Source: Escherichia coli
GTDB lineage: Bacteria > Pseudomonadota > Gammaproteobacteria > Enterobacterales > Enterobacteriaceae
DNA: 64,000 bases
Strand: one strand, 5' to 3'
Assembly: GCF_016026235.1 (NCBI RefSeq)
Contig: NZ_CP065613.1
Shown here: positions 1 through 64,000 of the stretch, piece after piece
Numbering within the stretch: position 1 is the first letter of the stretch
How the letters are laid out: every line of letters begins with the position of its first letter
Made by a program: the position numbers and the translations under genes
Notes under the pieces: generated by a model
Told to the model about the DNA's origin: nothing
The model's input: the letters and a program-made list of their open reading frames with translations, nothing else
The model's database searches: none

Positions 1-881
1 AATAAACCATGGTGATTTCCCGGCAGTACGAGCTTTAGCCGTCACCGATGGTCTGGTTGCTCTTTCCTTCGAGCGTTTAAATCAACGACCTTTAGGCTTA
101 CTTTTATAAAGATAAAAATGCCCTTCATGTTGTGCATTTTTATCTCGACCCAGCAGGCCTTCACCTAAATAAATTGCTGTCGTTGATGCTTTTGTGCCTG
201 AGTCCGACACCTTTTCCCAGCCATTACCAACATTGTAATAATGATTGCCCAGTACCCGGCAAATATAGGTCCAGCCACGGGAGCGGAGCTGTTGGAACCA
301 TCGCCCCTGAAAACCGGCATCTGTAATAACAATGACATCAGTCCCGGGGGAAAAGCACTCAGCAAGCGATTCCAGAAAACGCTCATGTACATCTGCATTC
401 GCTGTCTGTGATGATGGAACGACACAACTCATCAACGGTAAAGAACGCCCGTCACATGCCAGGCTTGCCCGCAAAAGCTGAAAACGAGAGGCATGATAAG
501 CACTCCAGTCAATGAGTATCACAACACGAGACATTCCCCGCGTAATCTTTTGGGTAATTCGCTGAAAAATGGTGGAAACCTCATTTTGCAAATGTCGATT
601 CCCCAACAGTCGATCCACCCGCTTTATTTTGTTTTTAACTGATGCCGTACCGGTTAAATGACGCCCGATACTGGTAAGTGTGAGGGAAGCGCCATTTATT
701 ACAGCATTAGTTGCGTCAATCAGTGATTTTTGACGGTAAAGATGCAAAGGGGCCAGTATGTTGTTAAGGAAATTTTGGCATAATGAACGTGCAGGCATAG
801 TGGTGATCTCCTTGAAATTGTTAGCACAATCAATTAGATCACATCTCACTATGCCTGTCTTGTTTTCTGGGGATTCCTCAG
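1..881 (-). mobile_element. IS10-like (IS4-family) insertion sequence, copy 1, partial (runs off the left edge); outside end CTGAGGAATCCCC at 869-881
   Basis: Encoded protein has IS10-type motifs (KRVDRLLGNRHL, ILIDWS, VITDAGF); terminal sequence resembles the IS10 outside end; bases 7544-8303 are an inverted copy of the same element. Confidence 0.8.
82..798 (-). CDS. IS10-like transposase, 238 codons ending at an in-frame TGA (82-84); the same frame continues transposase-like beyond it
   Basis: ORF track 82..1125 from internal Met (MPARSLCQNF...); identical over 225 aa to the copy at 7627-8303; resemblance to IS10 Tnp is from memory. Confidence 0.75.
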   Translation of the reverse strand: MPARSLCQNFLNNILAPLHLYRQKSLIDATNAVINGASLTLTSIGRHLTGTASVKNKIKRVDRLLGNRHLQNEVSTIFQRITQKITRGMSRVVILIDWSAYHASRFQLLRASLACDGRSLPLMSCVVPSSQTANADVHERFLESLAECFSPGTDVIVITDAGFQGRWFQQLRSRGWTYICRVLGNHYYNVGNGWEKVSDSGTKASTTAIYLGEGLLGRDKNAQHEGHFYLYKSKPKGR

Positions 882-2027
882 GGAAATATCCTGCATTAAC
901 GCAGGCCACGCCCGATACCAGCCAGGGCGTTGCAAAAGCGCCGGAACATGCTGATAACGCTGTAGAATATCCCACAGCAGGCTGCGCTCGACGTTGTGAT
1001 GATAAAGCGCAAACAGATTTTGCGGCTCGCGGTGCTGGCAGGCGCTTATCAGCGTTTGTGCCGCCGCCTGCGCGCCAGTCAGCGCCATATCCATGCCGCG
1101 CACGGAAATTCCGGTATTGACGCAACTGCGCAACGCATCGCCCACCAGCAGCCAGCCGTTACCGGCGTATTGCACCGGCATACTGTGCAAGCCACCTTCT
1201 GGCACCAGATGCGCACCATACTCCAGTGATTCCGTGTTTTTGATAAGCGGGCGCACTGCCGGATGCGCTTTAAAGCGAGTCAGCAGCTCGCTTGCCGGAA
1301 CACGACTTTGCGTAAGGGAAGAGAGCGGGCAAACAATCCCTAACGAGAGCGTTTGTTGATTAGTATAAAGAAATGCGCCGCTGGGTAAGTCATCACAGAT
1401 CCTGCCGCTGAACAGCAACGCTGCGCCTTCGTTATTCTCCAGATGAAAACGTTCTTCAATAGCGGATGTTTCCAGCGACAGCACTTCTTTGATCCCCAAC
1501 GCCATCGCTTCGCCAGCAGGACGAGTCACTAACCCGTGACGTTCAGCCAGGACGCTGTTGGCACCTTCTGCCAGCACCACATAACGGGCGCGGAGAATAT
1601 CGTCACCACAAATGACACCACACACTCTGCCGTTTTCTTCATACAGTGCATCCACCGTCGCACCAGGGATGCATTCGACACCTTCTTTTTCGGCTTCGGC
1701 AACCAGCCACGGATCGAACCGTGCACGTAATACACTCCAGGATTCACCGCCGGGCTGTAAGCTGGAAAACGTCGTTGCGCCATCCGGCGTTAACAGGGAA
1801 AGGCTTTCGTGAGTGATGCGTCGTTCAAGAGGCGCGGTCAGATGAAACTGAGGGAGGAGTTCCGCGAGTGCATGGGTATATAACCGCCCGCCGGAAAGAT
1901 TTTTGCTGCCGGGGATTTCAGCGCGTTCCAGTAACAAAACGGATAAACCCGCTCGCGCGCAGCGTAACGCGCAAGCGGTGCCTGCAATACCGGCACCAAT
2001 AATAATAATGTCGCAGTCGTCTTCCAT
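882..2027 (-). pseudogene. ygcN: ygcN (FixC-like FAD-dependent oxidoreductase), 3' end truncated by the IS insertion at 881
   Basis: N-terminal FAD motif DIIIIGAGIAG; ORF runs into IS sequence about 40 codons short of the ~423 aa I recall for K-12 YgcN; start codon (2027 vs 2057) uncertain. Confidence 0.7.
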
Positions 2028-2104
2028 GTCATGCCCCAGATATCCAGAACACAACACCCTAACATAGCGTTACTTAAGGGAAATTGACCGCCGACACACT
2101 CTTA

Positions 2105-2470
2105 TCATTCGCCGCGATAGATACAACCAGCGGTGCAGGTTTCTTTTACCATCACCGCACTTAACAGCGGCACAACGGGTTTAACCTGATCCCAAATCCA
2201 TTTTGCTAAAACTTCGCTGGTCGGGTTTTCCAGGCCTGGAATATCATTGAGATAATGGTGATCGAGGCGCTCATAAGTTGGCTTAAACGCTGCTTTCAGT
2301 TCAGCGAAATCGATAATCCAGCCCGTATGCGGATCGACTTCCCCGGTAATTTCCAGTCGCACCATAAAGGAATGCCCGTGCAGGCGACCACATTTATGCC
2401 CTTCCGGGACGTGTGGTAAGCGGTGAGCGGCTTCGAAGGTGAAATCTTTAAATAACGTGGTGGACATCAT
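2105..2470 (-). CDS. queD: 6-carboxy-5,6,7,8-tetrahydropterin synthase QueD
   Basis: 121-aa product [35 protein letters not shown]...; divergent from cysJ as in E. coli. Confidence 0.9.
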
Positions 2471-2785
2471 AATTTCTCTACAGGACGATAAAACCGCCGT
2501 AGAGTACCGGAAAGGCTGTTTTTTCGCATTATCTAAAACGACTTTGTTGCGCAAAATCGCTGATTTATCTTAATGATTGGCTAAATTCATTTGTTTTTCA
2601 TTAGGTTGGTTAATCTATTTTGTTGTTAAAGACTATTGCTAAAACAGGTTAGTCGATTTGGTTATTAGTTATCGCTATCCCGTCTTTAATCCACACCGTT
2701 CACCCCGTTAACCTTACCTTCTCTTCTGTTTTATGGGCGCTGACAGGGCGCAGAAACAGCTTTGCTTACTGGAACATAACGACGC

Positions 2786-4585
2786 ATGACGACACAGGTC
2801 CCACCTTCCGCGTTGCTTCCGTTGAACCCGGAGCAACTGGCACGCCTTCAGGCGGCCACGACCGATTTAACTCCCACCCAGCTTGCCTGGGTTTCTGGCT
2901 ATTTCTGGGGCGTGCTCAATCAGCAGCCTGCTGCGCTTGCAGCAACGCCAGCGCCAGCCGCAGAAATGCCGGGTATAACTATTATCTCCGCCTCGCAAAC
3001 CGGCAATGCGCGCCGGGTTGCTGAAGCATTACGTGATGATTTATTAGCGGCAAAACTGAACGTTAAGCTGGTGAACGCGGGCGACTATAAATTCAAACAA
3101 ATCGCCAGCGAAAAACTGCTTATCGTGGTGACGTCAACGCAAGGAGAAGGGGAACCGCCGGAAGAAGCCGTCGCGCTGCATAAGTTCCTGTTCTCCAAAA
3201 AAGCGCCGAAGCTGCAAAACACCGCATTTGCCGTGTTTAGCCTCGGCGATAGCTCTTATGAATTTTTCTGCCAGTCCGGGAAAGATTTTGACAGCAAGCT
3301 GGCGGAACTGGGCGGTGAACGCCTGCTCGACCGTGTCGATGCCGACGTTGAATACCAGACCGCTGCCAGCGAGTGGCGCGCTCGCGTGGTTGATGCGCTT
3401 AAATCGCGTGCGCCTGTCGCGGCACCTTCGCAATCCGTCGCTACTGGCGCGGTAAATGAAATCCACACCAGCCCGTACAGCAAAGACTCGCCGCTGGTGG
3501 CGAGCCTCTCTGTTAACCAGAAAATTACCGGGCGTAACTCTGAAAAAGACGTTCGCCATATCGAAATTGACTTAGGTGACTCGGGCCTGCGTTACCAGCC
3601 GGGTGACGCGCTGGGCGTCTGGTATCAGAACGATCCGGCACTGGTGAAAGAACTTGTCGAACTGCTGTGGCTGAAAGGCGATGAACCTGTCACCGTCGAG
3701 GGCAAAACGTTGCCTCTGAACGAAGCGCTACAGTGGCACTTCGAACTGACCGTCAACACCGCCAATATTGTTGAGAACTATGCCACGCTTACCCGCAGCG
3801 AAACGCTGTTGCCGCTGGTGGGCGATAAAGCGAAGTTACAGCATTACGCCGCGACTACGCCGATTGTCGATATGGTGCGCTTCTCTCCGGCGCAACTGGA
3901 CGCCGAAGCGCTGATTAATCTGCTGCGCCCGCTGACGCCGCGTCTCTATTCCATCGCCTCCTCGCAGGCGGAAGTCGAGAACGAAGTACACGTCACCGTT
4001 GGTGTGGTGCGTTACGACGTGGAAGGCCGCGCCCGTGCCGGTGGTGCCTCCAGCTTCCTCGCGGACCGCGTGGAAGAAGAGGGCGAAGTTCGCGTATTTA
4101 TCGAACATAACGATAACTTCCGCCTGCCCGCTAACCCGGAAACCCCGGTGATTATGATTGGCCCAGGCACCGGCATCGCGCCGTTCCGCGCCTTTATGCA
4201 GCAGCGCGCCGCTGACGAAGCGCCGGGTAAAAACTGGCTGTTCTTTGGCAACCCGCATTTTACGGAAGATTTCCTCTACCAGGTGGAGTGGCAGCGCTAC
4301 GTCAAAGAGGGCGTGCTGACACGTATCGATCTCGCCTGGTCGCGCGATCAAAAAGAAAAAGTTTACGTACAAGACAAACTGCGCGAACAGGGCGCGGAGC
4401 TGTGGCGCTGGATCAATGACGGTGCCCACATTTATGTCTGCGGCGACGCTAATCGCATGGCGAAAGACGTTGAGCAGGCACTTCTGGAAGTGATTGCCGA
4501 ATTTGGTGGCATGGACACCGAAGCGGCGGATGAATTTTTAAGTGAGCTGCGCGTAGAGCGCCGTTATCAGCGAGATGTCTACTAA
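2786..4585 (+). CDS. cysJ: Sulfite reductase [NADPH] flavoprotein alpha subunit
   Basis: 599-aa ORF, flavodoxin plus FAD/NADPH reductase domains, first gene of cysJIH. Confidence 0.95.
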
Positions 4586-6297
4586 TGAGCGAAAAACATC
4601 CAGGGCCTTTAGTGGTCGAAGGAAAACTGACAGACGCCGAGCGCATGAAGCTTGAAAGCAACTACCTGCGCGGCACCATTGCGGAAGATTTAAACGACGG
4701 TCTGACCGGCGGCTTTAAGGGCGACAACTTCCTGCTGATCCGCTTCCACGGCATGTATCAGCAGGATGACCGCGACATCCGCGCCGAACGTGCTGAACAG
4801 AAGCTGGAGCCGCGCCACGCGATGCTGTTGCGCTGCCGTCTGCCGGGTGGGGTGATTACCACTAAACAGTGGCAGGCGATCGACAAATTTGCCGGTGAAA
4901 ACACCATCTATGGCAGCATTCGCCTGACCAACCGCCAGACGTTTCAGTTCCACGGCATTCTGAAAAAGAACGTCAAACCGGTGCACCAGATGCTGCACTC
5001 GGTCGGTCTTGATGCGCTGGCGACCGCTAACGACATGAACCGTAACGTACTCTGCACCTCGAACCCTTACGAGTCGCAGCTACACGCGGAAGCGTATGAA
5101 TGGGCGAAGAAAATCTCTGAACATCTGCTGCCGCGTACCCGCGCGTATGCGGAGATCTGGCTCGATCAGGAAAAAGTCGCCACCACCGATGAAGAACCGA
5201 TCCTCGGCCAGACCTACCTGCCGCGTAAATTCAAAACCACGGTAGTGATCCCGCCACAGAACGATATCGATCTGCACGCCAACGACATGAACTTCGTGGC
5301 AATCGCCGAAAACGGCAAGCTGGTGGGCTTTAACCTGCTGGTGGGCGGTGGGCTTTCCATCGAACACGGCAACAAGAAAACCTACGCCCGCACCGCGAGT
5401 GAGTTTGGCTATCTGCCGCTGGAGCATACGCTGGCAGTGGCGGAAGCCGTCGTGACAACTCAGCGTGACTGGGGTAACCGAACCGATCGTAAAAATGCCA
5501 AAACCAAATACACGCTGGAGCGCGTGGGGGTTGAGACGTTTAAAGCGGAAGTGGAGCGTCGCGCGGGGATCAAATTCGAGCCGATTCGCCCGTATGAGTT
5601 TACCGGACGCGGAGATCGTATTGGCTGGGTTAAGGGCATTGATGATAACTGGCACCTGACGCTGTTTATCGAAAATGGTCGCATCCTTGATTATCCGGGG
5701 CGTCCGCTGAAAACCGGCCTGCTGGAGATCGCGAAGATCCACAAAGGCGATTTCCGCATTACGGCGAACCAGAATCTGATCATCGCCGGTGTGCCGGAAA
5801 GCGAGAAAGCGAAGATCGAGAAGATCGCTAAAGAGAGCGGGTTAATGAATGCCGTCACGCCGCAGCGTGAAAACTCAATGGCCTGCGTGTCATTCCCGAC
5901 TTGCCCGCTGGCGATGGCGGAAGCGGAGCGTTTCCTGCCGTCTTTTATCGACAACATCGATAATTTAATGGCGAAACATGGTGTCAGCGATGAGCATATC
6001 GTGATGCGTGTAACAGGCTGCCCGAACGGTTGTGGTCGCGCGATGCTGGCGGAAGTGGGCCTGGTGGGTAAAGCGCCGGGTCGCTACAACCTGCATCTTG
6101 GCGGCAACCGTATTGGGACACGTATCCCACGGATGTATAAAGAAAACATCACCGAGCCGGAAATCCTGGCGTCGCTTGATGAACTGATAGGGCGCTGGGC
6201 GAAAGAGCGCGAAGCGGGTGAAGGCTTCGGCGACTTTACGGTGCGTGCGGGCATCATTCGCCCGGTGCTCGATCCGGCGCGCGATTTGTGGGATTAA
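4585..6297 (+). CDS. cysI: Sulfite reductase [NADPH] hemoprotein beta subunit
   Basis: 570-aa ORF, start overlaps cysJ stop (ATGA). Confidence 0.95.
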
Positions 6298-6313
6298 CCA
6301 TCAGCCCGGTCTT

Positions 6314-6350
6314 GTAGGCCTGATAAGACGCGTGAGCGTCGCATCAGGCA
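6314..6350. repeat. REP-like palindromic unit in the cysI-cysH spacer
   Basis: GTAGGCCTGATAAGACGCG...GCGTCGCATCAGGCA inverted repeat. Confidence 0.6.
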
Positions 6351-6370
6351 AGGCAAACAGTGAGGAATCT

Positions 6371-7105
6371 ATGTCCAAACTCGATCTAAACGCCCTGAAC
6401 GAACTGCCGAAGGTAGATCGCATTCTGGCGCTGGCGGAAACTAACGCCCAACTGGAAAAACTGGACGCTGAAGGCCGCGTAGCTTGGGCGCTGGATAATC
6501 TGCCCGGTGAATATGTACTTTCTTCCAGCTTTGGCATTCAGGCGGCGGTGAGCCTGCATCTGGTGAATCAAATTCGCCCGGATATTCCGGTGATCCTCAC
6601 CGATACCGGTTACTTGTTCCCGGAAACCTACCGCTTTATTGACGAGTTAACGGACAAACTCAAGCTCAACCTGAAAGTGTACCGTGCTACCGAAAGCGCA
6701 GCCTGGCAGGAAGCACGCTACGGAAAACTGTGGGAACAGGGCGTTGAAGGCATTGAAAAGTACAATGACATCAACAAAGTCGAACCGATGAACCGGGCGC
6801 TGAAAGAACTTAACGCGCAAACGTGGTTTGCTGGCCTGCGCCGTGAACAATCCGGCAGCCGCGCCAATTTACCGGTGCTGGCAATTCAGCGTGGCGTATT
6901 TAAAGTGCTGCCGATTATCGACTGGGATAACCGAACGATATATCAGTATCTGCAAAAGCATGGCCTGAAATATCACCCATTATGGGACGAAGGATATTTA
7001 TCGGTGGGCGATACCCATACAACCCGTAAATGGGAACCCGGCATGGCGGAAGAAGAAACGCGTTTCTTTGGCTTAAAAAGGGAATGTGGGTTACACGAAG
7101 GGTAA
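6371..7105 (+). CDS. cysH: Phosphoadenosine phosphosulfate (PAPS) reductase
   Basis: 244-aa product [31 protein letters not shown]...; the ORF track extends upstream, start chosen at MSKLD. Confidence 0.93.
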
Positions 7106-7122
7106 ATATTGCCGGATAAATT

Positions 7123-7160
7123 AAACGCCTCTGTCAGAAATGATGGGGGCGTTTTTATTT
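7123..7160 (+). terminator. Putative rho-independent terminator of cysJIH
   Basis: AAACGCCTC...GGGGGCGTTT stem followed by TTTTATTTT immediately after the cysH stop. Confidence 0.45.
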
Positions 7161-7368
7161 TGCGAGCAGCATTCCTGATTTTAAACGTGAACGCCGCTGG
7201 AAGAATTATCAGGTATAGAATGGCGTCGGGTGCTTGAGGCTGTCTGGCGTTAAGCATTCGCGAGGTTCCAGATGGACAAAAGCCCCAGGCGATATTTCTA
7301 TCAACCTGAGGCTCGCGTTCGAACGTAGCAATTCGAATGTTAGTCTCTTCTTTGCAGGGAGGCAAGAC

Positions 7369-7521
7369 ATGCTGACAAAATATGCCCTTGTGGCAATCAT
7401 AGTGCTGTGTTTTACAGTACTGGGATTCACGCTGATGGTAGGCGACTCGTTGTGTGAGTTGAGTATCAGAGAACGTGGTATGGAGTTTAAGGCTGTTCTC
7501 GCTTACGAATCGAAGAAGTAG
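7369..7521 (+). CDS. hokX: Hok/Gef-family type I toxin (50 aa) with an in-frame upstream Mok-like extension back to 7234; position matches the hokX/sokX locus next to cysH
   Basis: [50 protein letters not shown] carries the Hok motifs SLCE..IR and AYES; SD GGGAGG 7-14 nt upstream; gene name by position, from memory. Confidence 0.7.
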
Positions 7522-7543
7522 CCACCACGCGGGGGTAAAACCC

Positions 7544-8303
7544 CTGAGGAATCCCCAGAAAACAAGACAGGCATAGTGAGATGTGATCTAATTGATTGTG
7601 CTAACAATTTCAAGGAGATCACCACTATGCCTGCACGTTCATTATGCCAAAATTTCCTTAACAATATACTGGCCCCTTTGCATCTTTACCGTCAAAAATC
7701 ACTGATTGACGCAACTAATGCTGTAATAAATGGCGCTTCCCTCACACTTACCAGTATCGGGCGTCATTTAACCGGTACGGCATCAGTTAAAAACAAAATA
7801 AAGCGGGTGGATCGACTGTTGGGGAATCGACATTTGCAAAATGAGGTTTCCACCATTTTTCAGCGAATTACCCAAAAGATTACGCGGGGAATGTCTCGTG
7901 TTGTGATACTCATTGACTGGAGTGCTTATCATGCCTCTCGTTTTCAGCTTTTGCGGGCAAGCCTGGCATGTGACGGGCGTTCTTTACCGTTGATGAGTTG
8001 TGTCGTTCCATCATCACAGACAGCGAATGCAGATGTACATGAGCGTTTTCTGGAATCGCTTGCTGAGTGCTTTTCCCCCGGGACTGATGTCATTGTTATT
8101 ACAGATGCCGGTTTTCAGGGGCGATGGTTCCAACAGCTCCGCTCCCGTGGCTGGACCTATATTTGCCGGGTACTGGGCAATCATTATTACAATGTTGGTA
8201 ATGGCTGGGAAAAGGTGTCGGACTCAGGCACAAAAGCATCAACGACAGCAATTTATTTAGGTGAAGGCCTGCTGGGTCGAGATAAAAATGCACAACATGA
8301 AGG
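7544..8303 (+). mobile_element. IS10-like insertion sequence, copy 2, truncated (outside end plus 5' part of transposase), interrupted by IS4
   Basis: Begins CTGAGGAATCCCC 22 bp after the hok stop; inverted duplicate of 1-881; ends where the IS4 left end begins. Confidence 0.8.
7627..8303 (+). pseudogene. IS10-like transposase truncated after codon 225 by the IS4 insertion (the ORF reads 9 more codons into IS4)
   Basis: Identical to the 82-798 product up to ...DKNAQHEG, then diverges into the IS4 left end. Confidence 0.8.
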
Positions 8304-9729
8304 TAATGCCGATCAGTTAAGGATCAGTTGACCGATCCAGTGGCTGTGTAAGAATCCGGAAACGCTCACTTGTTTCCGGATTTTTTTATGCACATTGGAC
8401 AGGCTCTTGATCTGGTATCCCGTTACGATTCTCTGCGTAACCCACTGACTTCTCTGGGGGATTACCTCGACCCCGAACTCATCTCTCGTTGCCTTGCCGA
8501 ATCAGGTACTGTAACGCTACGCAAGCGCCGTCTTCCCCTCGAAATGATGGTCTGGTGTATTGTTGGCATGGCGCTTGAGCGTAAAGAACCTCTTCACCAG
8601 ATTGTGAATCGCCTGGACATCATGCTGCCGGGCAATCGCCCCTTCGTTGCCCCCAGTGCCGTTATTCAGGCCCGCCAGCGCCTGGGAAGTGAGGCTGTCC
8701 GCCGCGTGTTCACGAAAACAGCGCAGCTCTGGCATAACGCCACGCCGCATCCGCACTGGTGCGGCCTGACCCTGCTGGCCATCGATGGTGTGTTCTGGCG
8801 CACACCGGATACACCAGAGAACGATGCAGCCTTCCCCCGCCAGACACATGCCGGGAACCCGGCGCTCTACCCGCAGGTCAAAATGGTCTGCCAGATGGAA
8901 CTGACCAGCCATCTGCTGACGGCTGCAGCCTTCGGCACGATGAAGAACAGCGAAAATGAGCTTGCTGAGCAACTTATAGAACAAACCGGCGATAACACTC
9001 TGACGTTAATGGATAAAGGTTATTACTCACTGGGACTGTTAAATGCCTGGAGCCTGGCGGGAGAACACCGCCACTGGATGATACCTCTCAGAAAGGGAGC
9101 GCAATATGAAGAGCTCAGAAAACTGGGTAAAGGCGATCATCTGGTGAAGCTGAAAACCAGCCCGCAGGCACGAAAAAAGTGGCCGGGACTGGGAAATGAA
9201 GTGACAGCCCGCCTGCTGACCGTGACGCGCAAAGGAAAAGTCTGCCATCTGCTGACGTCGATGACGGACGCCATGCGCTTCCCCGGAGGAGAAATGGCGG
9301 ATCTGTACAGTCATCGCTGGGAAATCGAACTGGGATACAGGGAGATAAAACAGACGATGCAACTGAGCAGGCTGACGCTGAGAAGTAAAAAGCCGGAGCT
9401 TGTGGAGCAAGAGCTGTGGGGTGTCTTACTGGCTTATAATCTGGTGAGATATCAGATGATTAAAATGGCGGAACATCTGAAAGGTTACTGGCCGAATCAA
9501 CTGAGTTTCTCAGAATCATGCGGAATGGTGATGAGAATGCTGATGACATTGCAGGGCGCTTCACCGGGACGTATACCGGAGCTGATGCGCGATCTTGCAA
9601 GTATGGGACAACTTGTGAAATTACCGACGAGAAGGGGAAGGGCCTTCCCGAGAGTGGTAAAGGAGAGGCCCTGGAAATACCCCACAGCCCCGAAAAAGAG
9701 CCAGTCAGTTGCTTAACTGACTGGCATTA
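8304..9729 (+). mobile_element. IS4, complete 1426-bp element with imperfect terminal inverted repeats (TAATGCCGATCAGTTAAGG ... CTTAACTGACTGGCATTA)
   Basis: Length, terminal repeats and encoded InsG match IS4; flanks (ACAACATGAAGG left, CGACATTTGCCG right) are not a direct repeat. Confidence 0.9.
8388..9716 (+). CDS. insG: IS4 transposase InsG (442 aa)
   Basis: [36 protein letters not shown]... near-identical to E. coli IS4 transposase as remembered. Confidence 0.92.
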
Positions 9730-9764
9730 CGACATTTGCCGGGGTTATGAGCATAACGTAATGC

Positions 9765-11282
9765 TTATTTCACCGGACGCATCGCCGGGAACAGAATAAC
9801 ATCGCGGATGGTATGGCTGTTGGTGAACAGCATTACCATACGGTCGATACCAATCCCCAGACCTGCTGTCGGCGGTAAGCCATGTTCCAGTGCGGTAACG
9901 TAATCTTCATCGTAGAACATCGCTTCGTCGTCACCTGCGTCTTTCGCGGCAACCTGATCCAGGAAGCGTTGCGCCTGATCTTCCGCGTCATTCAGCTCGC
10001 TAAAGCCGTTACCGATTTCACGACCACCGATGAAGAACTCAAAGCGGTCTGTGATTTCCGGGTTAATGTCGTTACGACGCGCCAGCGGAGAAACTTCTGC
10101 CGGATATTCAGTAATAAAGGTCGGCTGAATCAGATGTGCTTCTGCCACTTCTTCGAAGATCTCGGTAACGATACGGCCCAGACCCCAGCTCTTCTCAACG
10201 TGGATACCGATAGATTCAGCAATCGCTTTCGCAGAGTCGAAGTTATCCAGATCCGCCATGTCGGTTTCTGGGCGATATTTCTTGATCGCTTCACGCATGG
10301 TCAGTTTTTCGAACGGTTTACCGAAGTCCAGCGTCACGTCGCCGTAGGTCACTTCCGTCTTACCGAGAATATCCTGTGCCAGAGTACGGAACAGCGATTC
10401 GGTCAGCTCGATCAGATCTTTGTAATCTGCGTAAGCCATGTAGAGTTCCATCATGGTGAACTCTGGGTTATGACGTACGGAGATACCTTCGTTACGGAAG
10501 TTACGGTTGATTTCGAATACACGCTCGAAGCCACCGACCACCAGACGCTTGAGGTACAGTTCCGGCGCGATACGCAGGTACATGTCGAGATCCAGCGCGT
10601 TATGGTGGGTGATAAACGGACGCGCAGCGGCACCGCCAGGGATCACCTGCATCATCGGCGTTTCAACTTCCATAAAGCCGCGGTTCACCATGAACTGGCG
10701 AATACCAGAGAGGATCTGCGAGCGTACTTTAAAGGTGTTACGGGATTCATCGTTAGAGATGAGATCCAAATAACGCTGACGATAGCGCGCTTCCTGATCC
10801 TGCAAGCCGTGGAATTTATCCGGCAGCGGACGCAGTGCTTTGGTCAGCAGACGCAGCTCGGTACAGTGGATAGACAGTTCGCCGGTTTTGGTTTTGAACA
10901 GTTTACCTTTCGCGCCGAGGATGTCGCCGAGGTCCCATTTTTTGAACTGCTCGTTGTAAACGCCTTCCGGCAGATCGTCACGGGCAACGTACAGCTGAAT
11001 GCGGCCCCCCACATCCTGCAGGGTAACGAAAGACGCTTTACCCATAATACGACGGGTCATCATGCGGCCAGCAACGGCGACTTCGATGTTCAGCGCTTCC
11101 AGTTCTTCGTTCTCTTTACCGTCGAATTCTGCGTGCAATTGGTCAGAGGTATGATCGCGACGGAAATCGTTCGGGAAGGCAATCCCCTGCTCGCGCAGGT
11201 TCACCAGCTTCTCACGACGCGTTTTCAGTTCATTGTTAAGATCGACTACCGCGTCAGCGCCCTGTGCGTGTTGTTCAGACAT
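9765..11282 (-). CDS. lysS: Lysyl-tRNA synthetase, constitutive
   Basis: 505-aa class II aaRS; directly downstream of prfB. Confidence 0.95.
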
Positions 11283-11291
11283 GTTGGTTCC

Positions 11292-12390
11292 TCATAACCC
11301 TGCTTTCAAACTTGCTTCGATAAATTGATCCAGGCTGCCGTCCAGCACGGCCTGCGTGTTGCGGGTTTCTACCCCGGTACGCAGATCTTTAATGCGGGAG
11401 TCATCAAGGACATAAGAACGAATCTGGCTGCCCCAGCCGATGTCAGATTTGTTATCTTCCATCGCCTGTTTCTCAGCATTTTTCTTCTGCATCTCCAGTT
11501 CATAAAGCTTCGCTTTCATCTGCTTCATGGCCTGGTCTTTGTTCTTGTGCTGGGAACGGTCGTTCTGGCACTGGGTCACGATCCCGGTCGGGATGTGGGT
11601 AATACGCACCGCAGATTCGGTACGGTTAACGTGCTGACCGCCCGCGCCGGACGCGCGATAAACGTCAATGCGCAGATCCGCCGGGTTGATTTCGATATCA
11701 ATATCATCATCAACTTCCGGATAAACAAACGCGGAGCTGAACGACGTGTGGCGACGACCGCCGGAGTCAAACGGGCTTTTACGCACCAGGCGGTGAACGC
11801 CGGTTTCTGTACGCAGCCAGCCGTAAGCGTAATCGCCGGAGATTTTGATAGTCACGGATTTAATACCCGCCACTTCACCTTCCGACTCTTCGATGATTTC
11901 AGTTTTGAAACCACGCGATTCTGCCCAGCGCAGATACATACGCTCAAGCATGCTCGCCCAGTCCTGTGCTTCCGTACCGCCAGACCCCGCCTGAATATCG
12001 AGGTAGCAGTCGGCGCTGTCATATTCGCCAGAGAACATACGGCGGAACTCAAGCTGCGCCAGTTTTTCTTCCAGGGCGTCGAGTTCAGCAACGGCTTCGT
12101 TAAAGGTTTCTTCGTCGTCAGCTTCTACAGCCAGTTCCAGCAGACCAGAAACATCTTCCAGCCCCTGTTTCATTTGGTCGAGGGTGTCGACAACGGCTTC
12201 GAGGGAGGAACGCTCTTTACCCAGCGCCTGTGCGCGTTCGGGTTCGTTCCAGACATCCGGCTGTTCCAGCTCGGCGTTTACTTCTTCCAGACGCTCTTTC
12301 TTGGCGTCGTAGTCAAAGATACCCCCTAAGAACGTCGGAGCGTTCCGTGAGGTCCTGAATGCGATTATTTACCGGATTAATTTCAAACAT
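11292..12390 (-). CDS. prfB: Peptide chain release factor 2, made by programmed +1 frameshift (codons 1-25 at 12390..12316, skip 12315, resume 12314..11292)
   Basis: [10 protein letters not shown]... N-terminus; in-frame UGA after CUU preceded by AGGGGG (minus-strand CTT AGG GGG TAT CTT TGA C); downstream frame encodes the GGQ-containing body. Confidence 0.92.
12313..12332 (-). other. prfB +1 frameshift site: SD-like AGGGGG, slippery CUU, in-frame UGA
   Basis: Minus strand reads cttagggggtatctttgac. Confidence 0.9.
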
Positions 12391-12480
12391 GGTCTGATTT
12401 CTTTTATTGAGCTAGTCAAAATGCGGTGATAAGAGCGGGATTGTACCCAATCCACGCTCTTTTTTATAGAGAAGATGACG

Positions 12481-14214
12481 CTAAATTGGCCAGATATTGT
12501 CGATGATAATTTGCAGGCTGCGGTTGCCGCGAAACTCGTTGATATCGAGCTTGTAAGCCAGTTGCACTTCGCGCACGCCGTTATCCGGCCAGAGGGCGGT
12601 ATCGACATTAAAAGCAATACCATCCAGCAGTGGACCGCCGCCGACCGGTTCGACCATCACCTTCAAATGACGTTCGCCCACCAGCCGCTGTTGCAGCAGA
12701 CGGAAATGACCGTCAAACAGCGGCTCCGGGAACATCTGCCCCCACGGGCCAGCATCGCGCAGCAGCTGCGCCACTTCCATGGTCATTTCGGCTGGACTTA
12801 ACGGACCGTCTGACACCACTTCGCCTTGCAATAGCGAAGGGTCCAGCCACTCAGTAACCAGTTCGCCAAACCGTTGTTGAAAGAGTTCGAATTTATCCTC
12901 TTCCAGCGACAAACCCGCCGCCATCGCATGACCGCCAAACTTCAGCATCATGCCAGGGTAGAGTGTGTCTAATCGCTCCAGTGCATCACGCATATGCAGC
13001 CCCTGAATGGAGCGACCTGAACCTTTCAGTGTACCATCACCTGCTGGCGCAAAGGCGATAACCGGACGGTGAAAACGCTCTTTGATGCGCGAAGCCAGAA
13101 TACCGACAACGCCCTGATGCCATTCGGGGTGATACATTGCCAGCCCGCCGGGTAGCGAGTCGCGGCTGCGCTCCAGTTTCTCGCACAGGGTCAGGGCTTC
13201 AACTTGCATTCCTTGTTCGATCTCTTTTCGCGTCTGGTTTAGCGCATCGAGTTCATTTGCCAGCACGCGCGCTTCGCCGATGTTGTCGCACAGCAACAGC
13301 GCCACACCGACGGACATATCGTCCAGTCGTCCGGCAGCATTGAGACGTGGCCCCAGCGCAAAACCTAAATCGCTGGCGGCGAGTTTTTGTGCATCACGGT
13401 TTGCCACTTCAAGCAGCGCTTTAATCCCCGGACGGCACTTTCCGGCTCGGATGCGACTCATCCCCTGCCAGGTCAGAATGCGATTATTAGCGTCCAGCGG
13501 CACGACGTCCGCCACTGTCCCCAGCGCGACCAGATCCAGCAGTTCTGCCAGGTTAGGAATTGCGATGTTACGCTCATCAAACCAGCCCTGATCGCGCAAA
13601 AAGGTGCGCAGCGCCAGCATCAGATAAAACGCCACACCCACGCCTGCCAGTGATTTCGACGGGAAATTACAGTCGCGCAAGTTAGGGTTAATGATCGCTT
13701 CCGCTGCGGGTAATGTGTCGCCTGGCAAATGGTGATCGGTAACAATAACCGGGATGCCCAACGAGCGAGCGTGCTCAACCCCCGCATGGGAGGAAATACC
13801 GTTATCCACCGTGACAATTAACTGCGCGCCACGGGCATGGGCCTGATCGACCACTTCCGGGCTTAAGCCGTAACCGTCTTCGAAACGGTTTGGTACCAGG
13901 TAGTCGATATTGCTGCAACCAAGCGAGCGCATCGCCAGCACGCTTAGAGCCGTGCTGGTCGCACCGTCGGCGTCGAAATCACCGACCACAATAATCCGCG
14001 TTCCTTCGCGAAAAGCGTTGTAAAGGATCTCAACGGCCTTTTCGACGCCGCTCAGTTGCTGCCAGGGCAACATACCTTTAACACTGCGTTCCAGTTCTTG
14101 CGCACTGCGTACTCCCCGGCTGGCGTATAAACGGCGCAGCAAGGGAGGCAATTCAGCGGGCAAGTCTGCCGTTTCATCGACTTCACGGCGACGAAGTTGT
14201 ATCTGTTGTTTCAC
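12481..14214 (-). CDS. recJ: Single-stranded-DNA-specific 5'-3' exonuclease RecJ
   Basis: 577-aa DHH/DHHA1 phosphoesterase in conserved recJ-dsbC-xerD context. Confidence 0.95.
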   Translation of the reverse strand: MKQQIQLRRREVDETADLPAELPPLLRRLYASRGVRSAQELERSVKGMLPWQQLSGVEKAVEILYNAFREGTRIIVVGDFDADGATSTALSVLAMRSLGCSNIDYLVPNRFEDGYGLSPEVVDQAHARGAQLIVTVDNGISSHAGVEHARSLGIPVIVTDHHLPGDTLPAAEAIINPNLRDCNFPSKSLAGVGVAFYLMLALRTFLRDQGWFDERNIAIPNLAELLDLVALGTVADVVPLDANNRILTWQGMSRIRAGKCRPGIKALLEVANRDAQKLAASDLGFALGPRLNAAGRLDDMSVGVALLLCDNIGEARVLANELDALNQTRKEIEQGMQVEALTLCEKLERSRDSLPGGLAMYHPEWHQGVVGILASRIKERFHRPVIAFAPAGDGTLKGSGRSIQGLHMRDALERLDTLYPGMMLKFGGHAMAAGLSLEEDKFELFQQRFGELVTEWLDPSLLQGEVVSDGPLSPAEMTMEVAQLLRDAGPWGQMFPEPLFDGHFRLLQQRLVGERHLKVMVEPVGGGPLLDGIAFNVDTALWPDNGVREVQLAYKLDINEFRGNRSLQIIIDNIWPI

Positions 14215-14219
14215 GCGAA

Positions 14220-14930
14220 TTATTTACCGCTGGTCATTTTTTGGTGTTCGTCGAGGAATTCTTTCATCTCTTTCGGCGGCTGGTAACCCGGAACAAGTGT
14301 GCCATTGCTCAGCACAACTGCCGGAGTACCGCTAACGCCAAGCTGGACGCCAAGTGCGTAATGGTCGGCAATATCCACGTCGCAGCTGGCTGGTGCGACG
14401 CTTTTACCTGCCATCACATCATCAAACGCTTTGTTTTTATCTTTCGCACACCAGATAGCTTTCATTTCTTTCTCTGCATCGCTGTCCAGCCCCTGGCGCG
14501 GGAAAGCAAGATAACGCACGGTGATCCCCAGCGCGTTATAGTCTGCCATTTGCTCATGCAGTTTGTGGCAGTAACCACAGGTAATATCAGTAAACACGGT
14601 GATGACGTGTTTTTCCTGCGGCGCTTTATAAACGATCATCTCTTTTTCAAGCGCATTCAACTGCTTTAACAGCATCTTATTGGTGACATTGACCGGAGCC
14701 GTGCCGCTAACGTCATACATTGGCCCCTGAATGATATGTTTACCATCATCGGTGATGTACAACACGCCGCTGTTAGTCAGAACTGTCTTCATGCCAGCTA
14801 CGGGCGCGGGCTGAATATCGCTGCTTTTGATGCCCATTTTGGCTAACGTTTGTTGAATTGCCGCGTCATCAGCCTGAGCAAAACCTGAAAACGCTGCTAA
14901 CAAAGTAAACAACATAAAACCTTTCTTCAT
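14220..14930 (-). CDS. dsbC: Periplasmic disulfide isomerase DsbC
   Basis: 236 aa, signal peptide, CGYC active site. Confidence 0.95.
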   Translation of the reverse strand: MKKGFMLFTLLAAFSGFAQADDAAIQQTLAKMGIKSSDIQPAPVAGMKTVLTNSGVLYITDDGKHIIQGPMYDVSGTAPVNVTNKMLLKQLNALEKEMIVYKAPQEKHVITVFTDITCGYCHKLHEQMADYNALGITVRYLAFPRQGLDSDAEKEMKAIWCAKDKNKAFDDVMAGKSVAPASCDVDIADHYALGVQLGVSGTPAVVLSNGTLVPGYQPPKEMKEFLDEHQKMTSGK

Positions 14931-14954
14931 AAATCTTCCCGTTCTTTTCAGACA

Positions 14955-15851
14955 TCACGCCCGCGGGTGATGCTGTTGATGAAGTTGCCGCAGACGCTCG
15001 GTAGCGACATGCGTATAAATTTGCGTGGTGGAGAGATCGCTGTGGCCCAGTAGCATCTGCACCACGCGTAAATCCGCACCATGATTTAATAAATGAGTGG
15101 CAAAAGCGTGACGCAACACATGCGGTGACAGCTTTTCGCTGTCGATACCCGCCAGCACGGCATAATGTTTAATACGGTGCCAGAAGGTCTGTCGCGTCAT
15201 CTGCTGCGCACGCTGGCTGGGAAACAACACGTCAATTGACACACCATTCAGCAGCCACGGACGCCCATGTTCCAGATAGGTCTCCAACCAGTAAACCGCC
15301 TCTTCACCTAACGGCACCAGGCGCTCTTTGTTGCCTTTACCAATGACCCGCACTACGCCCTGACGCAGGCTGATATCACTCATTGTCAGTCCGACCAGTT
15401 CAGAGACACGCAGCCCGGTAGCATACAACACTTCAAGCATGGCTTTATCGCGTAGCTCCAGTGGCTGATCAATTAATGGTGCCTGTAATAAACGTTCAAC
15501 CTGCGCTTCGCTTAAATCTTTTGGCAAACGCTGGGGCAATTTCGGTGAAGCGAGATGCGCACTGGGATCGTCTTCACGAAACTTTTCGCGATAAAGATAC
15601 TGGAACAATCGGCGCACTGCACTCAGCAAACGCGCTGAGCTGGTGGCTTTATACCCGCCCTCCAGCCGTTCTGCCAGTAATGCCTGCAAATCGTCACTTT
15701 GCGCCGTCGCCAGCGTCAACCCGCGGTGATGCAACCACTCCACCATCATTGACAGATCGCGACGGTAAGCGTTCAACGTATTTTCAGCCAGATTTTTTTC
15801 CAGCCACAGAGCATCAAGAAACTGCTCGATGCGTGCCAGATCCTGTTTCAC
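14955..15851 (-). CDS. xerD: Tyrosine site-specific recombinase XerD
   Basis: 298 aa, C-terminal catalytic HxxR...Y motif region. Confidence 0.95.
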   Translation of the reverse strand: MKQDLARIEQFLDALWLEKNLAENTLNAYRRDLSMMVEWLHHRGLTLATAQSDDLQALLAERLEGGYKATSSARLLSAVRRLFQYLYREKFREDDPSAHLASPKLPQRLPKDLSEAQVERLLQAPLIDQPLELRDKAMLEVLYATGLRVSELVGLTMSDISLRQGVVRVIGKGNKERLVPLGEEAVYWLETYLEHGRPWLLNGVSIDVLFPSQRAQQMTRQTFWHRIKHYAVLAGIDSEKLSPHVLRHAFATHLLNHGADLRVVQMLLGHSDLSTTQIYTHVATERLRQLHQQHHPRA

Positions 15852-15962
15852 TTGCGCCCCTTATGGTCACTCATTTGATCCATTATGCCTTATTGTGCCG
15901 TGACTAAAGCGATTCTGATACACTAGCTGCAAAAGCCACAGCAGAATCGAGAAGCTTACGTT

Positions 15963-16484
15963 ATGAATATGGGTCTTTTTTACGGTTCCAGCACCTGTTA
16001 CACCGAAATGGCGGCAGAAAAAATCCGCGATATTATCGGCCCAGAACTGGTGACCTTACATAACCTCAAGGACGACTCCCCGAAATTAATGGAGCAGTAC
16101 GATGTGCTCATTCTGGGTATCCCGACCTGGGATTTTGGTGAAATCCAGGAAGACTGGGAAGCCGTCTGGGATCAGCTCGACGACCTGAACCTTGAAGGTA
16201 AAATTGTTGCGCTGTATGGGCTTGGCGATCAACTGGGATACGGCGAGTGGTTCCTCGATGCGCTCGGTATGCTGCATGACAAACTCTCGACCAAAGGCGT
16301 GAAGTTCGTCGGCTACTGGCCAACGGAAGGATATGAATTTACCAGCCCGAAACCGGTGATTGCTGACGGGCAACTGTTCGTGGGTCTGGCGCTGGATGAA
16401 ACTAACCAGTATGACCTTAGCGACGAGCGTATTCAGAGCTGGTGCGAGCAAATCCTCAACGAAATGGCAGAGCATTACGCCTGA
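15963..16484 (+). CDS. fldB: Flavodoxin 2
   Basis: 173-aa flavodoxin fold. Confidence 0.93.
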
Positions 16485-16523
16485 TCTCACTGACGGCTTA
16501 GCGCATATGCTTTGCCGTCATCT

Positions 16524-17190
<667 letters not shown>

Positions 17191-17420
17191 TCACGAAAAT
17201 CCAGTACCAGGGTATTGTAACGTGTTTTTCGACTTCTTTTACGGGAATATCAGTAAACACAATCGCGATCGCGAAATTAATTCACAACAATTCAAGGGCT
17301 TCATTTTTTTGGAAGTCGCCTCGCAGAAGGCACAGATCGCGTAGTGAAAGCACTTGCATTGCCTCATAGCTCTTTTACCATTAGTTATTAATACGCCGTT
17401 AAGCAACTCAGGACTCTATT

Positions 17421-18401
17421 ATGGCTTTTACACCTTTTCCTCCACGTCAGCCTACGGCTTCTGCCCGTTTACCGCTGACGCTGATGACGCTTGATGACTG
17501 GGCGCTTGCCACCATTACTGGCGCGGACAGCGAAAAATATATGCAGGGCCAGGTGACAGCAGATGTCAGCCAGATGACAGAAAATCAGCACCTGCTCGCC
17601 GCCCATTGCGACGCCAAAGGTAAAATGTGGAGCAATTTACGTCTGTTCCGCGACGGCGATGGCTTTGCGTGGATTGAACGGCGCAGCGTGCGTGAATCGC
17701 AGCTGACTGAACTGAAAAAATATGCGGTGTTCTCTAAAGTGACCATCGCGCCAGACGACGAGCGTGTGCTGCTTGGTGTTGCCGGTTTTCAGGCGCGCGC
17801 CGCGCTGGCTAATCTCTTTAGTGAACTACCTTCGAGAGAAAAACAGGTAGTTAAAGAAGGCGCGACCACTTTGCTATGGTTTGAACACCCGGCAGAACGT
17901 TTCCTGATCGTAACCGATGAAGCTACTGCCAATATGCTGACCGATAAACTGCGCGGTGAAGCGGAACTGAACAATAGCCAACAGTGGCTGGCATTAAACA
18001 TTGAAGCGGGTTTCCCGGTGATTGATGCCGCCAACAGCGGGCAGTTTATTCCACAGGCGACCAATCTCCAGGCGCTGGGCGGTATCAGCTTTAAGAAAGG
18101 CTGCTATACCGGACAAGAGATGGTGGCGCGAGCAAAATTCCGTGGTGCCAACAAACGCGCGCTCTGGTTGCTGACAGGTAGTGCCAGCCGACTGCCGGAA
18201 GCTGGTGAAGACTTAGAGCTGAAAATGGGCGAGAACTGGCGTCGTACCGGTACGGTGCTGGCTGCGGTAAAACTGGAAGATGGTCAGGCCGTGGTACAGG
18301 TCGTCATGAATAACGATATGGAACCGGACAGCATCTTCCGCGTGCGTGACGATGCGAATACACTGCATATCGAACCGCTGCCGTATTCGCTCGAAGAGTA
18401 A
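17421..18401 (+). CDS. ygfZ: tRNA-modifying, folate-binding protein YgfZ
   Basis: 326 aa, GcvT-like fold, conserved position. Confidence 0.92.
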
Positions 18402-18407
18402 ATCTCT

Positions 18408-18466
18408 GTATCGCATCAGGCATTTATCGCCTGATGCGACGCTGGCGCGTCTTATCAGGCCTACAA
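18408..18466. repeat. REP palindromic units after ygfZ
   Basis: TCGCATCAGGCATTTATCGCCTGATGCGA and CGCGTCTTATCAGGCCTAC. Confidence 0.6.
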
Positions 18467-18477
18467 AGGCATACCCA

Positions 18478-19140
<663 letters not shown>

Positions 19141-19300
19141 TTACTCCGGAGAAACGTACACGCACATGTATACCTCTCCAGCGTAACTGAGAATAGTTCC
19201 AGTGAACACCTGTTAGCTAAAATAAATTCTGATTTGAGACTAATCTCCTAAAAATCATGAAATTAAATGCGAAATTTCAACTAACAGGCGTGAGTTCAAT

Positions 19301-19612
19301 TTAAAGACATTTAAATTCAATCACATAAAACTGTGTCTGACCGGGATAGATGTCGGCAATGACCTTTTTCAGTTCAGTCAGGGTCATATTTTCCTGCTCT
19401 GCATGTTTTTCCGTCAGCGTATCCAGCGTTACGGTTGAGGTTGCGGTGACTTCAATCGTGCAAAAATAACCGTCATCTTCAAAACGCCCGACACAAAGCA
19501 CATCACCCGTTTTGAAGTGCGATTCAGACTCGTCGCGGATGGTGATGGTTTTACGCCCAGCCAGAATGTCATCCTGGAAACGTTGAAAAAAAGTGATGTC
19601 GTTTGGCTGCAT
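19301..19612 (-). CDS. yqfB: ASCH-domain protein YqfB
   Basis: 103-aa product [27 protein letters not shown]... Confidence 0.88.
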
Positions 19613-19629
19613 GGTACTATTTCCTGTAA

Positions 19630-21090
<1,461 letters not shown>

Positions 21091-21100
21091 TTAGCCGATG

Positions 21101-21128
21101 TGCCTGATGCGATACGCTCATCAGGCCT
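21101..21128. repeat. REP-like palindrome after bglA
   Basis: TGCCTGATGCGATACGCTCATCAGGCC. Confidence 0.55.
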
Positions 21129-21210
21129 GGCACTCTTTTAATATATTGAGCTCGCAAGATTTTATATTACGCCTCAGCCGAAACACACAAAGCGCACTTT
21201 ATTAACAAGC

Positions 21211-21232
21211 TAAAAAGGCGCCGAAGCGCCTT
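21211..21232 (-). terminator. Rho-independent terminator of the gcvTHP operon
   Basis: Minus strand AAAGGCGCTTCGGCGCCTTT followed by a TTTT run. Confidence 0.75.
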
Positions 21233-21255
21233 TAGAAGATAGTCGAATCAGTGAA

Positions 21256-24129
21256 TTACTGGTATTCGCTAATCGGTACGCAGGAGCAGAACAGGTTACG
21301 GTCGCCGTAAACATCATCCAGACGTTTCACTGTCGGCCAGTATTTGTCTGCCACGCCTGCCGGGAATACCGCAACTTCACGGCTGTACGGATGCGCCCAC
21401 TCGGCGACCAGTTCGTTCTGAATGTGCGGCGCGTTCACCAGCGGGTTATCTTCCAGCGGCCAGACACCGGCTTTAACCTGGTCGATTTCTGCGCGGATAG
21501 CCAGCATCGCGTCGATAAAGCGATCCAGTTCCACTTTGCTTTCAGATTCAGTCGGTTCAACCATCAGCGTACCCGCCACCGGGAACGACATCGTCGGCGC
21601 GTGGAAACCGTAGTCGATCAGGCGCTTGGCAATATCCAGCTCGCTGATGCCGGTTTCTTCTTTCAGCGGGCGAATATCGAGAATACATTCGTGCGCCACG
21701 CGACCGTCGCGACCGGTATACAGCACCGGGAAGGCATCCTGCAGGCGGCTGGCAATATAGTTGGCGTTGAGGATTGCCACCTGGCTTGCTTTTTTCAGCC
21801 CTTCTGCGCCCATCATGCGGATGTACATCCAGCTGATTGGCAGGATAGAGGCGCTACCGAACGGTGCCGCAGAAACTGCGCCCTGACGGGTTAACATGCC
21901 TTCGATTTGCACCACGCTATGACCCGGTACAAACGGTGCCAGATGCGCTTTCACACCGATCGGTCCCATACCCGGACCACCACCGCCGTGCGGAATGCAG
22001 AAAGTTTTATGCAGGTTGAGGTGCGAAACGTCCGCGCCAATAAAGCCCGGCGAGGTGATGCCAACCTGGGCGTTCATGTTCGCGCCATCAAGGTAAACCT
22101 GACCGCCGAACTGATGCACGACTTCACACACTTCACGGATCGTTTCTTCATACACGCCGTGGGTAGAAGGATAAGTCACCATGATACAGGAGAGGTTATC
22201 GCCCGCCTGTTCCGCTTTCGCGCGCAGATCAGTCAGATCGATGTTGCCGTTTTTATCACACGCCACAACCACCACCTGCATTCCTGCCATATGTGCAGAA
22301 GCGGGGTTAGTTCCGTGCGCAGAAGCCGGGATCAGGCAGATATCGCGATGCCCTTCGTTGCGGCTTTCATGATAATGACGAATCGCCAGCAGGCCCGCGT
22401 ATTCGCCCTGTGCGCCGGAGTTCGGCTGCATACAAACGGCGTCGTAACCGGTCAGTTTCACCAGCCAGTCAGCCAGCTGCGCAATCATCTGCTGATAACC
22501 TTCAGCCTGTTCCGGCGGACAAAACGGGTGCAGTTCGGCAAATTCCGGCCAGGTGATTGGGATCATCTCGGCGGCGGCGTTCAGTTTCATGGTGCAGGAA
22601 CCCAGCGGGATCATCGCCTGATTCAGCGCCAGATCTTTACGCTCCAGCGAGTGCATATAGCGCATCATTTCGGTTTCGCTGTGGTAGCGATTAAACACCG
22701 GATGGGTGAGGATTTCGTCGTCGCGCAGCATCGCAGGCTGGATAGAGCGGCTGTCGTGAGCCACGTCTTTGTCCAGCGTGTCGATGTCCAGGCCGTGGTT
22801 ATCGCCCAGCAGCACGTTGAAAAGCTGCATTACGTTTTCACGCGTGGTTGTTTCATCAAGGGTGATCCCAACCGCGTTCAGAATATCGCTACGCAGGTTG
22901 ATTTCAGCCGCTTCGGCACGCGTCAGTACGCCCGCTTTGTCGGCCACTTCCACACACAAGGTGTCGAAATAGTGCGCATGGCGCAGTTTCAGACCTTTTT
23001 GTTGCAGGCCCGCCGCCAGGATATCGGTCAGACGGTGAATGCGGTTAGCGATACGTTTCAGGCCAACCGGGCCGTGATAAACGGCATACAGGCTGGCGAT
23101 GTTTGCCAGCAGTACCTGGGAAGTACAAATGTTGGAGTTCGCTTTCTCACGGCGGATATGTTGCTCGCGAGTCTGCATCGCCATGCGCAGCGCGGTATTG
23201 CCAGCTGCATCTTTCGATACACCGATAATACGGCCCGGCATTGAGCGTTTGTATTCATCTTTCGCCGCAAAGAATGCCGCGTGTGGGCCACCGTAGCCCA
23301 TCGGCACGCCGAAGCGTTGCGCCGAACCAAAAACAATATCCGCGCCCTGTTTACCCGGCGCAGTTAACAGCACCAGCGCCATAATATCGGCGGCAACGCT
23401 GACCACAATTTTGCGTGATTTCAGTTCGCTAATAAGCGCAGTGTAGTCGTGAATTTCACCGGTAGTGCCTACCTGCTGTAACAGCACGCCGAAGACGTCC
23501 TGATGGTCGAGCACTTTTTGCGCGTCATCGACAATCACTTCAAAACCAAAGGTTTCGGCACGAGTACGGACCACATCCAGCGTTTGCGGATGCACATCGG
23601 AAGCCACGAAGAAGCGGTTGGCATTTTTCAGTTTGCTGACGCGTTTCGCCATCGCCATTGCTTCGGCGGCAGCGGTGGCCTCGTCCAGAAGAGAAGCAGA
23701 GGCCATATCCAGTCCAGTCAAATCCAGCGTTACCTGCTGGAAGTTGAGCAGTGCTTCAAGGCGGCCCTGGGAGACTTCAGGTTGATACGGAGTGTACGCG
23801 GTATACCAGCCCGGATTTTCCAGCATGTTACGCAGGATAACCGGCGGTAGCTGCACGGCGGTGTAACCCATGCCGATGTAAGACGTGAAGCGTTTATTGC
23901 GACTGGCAATAGCCTTGAGTTCTGCCAGTGCGGCGTATTCGGTCGCCGGTGCGCCAACCTGCGGCGGGGTCGCAAGCTGAATATCTTTCGGTACAATCTG
24001 GCCGGTCAGCGCGTTTAACGATTGTGCGCCAACGGCATTCAGCATTTCTTGCTGTTGCGCGGCGTCCGGTCCGATATGGCGTTCAATAAAAGCGCCGCTG
24101 TTTTCAAGCTGGCTTAACGTCTGTGTCAT
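21256..24129 (-). CDS. gcvP: Glycine dehydrogenase (decarboxylating), P protein
   Basis: 957-aa PLP enzyme. Confidence 0.95.
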
Positions 24130-24247
24130 GAGCGATGGTTCCTGAAACGTGCAGTGAATTGTGAACCTCTCTCCTTACGAAGAGAGTGAGGGTGAGGCAT
24201 AAATTTTCCTCACCCTGATCCTCTCCCGCAGAAGAGGAATAAAGCCG

Positions 24248-24637
24248 TTACTCGTCTTCTAACAATGCTTCGTATGCGGTCGCATCCAGCAGTGATTCCA
24301 GTTCGCTTTCATCGCTGGCTTTGATTTTAAAGATCCAGCCACCTGCATACGGTTCGCTGTTCACCAGTTCCGGGGAATCGCTCAGTGCGTCGTTTACCGC
24401 CACGATTTCACCGCTTACTGGCGCATAAATGTCTGACGCCGCTTTTACTGATTCGGCAACCGCGCAGTCATCGCCCGCGCTAACCGTTGCGCCCACTTCC
24501 GGCAGGTCAACAAACACCATATCGCCTAACAGCTCCTGAGCATGTTCGGTAATACCAACGGTGTAAGTGCCGTCGGCTTCTTTACGCAGCCATTCGTGTT
24601 CTTTGCTGTATTTCAGTTCTGCTGGTACGTTGCTCAT
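24248..24637 (-). CDS. gcvH: Glycine cleavage system H protein
   Basis: 129 aa, lipoyl-lysine motif region. Confidence 0.93.
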
Positions 24638-24660
24638 CAATCAATCTCCAAAAAAGTAAA

Positions 24661-25755
24661 TCACGCGACGGCTTTGCCGTTACGCACAAAAACAGGTTTT
24701 GTCACTTTAACCGGCATTTCACGGTTGCGAATTTGCACAATCGCCGTTTCGCCAATACCTTCCGGCACGCGCGCCAGCGCAATGCTGTAACCCAGCGTCG
24801 GGGAGAAAGTACCGCTGGTGATAATGCCTTCATGCTGGTTGCCCTGCGCATCGGTAAAGCGTACCGGCAGTTCATTACGCAGCACGCCTTTTTCGGTCAT
24901 CACCAGACCAACCAGTTTTTCTGTACCATGCTCACGCTGCACTTCCAGGGCTTCACGACCGATAAAGTCACGATCTGCCGGTTCCCAGGCGATAGTCCAG
25001 CCCATGTTGGCGGCTAAAGGAGAAATAGTTTCGTCCATCTCCTGACCATAAAGATTCATGCCCGCTTCCAGACGCAGCGTGTCACGCGCGCCCAAGCCAC
25101 ATGGCTTAACACCCGCTTCCACCAGCGCACGCCAGAAATCGGCCGCTTTTTCATTGGGCAGCGCAATTTCATAGCCCGCTTCACCGGTATAACCAGTGGT
25201 GGCAATAAACAGATCGCCCGCCTGCACGCCAAAGAACGGTTTCATCCCTTCCACCGCCTGACGCTGGGCGTCATTAAACAGTGTGGCAGCTTTTGCCTGC
25301 GCATTCGGCCCTTGCACGGCAATCATGGAAAGGTCATCACGAACGGTAATTTCGATGCCGAAAGGTTCAGCGTGTTGGGTAATCCAGGAGAGGTCTTTTT
25401 CGCGGGTGGCGGAGTTAACAACGAGGCGGAAGAAATCTTCAGTAAAGTAGTAGACGATGAGGTCATCTATCACACCGCCAGAGGCATTCAACATCCCCGA
25501 GTAAAGGGCTTTGCCGCTTTTGGTGAGCTTCGCCACATCGTTCGCCAGCAGATAACGCAGAAACTCCCGGGTGCGGCTGCCGCGAAGATCGACGATGGTC
25601 ATATGTGACACATCAAACATTCCGGCATCGGTACGTACCGCATGATGTTCGTCGATTTGCGAACCGTAATGCAGCGGCATCATCCAGCCGTGGAAATCCA
25701 CCATGCGAGCGCCGCAAAGCGTGTGTTGTTCGTACAAAGGAGTCTGTTGTGCCAT
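24661..25755 (-). CDS. gcvT: Aminomethyltransferase, glycine cleavage T protein
   Basis: 364 aa from [24 protein letters not shown]...; ORF track start is upstream and out of register. Confidence 0.92.
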
Positions 25756-26130
25756 CTTGTCCTCATTGAATAAGCGGGGCTGACAACTTTTCATGGTGAA
25801 ATTATCACCACGAAACCCAGCATCGGAGCCACTCCCGGTCCCCAACGCAATCGTTCTCTTTTGCCTGAACTTACCACCGAAACAGACTGTTAACCATAAG
25901 GTAAAATTGATCATCACATTAGCTTATGGTTAAAAAATGCAAAAATCGCGACAGAATAAAAAACCAAAAAACACACCAGTTTCTATACAAAGATGATGTG
26001 ATGAGAAAGTCAATTTGAATAAGACAATATTAAGAGCTAAAAAAATGTCAAAAAACACTAAATCAAAAAATCATGGCATTAGAAAATATAATGCGAAAAC
26101 GGAGGTGAAATTAGTTTATTTCAAATGAGG
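25756..26130 (-). promoter_or_regulatory. gcvT upstream control region, A/T-rich (by analogy, site of the gcvTHP promoter and GcvA/Lrp/CRP/PurR sites; individual sites not mapped)
   Basis: Long A-rich leader upstream of gcvT; position homologous to the characterised gcv control region. Confidence 0.45.
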
Positions 26131-26134
26131 AAAA

Positions 26135-26158
26135 TCTCCCGGCGAAAAAACCGGGAGA
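26135..26158 (-). terminator. Rho-independent terminator after ubiI
   Basis: TCTCCCGG/CCGGGAGA stem, T-rich tail on the minus strand. Confidence 0.65.
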
Positions 26159-26201
26159 TGAAAGTGTGATGGGTATCAAATAAACAGCAGAAGAGAAATT
26201 T

Positions 26202-27404
26202 TTAGCGCAGCCATTCAGGCAAATCGTTTAATCCCATTGCCTGGCGGATAAGTTGTGGTTTAACGCCAGGAAGCGTGTCGGCCAGTTTCAAACCAATATC
26301 ACGCAGCAGTTTTTTCGCCGGATTGGTACCGGAAAACAGATCGCGGAATCCCTGCATACCAGCCAGCATCAGCGCCGCACTGTGCTTGCGGCTACGCTCA
26401 TACCGGCGCAGGTAAATGTACTGCCCGATGTCTTTCCCCTGACGATGCAACCGTTTCAGTTCAGCAATCAGCTCTGCAGCATCCATAAAGCCGAGATTTA
26501 CTCCCTGCCCCGCTAGCGGGTGAATGGTATGCGCGGCGTCGCCCACCAGCACCAGACGGTGCGCGGCAAACTGGCGCGCATAACGCCCCGTCAGTGGGAA
26601 CACCTGACGCGCGCTCTCAACCTTGCATAAGCCCAGGCGATTATCAAAAGCGATATTTAACGCGCGATTAAATTCATCTTCACTTGCCTGCTGCATCCGC
26701 TGCGCTTCCTCTGGCGACAGTGACCAGACAATTGAGCAAAGATGCGGATCGCTAAGCGGTAAAAAGGCCAGAATGCCTTCGCCATGGAAAACCTGCCGCG
26801 CCACCGCATCATGCGGTTCTTCCGTGCGAATGGTCGCTACCAGCGCGTGATGCTGATAATCCCAGAAAGTCAGCGGAATATCTGCTTTGTTGCGCAACCA
26901 GGAATTAGCACCGTCCGCGCCAATCACCAGACGCGCCGTTAACATGCTGCCATCTTTCAGCGTCAGGAAAGTTTCATTTTCTCCCCAGGCGACCTGCTGT
27001 AATTCTGCGGGGGCCAACAGAGTGATATCTGACGACTGCTGCGCTTTGTTCCACAGCGCGTAGTGAATCACTGAGTTTTCAACGATATGCCCAAGATGGC
27101 TATAGCCCATGCTTTGATCGTCAAACGAAATGTGACCAAAACTGTCTTTGTCCCACACTTCCATACCGTGATAACAACTGGCCCTACGAGAGAGAATGTC
27201 CTGCCAGACGCCAAGACGGGTGAGTAATTTTTCGCTGGCGGCATTGATAGCCGAAACGCGCAGTTGTGGTGGTGCATCCGCCGCCAGAGGTTCCGGTACG
27301 CGCTGCTCCAGTACGGCAACGCGTAAGCCGCTCCCCTGTAAGCCGCAGGCAACCGCCAGCCCCACCATGCCGCCACCAACAATGGCTACATCAACACTTT
27401 GCAT
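26202..27404 (-). CDS. ubiI: 2-octaprenylphenol hydroxylase UbiI (VisC)
   Basis: 400-aa FAD monooxygenase, VGGGMVG motif. Confidence 0.93.
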   Translation of the reverse strand: MQSVDVAIVGGGMVGLAVACGLQGSGLRVAVLEQRVPEPLAADAPPQLRVSAINAASEKLLTRLGVWQDILSRRASCYHGMEVWDKDSFGHISFDDQSMGYSHLGHIVENSVIHYALWNKAQQSSDITLLAPAELQQVAWGENETFLTLKDGSMLTARLVIGADGANSWLRNKADIPLTFWDYQHHALVATIRTEEPHDAVARQVFHGEGILAFLPLSDPHLCSIVWSLSPEEAQRMQQASEDEFNRALNIAFDNRLGLCKVESARQVFPLTGRYARQFAAHRLVLVGDAAHTIHPLAGQGVNLGFMDAAELIAELKRLHRQGKDIGQYIYLRRYERSRKHSAALMLAGMQGFRDLFSGTNPAKKLLRDIGLKLADTLPGVKPQLIRQAMGLNDLPEWLR

Positions 27405-27426
27405 TGTTTATTCCTTAAAACCGCCT

Positions 27427-28605
27427 TCAACGCGCCACCCAACCGAGGGTGCGCTGCGCCAGCACATCGCGTGCCGGGGTGAATAATTCCATCGTCATCA
27501 GTCCGATGTTGCGCCCGACAACCAGCGGTGCCCAACGGTTGGCAAAAAGATGTACCAGGCTGTCCGTGACGCCGATGGTTGCTTCGCGATCGCTCTGTCG
27601 ACGCTGCTGATAGCGGCACAATATGCCGTAATCACCGATGTCTTCTCCGCGCTCATGCGCCTGAGTCAGGGTTTCCGCAAGGCTCATGACATCTCGCATA
27701 CCGAGGTTAAACCCTTGCCCGGCAATCGGGTGCAGAGTTTGCGCCGCATTGCCCACCAGCACGGTACGATGGGTAATAGCTCTGGCGGCGCGGGTTAACG
27801 CCAGCGGATAAGCACTGCGTTTACCGGCGTGGGTAATTTTTCCAAGTCGCCAGCCAAAGGCCGACTGGAGTTCACGGCAAAACTTCTCGTCGCTCCACGA
27901 CAGCACCTCTTCGCGCCGTTCCAGTGGATGACACCAGACCAGCGAACAGCGTCCGTCAGACATCGGCAACATCGCCAGCGGGCCATGTTGCGTGAAGCGT
28001 TCAAAAGCGCGGCCTTCGTGCGCAACGGAAGTCGCAACGTTGGCAATCACGGCCAGTTGTTCGTAAGGCTCCTGCTGCCAGTCAACGCCGCACGCGGTGG
28101 CTAACGCTGAATGGGTGCCATCAGCTGCTACCAGCACGCGGCCCGTCAGCGTCTCGCCACTCTCCAGCGTCACTTCAACGTGACTCTGAGTACGGGCAAC
28201 GTTAGCTACGCGATCGGGGCAATGCAGCGTTACGCCAGGTGCTTTACGCAGCAATGCAAACAGCCGTTGCCCGACATTGTGCAATTCGACAACCTGTCCC
28301 AGCGCCGCCAGTTGGTAATCTTCTGCGGCGAGGGTGACAAATCCAGCGTGACCACGATCGCTGACATGCACGGTGGTGATGGCAGTTGCGCAATCCGCCA
28401 GAGATTGCCAGACGCCGATGCGCGCCAGTTGCTGACAGGTACCCGCCGCCAGCGCTATCGCTCGTCCATCAAAGCCCGGATGAGCATGTGACTCTGGCGC
28501 AGTCGCTTCAATCAAATGTACCGGCAGCGCCCCGTGACTTAACCGGGAAATAGCCAGCGCCAGCGTCGCGCCCGCCATGCCGCCACCGACGATGATTACG
28601 CTCAT
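27427..28605 (-). CDS. ubiH: 2-octaprenyl-6-methoxyphenol hydroxylase UbiH
   Basis: 392-aa FAD monooxygenase. Confidence 0.93.
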   Translation of the reverse strand: MSVIIVGGGMAGATLALAISRLSHGALPVHLIEATAPESHAHPGFDGRAIALAAGTCQQLARIGVWQSLADCATAITTVHVSDRGHAGFVTLAAEDYQLAALGQVVELHNVGQRLFALLRKAPGVTLHCPDRVANVARTQSHVEVTLESGETLTGRVLVAADGTHSALATACGVDWQQEPYEQLAVIANVATSVAHEGRAFERFTQHGPLAMLPMSDGRCSLVWCHPLERREEVLSWSDEKFCRELQSAFGWRLGKITHAGKRSAYPLALTRAARAITHRTVLVGNAAQTLHPIAGQGFNLGMRDVMSLAETLTQAHERGEDIGDYGILCRYQQRRQSDREATIGVTDSLVHLFANRWAPLVVGRNIGLMTMELFTPARDVLAQRTLGWVAR

Positions 28606-29927
28606 TGCTTTCTCGCAGCAGCCATCAACGCTTCGATTTCTTCCGGCTTTTTCACCACGCTGGCGGTGAGGTTTTCGTTACCGGTTTCGGTAATCACAAT
28701 GTCGTCTTCAATACGAATGCCGATACCGCGATATTGTTCTGGCACATCCGCATCCGGCGCGATATACAGACCAGGCTCTACGGTCAGTACCATCCCCGGT
28801 TCCAGAATGCGCGAGCGATCCTGACCATAAACGCCAACGTCATGGACATCCAGTCCTAACCAGTGGCTAAGGCCATGCATAAAGAAAGGACGATGGGCGT
28901 TCTGAGCGATCAGTTCATCAACATCACCTTTCAGGATGCCGAGTTTTACCAGGCCGCTAACCATGATGCGCACCACTTCACCAGTGACTTCCAGAATGGA
29001 AGTTCCCGGACGATACAGGCGCAGGCTGGTTTCGAGAGACTCCAGCACAATGTCGTAGATTTCACGCTGGGCCTGGGTGAATTTGCCGTTGACCGGGAAG
29101 GTGCGGGTAATATCGCCCGCGTAACCTTTGTATTCACAACCCGCGTCAATCAACACCAGGTCACCGTCGCGCAGTTCACTCTCGTTTTCGGTGTAGTGCA
29201 GAATGCAGCCGTTTTCACCGCTGCCGACAATGGTGTTATAGGACGGATAGCGCGCACCGTGGCGGTTAAATTCGTGGTGAATTTCGCCTTCCAGATGGTA
29301 CTCGAACATTCCCGGACGGCATTTTTCCATCGCCCGTGTATGTGCCATGGCGGTGATTTCTCCCGCGCGGCGGAGTACGGCAATCTCTTCTGGCGATTTG
29401 AACAGGCGCATTTCATGAACAACAGGACGCCAGTCGATCATCGTTGCCGGTGCGGTGAGATTTTGCCGCGAACCTTTACGCAGTTTTTCCAGCGCACTGT
29501 TCACGATTTCATCAGCATATGCATATTCGCCCTGGGCATGGTAAACCACATCCAGGCCGTTAAGTAGTTGATAAAGTTGCTGATTGATTTCGCTGAATGC
29601 CAGTGCGCGGTCAACGCCCAGTTTCTCTGGCGCGGCATCCTGGCCTAAGCGACGGCCAAACCAGATCTCCGCCGTCAGGTCGCGAACGCGGTTAAACAGA
29701 ACGCTGTGGTTATGAGTGTCATCGCTTTTAATCAGCACCAGCACCGCTTCCGGTTCGTTAAAGCCGGTGAAGTACCAGAAGTCACTGTTCTGACGATAGG
29801 GGTATTCGCTGTCGGCGCTACGTGTTACTTCTGGTGCAGCAAAAATCAGCGCGGCGCTGCCGGGTTGCATTTGCTCCACCAAGGCCTGACGGCGACGCTG
29901 AAACTCTTGCCGAGATATCTCACTCAT
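28602..29927 (-). CDS. pepP: Xaa-Pro aminopeptidase PepP
   Basis: 441 aa from MSEISRQEFQRRRQALVEQMQ...; overlaps ubiH start by 4 bp. Confidence 0.92.
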   Translation of the reverse strand: MSEISRQEFQRRRQALVEQMQPGSAALIFAAPEVTRSADSEYPYRQNSDFWYFTGFNEPEAVLVLIKSDDTHNHSVLFNRVRDLTAEIWFGRRLGQDAAPEKLGVDRALAFSEINQQLYQLLNGLDVVYHAQGEYAYADEIVNSALEKLRKGSRQNLTAPATMIDWRPVVHEMRLFKSPEEIAVLRRAGEITAMAHTRAMEKCRPGMFEYHLEGEIHHEFNRHGARYPSYNTIVGSGENGCILHYTENESELRDGDLVLIDAGCEYKGYAGDITRTFPVNGKFTQAQREIYDIVLESLETSLRLYRPGTSILEVTGEVVRIMVSGLVKLGILKGDVDELIAQNAHRPFFMHGLSHWLGLDVHDVGVYGQDRSRILEPGMVLTVEPGLYIAPDADVPEQYRGIGIRIEDDIVITETGNENLTASVVKKPEEIEALMAAARKQ

Positions 29928-29952
29928 AACACTCTCCTTACGTTTTTTGTTT

Positions 29953-30531
29953 TTAGTGTAGAGTCGGTTTTTGTACTTCTGGCGCGGTCGGTTGCGGATG
30001 AGTAAAGGTGTCGTGGCATAACAGCGCGGCAACACGAACGTATTCGATGATCTCTTCAAGCGACATTTCAAGCTCTTCCTGATCTTCGTCTTCGTCGTAA
30101 CCCAGTTGCGCAATGTTACGCAGATCGTCGATAGCTTCACCGGTTTCGCCGGTCACTTTATCCAGCTTCGGTTGCGTAACGCCAAGACCAAGCAGGAAGT
30201 GATTGACCCAACCTGCCAATGCATCAGCCCGATCGAAAACGCTGACATCATCGCCATCAGGCAGATAAAGCTGAAAAAGGAAGCCGTCATCCTGCAGGGC
30301 ATCGCTGGTGGCAGAGTGCATTTTACGCAGTGCCTGTGCCAGCTCATGACCGAAAGCCATGCCTTCGTTCGTCAGGTCGTGAAGTAGCGGTAGCCATGAG
30401 CTGTCATCGTTACCGCCACATATCATCCCACTGATTAAACCATGCATCTCAGCAGGGGTCAGACCCGTCCCTTGTTGGTTCAGATACTGGTTCATTTCGT
30501 TGTAACCAGGCATTTCGTTCTGTATAGACAT
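29953..30531 (-). CDS. ygfB: UPF0149 protein YgfB
   Basis: [21 protein letters not shown]... Confidence 0.88.
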
Positions 30532-30632
30532 AAGCATTCGTCGTCAAAGGGAGGAATATTCATGATATGCTACCACTTTGGGCCCTGGTGGACCAGAAAA
30601 GGGCTTGTCTCTTCTCATCAGGGTAGCTATAG

Positions 30633-31028
<396 letters not shown>

Positions 31029-31069
31029 CACTTTTCGGTTTACTGTGGTAGAGTAACCGTGAAGACAAA

Positions 31070-31253
31070 ATTTCTCTGAGATGTTCGCAAGCGGGCCAGT
31101 CCCCTGAGCCGATATTTCATACCACAAGAATGTGGCGCTCCGCGGTTGGTGAGCATGCTCGGTCCGTCCGAGAAGCCTTAAAACTGCGACGACACATTCA
31201 CCTTGAACCAAGGGTTCAAGGGTTACAGCCTGCGGCGGCATCTCGGAGATTCC
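31070..31253 (+). ncRNA. ssrS: 6S RNA (RNA polymerase sigma-70 regulatory RNA)
   Basis: Begins ATTTCTCTGAGATGTTCGCAAGCGGGCCAGTCCCCTGAGCCG and ends ...GGCGGCATCTCGGAGATTCC, matching E. coli 6S RNA from memory; ends +/- 3 nt. Confidence 0.88.
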
Positions 31254-31327
31254 CTTCTTATCTGGCACCAGCCATGACGCAACTACCAGAACTCCCACTG
31301 ACATTATCCCGACAAGAAATCCGCAAA

Positions 31328-31876
31328 ATGATTCGGCAACGTCGTCGTGCGTTAACGCCGGAACAACAGCAGGAAATGGGTCAACAAGCCGCTACCCGGA
31401 TGATGACTTATCCCCCGGTGGTGATGGCGCATACGGTCGCTGTATTCCTCTCTTTTGATGGTGAACTCGACACCCAGCCGCTAATAGAACAACTCTGGCG
31501 CGCCGGTAAGCGCGTATATCTTCCAGTTTTGCATCCCTTTAGTGCCGGTAATTTGCTGTTCCTGAATTACCATCCGCAAAGCGAACTGGTGATGAACAGG
31601 TTGAAGATCCATGAGCCAAAACTGGATGTGCGTGACGTGCTACCCCTTTCCCGATTAGACGTGCTGATCACACCGCTGGTCGCCTTTGATGAGTACGGTC
31701 AGCGCCTGGGAATGGGCGGTGGTTTTTATGATCGGACCTTACAAAACTGGCAGCACTATAAAACGCAACCGGTGGGTTATGCGCATGATTGTCAGTTGGT
31801 GGAAAAACTCCCCGTTGAAGAGTGGGATATCCCTCTTCCTGCGGTGGTTACACCGTCGAAAGTCTGGGAGTGGTAA
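31328..31876 (+). CDS. ygfA: 5-formyltetrahydrofolate cyclo-ligase (YgfA/Fau), co-transcribed with ssrS
   Basis: 182 aa from MIRQRRRALTPEQQQEMGQQ...; an alternative start at 31274 gives 200 aa. Confidence 0.88.
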   Translation: MIRQRRRALTPEQQQEMGQQAATRMMTYPPVVMAHTVAVFLSFDGELDTQPLIEQLWRAGKRVYLPVLHPFSAGNLLFLNYHPQSELVMNRLKIHEPKLDVRDVLPLSRLDVLITPLVAFDEYGQRLGMGGGFYDRTLQNWQHYKTQPVGYAHDCQLVEKLPVEEWDIPLPAVVTPSKVWEW

Positions 31877-31937
31877 GGGCGATACACCTGCATCGCGCTG
31901 ATTGACATCGTTGATTCTTTAACCTAATTTAGTGAGT

Positions 31938-32082
31938 AAGGGTAAGGGAGGATTGCTCCTCCCCTGTGACTGACTGTTAATAAGCTGGGAAACTTATGAG
32001 TAACAGTACAATCAGTATGATGGCAAGTCGCATCATAACCCTTCTCCTTCAAGCCCTCGCTTCGGTGAGGGCTTTACCGTTA
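31938..32082 (+). ncRNA. sibC: Sib antisense RNA (type I antitoxin), copy 1; ends approximate
   Basis: Promoter TTGACA-17bp-TAATTT at 31902-31930; fully overlaps the ibs ORF on the opposite strand; hairpin AAGCCCTCGCTTCGGTGAGGGCTTT at 32051-32075. Confidence 0.5.
31977..32036 (-). CDS. ibsC: Ibs-family type I toxin, 19 aa (MMRLAIILIVLLLISFPAY)
   Basis: Reverse complement of 31977-32036 translates to an Ibs peptide; SD GGAGAAGGG upstream on the minus strand. Confidence 0.75.
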   Translation of the reverse strand: MMRLAIILIVLLLISFPAY

Positions 32083-32329
32083 CAGCCCCATGCTGCCCAG
32101 TTATCGTAAGCTCTCTTTAAATAACCGCAACGCATTGATCTACCTTTAAATCTTTTCTTCGAGCGCGCTCGAAAAACCCCATGCAAAACAGAGATAATTT
32201 TTGGGAAAAAGGATCTATTACGGCAGTAAACGTGGGCGATGAAGTGGCTATCAAAAAGTTCGGTTCAGGGCGATGCACCCCGCATCGCCCTGATTGACAT
32301 CGTTGATTCTTTGACCTAATTTAGTGAGT

Positions 32330-32474
32330 AAGGGTAAGGGAGGATGACTCCTCCCCTGAGACTGACTGTTAATAAGCTCCGAAACTTATCAGTAACAGTA
32401 CAATCAGTATGATGACAAGTCGCATCATAACCCTTCTCCTTTAAGCCCTCGCTTCGGTGAGGGCTTTACCGTTA
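32330..32474 (+). ncRNA. Sib antisense RNA, copy 2; ends approximate
   Basis: Same promoter and hairpin as copy 1, shifted 392 bp. Confidence 0.5.
32369..32428 (-). CDS. Ibs-family type I toxin, 19 aa (MMRLVIILIVLLLISFGAY), second copy
   Basis: Reverse complement of 32369-32428; differs from copy 1 at two residues. Confidence 0.75.
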   Translation of the reverse strand: MMRLVIILIVLLLISFGAY

Positions 32475-32610
32475 CAGCCCCATGCTGTCCCGCCATCGTA
32501 AATCCCCATTAAATAAACACAACGCATTGATCTGAGTTTGATTTATTTTCTGGAGCAGACTCGCAAAGTAGAATGCGCAACGCGGCAACGGTGTGGAGAA
32601 GGGATAAAAA

Positions 32611-32638
32611 AACGGGCAAGTCAGTGACCTGCCCGTTA
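32611..32638 (-). terminator. Rho-independent terminator of serA
   Basis: Minus strand ACGGGCAGGTCACTGACTTGCCCGTTTTTTTAT just after the serA stop. Confidence 0.7.
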
Positions 32639-32656
32639 ATTTTCAGAGAAGGGGAA

Positions 32657-33889
32657 TTAGTACAGCAGACGGGCGCGAATGGTACCCGGAATAGCTTTCA
32701 TTGCCTGCAGCGCTTTTTCGGCAACGTCTTCGTCAGCTTCAATATCAATAACTACATAACCCATCTGGGCGGAAGTTTGTAGATATTGCGCGGCGATGTT
32801 GACGCCCTGCTCGGCGAAGATTTTGTTCAGCGCAGTTAGCACGCCCGGACGGTTTTCGTGGATGTGCATCAGACGACGACCACCATGCAGTGGCAGCGAG
32901 ACTTCCGGGAAGTTCACCGCAGAGAGCGTTGAGCCATTGTCAGAATACTTGATCAATTTACCCGCAACTTCCAGGCCGATATTCTCCTGCGCTTCCTGAG
33001 TCGAACCGCCAATGTGTGGCGTCAGAAGGACGTTGTCGAATTCACACAGTGGAGAGGTAAATGGATCGCTATTGGTCGCCGGTTCCGTCGGGAATACGTC
33101 GATTGCCGCCCCCGCCAGATGTTTGCTCGCCAGCGCATCACACAGCGCCGGAATATCCACCACAGTACCGCGCGAGGCATTAATCAGCAGCGAGCCGGGC
33201 TTCATTAGCGAAATCTCTTTCGCGCCCATCATATTTTTGGTGGACGGATTCTCTGGTACATGCAGACTCACCACATCGCTCATATTCAGCAGGTCAGAAA
33301 GATGCTGTACCTGAGTGGCGTTGCCCAGCGGCAGTTTGTTTTCAATATCATAAAAGTAAACATACATTCCCAGCGATTCAGCCAGAATGCCCAATTGAGT
33401 ACCAATATGACCGTAGCCGATGATACCCAGCTTTTTGCCGCGCGCTTCAAAAGAACCCGCCGCCAGTTTGTTCCACACGCCACGGTGCGCTTTAGCATTG
33501 GCTTCCGGCACGCCGCGCAATAGCAGCAGCAGTTCGCCAATCACCAGCTCCGCAACAGAGCGCGTATTTGAGAACGGTGCGTTAAATACCGGGATCCCGC
33601 GCTTTGCCGCCGCATCCAGATCAACCTGGTTTGTTCCGATACAGAAACAGCCAATAGCGACCAGTTTTTCTGCGGCGTTGATCACGTCTTCAGTCAGATG
33701 GGTACGGGATCGCAGGCCGATGAAGTGGGCATCGCGGATGGATTCTTTTAATTGTTCATCATCCAGCGCGCCTTTGTGAAATTCGATGTTGGTGTAACCA
33801 GCTGCACGAAGGCTTTCCAGCGCCTTTTGGTGCACGCCTTCTACCAGCAGAAACTTAATCTTGTCTTTCTCCAGCGATACCTTTGCCAT
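32657..33889 (-). CDS. serA: D-3-phosphoglycerate dehydrogenase
   Basis: 410 aa, NAD-binding GxGxxG plus ACT domain. Confidence 0.95.
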   Translation of the reverse strand: MAKVSLEKDKIKFLLVEGVHQKALESLRAAGYTNIEFHKGALDDEQLKESIRDAHFIGLRSRTHLTEDVINAAEKLVAIGCFCIGTNQVDLDAAAKRGIPVFNAPFSNTRSVAELVIGELLLLLRGVPEANAKAHRGVWNKLAAGSFEARGKKLGIIGYGHIGTQLGILAESLGMYVYFYDIENKLPLGNATQVQHLSDLLNMSDVVSLHVPENPSTKNMMGAKEISLMKPGSLLINASRGTVVDIPALCDALASKHLAGAAIDVFPTEPATNSDPFTSPLCEFDNVLLTPHIGGSTQEAQENIGLEVAGKLIKYSDNGSTLSAVNFPEVSLPLHGGRRLMHIHENRPGVLTALNKIFAEQGVNIAAQYLQTSAQMGYVVIDIEADEDVAEKALQAMKAIPGTIRARLLY

Positions 33890-34144
33890 TTACCCAATCC
33901 TGTCTTTTGAAATGTTGTGTGCGGATTTGCATCCGCCTTTCAACATATCAAAAAATAATATTGCGGCAATATGAACGTTTGCGTCGCGATGTTGAGGAAA
34001 TATCACGCAAAGGTAATTCTTGGATGAATATGCTGGTTTAGAGGATTTATTTAGAGCAATCGACAATTGCCTGGTAAAAGCGTGACACATGTCACCAAAT
34101 TTAATGAAGAGAATTTTTTTAACGGGGGAGGTTCCCCCGTCAGA

Positions 34145-34804
34145 TCATTTCACAATGGTTTTGACACCGTCAGGTGTGCCAATCAGCGCAACGTCCGCGC
34201 CACGGTTAGCAAACAAGCCAACAGTCACCACGCCAGGAATCGCATTTATGGCGTTTTCCATCGCTATCGGGTCAAGGATTTCCATGCCGTGGACGTCGAG
34301 GATCACGTTGCCATTATCGGTCACCACGCCCTGACGGTATTCCGGACGACCGCCCAGTTTCACCAGCTGGCGCGCCACTGCACTACGTGCCATCGGGATA
34401 ACTTCTACTGGCAGCGGGAATTTACCCAGAATATCAACCTGCTTGGAAGCGTCTGCAATACAGATAAATTTTTCTGCAACCGAAGCAATGATTTTTTCAC
34501 GGGTCAGCGCCGCGCCGCCGCCTTTGATCATTTGCATGTGGCCGTTGATTTCATCTGCGCCATCAACGTAGATGCCAAGGCTGTCGACTTCGTTGAGATC
34601 AAAAACGTGAATGCCGAGGCTTTTCAGTTTTTCAGTGGAAGCATCTGAACTGGAAACGGCCCCTTCAATCTGGCCTTTCATTGTACCGAGCGCGTCAATA
34701 AAGTGTGCGGCGGTGGAACCTGTACCTACACCAACAATGGTGCCGGGCTGAACATACTGAAGTGCCGCCCATCCTACTGCTTTTTTCAATTCATCCTGCG
34801 TCAT
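34145..34804 (-). CDS. rpiA: Ribose-5-phosphate isomerase A
   Basis: 219 aa from [31 protein letters not shown]... Confidence 0.93.
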
Positions 34805-35186
34805 GATCGTTTCGCCTGTGGTATGAAATTTCACACGCATTATATACAAAAAAAGCGATTCAGACCCCGTTGGCAAGCCGCGTGGTTAACTCATCCATAA
34901 AATATCGCGCAATGGCGGGCATCCCCTTTCGCCCCGCAAATAAAGCATACAACGGTCTGGGTATGCCGCTCCACGGTGCGAACAGAGGCAATAACGCCAC
35001 GCCATTCAACATAACCAGGGCGCGAAGTCGCTAAGCGAAATGCAATAGCGCAAATCCCTGATCTTTTAAGCTGCGCGTTTAACCATTGATACAAATGTTA
35101 CCCGCCGACGGCTGCGGTATATGCAACCTGACACAAAATTGTGTCATAGTGCAGGAAAAAGCATTTACTAGGAGCAGACAACAGCA

Positions 35187-36080
35187 ATGAAACGCCCGGA
35201 CTACAGAACATTACAGGCACTGGATGCGGTGATACGTGAACGAGGATTTGAGCGCGCGGCACAAAAGCTGTGCATTACACAATCAGCCGTCTCACAGCGC
35301 ATTAAGCAACTGGAAAATATGTTCGGGCAGCCGCTGTTGGTGCGTACCGTACCGCCGCGCCCGACGGAACAAGGGCAAAAACTGCTGGCACTGCTGCGCC
35401 AGGTGGAGTTGCTGGAAGAAGAGTGGCTGGGCGATGAACAAACCGGTTCGACTCCGCTGCTGCTTTCACTGGCGGTCAACGCCGACAGTCTGGCGACGTG
35501 GTTGCTTCCGGCACTGGCTCCTGTGTTGGCTGATTCGCCTATCCGCCTCAACTTGCAGGTAGAAGATGAAACCCGTACTCAGGAACGTCTGCGCCGCGGC
35601 GAAGTGGTCGGCGCGGTGAGTATTCAACATCAGGCGCTGCCGAGTTGCCTTGTCGATAAGCTCGGTGCGCTTGACTATCTGTTCGTCAGCTCAAAACCGT
35701 TTGCCGAAAAATATTTCCCTAACGGCGTAACGCGTTCGGCATTATTGAAAGCACCTGTGGTCGCCTTTGACCATCTTGACGATATGCACCAGGCCTTTTT
35801 GCAGCAAAACTTCGATCTGCCTCCAGGCAGCGTGCCCTGCCATATCGTTAATTCTTCAGAAGCGTTCGTGCAACTTGCTCGCCAGGGCACCACCTGCTGT
35901 ATGATCCCGCACCTGCAAATCGAGAAAGAACTAGCCAGCGGTGAACTGATTGACTTAACGCCAGGGCTATTTCAACGCCGGATGCTCTACTGGCACCGCT
36001 TTGCTCCTGAAAGCCGCATGATGCGTAAAGTCACTGATGCGTTGCTCGATTATGGTCACAAAGTCCTTCGTCAGGATTAA
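35187..36080 (+). CDS. argP: LysR-family regulator ArgP (IciA)
   Basis: 297 aa, N-terminal HTH. Confidence 0.93.
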
Positions 36081-36283
36081 TCCATCAAATAATGCCTGAT
36101 AGCACATATCAGGCGTTATCCTCACTTCTTTTTGTATTCCTTGAATCACATCACAAAATAGACAAATCTCAGGCGGCAAAAAACGACGTCTGAATGCATT
36201 TTTTTTGCTGGCGACAAACCCACGTAAAAAGCTCACCGTAAGCGCAAATACCCTCATTTTGATTGCGTTTTACGGAGCAAATA

Positions 36284-38428
36284 ATGTCTAACGTGCAGGA
36301 GTGGCAACAGCTTGCCAACAAGGAATTGAGCCGTCGGGAGAAAACTGTCGACTCGCTGGTTCAGCAAACCGCGGAAGGGATCACCATCAAGCCGCTGTAT
36401 ACCGAAGCCGATCTCGATAATCTGGAGGTGACAGGTACCCTTCCTGGTTTGCCGCCCTACGTTCGTGGCCCGCGTGCCACTATGTATACCGCCCAACCGT
36501 GGACCATCCGTCAGTATGCTGGTTTTTCAACAGCAAAAGAGTCCAACGCTTTTTATCGCCGTAACCTGGCCGCCGGGCAAAAAGGTCTTTCCGTTGCGTT
36601 TGACCTTGCCACCCACCGAGGCTACGACTCCGATAACCCGCGCGTGGCGGGCGACGTCGGCAAAGCGGGCGTCGCTATCGACACCGTGGAAGATATGAAA
36701 GTCCTGTTCGACCAGATCCCGCTGGATAAAATGTCGGTTTCGATGACCATGAATGGCGCAGTGCTACCAGTACTGGCGTTTTATATCGTCGCCGCAGAAG
36801 AGCAAGGTGTTACACCTGATAAACTGACCGGCACCATTCAGAACGATATCCTCAAAGAGTACCTCTGCCGCAACACCTATATTTACCCGCCAAAACCGTC
36901 AATGCGCATTATCGCCGACATCATCGCCTGGTGTTCCGGCAACATGCCGCGATTTAATACCATCAGTATCAGCGGTTACCACATGGGTGAAGCGGGTGCC
37001 AACTGCGTGCAGCAGGTAGCATTTACGCTCGCTGATGGGATTGAGTACATCAAAGCAGCAATCTCTGCCGGACTGAAAATTGATGACTTCGCTCCTCGCC
37101 TGTCGTTCTTCTTCGGCATCGGCATGGATCTGTTTATGAACGTCGCCATGTTGCGTGCGGCACGTTATTTATGGAGCGAAGCGGTCAGTGGATTTGGCGC
37201 ACAGGACCCGAAATCACTGGCGCTGCGTACCCACTGCCAGACCTCAGGCTGGAGCCTGACTGAACAGGATCCGTATAACAACGTTATCCGCACCACCATT
37301 GAAGCGCTGGCTGCGACGCTGGGCGGTACTCAGTCACTGCATACCAACGCCTTTGACGAAGCGCTTGGTTTGCCTACCGATTTCTCAGCACGCATTGCCC
37401 GCAACACCCAGATCATCATCCAGGAAGAATCAGAACTCTGCCGCACCGTCGATCCACTGGCCGGATCCTATTACATTGAGTCGCTGACCGATCAAATCGT
37501 CAAACAAGCCAGAGCTATTATCCAACAGATCGACGAAGCCGGTGGCATGGCGAAAGCGATCGAAGCAGGTCTGCCAAAACGAATGATCGAAGAGGCCTCA
37601 GCGCGCGAACAGTCGCTGATCGACCAGGGCAAGCGTGTCATCGTTGGTGTCAACAAGTACAAACTGGATCACGAAGACGAAACCGATGTACTTGAGATCG
37701 ACAACGTGATGGTGCGTAACGAGCAAATTGCTTCGCTGGAACGCATTCGCGCCACCCGTGATGATGCCGCCGTAACCGCCGCGTTGAACGCCCTGACTCA
37801 CGCCGCACAGCATAACGAAAACCTGCTGGCTGCCGCTGTTAATGCCGCTCGCGTTCGCGCCACCCTGGGTGAAATTTCCGATGCGCTGGAAGTCGCTTTC
37901 GACCGTTATCTGGTGCCAAGCCAGTGTGTTACCGGCGTGATTGCGCAAAGCTATCATCAGTCTGAGAAATCGGCCTCCGAGTTCGATGCCATTGTTGCGC
38001 AAACGGAGCAGTTCCTTGCCGACAATGGTCGTCGCCCGCGCATTCTGATCGCTAAGATGGGCCAGGATGGACACGATCGCGGCGCGAAAGTGATCGCCAG
38101 CGCCTATTCCGATCTCGGTTTCGACGTAGATTTAAGCCCGATGTTCTCTACACCTGAAGAGATCGCCCGCCTGGCCGTAGAAAACGACGTTCACGTAGTG
38201 GGCGCATCCTCACTGGCTGCCGGTCATAAAACGCTGATCCCGGAACTGGTCGAAGCGCTGAAAAAATGGGGACGCGAAGATATCTGCGTGGTCGCGGGTG
38301 GCGTCATTCCGCCGCAGGATTACGCCTTCCTGCAAGAGCGCGGCGTGGCGGCGATTTATGGTCCAGGTACACCTATGCTCGACAGTGTGCGCGACGTACT
38401 GAATCTGATAAGCCAGCATCATGATTAA
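36284..38428 (+). CDS. scpA: Methylmalonyl-CoA mutase ScpA (Sbm), B12-dependent
   Basis: 714 aa from [20 protein letters not shown]... Confidence 0.93.
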
Positions 38429-39416
38429 TGAAGCCACGCTGGCAGAAAGTATTCGCCGCTTACGTCAGGGTGAGCGTGCCACACTCGCCCAGGCCATGAC
38501 GCTGGTGGAAAGCCGTCACCCGCGTCATCAGGCACTAAGTACGCAGCTGCTTGATGCCATTATGCCGTACTGCGGTAACACCCTGCGACTGGGCGTTACC
38601 GGCACCCCCGGCGCGGGGAAAAGTACCTTTCTTGAGGCCTTTGGCATGTTGTTGATTCGAGAGGGATTAAAGGTCGCGGTTATTGCGGTCAATCCCAGCA
38701 GCCCGGTCACTGGCGGTAGCATTCTCGGGGATAAAACCCGCATGAATGACCTGGCGCGTGCCGAAGCGGCGTTTATTCGCCCGGTACCATCCTCCGGTCA
38801 TCTGGGCGGTGCCAGTCAGCGAGCGCGGGAATTAATGCTGTTATGCGAAGCAGCGGGTTATGACGTAGTGATTGTCGAAACGGTTGGCGTCGGGCAGTCG
38901 GAAACAGAAGTCGCCCGCATGGTGGACTGTTTTATCTCGTTGCAAATTGCCGGTGGCGGCGATGATCTGCAGGGCATTAAAAAAGGGCTGATGGAAGTGG
39001 CTGATCTGATCGTTATCAACAAAGACGATGGCGATAACCATACCAATGTCGCCATTGCCCGGCATATGTACGAGAGTGCCCTGCATATTCTGCGACGTAA
39101 ATACGACGAATGGCAGCCACGGGTTCTGACTTGTAGCGCACTGGAAAAACGTGGAATCGATGAGATCTGGCACGCCATCATCGACTTCAAAACCGCGCTA
39201 ACTGCCAGTGGTCGTTTACAACAAGTGCGGCAACAACAATCGGTGGAATGGCTGCGTAAGCAGACCGAAGAAGAAGTACTGAATCACCTGTTCGCGAATG
39301 AAGATTTCGATCGCTATTACCGCCAGACGCTTTTAGCGGTCAAAAACAATACGCTCTCACCGCGCACCGGCCTGCGGCAGCTCAGTGAATTTATCCAGAC
39401 GCAATATTTTGATTAA
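38421..39416 (+). CDS. argK: GTPase ArgK/MeaB (methylmalonyl-CoA mutase chaperone)
   Basis: 331 aa, P-loop GTPGAGKST. Confidence 0.92.
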
Positions 39417-39426
39417 AGGAATTTTT

Positions 39427-40212
39427 ATGTCTTATCAGTATGTTAACGTTGTCACTATCAACAAAGTGGCGGTCATTGAGTTTAACTATGGCCGCAAACT
39501 TAATGCCTTAAGTAAAGTCTTTATTGATGATCTTATGCAGGCATTAAGCGATCTCAACCGGCCGGAAATTCGCTGTATCATTTTGCGCGCGCCGAGTGGA
39601 TCCAAAGTCTTCTCCGCAGGCCACGATATTCACGAACTGCCGTCTGGCGGTCGCGATCCGCTCTCCTATGATGATCCATTGCATCAAATCACCCGCATGA
39701 TCCAAAAATTCCCGAAACCGATCATTTCGATGGTGGAAGGTAGTGTTTGGGGTGGCGCATTTGAAATGATCATGAGTTCCGATCTGATTATCGCCGCCAG
39801 TACCTCAACCTTCTCAATGACGCCTGTAAACCTCGGCGTCCCGTATAACCTGGTCGGCATTCACAACCTGACCCGCGACGCGGGCTTCCACATTGTCAAA
39901 GAACTGATTTTTACCGCTTCGCCAATCACCGCCCAGCGCGCGTTGGCTGTCGGCATCCTCAACCATGTTGTGGAAGTGGAAGAACTGGAAGATTTCACCT
40001 TACAAATGGCGCACCACATCTCTGAGAAAGCGCCGTTAGCCATTGCTGTTATCAAAGAAGAGCTGCGTGTACTGGGCGAAGCGCACACCATGAACTCCGA
40101 TGAATTTGAACGTATTCAGGGGATGCGACGCGCGGTTTATGACAGCGAAGATTACCAGGAAGGAATGAACGCTTTCCTCGAAAAACGTAAACCTAATTTC
40201 GTTGGTCATTAA
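39427..40212 (+). CDS. scpB: Methylmalonyl-CoA decarboxylase ScpB (YgfG), crotonase fold
   Basis: 261 aa from MSYQYVNVVTINKVAVIEFNYGRKLNAL... Confidence 0.92.
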   Translation: MSYQYVNVVTINKVAVIEFNYGRKLNALSKVFIDDLMQALSDLNRPEIRCIILRAPSGSKVFSAGHDIHELPSGGRDPLSYDDPLHQITRMIQKFPKPIISMVEGSVWGGAFEMIMSSDLIIAASTSTFSMTPVNLGVPYNLVGIHNLTRDAGFHIVKELIFTASPITAQRALAVGILNHVVEVEELEDFTLQMAHHISEKAPLAIAVIKEELRVLGEAHTMNSDEFERIQGMRRAVYDSEDYQEGMNAFLEKRKPNFVGH

Positions 40213-40235
40213 TCCCTGCGAACGAAGGAGTAAAA

Positions 40236-41714
40236 ATGGAAACTCAGTGGACAAGGATGACCGCCGATGAAGCGGCAGAAATTATCCAGCATAACGACAT
40301 GGTGGCATTTAGCGGCTTTACCCCGGCGGGTTCGCCGAAAGCCCTACCCACCGCGATTGCCCGCAGAGCTAACGAACAGCATGAGGCCAAAAAGCCGTAT
40401 CAAATTCGCCTGCTGACGGGGGCGTCAATCAGCGCCGCCGCTGACGATGTACTTTCTGACGCCGATGCTGTTTCCTGGCGTGCGCCATATCAAACATCGT
40501 CCGGTTTACGTAAAAAGATCAATCAGGGCGCGGTGAGTTTCGTTGACCTGCATTTGAGCGAAGTGGCGCAAATGGTCAATTACGGTTTCTTCGGCGACAT
40601 TGATGTTGCCGTCATTGAAGCATCGGCACTGGCACCGGATGGTCGAGTCTGGTTAACCAGCGGGATCGGTAATGCGCCGACCTGGCTGCTGCGAGCGAAG
40701 AAAGTGATCATTGAACTTAATCACTATCACGATCCGCGCGTTGCAGAACTGGCAGATATTGTGATTCCTGGCGCGCCACCGCGGCGCAATAGCGTGTCGA
40801 TCTTCCATGCAATGGATCGCGTCGGTACCCGCTATGTGCAAATCGATCCGAAAAAGATTGTCGCCGTCGTGGAAACCAACTTGCCCGACGCCGGTAATAT
40901 GCTGGATAAGCAAAATCCCATGTGCCAGCAGATTGCCGATAACGTGGTCACGTTCTTATTGCAGGAAATGGCGCATGGGCGTATTCCGCCGGAATTTCTG
41001 CCGCTGCAAAGTGGCGTGGGCAATATCAATAATGCGGTAATGGCGCGTCTGGGGGAAAACCCGGAAATTCCTCCGTTCATGATGTATTCGGAAGTGCTAC
41101 AGGAATCGGTGGTGCATTTACTGGAAACCGGCAAAATCAGCGGGGCCAGCGCCTCCAGCCTGACAATCTCGGCCGATTCCCTGCGCAAGATTTACGACAA
41201 TATGGATTACTTTGCCAGCCGCATTGTGTTGCGTCCGCAGGAGATTTCCAATAACCCGGAAATCATCCGTCGTCTGGGCGTCATCGCTCTGAACGTCGGC
41301 CTGGAGTTTGATATTTACGGGCATGCCAACTCAACGCACGTAGCCGGGGTCGATCTGATGAACGGCATCGGCGGCAGCGGTGATTTTGAACGCAACGCGT
41401 ATCTGTCGATCTTTATGGCTCCGTCGATTGCTAAAGAAGGCAAGATCTCAACCGTCGTGCCAATGTGCAGCCATGTTGATCACAGCGAACACAGCGTCAA
41501 AGTGATCATCACCGAACAAGGGATCGCCGATCTGCGCGGTCTTTCCCCGCTTCAACGCGCCCGCACTATCATTGATAATTGTGCACATCCTATGTATCGG
41601 GATTATCTGCATCGCTATCTGGAAAATGCGCCCGGCGGACATATTCACCACGATCTTAGCCACGTCTTCGACTTACACCGTAATTTAATTGCAACCGGCT
41701 CGATGCTGGGTTAA
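40236..41714 (+). CDS. scpC: Propionyl-CoA:succinate CoA-transferase ScpC (YgfH)
   Basis: 492 aa. Confidence 0.92.
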   Translation: METQWTRMTADEAAEIIQHNDMVAFSGFTPAGSPKALPTAIARRANEQHEAKKPYQIRLLTGASISAAADDVLSDADAVSWRAPYQTSSGLRKKINQGAVSFVDLHLSEVAQMVNYGFFGDIDVAVIEASALAPDGRVWLTSGIGNAPTWLLRAKKVIIELNHYHDPRVAELADIVIPGAPPRRNSVSIFHAMDRVGTRYVQIDPKKIVAVVETNLPDAGNMLDKQNPMCQQIADNVVTFLLQEMAHGRIPPEFLPLQSGVGNINNAVMARLGENPEIPPFMMYSEVLQESVVHLLETGKISGASASSLTISADSLRKIYDNMDYFASRIVLRPQEISNNPEIIRRLGVIALNVGLEFDIYGHANSTHVAGVDLMNGIGGSGDFERNAYLSIFMAPSIAKEGKISTVVPMCSHVDHSEHSVKVIITEQGIADLRGLSPLQRARTIIDNCAHPMYRDYLHRYLENAPGGHIHHDLSHVFDLHRNLIATGSMLG

Positions 41715-42607
41715 TGGTTTGTCCCGTCACGATCTTCAGCAATATGCTGAAGCATCGTGGCGGTATAACGATGATTTCTGATTGAATAAAGATATTCCTG
41801 CATATACATCGGCCTGTGCGGCGCATCAAAATATTTCAGCGTTGCCGGATTCACCAGTCGCCAGGCAAAATGCGGGATCACCGTCAGAAAATGTCCGCGC
41901 TCCACGGCGCTGATTTTGGCCATAAAACTGTAGGGACGATAAATAATGGTGGGATTGATCCCACAAGGTCGCATATTCGCATCAATCATTGCTTCGAAGT
42001 TAGCCCGGTTTTGAAAGCGCATTTGTAGCCAGGGCAGCTCCTGAAGCAGCTCTTGCTCTTGACGCTCTTCATAACGGCGAGAAACGAGAAAGCCCAATCG
42101 CAGCGGTGGTAATTCACTGATAGTCAGGTTTTCCAGTTCCTGAACTCGTGCAGATACATGCTGTGGGGAGATAATAAAATCTAACTGACGGTCAAAAAGA
42201 TTATCGATAACGCCGTTTTCGCTGAACTCAACTGGCTGGGCGGTCACGCCTTCATACTTATCTCCGAGACTAATCAACTGATCGAAAATAATTGTCGGAT
42301 AAGTATTATCTATGCCAATCACAATTTCTCGTGAACGACGCCCTGAGTTATGGATTTCATTATCAATCGCAGAAAGTCGTTGATAAACCGGGAACAGTTT
42401 TTGATACAGTTCCTGACCGGCTTTATTGAGGCTGATATTATTATCTTTGCGGGTAAATAGCGTATAGCCAATTTGTTCTTCCAGCGCGGCAATGCTTTTA
42501 CCAAATGGCGAAGCCGTCATATGGATTTTTTCTGCCGCCCGGGCAATATTATTGGTTTGCGCTAATAAAATGAAATTGCGCATCTTTTTCGAAATAAAAA
42601 TGTCCAT
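41711..42607 (-). CDS. ygfI: LysR-family transcriptional regulator YgfI
   Basis: About 298 aa with N-terminal HTH; start uncertain (42607 or 42622). Confidence 0.85.
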   Translation of the reverse strand: MDIFISKKMRNFILLAQTNNIARAAEKIHMTASPFGKSIAALEEQIGYTLFTRKDNNISLNKAGQELYQKLFPVYQRLSAIDNEIHNSGRRSREIVIGIDNTYPTIIFDQLISLGDKYEGVTAQPVEFSENGVIDNLFDRQLDFIISPQHVSARVQELENLTISELPPLRLGFLVSRRYEERQEQELLQELPWLQMRFQNRANFEAMIDANMRPCGINPTIIYRPYSFMAKISAVERGHFLTVIPHFAWRLVNPATLKYFDAPHRPMYMQEYLYSIRNHRYTATMLQHIAEDRDGTNH

Positions 42608-42773
42608 CCCCCCTCCCCGCATCCTTGTCCGCTTAACCGTTTCAGTCAGCCTATCCTTGATGAAACCGCGAGCAAAGATAGGTGATTACGTCATGGTTTT
42701 ACAGAAAATTACAGAAAAAGGAGGCAATATCGGGTAAAGGCATTAGCCCGACGAATACGTCGGGCTACAAGTA

Positions 42774-43514
42774 TTATTGTGCTGCAGGTGTTTTAGCGGG
42801 TTGTTGATCCACAGGTTCTAACTGGAAGACCACATCGACCTGATCATCAAACTGAATAGCGGCCTGCTCGTAAGTTTCCTGGGCAGACACCGGCGCGGCA
42901 TCGGCTTTCATCATCCGCACCATTGGGCTGGGCTGATAGTTGGAAACATGGTAGCGCACGCTATATACCGGCCCCAGTTTACGATGAAAGCCGTTCGCCA
43001 GTTCCTGCGCCTGATGAATCGCGTTATCAATCGCTGCCTTACGCGCTTTGTCTTTATAGGCATCCGGCTGCGCCACGCCCAGCGACACAGAACGAATTTC
43101 GTTAAGACCCGCCTTCAGCGCGCCATCCAGCAAGGAATTCAGTTTGTCTAACTGACGGAGCGTGACTTCCACCGTTCTCACAGCGCGGTAGCCTTTCAGG
43201 ATACTTTTACCATCCTGATAATCATAATCTGGCTGGGTGCGTAAATTCGCTGAGCTGATATCTTTTTTCGCGATCTGATTGAGTTCAAGGAAGGAAATGT
43301 ATTGTGCGACGCGCTCATCTGCCTGTTTCTTGGCTGTAGCGGCATCCTTCGCGGCCACGTTAACTTCAATCGCAAGAGTGGCAATGTCTGGCACCGCATC
43401 CACACTTGCCGTACCGGAGGTGACAATATGCGGTCCATCCGGCAATTCGTTAGCCTGCGCTGCCATCCCGCTAATACCCATTAATGCCGCCAGGGCGATA
43501 ACTTTGAACTTCAC
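42774..43514 (-). CDS. yggE: Periplasmic DUF541 (SIMPL-like) protein YggE
   Basis: 246 aa, signal peptide. Confidence 0.9.
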   Translation of the reverse strand: MKFKVIALAALMGISGMAAQANELPDGPHIVTSGTASVDAVPDIATLAIEVNVAAKDAATAKKQADERVAQYISFLELNQIAKKDISSANLRTQPDYDYQDGKSILKGYRAVRTVEVTLRQLDKLNSLLDGALKAGLNEIRSVSLGVAQPDAYKDKARKAAIDNAIHQAQELANGFHRKLGPVYSVRYHVSNYQPSPMVRMMKADAAPVSAQETYEQAAIQFDDQVDVVFQLEPVDQQPAKTPAAQ

Positions 43515-43606
43515 GTTAGTCTCTCCGTGTTAATTGACTTGCCCAAAACTCAGGACCTCTGGAGGCAAGCTTAGCGCCTCTGTTTTATTTTTCCATCAGA
43601 TAGCGC

Positions 43607-44242
43607 CTAACTGAACAAGGCTTGTGCATGAGCAATACCGTCTCTCGCCAGCTGCAAGGCTATAAACCACATGACACATCCCACTACCAGATTGATAATG
43701 CGCTGTGATTTTGCCGTGCGCAGGCGCGGTGCCAGCCAGGCTGCGAGAATAGCCAGACCAAAGAACCACAGGAAAGAGGCGCTAATTGTCCCGAGCGCAA
43801 ACCAACGTTTTGGTTCGACGTCAAGCTGCCCGCCAAGGCTGCCCAGTACAACAAAAGTATCCAGGTAAACATGCGGATTCAGCCAGGTCACTGCCAACAT
43901 GGTGGCGATAATTTTCCATCTGCCTTGCTTCAGGACTTCGGCACTAGCTAACTCAATATTACTACTCATCGCTGTTTTAAAAGCGCCAAAACCATACCAG
44001 AGCAAGAAGACTACGCCGCCCCAGGTGACCAGCGCCAGCAACCACGGCGACTGCATCAATAACGCGCTACCACCAAAAATCCCCGCGCAAATCAGGACCA
44101 AATCGCTGATAGCGCAAAGTAAGGCAATCATAATGTGGTACTGACGACGAATGCCCTGATTCATCACAAAAGCATTTTGTGGGCCGAGCGGCAGAATCAT
44201 AGCTGCCCCAAGAGCAAGACCTTGAAAGTAATAAGAAAACAC
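43607..44242 (-). CDS. argO: Arginine exporter ArgO (LysE family)
   Basis: 211 aa, 6 TM helices. Confidence 0.92.
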
Positions 44243-44380
44243 GTTGGATATTCCGAATTAAGTATCTGATGCAGAGACTATATCGCGGGATTGTTATTAG
44301 CGGAAATTGATAATATTAATTGGCAATCAGAATAACTAATAAGAGAGAGGCCAGAGAGTATTATCTGGCCTCAGCGTTGA

Positions 44381-45241
<861 letters not shown>

Positions 45242-45387
45242 TCAATATTCCTTTTCAACTGACTCAAAATGGAGAAATACACTCCGCCGCCTTATGACGG
45301 GCAGTCTGACAAGGGTAAACAATAAAGCATAATTTTGCCAAATAGATCACAGATTTCTCATCTGAATCACCTTGCTTTTGGCGAAAA

Positions 45388-45406
45388 AATCCCCGCAGAG
45401 CGGGGC
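45388..45406 (-). terminator. Hairpin plus T-run on the minus strand upstream of mscS
   Basis: CCCCGCTCTGCGGGG followed by TTTTTTCGCC. Confidence 0.5.
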
Positions 45407-45436
45407 TCAGACAGATATCAATGTGCGCTTTGTCAT

Positions 45437-45535
45437 GCCGGATGCGGCGTGAACGCCTTATCCGGCCTACAAAAACCTGCAAATTCAATATATTGCAGGA
45501 TACGTGTAGGCCTGATAAGCGTAGCGCATCAGGCA
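45437..45535. repeat. BIME: two REP units flanking a central palindrome
   Basis: GCCGGATGCGGCGTGAACGCCTTATCCGGCCTAC ... CCTGCAAATTCAATATATTGCAGG ... GTAGGCCTGATAAGCGTAGCGCATCAGGCA. Confidence 0.8.
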
Positions 45536-45554
45536 ATTTTGCTTTTGGCGAAAA

Positions 45555-45575
45555 AAAGACCCGCAGAGCGGGCCT
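45555..45575 (-). terminator. Rho-independent terminator of fbaA
   Basis: GGCCCGCTCTGCGGGTC followed by TTTTTTT on the minus strand, just after the fbaA stop. Confidence 0.75.
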
Positions 45576-45598
45576 TGAGATAAGCAGAAAGGAATATC

Positions 45599-46678
45599 TT
45601 ACAGAACGTCGATCGCGTTCAGTTCCTGGAATGCTTTTTCCAGACGAGCGATCATCGAAGTCTGACCGGCACGCAGCCATACGCGCGGATCGTAGTATTT
45701 CTTGTTCGGCTGATCTTCGCCTTTCGGGTTACCCAGCTGACCCTGCAGATAAGCTTCGTTCGCTTTGTAGTAGTTCAGAACGCCTTCCCAGGTTGCCCAT
45801 TGGGTATCGGTATCGATGTTCATTTTTACTACGCCGTAGCTTACGGAGTCTTTGATTTCCTGAGCAGTAGAACCGGAACCACCGTGGAATACGAAGTTCA
45901 GGCTGTTGTGCGGCAGGTTGTGTTTCTTGGAAACATATTCCTGAGAATCACGCAGGATGGTCGGAGTCAGAACCACGTTACCCGGCTTGTAAACACCGTG
46001 TACGTTACCGAAGGACGCTGCGATGGTGAAACGCGGGCTGATTTTGCTCAGTTCGGTGTATGCGTAATCAACGTCTTCCGGCTGGGTGTACAGTGCAGAA
46101 GCGTCCATGTGGCTGTTGTCCACGCCGTCTTCTTCACCACCGGTGCAACCCAGTTCGATTTCCAGAGTCATGCCGATTTTGGACATACGCTCCAGGTATT
46201 TAGAGCAGATTTCGATGTTCTCTTGCAGAGATTCTTCAGACAGGTCGATCATGTGAGAAGAGAACAGCGGCTTACCGGTAGCTGCGAAGTGTTTTTCACC
46301 CGCGTCCAGCAGACCGTCGATCCACGGCAGCAGTTTCTTCGCGCAGTGGTCAGTGTGCAGGATAACCGGAACACCATAATGTTCAGCCATCTGGTGAACG
46401 TGATGCGCACCAGAGATCGCGCCCAGGATAGCAGCACCCTGCGGAACGTCAGATTTCACGCCTTTACCAGCGATAAAGGAAGCACCACCGTTGGAGAACT
46501 GAACGATAACCGGCGCTTTAACTTTAGCAGCAGTTTCCAGTACGGCGTTGATGGAGTCAGTACCGACGCAGTTTACTGCTGGCAGTGCGAAGTTGTTTTC
46601 TTTTGCTACCTGGAAAACTTTCTGTACGTCATCACCAGTGATTACGCCAGGTTTTACGAAATCAAAAATCTTAGACAT
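45599..46678 (-). CDS. fbaA: Fructose-bisphosphate aldolase class II
   Basis: 359 aa from MSKIFDFVKPGVITGDDVQKVFQ... Confidence 0.95.
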   Translation of the reverse strand: MSKIFDFVKPGVITGDDVQKVFQVAKENNFALPAVNCVGTDSINAVLETAAKVKAPVIVQFSNGGASFIAGKGVKSDVPQGAAILGAISGAHHVHQMAEHYGVPVILHTDHCAKKLLPWIDGLLDAGEKHFAATGKPLFSSHMIDLSEESLQENIEICSKYLERMSKIGMTLEIELGCTGGEEDGVDNSHMDASALYTQPEDVDYAYTELSKISPRFTIAASFGNVHGVYKPGNVVLTPTILRDSQEYVSKKHNLPHNSLNFVFHGGSGSTAQEIKDSVSYGVVKMNIDTDTQWATWEGVLNYYKANEAYLQGQLGNPKGEDQPNKKYYDPRVWLRAGQTSMIARLEKAFQELNAIDVL

Positions 46679-46892
46679 GTCTCTTGTCCTGTATCGTCGG
46701 GCCTTATACTCATCATACTTCAAGTTGCATGTGCTGCGTCTGCGTTCGCTCACCCCAGTCACTTACTTATGTAAGCTCCTGGGGATTCACTCTCTTGTCG
46801 CCTTCCTGCAACTCGAATTATTTAGAGTATGAAAAAATGCGTGCTCTGAAAGCGCGCTGAAACAAGGGCAGGTTTCCCTGCCCTGTGATTTT

Positions 46893-48056
46893 TTACTTCT
46901 TAGCGCGCTCTTCGAGCATCGCTACTGCAGGCAGTACTTTACCTTCCACGAATTCGAGGAATGCGCCGCCGCCAGTGGAGATGTAGGAGATTTTGTCAGC
47001 AATGCCGAACAGGTCGATTGCTGCCAGAGTGTCGCCGCCGCCAGCGATGGAGAACGCTTCGCTGTCTGCGATAGCGTTAGCCACGATTTCAGTACCTTTG
47101 CGGAAGTTCGGGAATTCGAACACGCCAACCGGACCGTTCCACAGAATGGTTTTCGCATTCTTCAGGATTTCAGCCAGTTCCTGAGCGGAAGCATCACCGA
47201 TATCCAGGATCTGCTCGTCAGCTTTCACATCGTTAACAGATTTCAGGGTAGCCGGTGCAGTTTCAGAGAACTCGGTTGCTACGCGAACATCAGACGGAAC
47301 CGGGATGTTGCAGGTGGTCAGCAGACGTTTAGCTTCGTCAACCAGGTCAGCTTCGTACAGGGATTTACCCACATCGTGGCCTTGTGCCGCGATAAAGGTG
47401 TTAGCGATACCACCACCAACAATCAGCTGGTCAGCGATTTTAGACAGGGAGTCCAAAACGGTCAGTTTGGTAGATACTTTAGAACCACCAACGATAGCCA
47501 CCATCGGGCGAGCAGGTTCTTTCAGTGCTTTACCCAGCGCGTCCAGTTCAGCTGCCAGCAGCGGGCCTGCGCACGCAACATCAGCGAATTTACCGATACC
47601 GTGAGTAGAAGCCTGCGCGCGGTGAGCAGTACCGAATGCGTCCATTACGAACACGTCACACAGTGCAGCGTATTTTTTGGACAGGGTTTCGTCGTCTTTC
47701 TTCTCGCCTTTGTTGAAGCGAACGTTTTCCAGAACAACCAGTTCACCTTCAGCAACGTCAACGCCGTCGAGGTAATCTTTAACCAGACGAACCGGGTTAG
47801 ACAGTTTGTCTTTCAGGTAGTTAACAACCGGCAGCAGAGAGAATTCTTCGTTGTACTCGCCTTCGGTAGGACGACCCAGGTGGGAAGTTACCATCACTTT
47901 TGCGCCTTGTTTCAGGGCCAGTTCGATGGTCGGCAGAGAAGCACGGATACGCGCGTCGCTGGTTACTTTCCCGTCTTTTACTGGTACGTTCAGATCCGCA
48001 CGGATAAATACACGTTTCCCAGCAAGATCCAGATCGGTCATCTTAATTACAGACAT
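46893..48056 (-). CDS. pgk: Phosphoglycerate kinase
   Basis: 387 aa from [25 protein letters not shown]... Confidence 0.95.
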
Positions 48057-48105
48057 GGTGAATCCTCTCGTTGATTCTAAAAGTTTTGCAGACGCTGCTT
48101 GCGTC

Positions 48106-49125
48106 TTACCTGAAAGCAACAGTAGCCATAGCTAACGTCGTGTCGAGCATTCGGTTAGCAAAGCCCCATTCGTTATCGCACCAGACCAACGTTTTGATCA
48201 GGTGTGCGCCACTGACCCGGGTTTGGGTGCCATCGACAATGGCACTGTGCGGATCGTGGTTAAAATCTACAGAGACCAACGGCAATTCCGTATAGTCAAC
48301 TATACCATGAAATGCACCTTGTGCTGCTTTTTGCAGCAACAGGTTGACTTCATTGGCTTTTACAGGTTTCTTCACCGTCACGCTTAAATCGATTGCCGTC
48401 ACATTTATGGTTGGCACACGTACCGCAATCGCTTCAAAGCGATCGTTAAATTGCGGAAAAAATCGTGTGATACCGGCGGCCAGTTTAGTATCGACCGGAA
48501 TGATCGACTGGCTGGCTGCCCGAGTGCGACGCAGGTCAGGATGGTATGCATCAATAACCTGTTGATCGTGCATGGCGGAGTGAATTGTGGTCACTGTGCC
48601 GGACTCAATACCGTACGCATCATCTAACAATTTGATGACGGGAATTATGCAATTCGTGGTACAGGAAGCGTTAGAAACGATGCGGTGTTCCGCACGAAGT
48701 TGATCCTGATTGACGCCGTAAACAACGGTCGCGTCGAGATCGTTACTGCCAGGATGTGAAAAGAGCACTTTTTTGGCCCCAGCGGCAATATGCGCTTCGC
48801 CATGCTCGCGGGAGCCATATACGCCGGTGCAGTCGAGGACTACATCAACGCCAAGTTCACGCCAGGGGAGCGATTGCAGTGAACGTTCATGCAATACGCG
48901 GATGGCGTCATCACCAACAAAAAGTTGATCGCGTTCCTGTCGTACTTCCCATGCAAAACGGCCATGGCTGGTGTCATATTTCAACAAATGCGCCATGCCC
49001 GCAGCATCCGCCAGTTCGTTGATTGCCACCACGGTAATTTCCGCCCGGCGTCCGGATTCATACAAAGCACGAACCACATTACGCCCGATGCGACCGAAGC
49101 CATTTATCGCTACGCGTACGGTCAT
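48106..49125 (-). CDS. epd: D-erythrose-4-phosphate dehydrogenase
   Basis: 339 aa from [21 protein letters not shown]... Confidence 0.95.
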
Positions 49126-49496
49126 AGATCTCCTGCAAGGTTTTCCCTGAGCAAATTTGCCAGACAGAGTAATCCAGCAAATCGTCCGGGGAAACCTTAC
49201 CTGTCGCAAACTGCGACTGATTGGTTAATTGTCGAACATTTAATCGACTGAAACGCTTCAGCTAGGATAAGCGAAACGTGGAATAAAAGGAATGATTGTC
49301 CAGTCAAAGAAAGCAATTATCTGACTTACGTCACGTTTTCAGCCCCGCCCCTGTGGAATTTATTCCACTTTGCAGAATCACGAATAAGCGTAGCAAAATC
49401 TTTTCGTTGTGCCGTCACAAACCCTGACTTATATCAGAATATGACTGATGCAGCGTCGATATTATCCGCAATACGTCCGAGTTTCGGAGTACTCCA

Positions 49497-49928
49497 ATGA
49501 TGACATTGCCCTACCCATATTCTTCCTCCGCACGCTTTTACGCACTGCGCCTCCTCCCTGGGCAGGAAGTTTTTTCCCAGCTACACGCTTTTGCACAGCA
49601 GCATCAACTTCATGCCGCCTGGATTGCAGGCTGTACCGGTAGCCTGACTGACGTCGCCTTGCGCTATGCCGGGCAAGAAGGCACCACGCTCCTGAACGGT
49701 ACATTCGAAGTGATCTCACTAAACGGCACGCTGGAACAGAGTGGTGAGCATCTTCATCTCTGCGTTTCCGATCCACACGGCACGATGCTTGGCGGTCATA
49801 TGATGCCCGGCTGTACCGTGCGGACCACGCTTGAACTGGTGATCGGTAGCCTTGAGGAACTGGCGTTTAGCCGCCAACCTTGCGCGCTTTCTGGTTACGA
49901 CGAGTTGCATATTTCCCCCGTTAAATAA
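49497..49928 (+). CDS. PPC/DUF296-domain protein, 143 aa, function unknown; first gene of the ECF-type cluster
   Basis: ORF with GGAG 8 nt upstream; domain assignment by recollection of the family, not by search. Confidence 0.55.
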   Translation: MMTLPYPYSSSARFYALRLLPGQEVFSQLHAFAQQHQLHAAWIAGCTGSLTDVALRYAGQEGTTLLNGTFEVISLNGTLEQSGEHLHLCVSDPHGTMLGGHMMPGCTVRTTLELVIGSLEELAFSRQPCALSGYDELHISPVK

Positions 49929-49950
49929 CTACTTTCAAAGAGGTTTTCTT

Positions 49951-50529
49951 ATGGCGCGTAGCCACTTTTCCAGTCAGGCACTGGTGTTGATCGTTATATC
50001 TATCGCCATCAATATGATCGGCGGGCAACTGGCCAGCATGGTCAAATTACCTATATTTCTCGACTCCATCGGCACACTTATTAGCGCGGTACTGCTTGGT
50101 CCGGTGATCGGAATGCTGACCGGCTTACTGACCAATTTACTCTGGGGATTGCTGACCGACCCGATCGCCGCCGCATTTGCACCCGTCGCGATGGTCATCG
50201 GCCTGGTCGCCGGTTGGCTGGCGCGAGCGGGTTGGTTTCGCACCCTGCCAAAAGTCGTTGTCAGCGGCGTGATTATTACGCTTGCGGTAACGGTCGTCGC
50301 TGTACCGCTGCGTACTGCGCTGTTCGGCGGTGTCACCGGTAGCGGAGCCGATTTGTTCGTTGCCTGGATGCACTCGATGGGGCAAAACCTGGTGGAGTCG
50401 GTGGCGATTACGGTGATAGGCGCGAACCTGGTCGATAAAATTCTTACAGCGGTGATTGTCTGGCTTTTACTGCGCCAGCTGCCGATTCGCACCACGCGCC
50501 ATTTTCCGGCAATGGCTGCCGTGCGCTAA
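49951..50529 (+). CDS. ECF-transporter S (substrate-capture) component, about 192 aa, substrate unknown
   Basis: Small polytopic hydrophobic protein with about 5-6 TM helices; RBS AAGAGG; immediately followed by the T and A components. Confidence 0.6.
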   Translation: MARSHFSSQALVLIVISIAINMIGGQLASMVKLPIFLDSIGTLISAVLLGPVIGMLTGLLTNLLWGLLTDPIAAAFAPVAMVIGLVAGWLARAGWFRTLPKVVVSGVIITLAVTVVAVPLRTALFGGVTGSGADLFVAWMHSMGQNLVESVAITVIGANLVDKILTAVIVWLLLRQLPIRTTRHFPAMAAVR

Positions 50530-51237
50530 ATGCATCCATTTACCTCATTAACACTGTGGGCATTGGCGGCCTGCACCACGCTTATCCTGCCCGCGCAGAC
50601 CATTTTGCCGATCTATAGCGCGGCGACCTTTTTCTGCCTTATTGCGCTAAAGGCCACGCGGCGGCGGGCAAAATATGTCGTCTGGCTGATGTTCTCGCTG
50701 GGAGCCGGGCTGTGGCTGGTACACGGTGGCTGGCTACCAGAATGGCTAAGCGGCACGCCACGCTCGCCAGAACGGTGGTCGCATGCTATTACGCTCTGGT
50801 TGCGGATTCTGGCGATTGTTTCAACCTCACAGTTGTGGATGCAGTACGTCCCCGTGCAATGTTTTATTCGCGCTCTGTTTGCTTCTCGCCTGCCGCCAGG
50901 CGTCGCTTATCTGTTTGCCGGGCCGTTATTGGTCGTTGAGCAGTTAAAACGGCAATTAGCGATTATTCATGAAGCGCAGCGTGCCCGCGGCGTGTCGCTG
51001 GATGAGGGCTGGTATCAGCGTTTACGTGCGATGCCCGCGTTAATTATTCCGCTAACACACAATGCGCTTAACGATCTGGCTGTCCGTGGTGCGGCGCTGG
51101 ATATGCGGGCATTTCGGATCCACAACCGACGAACAACGTTGTGGGCACCAGCCGATAGCACCCTACAACGCGTAGCGCGTTACACCATGATCTTGCTGAT
51201 GCTGACAGAATTCGGAGCGTGGATATGGTTACGTTAG
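50530..51237 (+). CDS. ECF-transporter T (transmembrane coupling) component, EcfT/CbiQ family
   Basis: 235-aa membrane protein with an Ala-Arg-Gly coupling motif (EAQRARGVSL); start abuts the S-component stop. Confidence 0.65.
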   Translation: MHPFTSLTLWALAACTTLILPAQTILPIYSAATFFCLIALKATRRRAKYVVWLMFSLGAGLWLVHGGWLPEWLSGTPRSPERWSHAITLWLRILAIVSTSQLWMQYVPVQCFIRALFASRLPPGVAYLFAGPLLVVEQLKRQLAIIHEAQRARGVSLDEGWYQRLRAMPALIIPLTHNALNDLAVRGAALDMRAFRIHNRRTTLWAPADSTLQRVARYTMILLMLTEFGAWIWLR

Positions 51238-51902
51238 AACAGTTCCGTTATTGCCCGACACACTCAACGCATCCTCCGTTCTGTTATGACTTTCACTATG
51301 TCAAACCGGGGATGGTCGCCATCTTTGGTGACAACGGCAGTGGCAAAAGTACGCTGGCACAGCTGATGGCGGGCTGGTATCCGGACTTTCTGCCAGGAGA
51401 GATAACAGGCACGGGGACGCTCCTCGGTACGCCCATTGGGCATCTCCCGCTTAATGAACAATCCGCCACCATCCAGCTCGTCCAGCAATCGCCCTATTTG
51501 CAGCTCTCCGGCTGTACCTTTAGCGTGGAAGAAGAAGTTGCCTTTGGGCCAGAAAATCTGTGTCTTGCTGAAGCAGAGATTATGGCGCGGATTGATGCCG
51601 CCCTGACTCTGACCGAGTGCCAGCCGTTGCGCCATCGTCACCTGGCAACACTCTCCGGTGGAGAGACACAGCGCGTGGTCATCGCCTGCGCCATCGCGAT
51701 GCAGCCAAAGCTCTTAATTCTTGATGAAGCCTTTAGCCGCCTGACTCCGCAGGCCAGCGAAATGCTGTTGCAGCGCTTACAACACTGGGCGTTTGAACGT
51801 GGTTCGCTGATTATTCTTTTTGAACGTCATCGCACACCTTTCCTGAACTACTGCCAGCAAGCGTGGCAATTGCAAAACGGAGCGCTCCAGCCACTATGTT
51901 AA
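51219..51902 (+). CDS. ECF-transporter ATPase A1 (ABC ATPase)
   Basis: Walker A GDNGSGKST, signature LSGGETQRV, Walker B LLILDEA; start overlaps the T stop. Confidence 0.8.
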   Translation: MDMVTLEQFRYCPTHSTHPPFCYDFHYVKPGMVAIFGDNGSGKSTLAQLMAGWYPDFLPGEITGTGTLLGTPIGHLPLNEQSATIQLVQQSPYLQLSGCTFSVEEEVAFGPENLCLAEAEIMARIDAALTLTECQPLRHRHLATLSGGETQRVVIACAIAMQPKLLILDEAFSRLTPQASEMLLQRLQHWAFERGSLIILFERHRTPFLNYCQQAWQLQNGALQPLC

Positions 51903-52573
51903 CGTTAAATAAGATATCTTATCGCTGGCCTGGCGCGGCAACGGATTGTCTTTGCGACATTTCTCTGCAACTCAAACAAGGTGAATGGTTGGCGCTGACC
52001 GGCGACAATGGCGCGGGAAAATCGACGCTGTTACGAGTAATGGCAGGTCTTCTTACGCCCACAGCCGGTACGGTTATGCTGCAACAACAGGCGATGAAAA
52101 ACCTGAAAAACCGCCAGCGCGCGGCAAAGGTTGGCGTACTGTTTCAGGAAGCGGAAAACCAACTTTTTCACAGCACCGTCGCTGACGAGATCGCATTTGG
52201 TTTGAAACTGCAAAAATGCCCGGCGGATGAAATCACTCAACGTACCCATGCTGCCCTGCAATGTTGTCAGTTAGCAGACACTGCCAACTCGCACCCGTTG
52301 GATCTGCATAGTGCGCAGCGACGGATGGTCGCCGTCGCCTGCCTGGAAGCACTCTCTCCGCCACTATTACTGCTGGACGAGCCGAGTCGGGATTTTGACG
52401 AAAATTGGTTGAGCGTGTTTGAAAGCTGGCTGGAGAAGTGCCGCCAGCGAGGCACGAACGTGGTAGCAATCAGTCATGACGCCGCATTTACCCGGCGTCA
52501 TTTCTCTCGTGTGGTGCGACTGGAAGATGGTGTAATCAGGAACGTTAATCCACCAGACGATATTCACCCGTAG
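51896..52573 (+). CDS. ECF-transporter ATPase A2 (ABC ATPase) with a degenerate signature motif
   Basis: Walker A GDNGAGKST, Walker B LLLLDEP, H-loop ISHD; signature position reads HSAQRR not LSGGQ; start ATG overlaps the A1 stop (ATGTTAA). Confidence 0.78.
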   Translation: MLTLNKISYRWPGAATDCLCDISLQLKQGEWLALTGDNGAGKSTLLRVMAGLLTPTAGTVMLQQQAMKNLKNRQRAAKVGVLFQEAENQLFHSTVADEIAFGLKLQKCPADEITQRTHAALQCCQLADTANSHPLDLHSAQRRMVAVACLEALSPPLLLLDEPSRDFDENWLSVFESWLEKCRQRGTNVVAISHDAAFTRRHFSRVVRLEDGVIRNVNPPDDIHP

Positions 52574-53258
52574 CGGTCATCATTAAGGTCAAATTTGCAG
52601 GCAGACTCTCTTCCAGCACCCGGCGAACATTCGGCCCGTCGGTACGGTCATAAAAGGCTTCTGCATCTGCCAGCGATACCCCTCCCGCCAGCTTGCGCCC
52701 CACCAGACGCTCCCGCAACGCAGTAGCTGGCGCGTTGATAAAGATCGAGAAATCACAAAATTGCGCAAGCTGGCACCACTTCTCGTCGTCCAGCAACAAC
52801 CAGTTTCCTTCGACGATGACGAGTGGTGCGGTAACGTGCAACGCATCTTCAACAGGATCATGCTTTTGTCGATCGTACTGCGGCCACGTACAATCCCCTT
52901 CCACCACCTGGCGCAGATTTTCCGCCAGTTTCGCAACGTCAAATGTCTCTGGTGCGCCTTTGAAGGGGCGCAATTGATGCGCGTCCAGCCAGCTATTGTA
53001 ATGGTGAAAACCATCCATCGGGAGCGTCTGAATAGCGGGTAGTTCCGGGTCTTGTTGCGCGAGATATTCCCAGAAGGTGGTTAGGGTAGATTTACCCGTC
53101 CCCGGCGGAGCGCAAAGAAAAACTACCGTACGCCGCTGTGGATTTACCGTCTGTAAGGCCGCCAACATGCGCAGCAACGGTTTATGTACATTTTCTATTT
53201 CATCATCAGAGTACTGAGCCTGTACCTTTAGTCCATTCACCGTCAGTTCGATTTTCAC
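52545..53258 (-). CDS. yggC: P-loop kinase-like protein YggC
   Basis: 237 aa, Walker A CAPPGTGKST; 3' end overlaps A2 convergently by 29 bp. Confidence 0.9.
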   Translation of the reverse strand: MKIELTVNGLKVQAQYSDDEIENVHKPLLRMLAALQTVNPQRRTVVFLCAPPGTGKSTLTTFWEYLAQQDPELPAIQTLPMDGFHHYNSWLDAHQLRPFKGAPETFDVAKLAENLRQVVEGDCTWPQYDRQKHDPVEDALHVTAPLVIVEGNWLLLDDEKWCQLAQFCDFSIFINAPATALRERLVGRKLAGGVSLADAEAFYDRTDGPNVRRVLEESLPANLTLMMTATGEYRLVD

Positions 53259-53764
53259 GGCGTTAATTCCTTTAAGGTGGTCGTTACTGCCAGCGTCAGC
53301 GCCGTTTTGACCATTCCGCTAAAACGCGCCTCTGACCAGACGGCGAAATCGGCGAACTTCATCGCTTTCAACGCGTCATAGAGCGTCGCATTGCGGGTTA
53401 TGCTATTGACGTTGCTGATAAAATCCCAGGTCATGTCATCGGCAAATCCGGGCATTTCATCCTGTTCGTTCAGGTAATGCCAGAACTGGGAAAAATGCGT
53501 GATATCGGCGTACAGCCATTTATCCATTTTCCCCAGCGCATAAATCAAACGCAGCGCAACATCAATATCGTCAAGCGGGCCGCTTTGGGCGAGTAACGGC
53601 TTCACTGCATATTCGACGATCTCTTCATCGTTATCGACAAAGAGCGACGGCAGAAACTGGCGTATCCCCTGGAGCAAAATAGAATGCGCAGTTTTCATAA
53701 ATGAAAATAAATTGTCCTGTGCATCCAGTTGCTCAAGCACATCATCTTCTGTCAGCGTCGCCAT
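53255..53764 (-). CDS. yggD: MtlR-like regulator YggD (FumE)
   Basis: 169 aa. Confidence 0.88.
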   Translation of the reverse strand: MATLTEDDVLEQLDAQDNLFSFMKTAHSILLQGIRQFLPSLFVDNDEEIVEYAVKPLLAQSGPLDDIDVALRLIYALGKMDKWLYADITHFSQFWHYLNEQDEMPGFADDMTWDFISNVNSITRNATLYDALKAMKFADFAVWSEARFSGMVKTALTLAVTTTLKELTP

Positions 53765-53785
53765 TGGTCTTCCGATAGATCACCA

Positions 53786-54751
53786 TCAATGCAGGGAGTC
53801 TATTATATTACACGTTTGGTCCGCGCCGCCGATCAGTAATGTCTGCGTCCGCACCCCATTCGCCGTCTGTTGGATACCGTTCACCAACTCCCCGCCCGTC
53901 ACACCCGTAGCGCTAAAGAGGATATCGTTCCCCCTCACCAGTTCATCGAGCGAGTACACACGGTTAACGTCAACGCCCATTTCTCTGCAACGCTTGCGCT
54001 CCTGCTCTGCAATCTGCCGATTTTCCGTGTAATCCCCTTTAGCCTGACAAAAGTCAATCAGCTCGGCCTGCATATCCCCACCTAATGCTTTAACGGCACA
54101 GGCAGAAATCACGCCCTCCGGCGCACCGCCGATGGTGTACATCACGTCGTAAGGATTATCCTGCCAGCAGGTCAGCACGCTGGCGGCGACATCGCCATCC
54201 GGCAGAGCGAAAACCTTCACGCCCAGCTGTGTTGCTTCTTCAATTGCGGCACTCAGGCGCGGTTTATCCAGCGTAACCATGCGCAGCTTGTCCAGCGGTT
54301 TACCTAACGCCCGCGCCACGTTACGCAAGTTGTCCGCCAGAGGCAAAGACAGATCAATCGCCCCGGCAGCCAGTCGATTAACAACCAGCTTTTTCATATA
54401 CATATCGGGCGCATGTAACAGGCTATCTCGAGGGGCGAAAGCCATGACCGCCAGCGCATTGCTCTGCCCCATCGCTACCATCCGCGTGCCTTCAATCGGG
54501 TCAACCGCGATATCGACTTCTGGCCCATCGCCTTTGCCCACCTCTTCGCCAATCCACAGCATCGGCGCATGGTCAATTTCTCCTTCGCCGATAACCACTC
54601 GTCCACGAAAAGCGACGTCGTTTAATGCCTGGCGCATCGCGGTGACCGCCAGGCCATCAATTTTATTTTTGTCGCCACATCCGGTTTGCGGCCAGGCAGC
54701 CAACGCTGCCTGTTCCGTAACGCGAAATAATGGCCACGCCAGGGACATCAT
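53786..54751 (-). CDS. yggF: Fructose-1,6-bisphosphatase class II (GlpX paralog) YggF
   Basis: 321 aa. Confidence 0.9.
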   Translation of the reverse strand: MMSLAWPLFRVTEQAALAAWPQTGCGDKNKIDGLAVTAMRQALNDVAFRGRVVIGEGEIDHAPMLWIGEEVGKGDGPEVDIAVDPIEGTRMVAMGQSNALAVMAFAPRDSLLHAPDMYMKKLVVNRLAAGAIDLSLPLADNLRNVARALGKPLDKLRMVTLDKPRLSAAIEEATQLGVKVFALPDGDVAASVLTCWQDNPYDVMYTIGGAPEGVISACAVKALGGDMQAELIDFCQAKGDYTENRQIAEQERKRCREMGVDVNRVYSLDELVRGNDILFSATGVTGGELVNGIQQTANGVRTQTLLIGGADQTCNIIDSLH

Positions 54752-56025
54752 TGCGCGGCCTCCCCGATATCAACGCCAAATTGTGCCAGCAGATATTTCT
54801 CGGCCTGTTCATTCCAGATGCCGTGCGTTTCCTCAACCAGCCGCGCCAACTCTTTAAACAGCGGATCGGTTTTGCCTTTTTCGGCAAAATCGGCAATGGC
54901 AGTGAGCGGCATGGTCACGCCGTTATAAATGAGTTTTTTACCGCCAGGGATATCCGGCAGATTGAGCACGGTATCTGGCACCGCATCCAGCCCACCGATA
55001 TGCGTGACCATAAAGGACGGCTGCAACTGCCCCGTGGCGCTTAACGCAATCGCCTCTTTCATGTCGTCCGTTGAACCGCCGGATGTACCGACTACGTGCG
55101 TGCTGTTGTAATGGACGTTGTAGAAATTAAACGGCACTTTGAAGTTTTTATCCGTCGGCCCGGCAAAGAAGTTCAGACAGCCATCTTCCGCCAGTAATTC
55201 GTCAGCCATCTCAACGACAGCAGGCACCGCCGCATAAACAAAAATGTCATCGAACCCGACATCTCCTGTCAGCGCCCGCAGCGTCTGGACCGGATCGCTC
55301 ATCCCTTTGGTATTCACATACACCAGCTCAATGCCTTTACTGGCCGCCAGATCCACCGGCAGCAGCTTCTGCACCTGCGCCAGGCGTTTGTCGTCGATAT
55401 CGACCACCACCACCCGTGACGGTTGTATGCCACCGTTAATGGCGTAATCGATAGCGCCAATGCCCATCGGACCCGCACACGCCAGCAGTGCAATATTGCC
55501 GCCAGGTTTGACGCCCATGCGATGCTCATAAACATATTGCGTGGTGTGATAATTGGCATGATAAGCACCAATAATGCAGCACATAGGCTCTGCCAGCGAC
55601 GCCGCAGCAAAATAAGAGCCGTGATACGGTAATACGCAGCCCAAATTAATGGCGATTTCGGGAATAATCATATAGGTGGCGTTACCGCCAAAATATTCGT
55701 AGCTGTAGCCCGCTGAATATCCGCTTGGTAACCCCATCGCCGGTTGCAATACAAAACGCTGGCCTTTTTTATATTTGCCAGTGAGATTTTTACCCACTTC
55801 GACAATAACCCCAGCACATTCATGCCCGGTAATGACCGGATGATTTTCTAAATCGTCGGGTACGCGTTTATGTTCACTACCGAGTAACGCCGCTTTCCAG
55901 GTGGATAAACAGACGCTGTCAGAAATCACACTCACCAGTAATTCATTATCGGTAATTTCTGGCAGTTCAAATTCGCGCAGACGGACATCCCGCTTGCCAT
56001 AAATAGCAGCAACTTTGGTTTTCAT
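54748..56025 (-). CDS. yggP: Zn-dependent sorbitol-dehydrogenase-like oxidoreductase YggP
   Basis: 425 aa, MDR family. Confidence 0.88.
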   Translation of the reverse strand: MKTKVAAIYGKRDVRLREFELPEITDNELLVSVISDSVCLSTWKAALLGSEHKRVPDDLENHPVITGHECAGVIVEVGKNLTGKYKKGQRFVLQPAMGLPSGYSAGYSYEYFGGNATYMIIPEIAINLGCVLPYHGSYFAAASLAEPMCCIIGAYHANYHTTQYVYEHRMGVKPGGNIALLACAGPMGIGAIDYAINGGIQPSRVVVVDIDDKRLAQVQKLLPVDLAASKGIELVYVNTKGMSDPVQTLRALTGDVGFDDIFVYAAVPAVVEMADELLAEDGCLNFFAGPTDKNFKVPFNFYNVHYNSTHVVGTSGGSTDDMKEAIALSATGQLQPSFMVTHIGGLDAVPDTVLNLPDIPGGKKLIYNGVTMPLTAIADFAEKGKTDPLFKELARLVEETHGIWNEQAEKYLLAQFGVDIGEAAQ

Positions 56026-56039
56026 TTTTACCTCTGTAA

Positions 56040-57428
56040 TCAGTGTTTATGTTCGGCGGTTAATTGATTAAATAAAGTGTCGAGTTTTGGATCGCCAATA
56101 TAGTTATTAATCAATATCAGTGGTTTATCCGTCACACGTTTCACGCGCCCTTCCAGACTGGCATGAGTAACGACGATATCCGCATCCGCAGGCACGTTTT
56201 CTATGGCGTAATGTTTTACTTCAATTGCCAGCCCCGCTTTTTCCAGGCGTTTACGGAAGGTGGTCGCGCCCATCGCACTGGAGCCCATCCCCGCATCGCA
56301 AACAAAGGCGATACGCTTAACCCTGCTTAACGAGAATGCACCCTCTTGTTTCATCGCCTTAACCGCATTGGCTGACTGAGCAAACTCATCTTCGCTCTCC
56401 GTTTCCACCGTTTTTTCCATCTTCAGTATCAGCGAAGTGATAGCAAAGGACACCAGGGTACCTACCGTAACACCGGCAATTGTCGCCAGGAACGAACCTT
56501 TCGGCGTCAGCGCCAGGTAAGCAAAGATAGACCCCGGACTTGGGCCAGCCACCAGACCACCGTCCAGTAAGTTAAACATCCAGGTGCCAGACATACCGCC
56601 CGCAATCATGGCAATAATAGTCAGCGGCTTCATCAGCACATATGGGAAATACAGTTCGTGGATCCCACCGAGGAAGTGAATAATCATCGCCCCGGGCGCA
56701 GAACGTTTACTCATCCCTTTACCAAACAAGGTAAACGCCAGCAGCAGCCCCAGGCCCAGACCTGGGTTAGAGGCCACCATAAAGAAGATGGATTTACCGT
56801 TAACCGAAGCCTGTTGCATTCCCAGCGGATAATAGACGCCCTGATCGATCGCATTATTAAGGAAAAGCACTTTCGCCGGTTCATTGATGACTGACAGCAG
56901 AAGCAGATAACCCGCATGTACCAGCGCCTCAATACACTCTTTGACGAAAGTATTGGCAATTAACACCGCCGGGCCGATCACTTCAAAACCCAGCAGACAA
57001 AGGAGCATCCCCGCGATACCTAATGAGAATTTATTGATAACCATCTCAAAACCGGCAGGTATGCGTTTTTCCAGTGCCTTATCAACATATTTTATGACCA
57101 GACCACCGAGCGGCCCCATAATCATTGAGCCAAGGAACATCGGGATCTCTGCGCCGACGATCACACCAATAGTACCTATTCCGCCCATGACCGCGCCGCG
57201 TTTACCGCCGACCAGATGACCACCGGTAGAACCAATCATCACGGGCAATAAATAGGTAATCATCGGGCCGACAATTTTGGCAAAATGTTCGTTAGGCAGC
57301 CAACCGGTGGGAATAAATAACGCAGTAATAAAACCCCAGGCAATAAAAGCACCAATATTGGGGATGACCATTGCAGTCAAAAAGCCCCCAAAAGCCTGGA
57401 CCTTTGCACGAGCAGACTTGTTTTCCAT
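56040..57428 (-). CDS. cmtA: Mannitol-type PTS EIICB component CmtA (cryptic)
   Basis: 462 aa. Confidence 0.9.
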   Translation of the reverse strand: MENKSARAKVQAFGGFLTAMVIPNIGAFIAWGFITALFIPTGWLPNEHFAKIVGPMITYLLPVMIGSTGGHLVGGKRGAVMGGIGTIGVIVGAEIPMFLGSMIMGPLGGLVIKYVDKALEKRIPAGFEMVINKFSLGIAGMLLCLLGFEVIGPAVLIANTFVKECIEALVHAGYLLLLSVINEPAKVLFLNNAIDQGVYYPLGMQQASVNGKSIFFMVASNPGLGLGLLLAFTLFGKGMSKRSAPGAMIIHFLGGIHELYFPYVLMKPLTIIAMIAGGMSGTWMFNLLDGGLVAGPSPGSIFAYLALTPKGSFLATIAGVTVGTLVSFAITSLILKMEKTVETESEDEFAQSANAVKAMKQEGAFSLSRVKRIAFVCDAGMGSSAMGATTFRKRLEKAGLAIEVKHYAIENVPADADIVVTHASLEGRVKRVTDKPLILINNYIGDPKLDTLFNQLTAEHKH

Positions 57429-57455
57429 AATATTATCCTGTAGAGGAGAGAGTAA

Positions 57456-57899
57456 TTATCCGCGGCTGATAATGTCCGCTAATTGTTTTTCTGATGATGC
57501 TGTTAAGAGTTGTTCGATTATTTCTTCTTCGCACAGTAATTCACTTAACGCCTGAATAGCGCCAATGTGCGAATCGGCATCGGCAGCAGAGAGTCCGATG
57601 AGTAATTTAATTGGTTCGTCATTCCCCGGAAAATAAACACCTTGTTCAAGTAATGTCAAAGACATCCCTGTTTTAAGCGCCCCACATTCCGGTCGCGCAT
57701 GAGGGATTGCCACGCCTGGTGCGAGAATATAATAAGGGCCATTGTTAATGGTGGAATCTTTAATTGCCTGAATGTAATTCTCGCTGATATAGTTTTTATC
57801 CAGCAATGATACCATCGAGAAATCGATAGCTTCCTGCCAATCTTTTGCTGAATGTATAACTGAGATTGATGATTCTGGAAAATAATCACTAAGCCGCAT
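57456..57899 (-). CDS. cmtB: Mannitol-type PTS EIIA component CmtB (cryptic)
   Basis: 147 aa. Confidence 0.9.
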   Translation of the reverse strand: MRLSDYFPESSISVIHSAKDWQEAIDFSMVSLLDKNYISENYIQAIKDSTINNGPYYILAPGVAIPHARPECGALKTGMSLTLLEQGVYFPGNDEPIKLLIGLSAADADSHIGAIQALSELLCEEEIIEQLLTASSEKQLADIISRG

Positions 57900-58176
57900 A
57901 AATTATCCTTATTTTATTTTTAGGGTACCGTCCGGCGGTAAAAATAAAATACTCGTGCGGTTTAATGAAAGCAATTGAGCAGGGAAACCGGTGTTTTGAA
58001 AACAGTGAATTATTAATTTCTTATATAACATTGAGTTATAGATATAACAACAAATGTCAACACGCATATCGTGATGCATATTACATAATTGATATTTATT
58101 GCATATAAATATTTGTGATCTACAACACGCTTTATCTATTGCTTGTCCGCAAACGGACATATCAAGGTAATAAAAA

Positions 58177-58197
58177 AGGTCGCCGAAGCGACCTTTT
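58177..58197 (-). terminator. Rho-independent terminator of tktA
   Basis: Minus strand AGGTCGCTTCGGCGACCT followed by TTTTTTATTACC. Confidence 0.8.
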
Positions 58198-58212
58198 TAC
58201 CCGAAATGCTAA

Positions 58213-60204
58213 TTACAGCAGTTCTTTTGCTTTCGCAACAACGTTGTCAACGGTGAAGCCGAACTCTTCAAAGAGTTGCTCTGCCGGAGCAGATTCACCG
58301 AAGGTGGTCATACCGACGATAGCACCGTTCAGGCCAACATACTTGTACCAGTAGTCAGCAATACCCGCTTCCACCGCAACGCGTGCAGTAACCGCTTTCG
58401 GCAGGACAGACTCACGGTAAGCCGCGTCCTGCTTGTCGAATGCGTCGGTAGACGGCATGGAAACCACGCGCGCTTTCACGCCTTCGGCAGTCAGTTTTTC
58501 GTATGCAGCGACAGCCAGTTCAACTTCAGAACCAGTAGCGATGAAGATCAGTTCCGGCTGGCCGGCACAGTCTTTCAGCACATAACCACCGCGCGCGATG
58601 TTTGCCAGTTGCTCTTCAGTTCGTTCCTGCTGCGCCAGGTTCTGACGGGAGAGGATCAGTGCGGTCGGGCCGTCCTGACGCTCAACACCGTATTTCCACG
58701 CGACCGCGGATTCAACCTGGTCACACGGACGCCATGTAGACATGTTCGGGGTTACGCGCAGAGAAGCGACCTGCTCTACCGGCTGGTGAGTCGGGCCATC
58801 TTCGCCCAGACCGATGGAGTCGTGGGTGTAAACCATCACCTGACGCTGTTTCATCAGCGCAGCCATACGTACGGCGTTACGTGCGTATTCCACGAACATC
58901 AGGAAGGTGGAGGTGTACGGCAGGAAACCACCGTGCAGGGAGATACCGTTAGCAATCGCGGTCATACCGAACTCGCGAACACCGTAGTGGATGTAGTTAC
59001 CCGCAGCATCTTCGTTGATTGCTTTAGAACCAGACCACAGGGTCAGGTTAGACGGTGCCAGGTCAGCAGAACCGCCGAGGAATTCCGGCAACAGCGGACC
59101 GAACGCTTCGATAGCATTCTGCGACGCTTTACGGCTGGCGATTTTCGCCGGATTAGCCTGCAGTTTAGCGATGAACTCTTTCGCTTTAGCGTCGAAGTCA
59201 GACGGCATTTCGCCTTTCATACGGCGGGTAAATTCAGCGGCTTCCTGCGGATAAGCTTTCGCGTAAGCAGCGAATTTCACGTTCCATGCGGATTCTTTCG
59301 CCTGGCCTGCTTCTTTCGCATCCCACTGAGCATAGATTTCAGACGGGATTTCGAACGGTGCATATTTCCAGCCCAGCTGTTCGCGGGTCAGGGCAATTTC
59401 AGCGTCGCCCAGCGGCGCACCGTGGGAGTCGTGAGTACCGGCTTTGTTCGGGGAACCGAAACCGATGATGGTTTTGCACATCAGCAGGGACGGTTTGTCA
59501 GTCACTGCGCGCGCTTCTTCTACTGCGCGTTTGATGGATGCCGCGTCATGACCGTCGATGTCGCGAATAACGTGCCAACCGTAAGCTTCGAAACGCATTG
59601 CGGTGTCGTCGGTGAACCAGCCTTCAACGTGACCATCGATAGAGATACCGTTGTCATCGTAGAACGCAATCAATTTACCCAGCTTCAGCGTACCCGCCAG
59701 AGAGCAAACTTCGTGGGAGATGCCTTCCATCATGCAGCCGTCGCCCATGAAGGCATAGGTGTAGTGGTCGACAATGTCGTGGCCCAGACGGTTAAACTGC
59801 GCCGCCAGCGTTTTTTCTGCAATCGCCATACCGACTGCGTTGGCAATACCCTGACCCAGCGGACCGGTGGTGGTTTCCACACCAGCGGTGTAACCCACTT
59901 CCGGGTGACCCGGAGTTTTAGAGTGCAGCTGACGGAAGTTTTTCAGTTCTTCCATCGGCAGATCGTAACCGGTGAGGTGCAGCAGGCTGTAGATCAGCAT
60001 GGAGCCGTGGCCGTTGGACAGCACGAAGCGGTCACGGTCAGCCCAGGACGGATTCTGCGGGTTGTGTTTCAGGAAATCACGCCACAGGACTTCGGCAATG
60101 TCAGCCATACCCATAGGGGCACCCGGGTGACCGGATTTGGCTTTCTGTACTGCGTCCATGCTCAGCGCACGAATAGCATTGGCAAGCTCTTTACGTGAGG
60201 ACAT
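58213..60204 (-). CDS. tktA: Transketolase 1
   Basis: 663 aa from [32 protein letters not shown]... Confidence 0.95.
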
Positions 60205-60481
60205 TTTGACTCCAGATCGGATGATGAAGGGCACGCCCTTAACGACTTGACGACAGCGCGTTTTGGGCTACGCCGGAAAATTTGCCAACAATTTACCGCA
60301 AGCCGCGCGTCATGTACATGGAACATCCTTTTGCCGCTTCAGAAATCTCTGGATCATGCTCGCATGTTGCGCAATCTGCTCGCCCGTCCGCTGCGCTTTT
60401 CCTTATACTGAGACTGAGCGTCGATTCACCTGCAAACGGCGCATTTTTAGAATAATCCTGACCTTGTGCGGAAGAGAAAAC

Positions 60482-61240
60482 ATGAAAATTCGCGCCTTAT
60501 TGGTAGCAATGAGCGTGGCAACGGTACTGACTGGTTGCCAGAATATGGACTCCAACGGACTGCTCTCATCAGGAGCGGAAGCTTTTCAGGCTTACAGTTT
60601 GAGTGATGCGCAGGTGAAAGCCCTGAGCGATCAGGCATGTCAGGAGATGGACAGCAAGGCGACGATTGCGCCAGCCAATAGCGAATACGCTAAACGTCTG
60701 ACAACTATTGCCAATGCGCTAGGCAACAATATCAACGGTCAGCCGGTAAATTACAAAGTGTATATGGCGAAGGATGTGAACGCCTTTGCAATGGCTAACG
60801 GCTGTATCCGTGTCTATAGCGGGCTGATGGATATGATGACGGATAACGAAGTCGAAGCGGTGATCGGTCACGAAATGGGGCACGTGGCATTAGGCCATGT
60901 GAAAAAAGGAATGCAGGTGGCACTTGGTACAAATGCCGTGCGAGTAGCTGCGGCCTCTGCGGGCGGGATTGTCGGCAGTTTATCTCAATCACAACTCGGT
61001 GATCTGGGCGAGAAATTAGTTAATTCGCAATTCTCCCAGCGCCAGGAAGCAGAAGCCGATGATTATTCTTACGATCTTCTGCGCCAACGCGGCATCAGCC
61101 CGGCAGGTCTTGCCACCAGCTTTGAAAAACTGGCGAAACTGGAAGAAGGCCGCCAAAGCTCAATGTTTGACGACCATCCTGCATCCGCCGAACGCGCCCA
61201 GCATATTCGCGATCGCATGAGCGCGGATGGGGTTAAGTAA
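60482..61240 (+). CDS. loiP: Outer-membrane metalloprotease LoiP (YggG), M48 family
   Basis: 252 aa from MKIRALLVAMSVATVLTGCQ (lipobox); HEMGH zinc motif. Confidence 0.92.
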   Translation: MKIRALLVAMSVATVLTGCQNMDSNGLLSSGAEAFQAYSLSDAQVKALSDQACQEMDSKATIAPANSEYAKRLTTIANALGNNINGQPVNYKVYMAKDVNAFAMANGCIRVYSGLMDMMTDNEVEAVIGHEMGHVALGHVKKGMQVALGTNAVRVAAASAGGIVGSLSQSQLGDLGEKLVNSQFSQRQEAEADDYSYDLLRQRGISPAGLATSFEKLAKLEEGRQSSMFDDHPASAERAQHIRDRMSADGVK

Positions 61241-61295
61241 GTCAGACATACCGATCTACAACATAATTGTAGGTCGGTAACGCCTGAATCCCCGA

Positions 61296-62048
61296 TCAGA
61301 GTAGTGATTTCACTTTATTTAGCAAAACGGCTACATCATCCGGTCGGGTATATCCCGTATCAGGGTCTATAATCGAGCTGTAAACATGTGGCATAATGCG
61401 CGGCACCCCCGCCTCCAGACAAGTTTTCAGAATCACACTGAAGTTATCCAAATCAATCCCGCCAGTCGGCTCAATCAGCGTCATACCATTGCGCGCCGCC
61501 GTGGTCGCCAGCGCGTATAGCTCCGGAAGCGACCTCTCGCCGCCCATCGGAAAGAACTTCGCCGCGTGTGCGCCCATATCTAGCATCATTCGCACCGCCG
61601 TATCGCAGGAGACGCGGGCAGGCGTACCCTGGCTGCTGCTAACGCCGGTGGAAATCAGCACTTCGCCCGGCGTCCCCGTCGGGCTAACCAGCGCGTTGAC
61701 ATGGGTCTGCTCACCGCCCGTAGCCGCAAGCGCGCCTGCCGCGAAACCACAACCGGTAAAGGTCTGGTTAACGTGTGCTGGATGAATCTGCGCCGCAATC
61801 ATCGCAGCTTTGTAATACTGCGCCGGGTCACCCGCCCCCAGACCTACTGAAATGGACGGTATTTCCGCCATCCAACGTTTAACTTCCTGGATCCCCTCAT
61901 CCACCGAGGAGAACTGCGCGGAAAGCACGCCAATCACTGCGTGGCCTTCGGCGGCGTCAAAGATTTCACGGGCATTGGCGATATCTTTCGCCAGCACATT
62001 AATTGCCACGCGATTACGATAGAAATTAATCTTTTGCATGATCTGCAA
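61296..62048 (-). CDS. DgaF-like putative aldolase (KDPG-aldolase-type), last gene of a D-glucosaminate-like operon
   Basis: 250-aa ORF directly downstream of the SelA-like gene and PTS IID; family assignment from recollection of the Salmonella dga operon. Confidence 0.55.
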   Translation of the reverse strand: MQIMQKINFYRNRVAINVLAKDIANAREIFDAAEGHAVIGVLSAQFSSVDEGIQEVKRWMAEIPSISVGLGAGDPAQYYKAAMIAAQIHPAHVNQTFTGCGFAAGALAATGGEQTHVNALVSPTGTPGEVLISTGVSSSQGTPARVSCDTAVRMMLDMGAHAAKFFPMGGERSLPELYALATTAARNGMTLIEPTGGIDLDNFSVILKTCLEAGVPRIMPHVYSSIIDPDTGYTRPDDVAVLLNKVKSLL

Positions 62049-63134
62049 TCTCCTTCAGTCGCGCCACGATAAGTGCCATTTCCCCTTCCGCCTCCGTACG
62101 CGGATCAAGGCTAAAAACGCCCTGGTGGAGGTTATACCGCCGTGCATAAATCGCGATATCGCCACCACGCAGTTGCGCTTCGACGACGCGAGCGTCAACT
62201 CCCAATTCCTGCGCATTTACTCGAATACGAATACGCCAGATTGCACGCCCGGCTTCATCCTGCTCAATATCAGCCGTTAACCCGTGAATCGCAGAAATCG
62301 CTTCAACCACTGGCTGGAGCTGTTCCGCGGTGATGACTGCCTGCCCCTGGTGATAATTCTCCAGCGCGTAAACCAGCCCAACCATGTTCTCCTTGCCGAT
62401 TTTCATCGCCCTGGCAATGCCGTGATGCTGCGCTTTGCAGGCTGCAATCCAGATTTTTTACCAGTGATAAACCCGGAGGTCGGCGCGTTAAAGGCTTTTG
62501 CGCCGCTGTAGACCACCATATCCGCTCCGCTCACCACCCAGGCACGTAAATCCTCTTCGGCGGCGGCATCGACAATCAGCGGCAGGTTGTACATCTGCGC
62601 GACATGTGCGAAGTCCTCGATGTTCAACATTCCCTTCTGCACGCAGTGATGCGACTTCACATACAGCAGCGCGGCGGTCGCGTCGGTAATGGCACTCTCC
62701 AGCTGCCAGAGAGCCGCCAGGTTACTTGAACCCACCTCCACAACGCGCCCGCCACCTAAGCGGATCGCGCTGAGGATCGATGCACCGTAATCGACGTTAT
62801 GGCCGCGCAGCATCACCACTTCATTGGCCATGCCGGAGCTATCCGGCATGAGCGCCACCCGGGCCTTGTCGCCGCGTGTAATGGCGGCGGCGACAGCGAT
62901 GGCGATCCCTGCTGAGGCACAGGAGGTAACGTAGCTATCCTCCGCCCCGGTAAAGCGAGAGACCAGCTCGCCGGTTTTGTCCACCAGCTGGTCAATCTCC
63001 ACGAAAGAGGATGCCGCGCGCGCGGTGGCCTGCATCACCTCCGGCGCGACGCTGGAGACGCCGAGAATCGTCATCTTGCCGCAGGCGTTAATCACCTGTT
63101 TCAGTCCCAGTTGTTGATAGATATTCTGCGTCAT
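62026..63134 (-). pseudogene. DgaE-like SelA-family PLP enzyme (putative D-glucosaminate-6-phosphate ammonia-lyase), split by a -1 frameshift in a coding-strand A6 run (plus-strand T6 at 62449-62454)
   Basis: Two ORFs (62403..63134, 243 aa; 62026..62406, 126 aa) together equal a ~369-aa protein; the other frame reads through the junction as ...GKKIWIAACKAQHHGIARAMKIGKE... Confidence 0.7.
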
Positions 63135-63137
63135 GGC

Positions 63138-63995
63138 TTACAGCACTCCCAGCAGCGAGCAGACCACGCTCAACGCCACAATCGACAGCAGAATCGTGGT
63201 GTAACGCGGACCCTTTTTCACCAAATAGAAGTAGATGGCGAACACTGCCGCCAGCGGCAGCAGGCCGGGCGCGATGGAGTCCAGAATCTGCTGTACCACC
63301 ACTTCAGAGCCTTTCAGTGCGCTAATTTTTAAAGGTGAGGTTATCTTGACAAAGCTCGCGGATAGCGCGCCCATCATGATAAGCCCCAGTACGTTAGCGC
63401 CGTAGATAAGCTCCTTGATGCGCCCTCCCTGCAGCAGACTGATAATCGAATCGCGCCCCAGCGTATAGCCCTTGTGCACCATGCCGTAGCTGATTGCCAG
63501 CGTAATCGCCGGGTAGAGAATCAGCGGCAAAATACCGCCCATCGCGCTGCCATTGGCGGCGAACGGGATAAAAATAGCAATCAACAGCGGCATCACCGCC
63601 GCCCAGATGATGGAGTCGCCCATCCCGGCCAGCGGCCCCATCAGGCCGGTTTTAATCCCGGTGATAGAGGCATCGTTAATCGCCTCGCCGCGGGTCTTTT
63701 GCTCTTCCATGGCGATGGAGATCCCCTGGATCACCGCGCCAAACGTCTGCTCTGAGTTGAAGAAGTTCAGATGGCGTTTTAACGCCTCCACCTGCTCCTC
63801 CTTTTGCGGATAGAGCTTTTTGATAATCGGCGTCATCGAGGCGCAGAAAATCAGGCTCTGTAAACGCTCATAGGAGCTGGAAACTTCCGCGCCCAGCCAG
63901 TAGATAAACCACGCTTTGGTGATATCCGCTTTGGTCAGCGCCCCGGACTCCCGCGCGCGCTCAACCAGTTCATGCTGCATTACGTCGTCGCTCAT
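63138..63995 (-). CDS. PTS mannose/sorbose-family EIID component
   Basis: 285-aa polytopic membrane protein; IIC/IIB/IIA would lie beyond the right edge. Confidence 0.8.
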   Translation of the reverse strand: MSDDVMQHELVERARESGALTKADITKAWFIYWLGAEVSSSYERLQSLIFCASMTPIIKKLYPQKEEQVEALKRHLNFFNSEQTFGAVIQGISIAMEEQKTRGEAINDASITGIKTGLMGPLAGMGDSIIWAAVMPLLIAIFIPFAANGSAMGGILPLILYPAITLAISYGMVHKGYTLGRDSIISLLQGGRIKELIYGANVLGLIMMGALSASFVKITSPLKISALKGSEVVVQQILDSIAPGLLPLAAVFAIYFYLVKKGPRYTTILLSIVALSVVCSLLGVL

Positions 63996-64000
63996 TATGC

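Follow-up and report, generated by a model that had tools for sequence, protein, structure and literature searches.

The ISEc60 Copy at the Left Edge of the Window

Positions 1-881 of the window (the whole stretch of 64,000 nucleotides of Escherichia coli DNA analysed here) belong to an unremarkable copy of ISEc60, a catalogued cut-and-paste insertion sequence of the IS10 subgroup of the IS4 family. The copy sits at an IS-mediated deletion junction in ygcN, in a genome rich in ISEc60, and, judged from the aligned copies, the TGA found at codon 239 of its transposase gene is a nonsense mutation (R239*). The same allele is carried by five copies of the element in one genome, among which a single mutation would have been copied by gene conversion. 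We hold this account, taken as a whole, to be very probably correct. The coordinates of the features are listed in Table 1.

Table 1. Features of the window and sites of the TGA allele in the source genome.
Feature	Position	Strand	Basis or remark
Left 881 bp of ISEc60 (element 1-881 of 1294)	1..881	-	1 mismatch/881 vs L001:1501-2381
Left terminal inverted repeat CTGAGGAATCCCCAGAAAAC	862..881	-	Reverse complement of window sequence
Transposase codons 1-238 (N-terminal region, catalytic Asp97 and Asp160)	85..798	-	ORF translation
TGA stop, codon 239	82..84	-	AGA (Arg) in intact copies
Transposase codons 240-266, untranslated past the stop	1..81	-	Identical to residues 240-266 of the intact protein
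ygcN codons 1-382 of 423	882..2027	-	Alignment to K-12 YgcN (423 aa)
Second ISEc60 copy, element 1-760 only	7544..8303	+	Inverted; 100% identical to 122-881
IS4, 1426 bp	8304..9729	+	Truncates second ISEc60 copy, abuts lysS
TGA copy 1			motA
TGA copy 2			Beside AIDA-type autotransporter gene
TGA copy 3			ygcN (window copy)
TGA copy 4			nupC/yfeA
TGA copy 5			fryB/fryC

In complete E. coli genomes, megablast identified copies that share 99.9% identity with the sequence over 881 bp and are annotated as “IS4-like element ISEc60 family transposase”; the name ISEc60 was taken from this NCBI annotation. The pattern is not due to chance: a single base separates window 1-881 from named ISEc60 copies in other genomes. 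The other 413 bp of the copy fall outside the window, past its left edge; the full 1294-bp form found at the ygcN site was read in GCA_900449985.1 (L005/L023). Complete copies from elsewhere (L001, L002) are also 1294 bp long. The terminal inverted repeats of ISEc60 are imperfect: in full copies the left end CTGAGGAATCCCCAGAAAAC, whose presence bears out the mobile-element end predicted at position 881, agrees with the right end, whose reverse complement is CTGAGGGATCCCCAGAAAAT, in 18 of 20 bases. Mentions of ISEc60 in the literature are incidental only. The element itself is already known.

The intact ISEc60 transposase is encoded by one 396-aa ORF (WP_001111632.1), in which Pfam DDE_Tnp_1 is recognized with an E value of 1.8e-20. 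In the window the minus-strand ORF starts with an ATG at position 798 and has 238 codons. Its product scores 201.8 bits against NCBIfam NF033591 (IS4 family transposase; cut-off 152), and DDE_Tnp_1 spans residues 98-204 only of this truncated protein. The IS4 family is defined by a single transposase ORF without frameshift, a DDE motif and a Y-(2)-R-(3)-E-(6)-K signature that includes the catalytic Glu (PMC2266710). ISEc60 has one intact ORF, residues Asp97, Asp160 and Glu289 that align with the catalytic positions of IS10A, and the YREK signature (YSRRMQIEQNFRDEK, residues 282-296 of the intact protein). The window-edge copy has the same single frame, interrupted by one stop; its YREK motif is 3′ of that stop and outside the window, and it is present in the full copy (L005). 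A length of 1200-1350 bp and 5′-CT ends characterize the IS10 subgroup (Table 1 in De Palmenaer et al. 2008, PMC2266710). The 1294 bp of ISEc60, its ends CTGAGG...CCTCAG and its YREK motif place it in this subgroup. The original prediction had called the element “IS10-like”, a designation that is right at subgroup level but not more closely: the element is ISEc60, and its transposase shares 36% identity with that of IS10A over 372 aligned residues (BLASTP, E 5e-76).

A search for an antisense RNA of the RNA-OUT type, directed against the beginning of the transposase mRNA, gave no Rfam match in window 1-1200 (E<=1), the sole chance hit being to an unrelated family, and a simple scan of window 600-1000 detected neither a sigma-70-like promoter nor a terminator. 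On these two scans an IS10-type antisense RNA was rejected; a diverged one may exist.

The Nonsense Codon in the Transposase Gene

The substitution, A to T when read along the element, affects window position 84 (element position 798), and it is the only difference from L001. The transposase ORF had been predicted to stop at this TGA while its frame continued, which is what is observed: 3′ of the stop the same frame runs to the window edge as FKRSKERATRPSVTAKARTAGKSPWFI. AGA was found at codon 239 in 18 of 18 complete copies from other genomes read at full length. A more distant intact copy (L002, 98.3% identical) has AGA as well. The survey was extended with an 81-bp probe, centred on the TGA, to 5426 complete E. 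coli genomes and the PLSDB plasmids. The TGA allele gave no 100% match among the 92 places detected in E. coli genomes and the 61 places in PLSDB plasmids. The one-base change, together with the lack of TGA in the 153 places surveyed, makes the stop a recent nonsense substitution and not a conserved feature. Reference elements that naturally end at about 238 aa would have overturned the original prediction; the references do not end there, their transposase having 396 aa and AGA at this codon.

With the stop, the transposase loses its catalytic Glu289 and its YREK motif. From this motif loss, and from what is established for the DDE transposases of this family, we infer that the 238-aa product is unable to catalyse transposition and is thus catalytically dead. 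The full copy at the ygcN site has kept both of its ends, and an intact transposase from another copy could in principle still mobilize it in trans; one intact copy is 5.8 kb distant.

The ygcN-ygcU Deletion Junction

The ISEc60 copy in ygcN marks an IS-mediated deletion junction and is not a simple insertion. Alignment to K-12 YgcN shows that 41 codons of the gene are missing, in agreement with the predicted loss of about 40; the ygcN frame enters the IS for 10 codons (852-881) and meets a stop at 849-851. The far side of the element adjoins the interior of ygcU. No target duplication is found at this copy (left flank GGATATTTCC, right flank GAGAATGCCC), and its flanks map 5186 bp apart on K-12, the intervening stretch being deleted. 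The genes or gene segments absent relative to K-12 are the 3′ end of ygcN, ygcO, ygcP, ygcQ, ygcR, ygcS and the 3′ two-thirds of ygcU. The element had been described as inserted in ygcN: it does truncate the gene, but by way of a deletion. Of the two hallmarks expected in the full element, the inverted repeats are present whereas a 9-bp target duplication is not, there being none here and 10 bp, as measured, in thirteen other copies.

Both flanks at the junction resemble typical ISEc60 targets. The deletion probably resulted either from intramolecular transposition or from recombination between two directly oriented ISEc60 copies formerly present. The ygcN-ISEc60 junction is absent from complete E. 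coli genomes. To the left of the window, 2.4 kb past the far end of the element, IS1 interrupts yqcE (L023:13606-14303).

Distribution of the TGA Allele

Genes for exactly this 238-aa product occur at five places in GCA_900449985.1 (Table 1), all reading TGA, the window copy being on contig UGFA01000002.1. One of the five copies has a second change, at position 993, and clean 10-bp target duplications are found at four of them. At least one intact copy, with AGA, is found there too, between ygcE and queE (L023 16983-18276), 5.8 kb outside the window on its left side.

AGA copies with base-identical junctions occupy four of the five sites in GCA_031665325.1 (L013, L014, L017, L031). One of them (L017) is at the same duplication-less ygcN-ygcU junction. 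The flanks of these sites in the source genome and in GCA_031665325.1 have no differences in ~3.9 kb each at nupC/yfeA and fryB/fryC (L013, L014), none in 4.4 kb at the autotransporter locus (L031), and 1 SNP and one 14-bp indel in ~3.9 kb at the ygcN locus (L017). This 14-bp indel lies in ygcW (L005:8248-8261). A duplication-less junction cannot be recreated by independent insertion, from which it follows that the ygcN copy predates the divergence of the strains. Either this copy gained TGA after the divergence or its relatives lost it.

In FDAARGOS_943 the fryC and nupC copies have recombined; the resulting copy reads AGA, and its hybrid flanks are as in L007 on the left and as in L006 on the right. 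The glk-nupC segment of ~7.5 kb, situated between two inverted ISEc60 copies, is inverted in this strain (L009) when compared to the source genome.

Origin of the Five Mutant Copies

Comparison of the assemblies makes gene conversion the probable explanation for the presence of TGA in five copies. The mutation would have arisen once and would then have been carried by non-reciprocal transfer into pre-existing ISEc60 copies, as suggested by the AGA codon read at four of the five sites, behind base-identical junctions, in a near-clonal genome. The explanation has a cost: four conversions would have taken place during a divergence in which the flanks gained hardly any SNPs, which is a high rate. 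The fifth TGA copy, in motA, may have arrived by true transposition of the TGA allele. The motA junction exists in draft assemblies, where the allele at codon 239 is unreadable.

Spread of TGA by transposition, in which a mutant copy would be mobilized by the transposase of an intact one and seed the other four sites, and in which the AGA codons of the sister genome would be secondary or artefactual, is an unlikely cause for the complete set. Clean 10-bp duplications at four of the five TGA copies and the presence of intact copies in the same genome speak for it, as does the absence of the motA and L004 junctions from FDAARGOS_943 and all other complete E. coli genomes. However, the duplication-less junction of the ygcN TGA copy is common, base for base, to the AGA copy of GCA_031665325.1, and three further sites are shared with AGA copies. 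IS10 transposase, moreover, acts preferentially on its own encoding element, a preference that ISEc60 may share.

We also consider it improbable that the pattern is an artefact of assembly or consensus calling, with TGA not being in the DNA at some or all of the five copies or with the AGA codons of the sister genome polished towards the majority allele. The allele is confined to one assembly, and IS copies vary between near-clonal assemblies more than their flanks do; multi-mapped reads, on the other hand, should favour the majority allele and would not be expected to yield five copies of the minority allele with an AGA copy at a distance of 5.8 kb, and copy-specific SNPs are kept in the sister assembly. 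At the dnaJ site, for instance, two other assemblies have different private SNPs, at position 122 in L018/L019 versus position 527 in L027, a disagreement that neither validates nor invalidates either assembly. A mixture of gene conversion, transposition and artefact, or some other cause, is given a comparably low probability.

Possible Roles of the Truncated Product

It is very unlikely that the allele was selected as an inhibitor, the 238-aa N-terminal product binding the element ends and damping transposition of this ~30-copy element. The product retains its N-terminal region together with a portion of the DDE domain and is encoded five times, but its binding, expression and selection are purely hypothetical and the allele is limited to one strain. 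Kwon, Chalmers and Kleckner are said to have described, in 1995, an interdomain linker of IS10 transposase, to which the position of the R239* stop presumably corresponds. The combined proposal, that the R239* product inhibits other copies while gene conversion spreads the allele so that the IS is silenced from within, is likewise very unlikely; if true, it would represent an IS family of ~30 copies self-silencing in real time.

Programmed recoding, in which the TGA would be read through or decoded as selenocysteine or tryptophan to control the transposase level, is almost certainly not involved: the frame past the TGA is intact and the 90 nt starting 6 nt upstream of it fold somewhat better than shuffled sequences (z = -2.3), but every other copy examined has AGA, including the one that is 98.3% identical, TGA occurs in 0 of the other 153 places surveyed, and the UGA is followed here by U, reportedly (Poole, Brown and Tate, in 1995) an efficient termination context in E. 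coli. The fold was rejected as a recoding signal, being modest and also present in AGA copies, whose possession of the same downstream sequence shows that recoding was not what shaped it. Among functional relatives the stop is not conserved, as it would have to be for recoding. Between the nonsense mutation and the programmed read-through offered by the original prediction, the former is retained.

Target Sites and Mobility of ISEc60

Target duplications are 10 bp long in 13 of 13 other copies when the ends are taken as CTGAGG...CCTCAG; the repeats become 9 bp if the invariant C preceding the left end is counted as part of the element. The 13 duplications are loosely symmetric and follow the pattern G(G/R)......(C/T)C, as in GAGCATGCTC and GGGAATTCTC (L001-L031; window 882-891, 7534-7543). 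Many ISEc60 sites occupy the loops of GC-rich hairpins or terminators (for example GCCGGGGATAATTCCCCGGTTTTT), and several copies adjoin type I toxin-antitoxin loci (hok, ibs/sib). The fryC site is used in both orientations in different strains.

Tandem ISEc60 pairs separated by the same 10-bp spacer GGGATTTACC were found in VL46 at fryC (L008:1403-4000) and in GCA_031665585.1 (L012:1918-4515). These two loci are unrelated, belong to two strains, and have their own 10-bp duplications, GAGAATTTCC and GGGATTTTCC. The head-to-tail ISEc60 dimer apparently moves as a single unit.

The Second ISEc60 Copy and Its Neighbourhood

The window has a second, inverted ISEc60 copy that had been predicted to be identical to the first over 760 bp, as is indeed the case (Table 1). 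The inverted repeat formed by the two (122-883 versus 7542-8303) measures 762 nt, of which 760 nt belong to the element and 2 nt are a chance match of the flanks. The second copy ends 38 bp before the TGA site and is therefore uninformative on the allele.

This copy is cut off by an IS4 around which (8304-9729) no target duplication was found, identifying a recombination junction. The ISEc60/IS4/lysS junction is most readily explained by recombination between two copies of IS4. IS4 adjoins lysS in some E. coli strains, and ISEc60 is interrupted by IS4 at about the same point in some enteroinvasive E. coli plasmids. In the present sequence (window 8304-9764) the truncated ISEc60 is linked directly to lysS through IS4, and the gene order is cysJIH followed by lysS-prfB; junction and gene order mark one endpoint of a ~145 kb inversion relative to K-12.

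An intact-looking hokX/sokX type I toxin-antitoxin locus (7228-7521) is present downstream of cysH, before the second ISEc60 copy. Rfam sok matches positions 7228-7384 with 106.7 bits. The Hok-family ORF has 50 aa (called in L023), and window 7234-7521 is covered by a longer ORF of the same frame. In K-12 the cas/CRISPR genes come next; after hokX/sokX in the window they are missing. The only long direct repeat of the window (31887-32567; two copies of 289 nt, 88% identical) is a known pair of Sib antitoxin RNAs and adjoins 6S RNA (31070-31253).

Significance and Comparison with Known Systems

The R239* copy of ISEc60 is ordinary and its five-fold allele is a small but clean curiosity. The finding has little importance in itself, point-inactivated IS and IS-mediated deletions and inversions being routine in Shigella-like and enteroinvasive E. 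coli. For annotation purposes, the five ISEc60 copies of GCA_900449985.1, including that of the window, are transposase pseudogenes, ygcN is truncated, and ygcO to ygcS are deleted. If confirmed by reads, the five-copy allele, with its orthologous intact copies in a near-clonal genome, would cleanly illustrate how gene conversion acts in nature between IS copies at dispersed sites, and the rate and tract length of the process could then be estimated from it.

The window copy has 880 of its 881 bases in common with ISEc60 (WP_001111632.1), as well as the ends, the 1294-bp length and the transposase frame; it differs by TGA in place of AGA at codon 239 and by having no target duplication. The relationship to IS10/IS10A of Tn10 is more remote. 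The DDE and YREK residues align and CTGA-GAATCCCC-type ends are common to both elements, but the sequences are only distantly related, the target repeats of IS10 have 9 bp versus the 10 bp measured for ISEc60, and its target preference is unlike the G(G/R)......(C/T)C of ISEc60, often in a GC-rich hairpin. The insertion sequences of Shigella and enteroinvasive E. coli, with their pseudogenized copies and their concerted evolution, likewise feature many near-identical copies, IS-mediated deletions and inversions, and shared private SNPs. There is no categorical difference between the copies described here and the IS pseudogenes of those bacteria, although the occurrence of the same nonsense allele in five copies is unusually clear.

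Follow-up and report, generated by a model that had tools for sequence, protein, structure and literature searches.

Displacement of the type I-E CRISPR-Cas locus from cysH, and an ISEc60 insertion behind hok, in an Escherichia coli genome

Where is the type I-E CRISPR-Cas locus of an E. coli chromosome in which cysH and hok are followed by an insertion sequence (IS) and not by cas3? The question is raised by a 64-kb stretch of DNA, referred to here as the window, which matches contig UGFA01000002.1 of GCA_900449985.1 in reverse, from record position 3,752,383 down to 3,688,384 (100% over 18.3 kb). The ORF list places cysJ at 2786-4585, cysI at 4585-6297 and cysH, the terminal gene of cysJIH, at 6371-7105 (+ strand); the last is identical to the annotated cysH of FDAARGOS_943. 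A hok/sok locus comes next. The initial annotation had recorded that hok is followed 22 bp later by an IS10-like element, and this is correct: the hok stop codon TAG is at 7519-7521 and the end of the element, CTGAGGAATCCCC, starts at 7544, which leaves a gap of 22 nt. The element is ISEc60, a member of the IS4 family. The K-12 layout used there for comparison, cysH-sokX-cas3...cas2-array-iap, is also right in its order, but hokX does not belong in it. K-12 and the window are homologous exactly up to the hok ATG and no further; therefore, K-12 carries sokX without hok.

The claim that the window has neither a cas ORF nor a CRISPR array is supported by every search made in it. The 29-nt type I-E repeat has no match in the 64 kb at up to three mismatches, and no tandem repeats or spaced direct-repeat arrays were found there. 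In the same 64 kb the K-12 (E2) Cas proteins gave no tblastn match better than E=0.05, the cas-E1 proteins gave none at E<=0.1, and cas-E1 DNA gave no blastn match. This absence would be unremarkable if the lineage had never had cas genes beside cysH, and about half of E. coli are without cas-E at the iap-cysH locus (PMC12736100, and PMC3903273 in its available portion). However, the close relative GCA_901482675.2 has the order cysH-hok-ISEc60-cas3...iap, which excludes a lineage natively without cas genes at this site, and the source genome of the window itself holds the operon, next to the corresponding half of a target duplication. There is next to no probability left for this explanation.

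The missing genes are on the same contig as the window. In UGFA01000002.1 the interval 3,871,151-3,892,188 reads iap-array-cas2-cas1-casE-casD-casC-casB-casA-cas3-ISEc60, and the interval 3,862,089-3,883,225 reads ygfK-ssnA-ygfM-xdhD-ISEc60-cas3'-cas3''-casA-casB-casC-casD-casE-cas1-cas2-array-iap-cysD. The start of cas3 is at record 3,872,089, which is 119.7 kb past the left edge of the window. Its distance from the hok stop is 127.2 kb, compared with 192 nt in ordinary E. coli. The initial annotation had proposed that the locus had either been lost or moved to the other junction of the rearrangement, and that cas genes should be sought beside the reciprocal IS junction. A search of the genome finds cas3 directly adjoining an ISEc60 of full length (1294 bp, with its 396-aa transposase) that has the matching half of the duplication. 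Displacement is the alternative that applies to this genome, and deletion, which does not, is found in FDAARGOS_943.

The displaced locus is of type I-E, cas-E1 variant, with its eight genes in canonical order and a leader present. The array has 6 repeats of 29 nt (CGGTTTATCCCCGCTGGCGCGGGGAACAC) and a degenerate terminal repeat beside iap. Compared with ordinary E. coli, CasA is 100% identical, and the identity is at least 99.7% for Cas1 and Cas2. Compared with K-12, it is about 85% for Cas1 and Cas2 and 20-33% for the other Cas proteins that have a K-12 match. The region upstream of the displaced cas3 starts at the ISEc60 end and not at the hok 3' region. The locus is decaying. An 11-bp frameshifting deletion divides cas3 into ORFs of 378 aa and 521 aa (intact, 899 aa), and in casC codon 205 is followed by an in-frame stop (intact, 357 aa) that GCA_901482675.2 shares. 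Only the cas1-cas2 pair and the 6-repeat array look intact, and with cas3 and casC broken the genes would not make up a functional type I-E system. CRISPR interference has presumably been lost, because cas3 is frameshifted and casC contains a nonsense codon.

At cysH, the hok gene has an intact ORF that encodes a 50-aa toxin (7369..7521, + strand; translation and Pfam HOK_GEF, PF01848). The identical protein WP_000956460.1 is named Hok/Gef family by PGAP, and the NCBIfam HokA and Hok models match the product at E=9e-16 and 1e-10, respectively, under their curated cut-offs. The 5' leader of the hok mRNA spans 7228..7384 (+ strand) and includes the region targeted by Sok and a putative tac end, GGGUGCUUGAGGC; over this interval it matches the Rfam family 'sok' (RF01794) with 106.7 bits (E=4e-25), where the gathering score is 59. 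The Sok antisense RNA (7272..7324, - strand) is a homologue of K-12 sokX (blastn, 96% over 53 nt). A ctRNA_p42d match at 7121-7163 was rejected; it is the cysH terminator hairpin, and its score is under the gathering threshold.

Beyond the stop codon the window retains a 22-nt stump of a GC-rich post-hok hairpin (7522..7543, + strand; CGCGGGGG-UAAAAC-...), recognized by comparing the flank with EC2641 and with the junction at cas3, and by folding the intact allele. The fold of the intact EC2641 allele has both 5'-3' end pairing and the post-ORF hairpin, and its MFE structure pairs nt 1-14 with GGUCUCCUGCACCC directly before the U-run (z = -3.7). In the window the 3' arm of the hairpin, the fbi and the terminator are cut off from hok, and this severed 3' end, with GGUCUCCUGCACCC, now adjoins cas3. 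The toxin ORF, the leader and Sok are all present. The locus is a truncated member of the type I toxin-antitoxin loci, because the segment with the fbi and terminator has been severed by ISEc60 at 7544. It is probably disarmed for post-segregational killing, a prediction made because the lost parts amount to the same lesion as that of IS186 at K-12 hokC and hokE. The lack of hok in K-12 is in line with published work, in which hok sok goes with the cas-E1 variant and is absent from cas-E2 strains such as K-12 (PMC12736100, and the part of PMC3903273 that is available).

The element at the hok junction is the left 760 bp of the 1294 bp of ISEc60 (7544..8303, + strand; blastn and NCBIfam IS4-family transposase). 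It comprises the left inverted repeat (IRL) and 226 N-terminal transposase codons, and this transposase remnant is fused to 8 IS4-derived codons. Full ISEc60 has the ends CTGAGGAATCCCCAG...CTGGGGATCCCTCAG and encodes a DDE_Tnp_1 transposase; PGAP labels it 'IS4-like element ISEc60 family', and it is IS10-like in its CTGA termini. Full copies have terminal inverted repeats, one DDE transposase and a short target duplication, which measures 9-11 bp at three independent sites. The flank in the window is ...CACGCGGGGGTAAAACCC|IRL (also given as ...GTAGCCACCACGCGGGGGTAAAACCC|IRL), and the flank on the cas3 side is IRR|GGGTAAAACCCCGCGTATTGAATTGTG... (also given as IRR|GGGTAAAACCCCGCGTATTGAATTGTGATGG...). 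Put together, these two flanks give the hok-cas3 spacer that EC2641 has without interruption, with GGGTAAAACC(C) present twice; one copy of the duplication is the final 10-11 nt of the hairpin stump. The junctions are the two sides of one ISEc60 insertion, now 126 kb apart, and its GGGTAAAACC(C) target duplication is divided between the hok and cas3 junctions.

Relatives of the source genome have this insertion in other states. Ordinary E. coli with the same CasA has cysH-hok-cas3. The simple insertion state is found in GCA_901482675.2, which matches 7.3 kb of the window at 99.9% identity and reads cysH-hok-ISEc60-cas3 (intact, 899 aa)...cas2-array-iap. Its flanks differ from the pair in the window and at cas3 by one base each, in homopolymer runs. 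The differences are attributed to sequencing error or slippage, and they could also be the mark of an independent insertion one base away. The deletion state is found in FDAARGOS_943, which matches 24 kb of the window at 100.0% identity and reads hok-ISEc60|TAGAATTCCCCGCCCCTGCGG..., then iap; cas3 through nearly the whole array has been removed and the degenerate last repeat alone is left. The window's own source genome is in the inversion state. These three states of one lineage can be compared, and they do not constitute a new kind of system.

The second flank of the cas3-side copy indicates where the partner for the inversion probably was. On its IRL side this copy has ...CTGGAGGATCGCCC, the same sequence that flanks the xanQ ISEc60 of FDAARGOS_943 on the xdhD side. 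That ISEc60 in xanQ, which is inverted relative to the hok copy, has a duplication of its own, AGGATCGCC(C). The cas3-side copy has hybrid flanks, the left from the xanQ copy and the right from the hok copy. Relative to FDAARGOS_943, hok-cysHIJ and xdhD are flipped, whereas lysS, cas3 and iap keep their orientation, as read at the ends of the segment of about 126 kb. The inverted block covers record 3,744,841-3,870,613 (125.8 kb). The ancestor had the usual layout, cysH-hok/sok-cas3...cas2-CRISPR-iap, of the cas-E1 type. In it, ISEc60 inserted between hok and cas3, within the GC-rich hairpin and 22 nt past the hok stop, and a second ISEc60 lies in the opposite orientation downstream of xdhD, in the 5' end of xanQ. 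Homologous recombination between the two inverted copies then probably flipped the segment of about 126 kb from hok to xdhD, as the hybrid flanks suggest; cysH-hok now faces the lysS side, and cas3...iap is joined to xdhD/xanQ' about 127 kb away. An inversion between existing copies is preferred because the rearranged copy has one flank from each parent and the markers are flipped.

The inversion might instead be the work of the transposase rather than of RecA-type recombination; ISEc60 alone, or two copies acting as a composite, could for instance have transposed within the molecule. IS10-type elements promote deletions and inversions. The left edge of the window opens inside a second ISEc60 copy (1..881, - strand, IS nt 881..1 with the IRL at 881; blastn against full ISEc60, 99.9%) that interrupts ygcN, and the 6.7-kb block ygcN'-cysJIH-hok lies between two inverted copies with their IRLs facing inward. 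The order around the edge copy is yqcE-ygcW-ygcU'(162 aa)|ISEc60|ygcN'(392 aa), and on its far side ygcU'..ygcN' is missing. However, the hok copy is unrearranged in GCA_901482675.2 and FDAARGOS_943, as is the xanQ copy in FDAARGOS_943, each with its own duplication. The rearranged copy has one flank per parent and no new duplication. A role for the transposase in the inversion is therefore very unlikely.

The arrangement is seen in one long-read assembly, and the short-read relatives break at the IS. A look-up of XdhD for xdhD-ISEc60-cas3 in other genomes returned only standard contexts, for a protein that is present in 53,151 blocks. Among the returns for CasA were only standard cysH-hok-cas3 genomes and draft contigs ending in an IS. 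The look-up of YgfS from FDAARGOS_943, in which similar places are collapsed, returned without GCA_900449985.1. Occurrence in a single assembly could mean that the wrong flanks were joined across ISEc60 repeats of about 1.3 kb, and the genome is very rich in IS, with at least 34 ISEc60 matches in the sister strain FDAARGOS_943. PacBio reads normally span repeats of 1.3-2.2 kb, however, and the two new junctions are mutually consistent in the identity of their flanks and in gene orientation. The junction on the hok side also has extra events, namely an IS4 at an exact target and the loss of ISEc60 nt 761-1294, that a mis-join would not create. Only a slight chance is given to an assembly artefact, and recombination between the hok and xanQ copies of ISEc60 remains the preferred reading.

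It counts against the model that the junction on the hok side is not the clean product of a reciprocal exchange. Before any IS4 event the expected product would be hok|ISEc60|xanQ'-guaD-...-idi-lysS. The left flank of the hok copy is present, but the right flank of the xanQ copy is gone and ISEc60 is cut at nt 760 by a complete IS4 (8304..9729, + strand; 1426 bp, ends TAATGCC...GGCATTA; NCBIfam transpos_IS4_1). The left end of IS4 abuts ISEc60 nt 760, and its right end is at the insertion site in the lysS/idi terminator, to which the right flank CGACATTTGCCGGGGTT... belongs. The lysS-proximal half of the lysS/idi spacer follows (9730..9764, no strand assigned) and starts with CGACATTTGCCG (9730-9741). 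The lysS gene (9765-11282, - strand) has its stop codon 35 nt past the IS4 end. In K-12-like genomes lysS is about 145 kb from cysH, and idi is next to lysS. The remainder of the window, from lysS to tkt, is ordinary core genome and is colinear with the nearest complete genome. As for the inversion, the recombination partner of the hok copy would be the second ISEc60 in the xanQ 5' end and not the IS4 seen in the window.

IS4 makes a duplication of 11-13 bp and prefers palindrome-flanked targets. In strains MS 21-1 and RMDEC465 the IS4 at this lysS/idi site is a simple insertion, in the same orientation and with a 12-bp duplication, CGACATTTGCCG; in FDAARGOS_943 the site is empty. The element in the window is a member of IS4 by its length and ends, and the duplication in the two other strains agrees with this. 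It is not a simple insertion, because its two flanks do not match; the idi-side flank has been replaced by ISEc60 nt 760. This position falls within GATAAAAATGC-ACAACATGAAGG-GCATTTTTATC (GATAAAAATGC-N12-GCATTTTTATC), a palindrome-flanked target. The ISEc60(760)|IS4 junction is also found in the Logan contigs L007-L010, in an unrelated context and with a different IS4 allele. Inheritance of the junction from an ancestor shared with these contigs was considered and dropped, as the IS4 alleles differ from nt 32 onward; the junction is read as an independent hit on the same ISEc60 target. The recurrence of the junction with a different allele supports the reading of ISEc60 nt 760 as a probable hot spot for IS4.

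A later IS4-associated deletion is assumed because the expected xanQ-side flank is missing at the hok-side junction. IS4 at the hot spot in the lysS/idi terminator would have removed idi...xanQ' (about 11 kb) together with ISEc60 nt 761-1294. This may have been an IS4-promoted adjacent deletion into the palindromic IS4 target inside ISEc60, or two IS4 copies in direct orientation may have recombined; both routes would lead to the sequence now seen. The end result would be hok|ISEc60(1-760)|IS4|lysS, as in the window. A different history, in which cas and CRISPR were deleted by an ISEc60-promoted adjacent deletion as in FDAARGOS_943 and the junction was made by an IS4-IS4 inversion, would agree with the joining of IS4 to lysS in the window and with the hok-ISEc60-iap order of the closest complete genome, which is FDAARGOS_943. 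It is refuted by the source contig, which carries the whole cas-E1 operon and the 6-repeat array beside iap. In addition, the ISEc60 on the cas3 side is of full length, whereas an IS4-IS4 inversion predicts a remnant of nt 761-1294 there. The probability of this history is negligible. The whole scenario of an ISEc60 insertion, an inversion between two ISEc60 copies and an IS4-associated deletion is considered highly probable.

The gap beside cysH could be mistaken for a loss of immunity, but the locus is present, has moved by about 127 kb and is partly broken. Typing from cysH to cas3, such as the cysH-F/cas3E1-R PCR (described in the available portion of PMC3903273), would call the strain cas-negative, and annotation based on synteny would do likewise.

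The hairpin behind hok has been used as an insertion site more than once. In K-12 hokE and hokC the corresponding hairpin has IS186 in its loop, 18-19 nt past the stop, and in RMDEC332 an ISEc60 is in the equivalent hairpin of hokE. As in the window, IS186 at hokC (gef) and hokE leaves the ORF intact and cuts off the downstream fbi and terminator. The K-12 sites differ in their duplication, which is about 4 bp for IS186 against 9-11 bp for ISEc60, and in the paralogue, which here is the cysH-linked hok. Pedersen and Gerdes (Mol Microbiol, 1999) reportedly read IS186 behind hok as inactivation. The insertion of IS186 downstream of gef is thought to disrupt the fbi (PMC3562002). It is possible, though the idea is tentative, that the GC-rich post-hok hairpin is a convergent insertion hot spot for two different IS4-family elements, IS186 and ISEc60, that such insertions are kept for disarming hok by removal of the fbi, and that they seed the recurrent loss or relocation of type I-E loci in E. 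coli and Shigella; the last step is suggested because the border with cas3 is itself a hairpin of this kind. The only mildly novel thread here is that two IS have repeatedly used the hairpin, which may have a role in CRISPR-Cas loss.

Recombination between inverted high-copy IS flips segments of more than 100 kb, leaves hybrid flanks and is common in IS-expanded Escherichia and Shigella. The inversion described here does not differ in kind from the IS-mediated inversions of Shigella or EIEC-like genomes. In the literature searched on ISEc60 and on the assembly and strain, no description of an inversion between hok|cas3 and xanQ was found. In its available portion, Almendros et al. 2014, mBio (PMC3903273) describes an arrangement A, cysH-hok sok-cas-E1-leader-array-iap, and reports IS186 and an uncharacterised 'ISu', deletions and module replacement within the iap-cysH interval. 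The same portion reports that recombination between IS copies removes or reshuffles cas genes, and that minor variants are commonest in IS-rich genomes of the Shigella type. The window shares with those cases, as that portion presents them, the starting layout and an IS in the GC-rich spacer between hok sok and cas3. It differs from them in that the IS is ISEc60 (ISu could be ISEc60 or another IS) and in that an inversion of about 126 kb would have moved cas3...iap without deleting it. The rearrangement is an ordinary IS-driven event in a region whose remodelling by IS has already been described, and it adds one more documented case of an IS in the post-hok hairpin remodelling the iap-cysH region. 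It is particular in having ISEc60 as the IS, xanQ as the partner site and relocation instead of deletion as the outcome.

The IS4 element in the window enters the ISEc60 copy next to hok at window 8292-8303 (ISEc60 nt 738-771). The junction is at ISEc60 nt 760, which lies within GATAAAAATGC-N12-GCATTTTTATC. The same ISEc60(760)/IS4 junction is found in five Logan contigs (L007-L010, positions 1188-3372), where an IS110-family transposase is located upstream, the right flank is unlike that of the window and the IS4 allele differs from the window IS4. Since the identical junction recurs in another context and with another IS4 allele, there seems to be a hot spot for IS4 within ISEc60. The other end of the element is at the convergent idi/lysS terminator hairpin AACCCCGACATTTGCCGGGGTT (window 9730-9764). 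IS4 has recurrently inserted in this hairpin in unrelated E. coli, including MS 21-1 and RMDEC465 (L024 and L025, both at 1502-2927) and several more, and a 12-bp duplication, CGACATTTGCCG, accompanies it there.

A further copy of ISEc60, full in source-genome segment L006 (1962-3255), reaches into the window at 1-881. This copy bridges ygcU' (162 aa) and the C-terminally truncated ygcN', and ygcS-ygcR-ygcQ-ygcP-ygcO are absent at the junction. The loss of these five genes looks like an IS-associated deletion. The left inverted repeats of this copy and of the hok copy point toward each other across a 6.7-kb ygcN'-queD-cysJIH-hok block. The arrangement resembles a composite transposon; the pairing is probably a coincidence.

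The relative GCA_901482675.2 carries ISEc60 between hok and cas3. Compared with the paired flanks in the window and at the displaced source-genome cas locus (L019), its left flank has one C more (L032 6515-6527) and its right flank one G fewer (L032 7821-7835). Both 1-nt differences fall in homopolymer runs. They may stem from sequencing error or from slippage, or ISEc60 may have inserted here independently, 1 nt away.

Related strains have lost cas genes. The sister strain FDAARGOS_943 has a cas deletion whose endpoint is exactly the degenerate terminal CRISPR repeat beside iap, TAGAATTCCCCGCCCCTGCGGTAGAACAC (L001 17539-17570). In EC2641, cas3' is fused to cas2' by an internal deletion without an IS (L004 14371-16632). 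The hok region of this strain matches the window at 100%, and its Hok, CysH, CysI and CysJ are identical to those of FDAARGOS_943. The EC2641 fusion is a third independent path to cas-E loss near the window lineage.

The source-genome rpoS is broken into two ORFs of 146+ and 179 aa (L014 1-971), and rpoS is annotated as frameshifted in FDAARGOS_943 (L001 27657-28650), which fits a host-restricted, decaying genome. The window differs from FDAARGOS_943 in two places. The yggP site (window 55112-55120) is free of IS1, whereas FDAARGOS_943 has IS1A there. The meaB/scpA region (window 38717-38794) differs in length by ~77-93 bp between the two, and the FDAARGOS_943 annotation gives meaB as frameshifted. 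Upstream of serA, a 267-bp direct duplication with 91% identity (window 31876-32141 and 32267-32533) corresponds to ibsC and another ibs, tandem repeats of the ibs/sib type I toxin-antitoxin kind; this is the usual E. coli layout.

Other hok loci have also received insertions. The hokE locus of RMDEC332 has two tandem ISEc60 elements, 10 bp apart, at the same 22-nt offset as the window hok (L005 4030-7293); the 3' arm of the hairpin picks up after the pair and is followed by a second gene annotated as 'hokE'. In K-12, IS186 lies within the loop of the post-hok hairpin at hokE (GCGGGGA-GTAA-TCCCCGC, L034 1489-1508) and at hokC (GGCGGGGA-GTGA-TCCCCGCC, L035 1732-1752). The K-12 hokA is unlike these two, with IS150 upstream, in mokA/sokA. 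At hokE and hokC, the K-12 IS186 insertions struck the same structural element as ISEc60, the post-hok hairpin.

Follow-up and report, generated by a model that had tools for sequence, protein, structure and literature searches.

Can a chromosomal toxin gene that meets an insertion sequence (IS) 22 nt past its stop codon still hold its mRNA in store for delayed activation? The question is raised by a small hok-type gene in a 64,000-nt stretch of an Escherichia coli chromosome (contig NZ_CP065613.1), which we refer to in its entirety as the window. The reading we favor, with a probability of about 0.78, is that the locus is hokX/sokX with its 3′ control tail cut off by ISEc60, and that the storage of toxin mRNA for delayed activation has been lost.

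The toxin ORF occupies 7369-7521 on the plus strand (50 codons from the ATG, followed by the TAG at 7519-7521), and a Shine-Dalgarno sequence, GGAGG (7358-7362), lies 6 nt 5′ of the ATG. We found that its product matched the Pfam profile HOK_GEF (PF01848) over model positions 1-42 of 42 (E = 3.5e-11), and that NCBIfam models matched it below their curated cut-offs (HokA, 57.7 against 89; Hok family, 41 against 73). The motifs SLCE, IR and AYES are readable in the sequence, and the translation gives C14, C29 and Y46, the Y46 codon being TAC followed by G. Members of the Hok family are described as ~50 aa long, with an N-terminal hydrophobic helix, a conserved Cys14 and either Cys or an editable Tyr at position 46 (PMC12214031). 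Judged by profile, length and residues, HokX fits the Hok/Gef family, and the peptide, which is still encoded, would probably be toxic if over-expressed. A protein identical to it, WP_000956460.1, is named “Hok/Gef family protein” by RefSeq at the same position in BL21 and FDAARGOS_943. An earlier note on this DNA had described an intact 50-aa Hok/Gef ORF with a strong Shine-Dalgarno sequence. This much stands, since the 50 codons from ATG to TAG are unbroken, the Pfam match is full-length, GGAGG is in place and the same protein is annotated elsewhere; the start it gave, 7234, does not, being the upstream TTG of a mechanically called ORF, and the gene starts at 7369. The 95-codon in-frame ORF from TTG 7234 was rejected as a gene because its start is not conserved and an allelic indel at alignment column 157 breaks the frame. 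In HokC, HokD and HokE, the Tyr at position 46 is recoded to Cys via A-to-I editing by TadA (PMC12214031); the Tyr46 codon region of hokX (7504-7507) reads TACG, and HokX may be edited in the same way, allowing a disulfide bond.

Upstream on the plus strand of the window lie cysI and cysH, the latter ending at 7105. Weak Rfam matches to ctRNA_p42d and Spot_42 at 7063-7163 fell below the gathering score and were dismissed as the cysH terminator. A hokX/sokX locus sits between cysH and iap/cas3 in about 4,200 of 5,426 complete E. coli genomes, 4,145 of which aligned to the cysH-proximal hok region of the window, and hokX is the literature name of the hok gene between cysH and iap (PMC7232551). 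As read from its sequence, the window locus is the chromosomal type I toxin-antitoxin pair hokX/sokX, placed 3′ of cysH on the cas3/iap side and near-identical to its orthologs. K-12 has lost the hokX ORF and retains the leader as far as the ATG and, with it, an annotated antisense gene, sokX (b4701).

At the level of sequence, the promoter (putative), the leader, the SokX gene, the Shine-Dalgarno sequence and the toxin ORF are all intact (Table 1). The leader also holds the SokX target region and the GGAGG at 7358-7362. In an alignment of the window with K-12, EC958 and BL21, the hokX -10 region was invariant, and the leader was identical or near-identical to that of other strains. A consensus promoter scan called neither the hok nor the sok promoter, and both were assigned by homology and by eye. 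SokX is predicted to fold into an 11-nt single-stranded 5′ tail, a 15-bp stem-loop with one bulge and a U-rich tail (-23.7 kcal/mol, z = -3.3). Two alleles of the leader were found (E. coli counts): the window/EC958 type, whose mok-like ORF is closed by a TAG, in ~1,021 genomes, and the commoner, open BL21 type in ~3,184, in which the ORF from ATG 7272 is 34 codons long and its TGA overlaps the hok ATG. The window allele retains an ORF of 12 codons, from ATG 7337 to TGA 7373-7375, and this TGA likewise overlaps the hok ATG. The leader hairpin loop at 7322-7329, a SokX target, reads CGT-AGC in the allele that creates the TAG and CCCAAAC in the other.

Table 1. Features of the hokX/sokX locus and its surroundings, in positions of the window.
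Feature	Position	Strand	Basis and remarks
Second ISEc60 copy, inverted, left end facing inward at 881	1..881	-	In ygcN, runs off the window; minus-strand pattern match at 863-881
cysH intrinsic terminator	7123..7154	+	Terminator scan: 14-bp stem and T-run; upstream boundary of the hokX locus
Putative hokX -10 box, TAGAAT	7216..7221	+	6 nt 5′ of the conserved transcript 5′ end GGGTGC at 7228; putative, read by eye
Conserved hok mRNA leader	7228..7384	+	Rfam RF01794, 106.7 bits (gathering score 59), E = 5e-25, full model 1-157
5′ tac box, GGGTGCTTGAGGC	7228-7240	+	In the leader; equals the transcript 5′ end
mok-like leader ORF	7272..7328	+	In this allele, ATG and 17 sense codons, TAG at 7326-7328
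SokX antisense RNA gene, appears intact	7272..7329	-	Maps onto K-12 ncRNA sokX (b4701)
Putative sokX promoter	7337..7365	-	TTGCCT (7365-7360), 17-nt spacer, TAACAT (7342-7337), 7 nt to the G at 7329; putative, read by eye
3′ terminal hairpin remnant, the IS target site	7528..7543	+	5′ arm CGCGGGGG, loop TAAAA, CCC of the 3′ arm
ISEc60 (IS4 family), left 760 bp	7544..8303	+	100% identical to the FDAARGOS_943 ISEc60 at the same hokX site
IS4, 1,426 bp, full-length, inserted in ISEc60 at transposase codon 225	8304..9729	+	NCBIfam IS4, 303.8 bits; ISEc60 homology stops at 8303

Downstream of the toxin gene, the 22 nt after the TAG (7522-7543) read ccaccacgcgggggtaaaaccc and are followed from 7544 by CTGAGGAATCCCCAGAAAA; the IS4-family terminal repeat CTGAGGAATCCCC has its first nucleotide at 7544, so exactly 22 nt separate it from the TAG. 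The 19-mer CTGAGGAATCCCCAGAAAA occurs twice in the window, against 0 occurrences expected by chance, and almost all alignments of E. coli genomes, by the thousand, to the window end at 7543/7544. Since the C at 7544 can be assigned to either the IS or its target, the junction is defined only to within 1 nt. The ends of ISEc60, CTGAGGAATCCCC, resemble those of IS10. A transposase ORF starts at 7627, of which codons 1-225 of 396 are present, and matched NCBIfam transpos_IS4_2 at 189 bits (cut-off 152) over model positions 1-190 of 340. At exactly this junction FDAARGOS_943 carries a complete ISEc60, annotated by RefSeq, and over 881-8303 its sequence and that of the window agree at 100% identity. 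An end-pattern search did not find the ISEc60 right end in the window, where the right half of the element is replaced by IS4 at 8304, and its target duplication was seen only at other sites.

We then compared this junction with uninterrupted hokX alleles, in which the 3′ UTR extends ~66 nt past the stop and consists of a GC-clamped hairpin, a box complementary to the 5′ end and a T-run. The intact 3′ flank of EC958 reads TAG-ccacca-CGCGGGG-taaaa-CCCCGCG-tactgaattgtgatggtttGGCCTCCTGCACCC-cttttttt, and the intact alleles (EC958, O104:H4) read CGCGGGG(G)TAAAACCCCGCG at the hairpin. The fbi box of intact hokX alleles, GGCCTCCTGCACCC, is complementary to the transcript 5′ end, GGGTGCTTGAGGC. Because the IS lies inside the hairpin, the fbi box and the native T-run 3′ end are lost, and a motif search found no copy of the fbi motif and T-run downstream of 7543 or anywhere in the 64-kb window. 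With its 3′ fbi box missing, the window copy is therefore a truncated member of the hok/sok group. The anatomy that the earlier note had proposed is borne out on each of these points: the IS end lies 22 bp past the hok stop, where the repeat starts (7544) and genome homology breaks; the IS10-like end is the left end of ISEc60, an IS4-family element by RefSeq annotation and the 189-bit NCBIfam match; and the 3′ UTR is truncated where the fold-back inhibition element lies, as alignment with EC958 and O104:H4 places fbi and the T-run downstream of the insertion and both are absent from the window. Across genomes, the 3′ UTR is intact through the T-run in 3,417 of 4,220 ORF-bearing genomes (81%), and the other ~19% break 21-22 nt past the stop.

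Predicted folds were examined for both forms of the RNA. In the 359-nt EC958 transcript, nt 1-6 and 9-20 are predicted to pair with the 3′ end (-132.6 kcal/mol, z = -3.7), and the intact hokE paralog is predicted to fold with similar end pairing through sequences of its own (GGGUGCCU and AGGCACCU; z = -6.9). In the predicted fold of the truncated window RNA, the 5′ end folds locally. The energy of the terminal hairpin was -14.4 to -15.2 kcal/mol in intact alleles, -11.1 at the window junction and -7.3 at the BL21 IS186 junction; in the window the stem is weakened, not destroyed, because the terminal CTG of ISEc60 rebuilds part of it. Scanning for tac-box duplexes downstream of the stop gave -27.7 kcal/mol for the true tac-fbi pair and -28.1 for a chance site inside IS4, against a background mean of -19 (sd 3.6 kcal/mol), so duplex energy does not discriminate and would not, by itself, exclude a surrogate tac partner downstream.

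What the loss of this tail would mean can be gauged from plasmid R1. Full-length R1 hok mRNA is inert via tac/fbi pairing, and tac is freed once the 3′ end has slowly been trimmed as far as the terminal stem, after which the trimmed mRNA is either bound by Sok and cleaved by RNase III or translated; single substitutions that break a CG pair of the terminal stem abolish both the trimmed mRNA and toxicity (PMC9841398). The earlier note had cast fbi as needed for mRNA maturation, and here it has to be corrected: fbi instead holds the full-length mRNA inactive up to the point at which 3′ trimming takes it off. ISEc60 has entered the GC-clamped hairpin 8-22 nt after the hokX stop, removing the fbi box, which normally locks the full-length mRNA inert and stable via its 5′ end, as well as the native T-run 3′ end, and weakening the stem that protects the trimmed mRNA. 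Transcripts of hokX would then run into ISEc60 in its sense direction and no inert, end-paired pool would form. Such read-through transcripts would be either open at once to SokX and RNase III or unstable, and the locus would no longer store toxin mRNA for delayed activation. Given the loss of fbi, the mRNA is therefore predicted to be permanently open to SokX and RNase III and to have no stored pool, not to be locked shut.

We infer these RNA fates, and the loss of function, from the plasmid R1 and K-12 precedents, while the anatomy, the homology, the loss of fbi and the target rule described below are observed directly. In K-12, hokA, hokC and hokE have been described as IS-inactivated, as has hokX of E. 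coli B (PMC7232551, PMC12214031). Yet gef/hokC of K-12, into which IS186 has inserted at this position, continues to be transcribed, its transcript ending ~200 nt inside the IS, and to be regulated by its antisense (PMC3562002), so “inactive” is relative. Chromosomal hok loci that carry no IS are also reported, in a preprint, to give no post-segregational killing (bioRxiv 10.1101/2025.08.07.668861, which cites Pedersen & Gerdes 1999); the IS may thus be neither the sole nor the first cause of inactivity. That the toxin ORF is “probably no longer activatable”, as the earlier note had put it, is plausible on such precedents.

Why does the IS lie 22 nt past the stop? As far as the junctions tell, the position is set by the target choice of the IS. 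In BL21 and O104:H4, IS186 follows the hokX stop after 21-22 nt, within 1 nt of the nucleotide at which ISEc60 begins in the window, and the two copies have opposite orientations, which makes them independent events. The O104:H4 copy is a simple insertion, with the remaining 3′ UTR continuing beyond the IS. IS186 also lies +22 nt after the K-12 hokC stop and +21 nt after the K-12 hokE stop, and in RMDEC332 ISEc60 lies +22 nt after the hokE stop, with a 10-bp target duplication (GAGCAATCCC). Counts of IS186-at-hokX junctions (1,312 and 1,907 genomes) are inflated by cross-matches to hokE-IS186 and plasmid hok junctions and were used only qualitatively; the shares of intact and broken loci given above do not rest on them. 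We gathered ISEc60 junctions from 11 loci in addition to the window; at least nine independent ones all had GGG(G)-N3-5-(T)CCC beside the IS end and duplications of 10-11 bp, and one plasmid site had been struck by ISEc60 in both orientations. The +22 position arises because the hok terminal hairpin, a near-perfect G-run/spacer/C-run site, fits this ISEc60 target rule, GGG-N(3-5)-CCC. A literature search found no published target rule for ISEc60, which two papers in all mention. For IS186, SaiSree et al. in 2001 reportedly arrived at a target consensus of a G-run, a spacer and a C-run, and the target rule of IS231 is of the same kind.

Taking these sites together, we tentatively propose, at slightly less than even odds, that hok terminal hairpins and hairpins like them (e.g. 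at ibs genes) form a shared landing pad for at least two IS4-family elements, IS186 and ISEc60, since both obey a GGG-N-CCC target rule. Independent insertions would then have knocked out type I toxin loci time after time at a single nucleotide, and the resident IS would go on to seed adjacent deletions, to which several lineages (BL21, FDAARGOS_943 and this genome) would owe the loss of the type I-E cas operon.

Three other accounts of the locus were weighed against truncation of a once-controlled hokX. The strongest competitor, which we nonetheless consider rather unlikely, holds that hokX was dead or neutral before the IS arrived, and that the insertion reflects only the sequence preference of the IS and neither selection for inactivation nor its cause. 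ISEc60 and IS186 do strike GGG-N-CCC at many unrelated places, IS-free chromosomal hok loci without killing are reported in the preprint cited above, and the TAG in the mok-like ORF is common to ~1,021 genomes, including some with an intact 3′ UTR such as EC958. This account sits poorly, however, with the 81% of hokX loci that keep the whole 3′ UTR with its end pairing, which suggests purifying selection on the RNA, and translational coupling may survive the TAG, since the ORF from ATG 7337 ends at a TGA overlapping the hok ATG.

At the opposite extreme, the pair might still work, with a read-through mRNA that is constitutively open and checked only by SokX, so that toxin would appear each time the level of SokX drops, as it might under stress or when transcription is arrested. 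We regard this as improbable. R1 owes its delay and its stored mRNA pool to the end-paired full-length form (PMC9841398), the IS-carrying K-12 loci are regarded as inactive, and the leader ORF of the window allele has a premature TAG; these weigh against an upstream half (promoter, leader, sokX, Shine-Dalgarno sequence and ORF) that is intact and identical or near-identical to that of other E. coli, a terminal stem partly rebuilt at the junction, and the precedent of K-12 gef/hokC, transcribed and antisense-regulated with IS186 at the same position (PMC3562002). That the ORF is a chance small frame that happens to lie beside an IS has a negligible probability in our view. Its small size and the NCBIfam scores below curated cut-offs would fit such a frame, but not the full-length Pfam and Rfam leader matches, synteny conserved in >4,000 genomes, or a +21/22-nt position that two distinct IS elements have taken repeatedly, at four hok loci, and we rejected a chance ORF on profile, leader, synteny and recurrent IS position. 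Truncation of hokX/sokX by ISEc60 remains the account that we prefer.

So read, the locus has close relatives. The nearest is hokX of BL21/E. coli B, with IS186/IS421 (PMC7232551), which is the same gene, with the protein WP_000956460.1, the same leader and an IS junction within 1 nt; there too fbi and the 3′ end have been lost or split off, and on its far side the IS borders the CRISPR array, the cas operon being gone. In the window, by contrast, the IS is ISEc60, not IS186, was later cut by IS4 and is joined to the lysS region, and the leader ORF has a TAG where the 34-codon ORF of BL21 is open. The K-12 loci hokC (gef)/sokC-IS186A and hokE/sokE-IS186B likewise have an IS4-family element in a GGGG-N-CCCC hairpin 21-22 nt after the stop, with the toxin ORF and antisense intact, but they are paralogs at other chromosomal sites, the IS is IS186, and the gef transcript end has been mapped inside it. 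With R1 hok/sok the locus shares the Hok peptide, a structured leader, a Sok-type antisense, tac/fbi pairing (in intact relatives) and a terminal GC stem after the stop, weakened in the window copy. R1 hok/sok, however, is complete and mediates post-segregational killing, whereas the window copy is chromosomal, is without fbi and its native 3′ end, and has a different leader ORF arrangement. ISEc60 resembles IS186, taking for the latter the consensus as reported, in its GGG(G)-N3-5-CCC targets and 10-11-bp duplications, and differs in its IS10-like ends and its transposase subgroup, transpos_IS4_2.

Truncation of hokX by an IS is thus a known and ordinary form of hok-locus decay, here with another IS, and K-12 hokC and hokE are its textbook cases. 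IS-decapitated chromosomal hok loci have been described since 1999, and one more example matters little alone. Mildly new is that the hok-hairpin hot spot is common to ISEc60 and IS186, as seen in two hok paralogs; of modest value, too, is that target choice by the IS dictates the recurring “+22 nt” position. Since this site is broken in ~19% of E. coli hokX loci, the intact “Hok/Gef family protein” calls of annotation pipelines overstate the number of functional loci. An IS at the hokX hairpin also marks one edge of cas-operon deletions, in BL21 and in the lineage of FDAARGOS_943 and this genome, which bears on CRISPR-Cas loss in E. coli and Shigella lineages. At its far end, the IS in the hokX hairpin of FDAARGOS_943 (L001 5739-5800) meets the last, degenerate CRISPR repeat beside iap, and that of BL21 (L002 4240-4640) meets the CRISPR array; in both lineages a deletion running outward from the IS has therefore taken the complete type I-E cas operon.

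The surroundings of hokX in this genome have been rearranged further. From 9730, the window continues into the lysS-prfB-recJ...gcvP region, which in FDAARGOS_943 lies ~140 kb away on the opposite strand; this points to an IS-mediated rearrangement or inversion peculiar to this genome, with the lysS-side joint made via IS4. An inverted repeat of 762 nt, perfect throughout, links 122-883 and 7542-8303. Together, the ISEc60 pair, the IS4 and the lysS joint point to an IS-rich chromosome of the Escherichia/Shigella type, rearranged around hokX. The two inverted ISEc60 copies, left ends inward, bracket ygcN′-queD-cysJIH-hokX and look like a composite transposon or an inversion substrate; FDAARGOS_943 appears to be without the ygcN copy.

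Several observations concern ISEc60 at other loci. Tandem ISEc60 dimers with the same 10-bp spacer, GGGATTTACC, were seen at two different loci in RMDEC332 and RMDEC364 (L006 3859-3870; L009 2806-2817), and the spacer GGGATTTACC matches a junction flank on an EIEC pINV plasmid. At hokE, the dimer has its target duplication at the outer ends only, as if it had moved as one unit. RMDEC332 also has two hokE-type genes ~3 kb apart, upstream of entD (L007 1729-1881; L006 2391-2543), which amount to a local duplication of the hokE locus; ISEc60 interrupts the first of them, and the 3′ UTR of the second is intact. In the CFSAN029787 chromosome (L011 1454-2747), the hairpin GCGGGG-TTTC-CCCCGCC, located between ibsA and another ibs type I toxin gene, carries an ISEc60 insertion. 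The window itself holds a further pair of type I loci, of the ibs/sib kind: two tandem Sib antitoxin RNAs, at 31902-32052 and 32294-32444 (Rfam SIB_RNA, 137 and 134 bits), adjoin the 6S RNA gene ssrS at 31070-31253.

Follow-up and report, generated by a model that had tools for sequence, protein, structure and literature searches.

An ISEc60-IS4 joint between hok and lysS in Escherichia coli as one end of a 125.8-kb inversion with a deletion of roughly 10 kb

An insertion sequence (IS) joint located between the hok and lysS genes was analysed in a 64,000-nucleotide stretch of Escherichia coli DNA (the window). The joint (7544-9741) is one end of a real 125.8-kb inversion and carries the scar of a deletion of roughly 10 kb. 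The inversion was probably generated by recombination between two inverted copies of ISEc60, one inserted between cas3 and hok (ISEc60(a)) and one in xanQ (ISEc60(c)), combined with an IS4-associated deletion of the 3' part of ISEc60 and of xanQ through idi. A probability of about 0.6 is assigned to this whole path. The window corresponds to contig UGFA01000002.1 (4.56 Mb) of GCA_900449985.1 in reverse, the record coordinate being 3,752,384 minus the window coordinate.

The genes cysJ, cysI and cysH and a hok/sok locus lie upstream of the ISEc60 that begins at 7544. The hok/sok regulatory RNA region (7228-7384, + strand), which lies upstream of hok, was recognized by the Rfam model RF01794 for sok (106.7 bits; gathering score 59). 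Among the native genes of the inverted block, the hok-family toxin gene (7369-7521, + strand, 50 aa) comes last. Its NCBIfam matches to the HokA/Hok families (E 9e-16) are under the curated cut-off, and its counterpart in E. coli FDAARGOS_943 is annotated as a Hok/Gef family protein. On the other side of the joint, lysS (9765-11282, - strand) is the first gene of the non-inverted block, which continues with prfB, recJ, dsbC and xerD onward; the genes of this block were named from the list of open reading frames and from the annotation of the identical FDAARGOS_943 DNA. The lysS stop codon is found at 9765, 35 bp past the IS4, the distance given in the initial annotation of this DNA. The inversion of the cysJIH-hok block relative to the lysS block, also described there, holds when either E. 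coli or the closest relatives serve as the reference.

The first part of the joint, originally reported as a truncated IS10-like element, is ISEc60 (the RefSeq name), a member of the IS4 family with IS10-type ends CTGAGGAATCCCC and a full length of 1294 bp. Bases 1-760 of ISEc60, its 5' 59%, occupy 7544-8303 (+ strand) and match the full copies at 759 of 760 positions, the private change C122T being the sole SNP. The element is indeed cut off, at an IS4 target site, and does not resume beyond the IS4 in the window. A truncated ISEc60 transposase open reading frame of 234 aa (7627-8331, + strand) crosses this boundary and stops after 28 nt of IS4. ISEc60 has CT... ends, and its 1294 bp agree with the length given for the IS10 subgroup (1200-1350 bp; PMC2266710); unlike that subgroup, for which 9-bp repeats are listed, most of the ISEc60 copies examined have a 10-bp flanking repeat, and the repeat at the hok/cas3 site is 11 bp long. 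A literature search on ISEc60 returned nothing relevant.

A second ISEc60 copy is present at window positions 1-881 (- strand) and is inverted relative to the copy at 7544. It comprises bases 1-881 in reverse with one mismatch, the nonsense change A798T, and the rest lies off the window start. This copy is not truncated at the IS4 site, and its full version (locus L025, 9084-10377) has hybrid flanks without a direct repeat. The suggestion that both window copies end at the same base (repeat arms 122-883 and 7542-8303) was rejected, as window positions 1-121 are also ISEc60. The 100% identity of these arms is a rounded figure, the two copies differing at two SNPs.

A complete IS4 (8304-9729, + strand) follows ISEc60 base 760. 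Its length of 1426 bp and the integrity of both TAATGCC... inverted-repeat ends, claimed at the outset, were reproduced base for base. The element shows 99-100% identity with annotated IS4 copies, including 99.7% with the IS4 of E. coli MS 21-1 when aligned end to end. An open frame (8370-9716, + strand) encodes the IS4 transposase, which scores 303.8 bits with NCBIfam NF033592 (single DDE transposase, IS4 type; cut-off 115), and the Pfam domains Nterm_IS4 and DDE_Tnp_1 are recorded for the called gene. The IS4 of K-12 (insG; IS4 subgroup) likewise has 1426 bp, TAATGCC... repeats and a transposase of 442-448 aa, and it inserts at narrow palindromic targets with duplications of 11-14 bp. Unlike the K-12 element, the window copy lacks a duplication of its own and has flanks from two different IS4 sites. 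The left half-site ACAACATGAAGG (8292-8303) is the spacer of the palindrome GATAAAAATGC-N12-GCATTTTTATC inside ISEc60, and the right half-site CGACATTTGCCG (9730-9741) is the centre of the idi-lysS intergenic hairpin. These 12-bp flanks differ, as had been noted, and there is no direct repeat between them.

Every full IS4 extracted from the loci fetched for comparison was surveyed for its flanks. A direct repeat of 11-14 bp was found at 13 distinct sites and was absent in only four contexts, the window copy included; the missing duplication is therefore not trivial. Intact IS4 sites follow a marked common pattern in which the duplicated 11-14 bp lie between a short stem and its complement, preceded by an A-tract and followed by a T-tract, and each flank of the window IS4 is half of such a site. 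The absent duplication is a mark of exchange after insertion and no argument against the identity of the element as IS4; here, the lack of a duplication at an otherwise intact IS was a correct sign of a rearrangement.

Both half-sites are known as complete IS4 insertions in other genomes. In MS 21-1, IS4 occupies the same idi-lysS position in the same orientation, with a perfect 12-bp CGACATTTGCCG duplication, and the site is likewise occupied by IS4, in the orientation of the window, in RMDEC465 and two further genomes of other strains. Judged by these sequences, the idi-lysS intergenic hairpin is a recurrent IS4 target. An intact nest of ISEc60(1-760), IS4 and ISEc60(750-1294), with the same orientation and left junction as in the window and an 11-bp duplication (TSD CAACATGAAGG), is found in GCA_901482675.2 (locus L060). 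The left flank of the window IS4 is thus the left junction of this nest and its right flank is the right junction of MS 21-1, the arrangement expected after a deletion between direct IS4 copies. The window IS4 reads as a recombinant joint, its left junction derived from one insertion site and its right junction from another. The specificity of IS4 in the arms of its target has been called "spectacular" (PMC2266710). Nests of ISEc60 and IS4 in opposite orientation occur on invasion plasmids, and one hit (H10) has an opposite-orientation IS4 beside the 3' part of ISEc60. Another hit (H16), first taken for an ISEc60::IS4 nest, proved to be an unrelated IS4 in the yddM-fdnI spacer.

Protein look-ups that used iap and a frameshifted fragment of cas3 led to the far breakpoint, which lies in the same contig (locus L027). 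The cas3 frameshift yields a 378-aa fragment and is shared by the nearest relatives, among them GCA_002466675.1 and GCA_001907535.1, two draft assemblies that break at IS copies. The order there is ygfK, ssnA, ygfM, xdhD, xanQ codons 1-18, a complete ISEc60 and cas3, followed by cse1 through cas2, iap and cysD. The far ISEc60 (L027 8526-9819) encodes an intact 396-aa transposase and is oriented opposite to the window fragment at 7544-8303 (+ strand) in the contig. The ISEc60 5' ends of the two breakpoints are 125,773 bp apart, each pointing towards the segment of the other. From the K-12 map, the inversion of about 126 kb probably falls within one replichore. The expectation that a reciprocal junction lies outside the window was borne out in that the other end of the inversion is found about 126 kb away, but it failed in that no IS4 is present there. 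The reading proposed initially, one reciprocal exchange within a pair of inverted IS4 copies, predicts idi, IS4 and the ISEc60 remainder at the far end. The far end reads instead xanQ 5' end, ISEc60, cas3, with neither IS4 nor idi in L027. The search for a second IS4 with reciprocal half-sites was also negative among the called genes of GCA_900449985.1, in which no junction of IS4 with the ISEc60 3' part was detected by exact look-ups of the expected 145-aa and 118-aa open reading frames. The 145-aa ISEc60 3' frame occurs in other assemblies only, and the five copies of the 118-aa frame in GCA_900449985.1 each lie within an A798T pseudogene copy. An inversion by IS4 x IS4 recombination could therefore have taken part only within a path of several steps.

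The target duplication of ISEc60(a) is split between the two breakpoints. The hok-side flank reads ...GGGGGTAAAACCC directly before the ISEc60 5' end and ends with ...CGCGGGGGTAAAACCC; the left half of the duplication, GGGTAAAACCC, lies at 7533-7543, and its partner lies beside cas3 at L027 9820-9830. The cas3-side flank reads GGGTAAAACCCCGCG directly after the ISEc60 3' end. The empty cas3-hok site is cacgcgggggtaaaaccccgcg in the E. coli locus L034, and E. coli genomes without ISEc60 at this position read cacgcgggggtaaaaccccgcgtattg. Because the hok and cas3 flanks together rebuild the empty site, they are the halves of a single 11-bp duplication, produced when one ISEc60 entered the cas3-hok interval. 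The far ISEc60 copy has the hybrid flanks AGGATCGCCC and GGGTAAAACC; the xanQ half AGGATCGCCC stands at its 5' end, and the fourth half is gone with the deletion. Inverted ISEc60 copies at both ends and exchanged duplication halves are what recombination between inverted ISEc60 copies leaves behind. On the evidence of these flanks, the duplication exchanged between the breakpoints is that of ISEc60 and not that of IS4. It took the far breakpoint and two close relatives to establish that ISEc60 marks the ends of the inversion and IS4 marks the deletion; the inverting element can be another than the IS seen at the joint.

The base-level agreement of the two breakpoints also bears on whether the joint exists in the chromosome. 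Repeats might have been mis-joined in the long-read assembly, the real chromosome being collinear with FDAARGOS_943; the 234-aa chimeric open reading frame next to lysS was found by exact-protein look-up in one assembly only (GCA_900449985.1), on whose correctness the joint rests, and the genome contains many copies of ISEc60 and IS4. Such an artefact is very unlikely. The breakpoints are consistent at the base level and carry complementary duplication halves, and the repeat block is just 2.2 kb long. A mis-join would not connect IS4 exactly to ISEc60 base 760 and to the target centre in the idi-lysS spacer while removing 10 kb. The joint was absent from 5,426 complete E. coli genomes, and being shared by none of these the event is specific to the strain or its sublineage.

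The state before the rearrangement is preserved in close relatives. E. coli FDAARGOS_943 is 100.0% identical to the window over 9730-34000, 99.9% over 34001-58900 and 99.97% over 884-7543. This strain has cysJIH-hok-ISEc60(a) followed by iap, the cas genes having been lost separately, and xdhD-xanQ5'::ISEc60(c)::xanQ-guaD-ghxQ-ygfS-ygfT-uacT-idi-lysS. Its ISEc60(a) and ISEc60(c) have opposite orientations and are separated by about 137 kb. The copy (c) has its own AGGATCGCCC duplication around it, and the xanQ-ISEc60 junction is 100% identical to that of GCA_900449985.1. The idi-lysS spacer of FDAARGOS_943 contains a single unoccupied CGACATTTGCCG and no IS4. In the second relative, GCA_901482675.2, the order cysJIH-hok-ISEc60-cas3 is uninverted and idi-lysS is also without IS4. 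Since a close relative has both ISEc60 copies, each with its own duplication, no inversion coupled to transposition is needed; a composite-transposon or duplicative-inversion origin of the second ISEc60 was likewise set aside as needless, the xanQ copy of the relative having its own duplication. In both relatives IS4 is absent from idi-lysS and from ISEc60(a), and several events must therefore have occurred on a short branch.

A synthetic junction built from FDAARGOS_943 flanks, ISEc60 1-760, IS4 and the lysS side matches the window at 3183 of 3186 bases. The DNA absent between the breakpoints (about 10 kb) comprises ISEc60 bases 761-1294, the xanQ remainder, guaD, ghxQ, ygfS, ygfT, uacT and idi. 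In FDAARGOS_943 terms this is 10,535 bp, namely 534 bp of ISEc60 and 10,001 bp from xanQ codon 19 to idi. Within the 10,001-bp segment of FDAARGOS_943, at L065 15521-25521, lies an IS1 which may be unique to this strain. On the 4.56-Mb contig of GCA_900449985.1, the YgfS allele carried by the relatives was not found.

In the favoured path, ISEc60(a) would have inserted between cas3 and hok, ISEc60(c) in inverted orientation at xanQ codon 18, and IS4 in the idi-lysS intergenic hairpin. Recombination between (a) and (c), presumably homologous and of the RecA type like the later exchange, would then have inverted the DNA running from hok to the 5' end of xanQ, giving the order hok-ISEc60, xanQ remainder through idi, IS4, lysS. 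A further IS4, oriented like the idi-lysS copy, is proposed to have entered ISEc60 at the hot spot spanning bases 749-760; this second copy would have been transient and is hypothetical in this lineage. Recombination between the two direct IS4 copies would have removed ISEc60 761-1294 and the genes from the xanQ remainder to idi and left a single IS4, with its left flank from the ISEc60 site and its right flank from the idi-lysS site. The order of these steps is conjectural, and the deletion may equally have come before the inversion.

Three orders of events over the four elements (ISEc60(a), ISEc60(c), IS4 at idi-lysS and IS4 at ISEc60 749-760) lead to an identical sequence. The first would be the ISEc60 x ISEc60 inversion followed by the IS4 x IS4 deletion, and the second the IS4 x IS4 deletion followed by an inversion in which the ISEc60 copies recombine across the 760 bp that are left. 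In the third, IS4 copies in ISEc60(a) and at idi-lysS would recombine as inverted repeats and make the inversion, with a later ISEc60 deletion. The far end would at first read cas3, ISEc60(1294-750), IS4, idi to the xanQ remainder, ISEc60(c), the xanQ 5' end and xdhD; recombination of the 534-bp ISEc60 remnant with the now direct ISEc60(c) would delete IS4 and idi through xanQ and restore a full-length ISEc60 beside cas3. The end product equals that of the favoured path base for base, and the four elements involved are again those observed in relatives. L060 documents an IS4 inserted in ISEc60 with the required orientation, and in the ancestral order it would be inverted relative to the idi-lysS IS4. 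Homology in the deletion step is limited to 534 bp, whereas the favoured path uses 1294 and 1426 bp, and the predicted reciprocal junction is absent, no IS4/ISEc60-3' junction surviving in GCA_900449985.1. With ISEc60 making the inversion in two of the three orders, an inversion by IS4 first is considered a rather unlikely alternative.

ISEc60 is favoured as the inverting repeat because both inverted copies are in place in a near-identical relative, because it is used in two of the three orders and because the homologies are longer. This remains a preference and not a demonstration, since neither an intermediate genome nor an informative SNP was found. Exact-protein look-ups with cas3, cse1, cse2, XdhD, Idi and YgfS revealed no genome that was inverted and undeleted or deleted and uninverted, and the common alleles in this search returned generic E. 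coli arrangements only. No ISEc60 SNP was informative as a marker of the crossover point or of event order: C122T is private to the hok-side fragment and C527T to the FDAARGOS_943 xanQ copy, and A248C occurs in the copies of the relative.

Given a prior ISEc60 x ISEc60 inversion, the deletion might also have been made by the transposase in one step, from a single IS4 and with no second copy at any time. In such an intramolecular or one-ended transposition, an IS4 at idi-lysS or in ISEc60 would have kept one end in place and directed the other at the second hot spot some 10 kb distant. In favour of this path, each flank coincides exactly with an IS4 target centre at the usual positions of cleavage, and the very short branch would have to accommodate one event less. 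The extremely narrow target choice of IS4 makes two hot spots 10 kb apart plausible partners. Adjacent deletions by IS10 are rare. The IS4-family elements that have been studied (IS10, IS50 and IS231A) transpose by cut-and-paste (PMC2266710), for which adjacent deletions are not normal. Nothing in the sequence separates a transposase-made deletion from recombination between two copies, and the former is regarded as improbable. If it were true, the target specificity of IS4 would predetermine which deletions the element can make.

The favoured path, inversion between ISEc60 copies with an IS4-associated deletion, resembles rearrangements described in Shigella and enteroinvasive E. coli (EIEC), in which inverted IS copies give rise to inversions and direct copies to deletions (Seferbekova et al. 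2021, PMC8072062). In that survey, 103 of 114 reconstructed inversions fell on Shigella branches, IS4-family elements were among those expanded in Shigella, and ISs inserting independently at one locus seeded different rearrangements (PMC8072062). As in those cases, both breakpoints lie in IS copies and the flanking duplications are exchanged; unlike them, two IS types are combined in one joint. The event is a new instance of a well-known, routine IS-mediated process. The inverted segment between inverted ISs and the loss of adjacent DNA are also reminiscent of the inversion/deletions and duplicative inversions familiar from Tn10/IS10 genetics.

The genome is IS-laden and of the Shigella/EIEC type. 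It contains dozens of ISEc60 copies, as well as IS1, IS4 and IS110-family elements and decaying cas genes, and it has relatives with pINV plasmids. The deletion removed from this locus a cluster for purine and urate uptake and catabolism (xanQ, guaD, ghxQ, ygfS, ygfT and uacT), together with idi. Their probable loss from the genome fits the reductive, IS-driven genome decay that is typical of Shigella-like lineages.

The flanks of IS4 copies in L002, L048 and L050-L060 were compared with those of the copy under study (window 8275-8303 and 9730-9760). All 13 insertions with intact duplications lie centrally in palindromes composed of an A-tract, stem, loop, stem and T-tract, and the centre of each palindrome is the 11-14 bp IS4 duplication. 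These palindromes look like bidirectional terminators. A site inside ISEc60, GATAAAAATGC-N12-GCATTTTTATC, matches this target pattern, and IS4 insertions in it are known in both orientations.

Another hybrid joint, similar in kind to that in the window, was identified in Logan contigs of 5 kb, which derive from four sequencing runs (L005-L008). These contigs contain, in this order, an IS110-family gene, ISEc60 (bases 1-760), IS4 and unrelated DNA (AGGCCGCCGGGG...), and the 3' part of ISEc60 is absent after IS4. The single-nucleotide polymorphism T734C is present in the contigs. Recombinant joints between truncated ISEc60 and IS4 are therefore recurrent in this bacterial group.

ISEc60 flanks were read in L001, L019, L022-L026, L061 and L065. 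When the element is taken as 1294 bp (CTGAGG...CCTCAG), its direct repeats are 10 bp in length and not 9 bp, the value given for IS10-subgroup elements. Its targets resemble GG(G/A)...(T)CC(C), with approximate symmetry. At the hok-cas3 insertion of ISEc60, the flanking repeat is GGTAAAACCCC in the relative GCA_901482675.2 (L032 8515-8530 and 9815-9835) and GGGTAAAACCC in the source genome (window 7530-7545 and, at the far inversion breakpoint, L027 9815-9835). Both repeats are 11 bp in length, with a one-base shift between them. Either the hairpin received ISEc60 twice, independently, or one of the assemblies contains paired homopolymer errors.

The type I-E CRISPR-Cas locus that adjoins this far breakpoint in the source genome, outside the window, is decaying. 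Examination of L027 10001-12689 and 14897-15514 revealed that cas3 is broken into two open reading frames (378 and 521 aa) and that cas7 is reduced to 205 aa. The entire locus is gone between ISEc60 and iap in FDAARGOS_943 (NZ_CP065615.1).

FDAARGOS_943, labelled Escherichia coli in RefSeq, is nearly identical to the source strain across about 49 kb (window 9730-58900). This genome contains more than 30 copies of ISEc60 together with ISSso6, ISSfl1, IS1 and IS66, and appears to belong to a Shigella or enteroinvasive lineage placed under an E. coli label. Its counterpart of window 34001-58900 is longer by about 690 bp, probably an additional insertion sequence.

The ISEc60 copy at the left edge (window 1-881; full copy at L025 9084-10377) has no target duplication, its flanks being GGATATTTCC and GAGAATGCCC. 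On one side of it lies ygcN, truncated at the 3' end with 392 of its 423 aa remaining, and on the other side part of a FAD_binding_4 gene that appears to be ygcU. Loss of ygcO through ygcS in a separate deletion is therefore the probable origin of this joint. This copy carries the nonsense change A798T, which is common to at least five further copies in the source genome.

The window encodes 6S RNA (ssrS, 31070-31253) and two Sib antitoxin RNAs in tandem (RF00113; 31902-32052 and 32294-32444). The two Sib copies account for the sole direct-repeat family detected in the window by repeat search (289 nt, 88% identity; region 31887-32567).

Follow-up and report, generated by a model that had tools for sequence, protein, structure and literature searches.

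The canonical programmed +1 ribosomal frameshift site of prfB in an Escherichia coli genome

The DNA analysed here (the window) is a stretch of 64,000 nucleotides of the Escherichia coli contig NZ_CP065613.1, numbered from its first letter, in which xerD, dsbC, recJ, prfB, and lysS follow one another in the order found in E. coli, with recJ upstream of prfB, and with prfB and lysS forming a pair in which lysS comes second. The parts of prfB, codon 246 of the same gene, and lysS lie at the following positions, given with the basis of each placement:

12388-12390, minus strand: prfB start codon ATG in frame 0, the first start after the upstream stop in that frame
12313-12390, minus strand: ORF0, 25 sense codons and the in-frame UGA as codon 26 (translation, ORF list)
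12327-12322, minus strand: internal Shine-Dalgarno-like AGGGGG, 3 nt 5' of CUU and 6 nt 5' of UGA
12321-12319, minus strand: spacer or E-site codon UAU, Tyr24 (sequence)
12315-12318, minus strand: slippery CUUU, consisting of CUU (Leu25, 12318-12316) and the U of UGA (sequence)
12315-12313, minus strand: in-frame stop UGA (sequence)
12312, minus strand: 3' C of UGA-C (sequence)
12312-12315, minus strand: UGA-C, a weak RF2-specific stop signal, within which the post-shift GAC (12314-12312) encodes Asp26 (sequence)
11292-12314, minus strand: +1-frame ORF, 340 sense codons (RF2 residues 26-365) and the terminal UGA stop at 11294-11292 (translation)
about 11654-11652, minus strand: prfB codon 246, Ala (comparison with K-12)
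9765-11282, minus strand: lysS, lysine-tRNA ligase (NF009101, 1106.6 bits), 9 nt after the prfB stop

The ATG at 12390-12388 coincides with the CDS start in the RefSeq record of the identical gene of strain FDAARGOS_943, and translation from it opens MFEINPVNN and runs through 25 sense codons to UGA as codon 26, exactly the depth of 25 codons given in the initial annotation of this stretch; a stop at this UGA yields a peptide of 25 amino acids. On the gene strand the site reads CUU AGG GGG UAU CUU UGA C from 5' to 3', such that the AGGGGG, the CUU, the in-frame UGA, and the following C, all of which that annotation had described as intact, were recovered on the minus strand. Its interval of 12313-12332 held every other element and missed the 3' C at 12312 by one base; the location was correct, with the strand left unstated. 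The 16-mer AGGGGGTATCTTTGAC had a single occurrence in the 64-kb window, even with 2 mismatches allowed (0.01 expected from shuffles), and the looser pattern AGGGGG...CTTTGA was also unique to the prfB site within the window, where CTTTGAC alone occurred 13 times. The site combines a slippery CUU, a 3' C, and an AGGGGG placed exactly 3 nt 5' of the CUU. It agrees at all positions with the published consensus of AGGGGG, 3 nt, CTTT, GA, and C, a motif reported from 8,164 of 12,753 genomes (64%) (PMC12421855).

Neither frame encodes the full protein by itself. Frame 0 contains 26 stops within its first 366 codons, so the continuous single-frame prfB ORF that would have spoken against frameshifting is absent. 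In the +1 frame, the upstream stop is a TAA at 12371-12369, and from there no ATG, GTG, or TTG occurs until the first ATG at 12173. Beginning with the GAC at 12314, this frame stays open over 340 codons and ends in the TGA at 11294-11292; the lack of a start codon before 12173 makes independent initiation of full-length RF2 impossible. The claim that RF2 synthesis here requires a frameshift is thus borne out by the map of stops and starts, as is the observation that a six-frame track splits the gene, in this case into a 25-aa ORF (12313-12390) and a 293-aa ORF beginning at the ATG at 12173. Joining the two frames at Leu25/Asp26 gave a protein of 365 amino acids that matched the NCBIfam model TIGR00020 (prfB) with 525.9 bits against a cut-off of 370, the match extending over residues 12-362 and therefore spanning the junction. 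RF1 models scored 304-306 bits on the same protein, under their own cut-offs of 400-423, and SPF, the tripeptide for recognition of the stop codon, and GGQ, the motif for peptidyl hydrolysis, were found at residues 205 and 250, respectively. The joined two-frame product is accordingly RF2, a class I peptide chain release factor. RefSeq WP_001701073.1, from strain FDAARGOS_943, has the same sequence; in the record of that strain prfB is annotated as a CDS in two pieces, noted as a "programmed frameshift", and the K-12 gene is annotated likewise.

The frameshift in prfB was described in 1985-86, and the E. coli K-12 site was reportedly the subject of Craigen and Caskey's 1986 work. The alignment to E. 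coli prfB that had been proposed as a check was run against K-12, revealing 110 bp of nucleotide identity that extends from the start codon through UGA-C and beyond, with UGA as codon 26 in both genes and the operon context of recJ-prfB-lysS, including the 9-nt distance to lysS, shared as well. The two genes differ at 6 nt in 1099 nt, none of them inside the 110 bp around the site, and the two proteins differ at residue 246 only, which is Ala in the window and Thr in K-12. A further difference is the 3' flank of lysS, which is rearranged in the window strain. Ala246 RF2 is the canonical and more active allele, with Thr246 being a K-12 peculiarity that confers weaker termination (PMC5373646). 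The window strain therefore carries the canonical RF2 allele, which also indicates that the source strain is no K-12 derivative.

Across complete E. coli genomes, identity over the 110 bp around the site was 99% or more in 5418 of 5425. The 1231-bp stretch that contains prfB matches FDAARGOS_943 at 100% identity and had a counterpart in 5425 of the 5426 complete E. coli genomes, of which only 3501, versus 5418 for the 110-bp site, were identical to it at 99% or above. One assembly, E. coli BH100 substr. MG2014 (NZ_CP024650.2, 1303-2400), carried prfB as one continuous CDS of 1098 nt, in which one G is missing from the G5 run, giving ...RGIFDYD..., a state unique among the 5425 genomes. This is what a continuous prfB looks like, and the prfB of the window is unlike it. 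We considered the BH100 MG2014 gene as a natural loss of autoregulation and rejected that reading, given that it is a singleton that a homopolymer sequencing error fits equally well; its in-frame prfB is either such an error or a private mutation and has no bearing on the window.

To place the site within bacteria as a whole, species-representative genomes were scanned for AGGGGGTNNCTTTGAC, which returned at least 120 loci; all figures that follow refer to the 120 matches listed, and, the scan being selected by motif, they describe where the motif is placed and not how prevalent it is among genomes. An RF2 homologue with 26-89% identity to E. coli RF2 followed AGGGGGTNNCTTTGAC in the +1 frame in 102 of the 120 matches listed, and in 100 of these 102 prfB loci the junction fell at the position of E. 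coli residue 26. In the prfB loci among the matches listed, a candidate start in frame 0 was located 20-29 codons upstream of the junction, mostly 24-25. The spacer codon in the same 102 loci was most often TAT (62), followed by TCT (22) and TAC (11), making the UAU of the window the commonest variant of the bacterial prfB motif family among the matches listed. The hosts included Gammaproteobacteria, Bacillota, Bacteroidota, Cyanobacteria, Chlorobiota, and Omnitrophota. Among the 18 of the 120 listed matches without a prfB, 4 ended at locus edges, and the others look like chance, as expected for 14 specified bases in ~3x10^11 bases. Judged by this placement, the AGGGGGTNNCTTTGAC motif sits non-randomly at the prfB junction.

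UGA is read by RF2 alone, a 3' C makes it a poor stop, and AGGGGG is complementary to the 3'-UCCUCC-5' tail of E. coli, with one G-U pair. Ribosomes would begin at the ATG at 12390, read 25 codons, and arrive with CUU in the P site and UGA-C in the A site. Were RF2 plentiful, termination at codon 26 would follow, with release of the 25-aa peptide, whereas with RF2 scarce the ribosome would pause at UGA-C, AGGGGG would pair with the anti-Shine-Dalgarno tail of the 16S rRNA, and the peptidyl-tRNA-Leu would slip from CUU to the overlapping UUU. GAC (Asp26) would then be read in the +1 frame, with 340 codons in total translated in that frame to complete the 365-aa RF2. Experiments published on K-12, whose site has the same sequence, are the basis from which we infer the slip, its efficiency, the Shine-Dalgarno/anti-Shine-Dalgarno pairing, and the competition with RF2. 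Neither an rRNA gene nor the tRNA-Leu partner was found within the 64-kb window. An independent function of the 25-aa termination peptide is only remotely conceivable. The same elements, their autoregulatory role, and slippage of tRNA-Leu from CUU onto UUU, stimulated by the Shine-Dalgarno element, have been described (PMC12421855), and ribosome profiling at the native locus measured frameshifting of ~28% with K-12 RF2, ~21% with Ala246 (B-type) RF2, and ~47% without RF3 (PMC5373646).

Additional stimulation of the shift by an RNA hairpin that starts 3 nt 3' of the site was considered because the 60 nt downstream fold with -17.3 kcal/mol (z = -2.35), a stability equalled by only 4 of 200 shuffles. 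Over the 102 prfB loci among the matches listed, however, the 60-nt segment had a mean z of -0.02, no lower than the -0.26 of an in-gene control, and only 3 of the 102 could form all five E. coli stem pairs at matching columns. Downstream structure is also not invoked in the literature on the prfB site (PMC12421855). We thus rejected the candidate hairpin as modestly non-random here but with a stem that is not conserved over the 102 listed prfB loci, and a stimulatory role for it seems very improbable. A structure in ORF0 that would sequester the Shine-Dalgarno-like element was likewise rejected (fold z = +0.38, no signal). The Rfam scan of the whole window found no family over the prfB site, as expected for an element that is a linear motif without the fold of a structured RNA.

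Full-length RF2 might also arise without a ribosomal slip, by transcriptional slippage on G5 or T3, by readthrough of the UGA, or by termination and a new start in the +1 frame; the short homopolymers GGGGG and TTT at the site lend this some plausibility. Readthrough would be met by the 26 stops that frame 0 holds within 366 codons, and reinitiation at 12173, the first start after the 12371-12369 stop, would lose residues 1-72, such that the positions of stops and starts exclude both. As for transcriptional slippage, runs of 5 G and 3 T are shorter than those at which RNA polymerase slips efficiently. Published work on the identical sequence, moreover, describes a ribosomal event that depends on the level of RF2 or RF3 (PMC5373646, PMC12421855). 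We consider any of these routes to be extremely improbable and prefer the ribosomal +1 shift.

That prfB is a pseudogene, or was split by a frameshift mutation or a sequencing error, is how a mechanical reading into ORFs of 25 and 293 aa could be taken, and the initial annotation had warned of this mistake; the idea can be set aside for practical purposes, as the same 'defect' recurs in nearly every complete E. coli genome (5418 of 5425 at 99% identity or more) and at the same residue in the prfB of many phyla, the break sits inside a full conserved cassette with a chance expectation of 0.01, the frame downstream runs uninterrupted over 340 codons and retains its catalytic motifs, RF2 is the sole factor that reads UGA, and the sole assembly with a continuous ORF, BH100 substr. 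MG2014, is a singleton with a deletion in G5. We are as good as certain that this is the site at which E. coli prfB undergoes its canonical, autoregulatory +1 programmed ribosomal frameshift, and nothing in the sequence speaks to the contrary.

Other recoding systems share parts of this arrangement. In eukaryotic antizyme and in yeast Ty1/Ty3, EST3, and ABP140, a slow A-site codon permits the +1 shift, as it does in prfB, and antizyme resembles prfB further in being autoregulatory and sensing the product of its pathway. The antizyme and yeast shifts are, however, not homologous to that of prfB: their slippery and stimulatory elements differ and operate without Shine-Dalgarno/anti-Shine-Dalgarno pairing, and they sense polyamines or rare tRNAs, whereas prfB senses a release factor. 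IS1 insAB' and dnaX are cases of programmed recoding in E. coli itself, with dnaX also having an internal Shine-Dalgarno-like stimulator, but both shift in the -1 direction on A-rich heptamers with downstream structure and without sensing of a stop codon.

Upstream of the gene, a consensus scan of 11200-12700 returned no convincing sigma-70 promoter in the 90-bp spacer between recJ and prfB and one promoter-like match inside prfB, at chance frequency. The spacer, which extends from the recJ stop (12481) to the prfB ATG (12390), contains a stable hairpin at 12432-12461 (minus strand), with 13 bp (AGAGCG-U-GGAUUG / CAAUCC-CGCUCU), and the 90 nt fold with -22.1 kcal/mol (z = -3.4). An A-run lies 5' of the hairpin on the gene strand, and a T-run lies 3' of it on the plus strand only, where the scan called the hairpin terminator-like. 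It might serve in termination or attenuation of recJ, as an antisense terminator, or in mRNA stabilisation.

The 3' flank of lysS is occupied by an intact IS4-family transposase ORF of 448 aa at 8370-9716 (plus strand), ending ~35 bp past the lysS stop (9765). Collinearity with FDAARGOS_943 begins only at 9730, from which it follows that the junction lacks idi, which normally lies next to lysS in convergent orientation, and the IS4-family element may have altered the prfB-lysS operon at its native 3' end or removed that end. Given Ala246 RF2, which terminates better at UGA, and this element, there is a slim chance that the set-point of frameshifting or the fate of the prfB-lysS transcript differs from that of K-12. 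Beyond the element, the segment at 881-8303 contains ygcN-queD-cysJ-cysI-cysH, a hok/sok locus, and an ISEc60-like element. This segment is 100% identical to FDAARGOS_943, where it lies ~140 kb from prfB, indicating that an IS-associated rearrangement put it beside lysS in the window. The ISEc60-like transposase ORF (7576-8331) has 251 aa, versus ~396 aa in the reference (1191-nt CDS), and it appears that the IS4-family insertion truncated it. Part of the 881-8303 query matched 40 places in the FDAARGOS_943 record, which points to an IS-rich background, possibly one like that of Shigella. In the same segment, a sok antitoxin RNA at 7228-7384 (plus strand; Rfam, 106.7 bits) overlaps a Hok/Gef-type toxin ORF at 7234-7521, and the pair is predicted from these matches to be a chromosomal hok/sok type I toxin-antitoxin locus just downstream of cysH.

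Several further features were observed elsewhere in the window. The 6S RNA (ssrS) at 31070-31253 (plus strand) is followed by tandem SIB antitoxin RNAs at 31902-32052 and 32294-32444 (plus strand), two copies ~91% identical over 267 bp that correspond in the reference annotation to ibsC and a second Ibs-family toxin locus. An ES036 (CssrF) sRNA was found at 45471-45513 (plus strand; Rfam, 47.3 bits, gathering score 37.6). The gene meaB/argK at 38421-39416 (plus strand) is an intact ORF of 331 aa in the window and a 'frameshifted' pseudogene in the otherwise near-identical reference genome, the two differing around 38717-38794; the reference lesion is a true frameshift, in contrast to the programmed one of prfB. 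At ~55112-55120, the window lacks IS1A, an element with a -1 programmed frameshift of its own, a copy of which disrupts a zinc-binding dehydrogenase / sorbose-1-phosphate reductase gene of FDAARGOS_943. The alignment blocks overlap there by 9 bp, which looks like a target-site duplication, and together with the absence of IS1A this suggests that the dehydrogenase/reductase gene may be intact in the window.

The prfB site was already known, is of textbook standing, and is annotated as such in RefSeq, and one more intact copy is nothing new; its motif was surveyed in >12,000 genomes in 2025 (PMC12421855). For annotation, its importance is that naive ORF callers split prfB, leaving an essential and intact gene open to a false pseudogene flag, and for sequence quality the site serves as a check, with the single-base register at its G5 and T3 runs being correct in this assembly. 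Biologically, the prfB of this strain presents a textbook case of recoding and of translational autoregulation.

Follow-up and report, generated by a model that had tools for sequence, protein, structure and literature searches.

The Escherichia coli genome analysed here carries bglA and gcvP as neighbouring convergent genes, and the question raised by this locus is how it came to be without ygfF, the SDR family oxidoreductase gene that K-12 has between the two. An earlier note on this DNA had left the choice open between a loss from this strain and a gain by K-12. In the window, the whole 64-kb stretch of DNA that was analysed, the bglA stop codon TAA lies at 21088-21090 on the plus strand and the gcvP stop codon (TTA on the plus strand, gcvP being read from the minus strand) at 21256-21258. 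Placing the two stop codons confirmed both the length and the coordinates that had been given for the spacer, which is exactly 165 bp long (Table 1).

Table 1 Features of the bglA-gcvP spacer and its flanking genes (positions of the window)
Feature	Position	Strand	Basis or remark
bglA (6-phospho-beta-glucosidase A)	19657..21090	+	ORF list; RefSeq annotation of the identical FDAARGOS_943 sequence
Spacer, ygfF-less short allele	21091..21255		bglA-gcvP interval
TTAGCCGATGT, left side of the junction, flank from the bglA-side REP of ygfF alleles	21091..21101	+	Allele comparison
y-type REP palindrome GCCTGATGCGATACGCTCATCAGGCCTGGCA, first BIME-1 unit	21102..21132	+	Inverted repeat; REP regular-expression match; fold; alignment
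BIME-1 long linker L, core AATATATTGA at 21140-21149	21133..21166	+	Alignment; core search
z1 REP stump TTACGCCTCAGCCGAAACA	21167..21185	+	Alignments with intact copies
Conserved sequence CACAAAGCGCACTTTATTAACAAGCTAA between BIME and terminator	21186..21213	+	Comparison of alleles
gcvP intrinsic terminator (predicted)	21205..21236	-	Stem-loop 21214-21233; U-rich tail on the minus strand
22 bases up to the gcvP stop codon	21234..21255
gcvP (glycine decarboxylase, 957 aa), last gene of gcvTHP	21256..24129	-	ORF list; RefSeq annotation

The absence of ygfF from this interval was borne out by annotation and by searches of the window as well as by the spacer length. The sequence of E. coli FDAARGOS_943 is 100% identical to that of the window, and RefSeq annotates no feature between its bglA and gcvP, which are direct neighbours; the next-nearest lineages were O145:H28 strains at 99.0% identity over 10 kb. 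The open reading frames of the spacer are only 21-37 codons long, and none between bglA and gcvP fits the ygfF model (NF007273 / PRK09730, SDR family oxidoreductase), for which the K-12 protein gives a reference score of 531.6 bits. A ygfF remnant was found nowhere in the 64-kb window, either by tblastn with YgfF, which returned no match better than E = 4.7, or by blastn with the K-12-specific DNA. An Rfam scan of 19000-26500 placed no family in the spacer and gave one sub-threshold chance match elsewhere.

A separate region of the window also varied among genomes. FDAARGOS_943 and most other genomes match the window as a single piece only from 9730, while the few genomes that match it from 8303 are annotated with an IS4-family transposase. 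This suggests that the region of approximately 8303-9730 is a polymorphic IS4 copy, or that the matching piece is split at a repeated IS.

K-12 does have ygfF at this site, as the earlier note had stated: the gene order in MG1655 is bglA (b2901), ygfF (b2902) and gcvP (b2903), with ygfF on the gcvP strand, and the order in C600 is identical. The flanks of the window and K-12 are 98.2% identical on the bglA side and 98.6% on the gcvP side. On the gcvP side homology runs through the terminator hairpin and then collapses, and on the bglA side it extends up to the stop codon and more loosely on into a REP. The terminator hairpin is common to both, as is a REP that immediately follows bglA and has a related flank. 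Approximately 960 bp are found only in K-12 (two G-rich repeats, ygfF with its upstream region and the remainder of the bglA-side REP) and approximately 70-90 bp only in the window, where a decayed BIME-1 is situated instead. Alleles of the K-12 type, including the ygfF alleles at loci L088, L089 and L093, have kept only GATGACAAAGTAC (gcvP-sense strand) beside the hairpin, and between ygfF and the gcvP terminator they carry two inverted G-rich repeats, CCCCTCGCCC...GGGGTGAGGG (locus L001, 2885-2990), which occupy the place of the BIME in other alleles. PMC5100583 lists these repeats as the G-quadruplex-hairpin elements HPGQ 32 and 33.

The spacer had been described as holding a REP unit and the gcvP terminator. 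A regular-expression search for REPs located the y-type REP GCCTGATGCGATACGCTCATCAGGCC at 21102-21127, with perfect 8-bp arms GCCTGATG (21102-21109) and CATCAGGC (21119-21126), a predicted fold of -17.9 kcal/mol (z -3.0), and a tail of CTGG instead of the usual CTAC. This unit aligns with the y REP at 45510-45534, which is part of an intact BIME-1 on the minus strand of the window (45437-45534) that has a y REP, an L linker with AATATATTGA and a z1 REP and served as an internal reference. BIME-1 elements consist of a y REP, a long L linker, frequently with an IHF site, and a z1 REP (PMC3333891). The conserved long linker is present in the spacer, its core AATATATTGA being found in the window only twice, at 21140 and at 45485 within the intact BIME-1, where 0.12 occurrences would be expected, and by resemblance to BIME-1 elements the linker at 21133-21166 holds a putative IHF site. 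The z1 REP is incomplete, as only its distal arm is left (TTACGCCTCAGCCGAAACA versus TCACGCCGCATCCGGCA) and the proximal (left) arm falls in a gap of approximately 15 bp (9 + 6 alignment columns) relative to intact copies; the stump is identical in five short alleles sampled from different lineages. Between 21102 and 21200 the spacer matches the intact BIME-1 at 74 of 92 positions, with an alignment score of 72 compared with at most 20 in 500 shuffles. Judged by its sequence, the spacer element is a decayed and not an intact BIME-1, also called RIB/RIP, so that the REP noted earlier is real but is the y REP of this element rather than a lone unit. The sequence that follows the BIME, CACAAAGCGCACTTTATTAACAAGCTAA, is common to E. 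albertii, Salmonella and a third E. coli allele described below, and in part (GATGACAAAGTAC) to K-12. Known roles of REPs, summarised in PMC3333891, include mRNA 3' end protection and transcription pausing, and by analogy the y REP hairpin, 11 nt after the bglA stop codon, could protect the 3' end of the bglA mRNA or cause transcription to pause.

The terminator was likewise supported. On the minus strand a hairpin that starts 22 nt past the gcvP stop codon reads AAAGGCGC-UUCG-GCGCCUUU and then UUAGCUUGUU, giving an 8-bp stem, a UUCG loop and the U run of an intrinsic (Rho-independent) terminator for gcvTHP. Citrobacter, Kluyvera, Salmonella and E. albertii have this very hairpin after gcvP; compensatory changes were seen in seven of nine predicted stem pairs across 14 sequences from different genera, and further genera have a different G+C-rich hairpin with a T run at the same place after gcvP. 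A rule-based promoter and terminator scanner found no promoter-like site in the spacer and called no terminator there, probably as part of the U run was counted into the stem. The terminator is nevertheless clear because of the folding and the comparison across genera. It is placed where it would end gcvTHP transcripts. Two convergent transcription units are separated by the spacer.

How common the arrangement is was assessed in 5,426 complete RefSeq E. coli genomes, a biased set and not a population sample. In this set ygfF was present in 3,057 genomes and a short spacer of the window type in 2,347 (approximately 43%), and a further 17 genomes, plus one mis-assembled (WB61), carried a third allele with a PF13557 transporter gene. 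The three classes total 5,422 of the 5,425 genomes holding the locus and are therefore essentially exclusive. The short-spacer class was made up of 1,915 genomes at least 95% identical to the window, 421 at 80-90% and 11 in the identity band of strain HMDUC-17, and its carriers include O157:H7, O145:H28, ST95-32 (ST95, B2) and CE10. In these and many other genomes the junction, the BIME-1 remnant, the z-REP deletion and the terminator are as in the window; they differ from it by point differences only (95-98% identity), with the 421-genome subgroup at approximately 86%. Carriers of ygfF include K-12 derivatives, O111:H8 and O103:H2, and YgfF proteins of Shigella flexneri and S. boydii were also found. 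The short allele presumably corresponds roughly to phylogroups B2, E and F and the ygfF allele to A, B1 and Shigella; the 86% variant, found in small genomes, may belong to phylogroup A. Presence and absence of ygfF is an ordinary two-state polymorphism that is common across strains and not peculiar to this one.

The same counts bear on whether ygfF was simply collapsed out of the sequence by an assembly or sequencing artefact. No point in favour of this emerged, and the 165-bp spacer recurs in 2,347 complete genomes that are independent of one another, O157:H7, O145:H28, ST95 and CE10 among them. A real assembly artefact at the locus looks quite different: in WB61, runs of N (locus L090, 2630-2650) join the transporter gene to a truncated gcvP, and the two are annotated as pseudogenes. 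The chance that the short spacer is an artefact is accordingly negligible. WB61 was also considered as an independent deletion into gcvP and was rejected, the N runs being an assembly gap.

The direction of change was read from the gene order in other genera. A scan with GcvP, using one genome per species, gave at least 80 loci, among which the genus Escherichia was represented by E. albertii and one divergent Escherichia (no E. fergusonii and no named cryptic clades). Among the loci listed, ygfF follows gcvP within approximately 60-80 bp in Citrobacter (three species), Kluyvera, Phytobacter, Pseudocitrobacter, Pluralibacter, Siccibacter and several Enterobacter, and is similarly close in further Enterobacteriaceae, Pantoea, Erwinia and one Yersinia. 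It lies further downstream of gcvP at seven loci (L004, L005, L020, L023, L029, L039 and L051), and a convergent bglA comes after ygfF throughout the Enterobacteriaceae and Pantoea listed. The gcvP-ygfF spacer of Citrobacter sp. FP75, C. youngae and Kluyvera has the sequence ...CTATCTTTTAAAGGCGCTTCGGCGCCTTTATTTTTTGGGAGAAA..ATG, where CTATCTTTTAAAGGCGCTTCGGCGCCTTTATTTTTTGGGAGAAA is the terminator hairpin of the window and then directly the ygfF ribosome-binding site. Since ygfF directly follows the gcvP terminator in many genera of the Enterobacterales, this arrangement is ancestral and the window carries a loss.

The converse reading starts from an ancestral short spacer into which ygfF was inserted in K-12 and its relatives. 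It draws on nothing beyond the bare presence and absence pattern within E. coli, and against it stands the finding that many genera have ygfF at this site, in this orientation and directly behind the same gcvP terminator hairpin. E. coli YgfF is moreover 76-85% identical to the orthologues of other Enterobacteriaceae genera and 64-77% identical to those of Erwiniaceae and Yersinia, accompanied by BglA and GcvP, and the series has no foreign-looking jump. A gain by K-12 is therefore very improbable, and of the two possibilities first offered only the loss stood up to the outgroup synteny.

The manner of loss can be read in part from the junction. The window reads GAGAATCTGTAATTAGCCGATGT / GCCTGATGCGATACGC across the junction and continues as GAGAATCTGTAATTAGCCGATGT / GCCTGATGCG..., while a ygfF allele from an unclassified Escherichia (L091) reads GAGAATCTGTGATTAGCTGATGT / GCCGGATGCAACGCC. 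The 11-base left flank in the window is like that of the ygfF alleles L091 and L088 and unlike that of the third allele or of other REPs in the window. To the right of the junction the window resembles its own intact BIME-1 and, at 89-92% identity over 85-93 bp, the module of BIME and terminator in the third allele, and from the REP body rightwards it is unlike the bglA-side REP of ygfF alleles. A left flank from a ygfF allele and a right part from a BIME module place the join inside the left arm of a REP, at GCC(G/T)GATGC. Such a join is the expected product when the DNA between two REPs in direct orientation is deleted. We infer from this composition that a REP-to-REP deletion is the likeliest mechanism; it may have involved a single chromosome, or an incoming allele and a resident one. 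Because the same join and z-REP stump occur in the window, ST95, O157:H7, HMDUC-17 and the 86% variant, the short allele probably arose once, in one old event.

On this evidence the locus began, in ancestral Enterobacteriaceae, as gcvP, its intrinsic terminator, ygfF in the same direction with its ribosome-binding site directly after the terminator T run, and then the convergent bglA. In Escherichia a BIME-1 (y REP, L linker and z1 REP) would have arrived beside the terminator, with a further REP sitting between ygfF and bglA. A single event would then have joined the left arm of the bglA-side REP to the left arm of the BIME y REP through the microhomology GCC(G/T)GATGC, removing ygfF and its upstream region (approximately 0.9-1 kb). 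What remains is the bglA stop codon, 11 bases of the old flank, the BIME-1, decayed since, the terminator and gcvP. The convergent bglA and gcvP now have one spacer in common, whose hairpin would end gcvTHP transcripts. The short allele has spread or persisted to reach its present share of approximately 43% of complete E. coli genomes. We assign a probability of roughly 0.85 to this overall explanation, in which the window carries a ygfF-null allele produced by one REP-anchored loss.

Among the E. coli and Escherichia alleles examined, no ygfF allele with a BIME-1 in the orientation of the window was found. The only ygfF allele with a BIME was that of L091, whose flanks are 94-95% identical to those of the window. 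Its gcvP-ygfF spacer of 405 bp (2096-2500) contains a tandem duplication of the terminator hairpin plus BIME-1, the BIME being inverted relative to the window, and its third hairpin still shows the hairpin-RBS-ATG junction of the ancestral arrangement.

The bglA end of the locus has its own variation. The protein ends in GENL before the stop codon in the window and in GEKL in K-12. The possibility that the deletion created the ENL ending was rejected, as the ygfF-bearing L088 and L091 also end in ENL. HMDUC-17 and the 86% variant have a K-12-like bglA end (EKL), which argues for later recombination in or near the REP. In the HMDUC-17 short allele (L087, 566-775) a K-12-like bglA end and REP flank are joined to the usual BIME, which would make it a recombinant or else another variant of the junction.

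In the third allele a gene for a 297-298-aa Phenol_MetA_deg (PF13557) outer-membrane 'transporter' stands in place of ygfF. It was found in the 17 complete E. coli genomes mentioned above, the divergent Escherichia (L058; flanks 94% identical to the window, with an ORF scoring 50.2 bits against PF13557), E. albertii and Salmonella enterica (loci L058 12875-14270, L083 2501-3895, L098 1038-2437 and L095 3546-4941). S. enterica has the same gcvP-transporter-bglA arrangement, with 2,745 member sequences in the protein cluster. Upstream of the gene are approximately 450 bp of AT-rich DNA, and the allele has a decayed BIME and the same terminator as well. It resembles the window in lacking ygfF and in the terminator and homologous BIME remnant adjoining gcvP, and differs from it in the transporter gene, the AT-rich DNA and a different hairpin after bglA, all of which the window is without.

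These likenesses raise a two-step route to the short spacer, in which ygfF was replaced or lost in a transporter allele and the transporter was then deleted. The gcvP-proximal 85-93 bp of the spacer have as their closest relatives third-allele sequences, which are without ygfF and whose BIME has the same orientation as that of the window, and megablast alignments run 69 bp into short alleles, compared with only 46 bp for ygfF alleles. In the Citrobacter freundii complex both genes occur in tandem as gcvP-ygfF-transporter-bglA (L096 2850-4903; L097 1961-4014), so that an ancestor with both, and differential loss from it, is possible. The bglA side tells against this route: the flank TTAGCCGATGT is like that of ygfF alleles and unlike the third allele, which in E. 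coli, Salmonella and E. albertii has the hairpin GTTACCCGCCAGTCGGCGGGTAAC right after bglA. The window moreover contains no PF13557 transporter gene or remnant, and its y REP and L core are better preserved than those of the E. coli third alleles. We consider two successive losses unlikely. No ancestor with both ygfF and a BIME in the orientation of the window is needed if, alternatively, an incoming third allele recombined with a resident ygfF allele, by homology within gcvP at one end and anchored at a REP at the other.

Exchange of this patch between species is itself suggested by sequence identity. The third alleles of E. coli E7-1N7 (L083) and Salmonella (L095) show 94.4% identity across 1.4 kb that includes non-coding DNA, and identity falls to 80-86% in the distal gcvP and bglA flanks, which suggests interspecies recombination. 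A broader and rather doubtful view is that the bglA-gcvP interval is a REP/BIME-bounded cassette-exchange site, at which, in Escherichia, ygfF, the PF13557 outer-membrane channel or nothing is kept by selection and swapped by REP-anchored recombination, including import from Salmonella. If so, the null allele of the window would be a product of exchange and not of simple decay. The preferred explanation remains a single REP-anchored loss of ygfF.

Some E. coli that still carry ygfF are also losing it. Pseudogene copies of ygfF lie at L089 (1201-1944, stop at codon 41) and L088 (1267-1943). The change of codon E41 to a stop was traced by an exact 61-mer common to 195 complete genomes, and ygfF is frameshifted in an ST536 strain. 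The gene is decaying in these lineages, and the stop-codon and frameshift copies show that it is dispensable in E. coli; we know of no essential role for it. The consequence of the short allele is a strain without YgfF, which is of little importance as ygfF is an accessory gene of E. coli. The enzyme is an SDR protein for which glucose 1-dehydrogenase activity has been reported in vitro (PMC10645960), and it has been placed in the SDR63C subgroup (PMC12506659).

The absence of ygfF from approximately 43% of complete genomes is already visible in public annotation, and the papers searched contained none on whether the gene is present or absent. What the reading of the REP junction and the picture of three alleles add is small, and no new kind of feature is described. 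K-12 is unrepresentative at the bglA-gcvP locus, where a single genus has three segregating alleles and the loss of a gene at REP/BIME repeats is neatly illustrated. REP/BIME-flanked gene loss was described in a 2012 study (PMC3333891) for another locus and another gene. Unlike that case, the bglA-gcvP locus involves no RAYT transposase as far as seen. The mechanism in the 2012 study was likewise inferred, and, as in the window, the gene there is cleanly missing in part of the species while the repeats remain.
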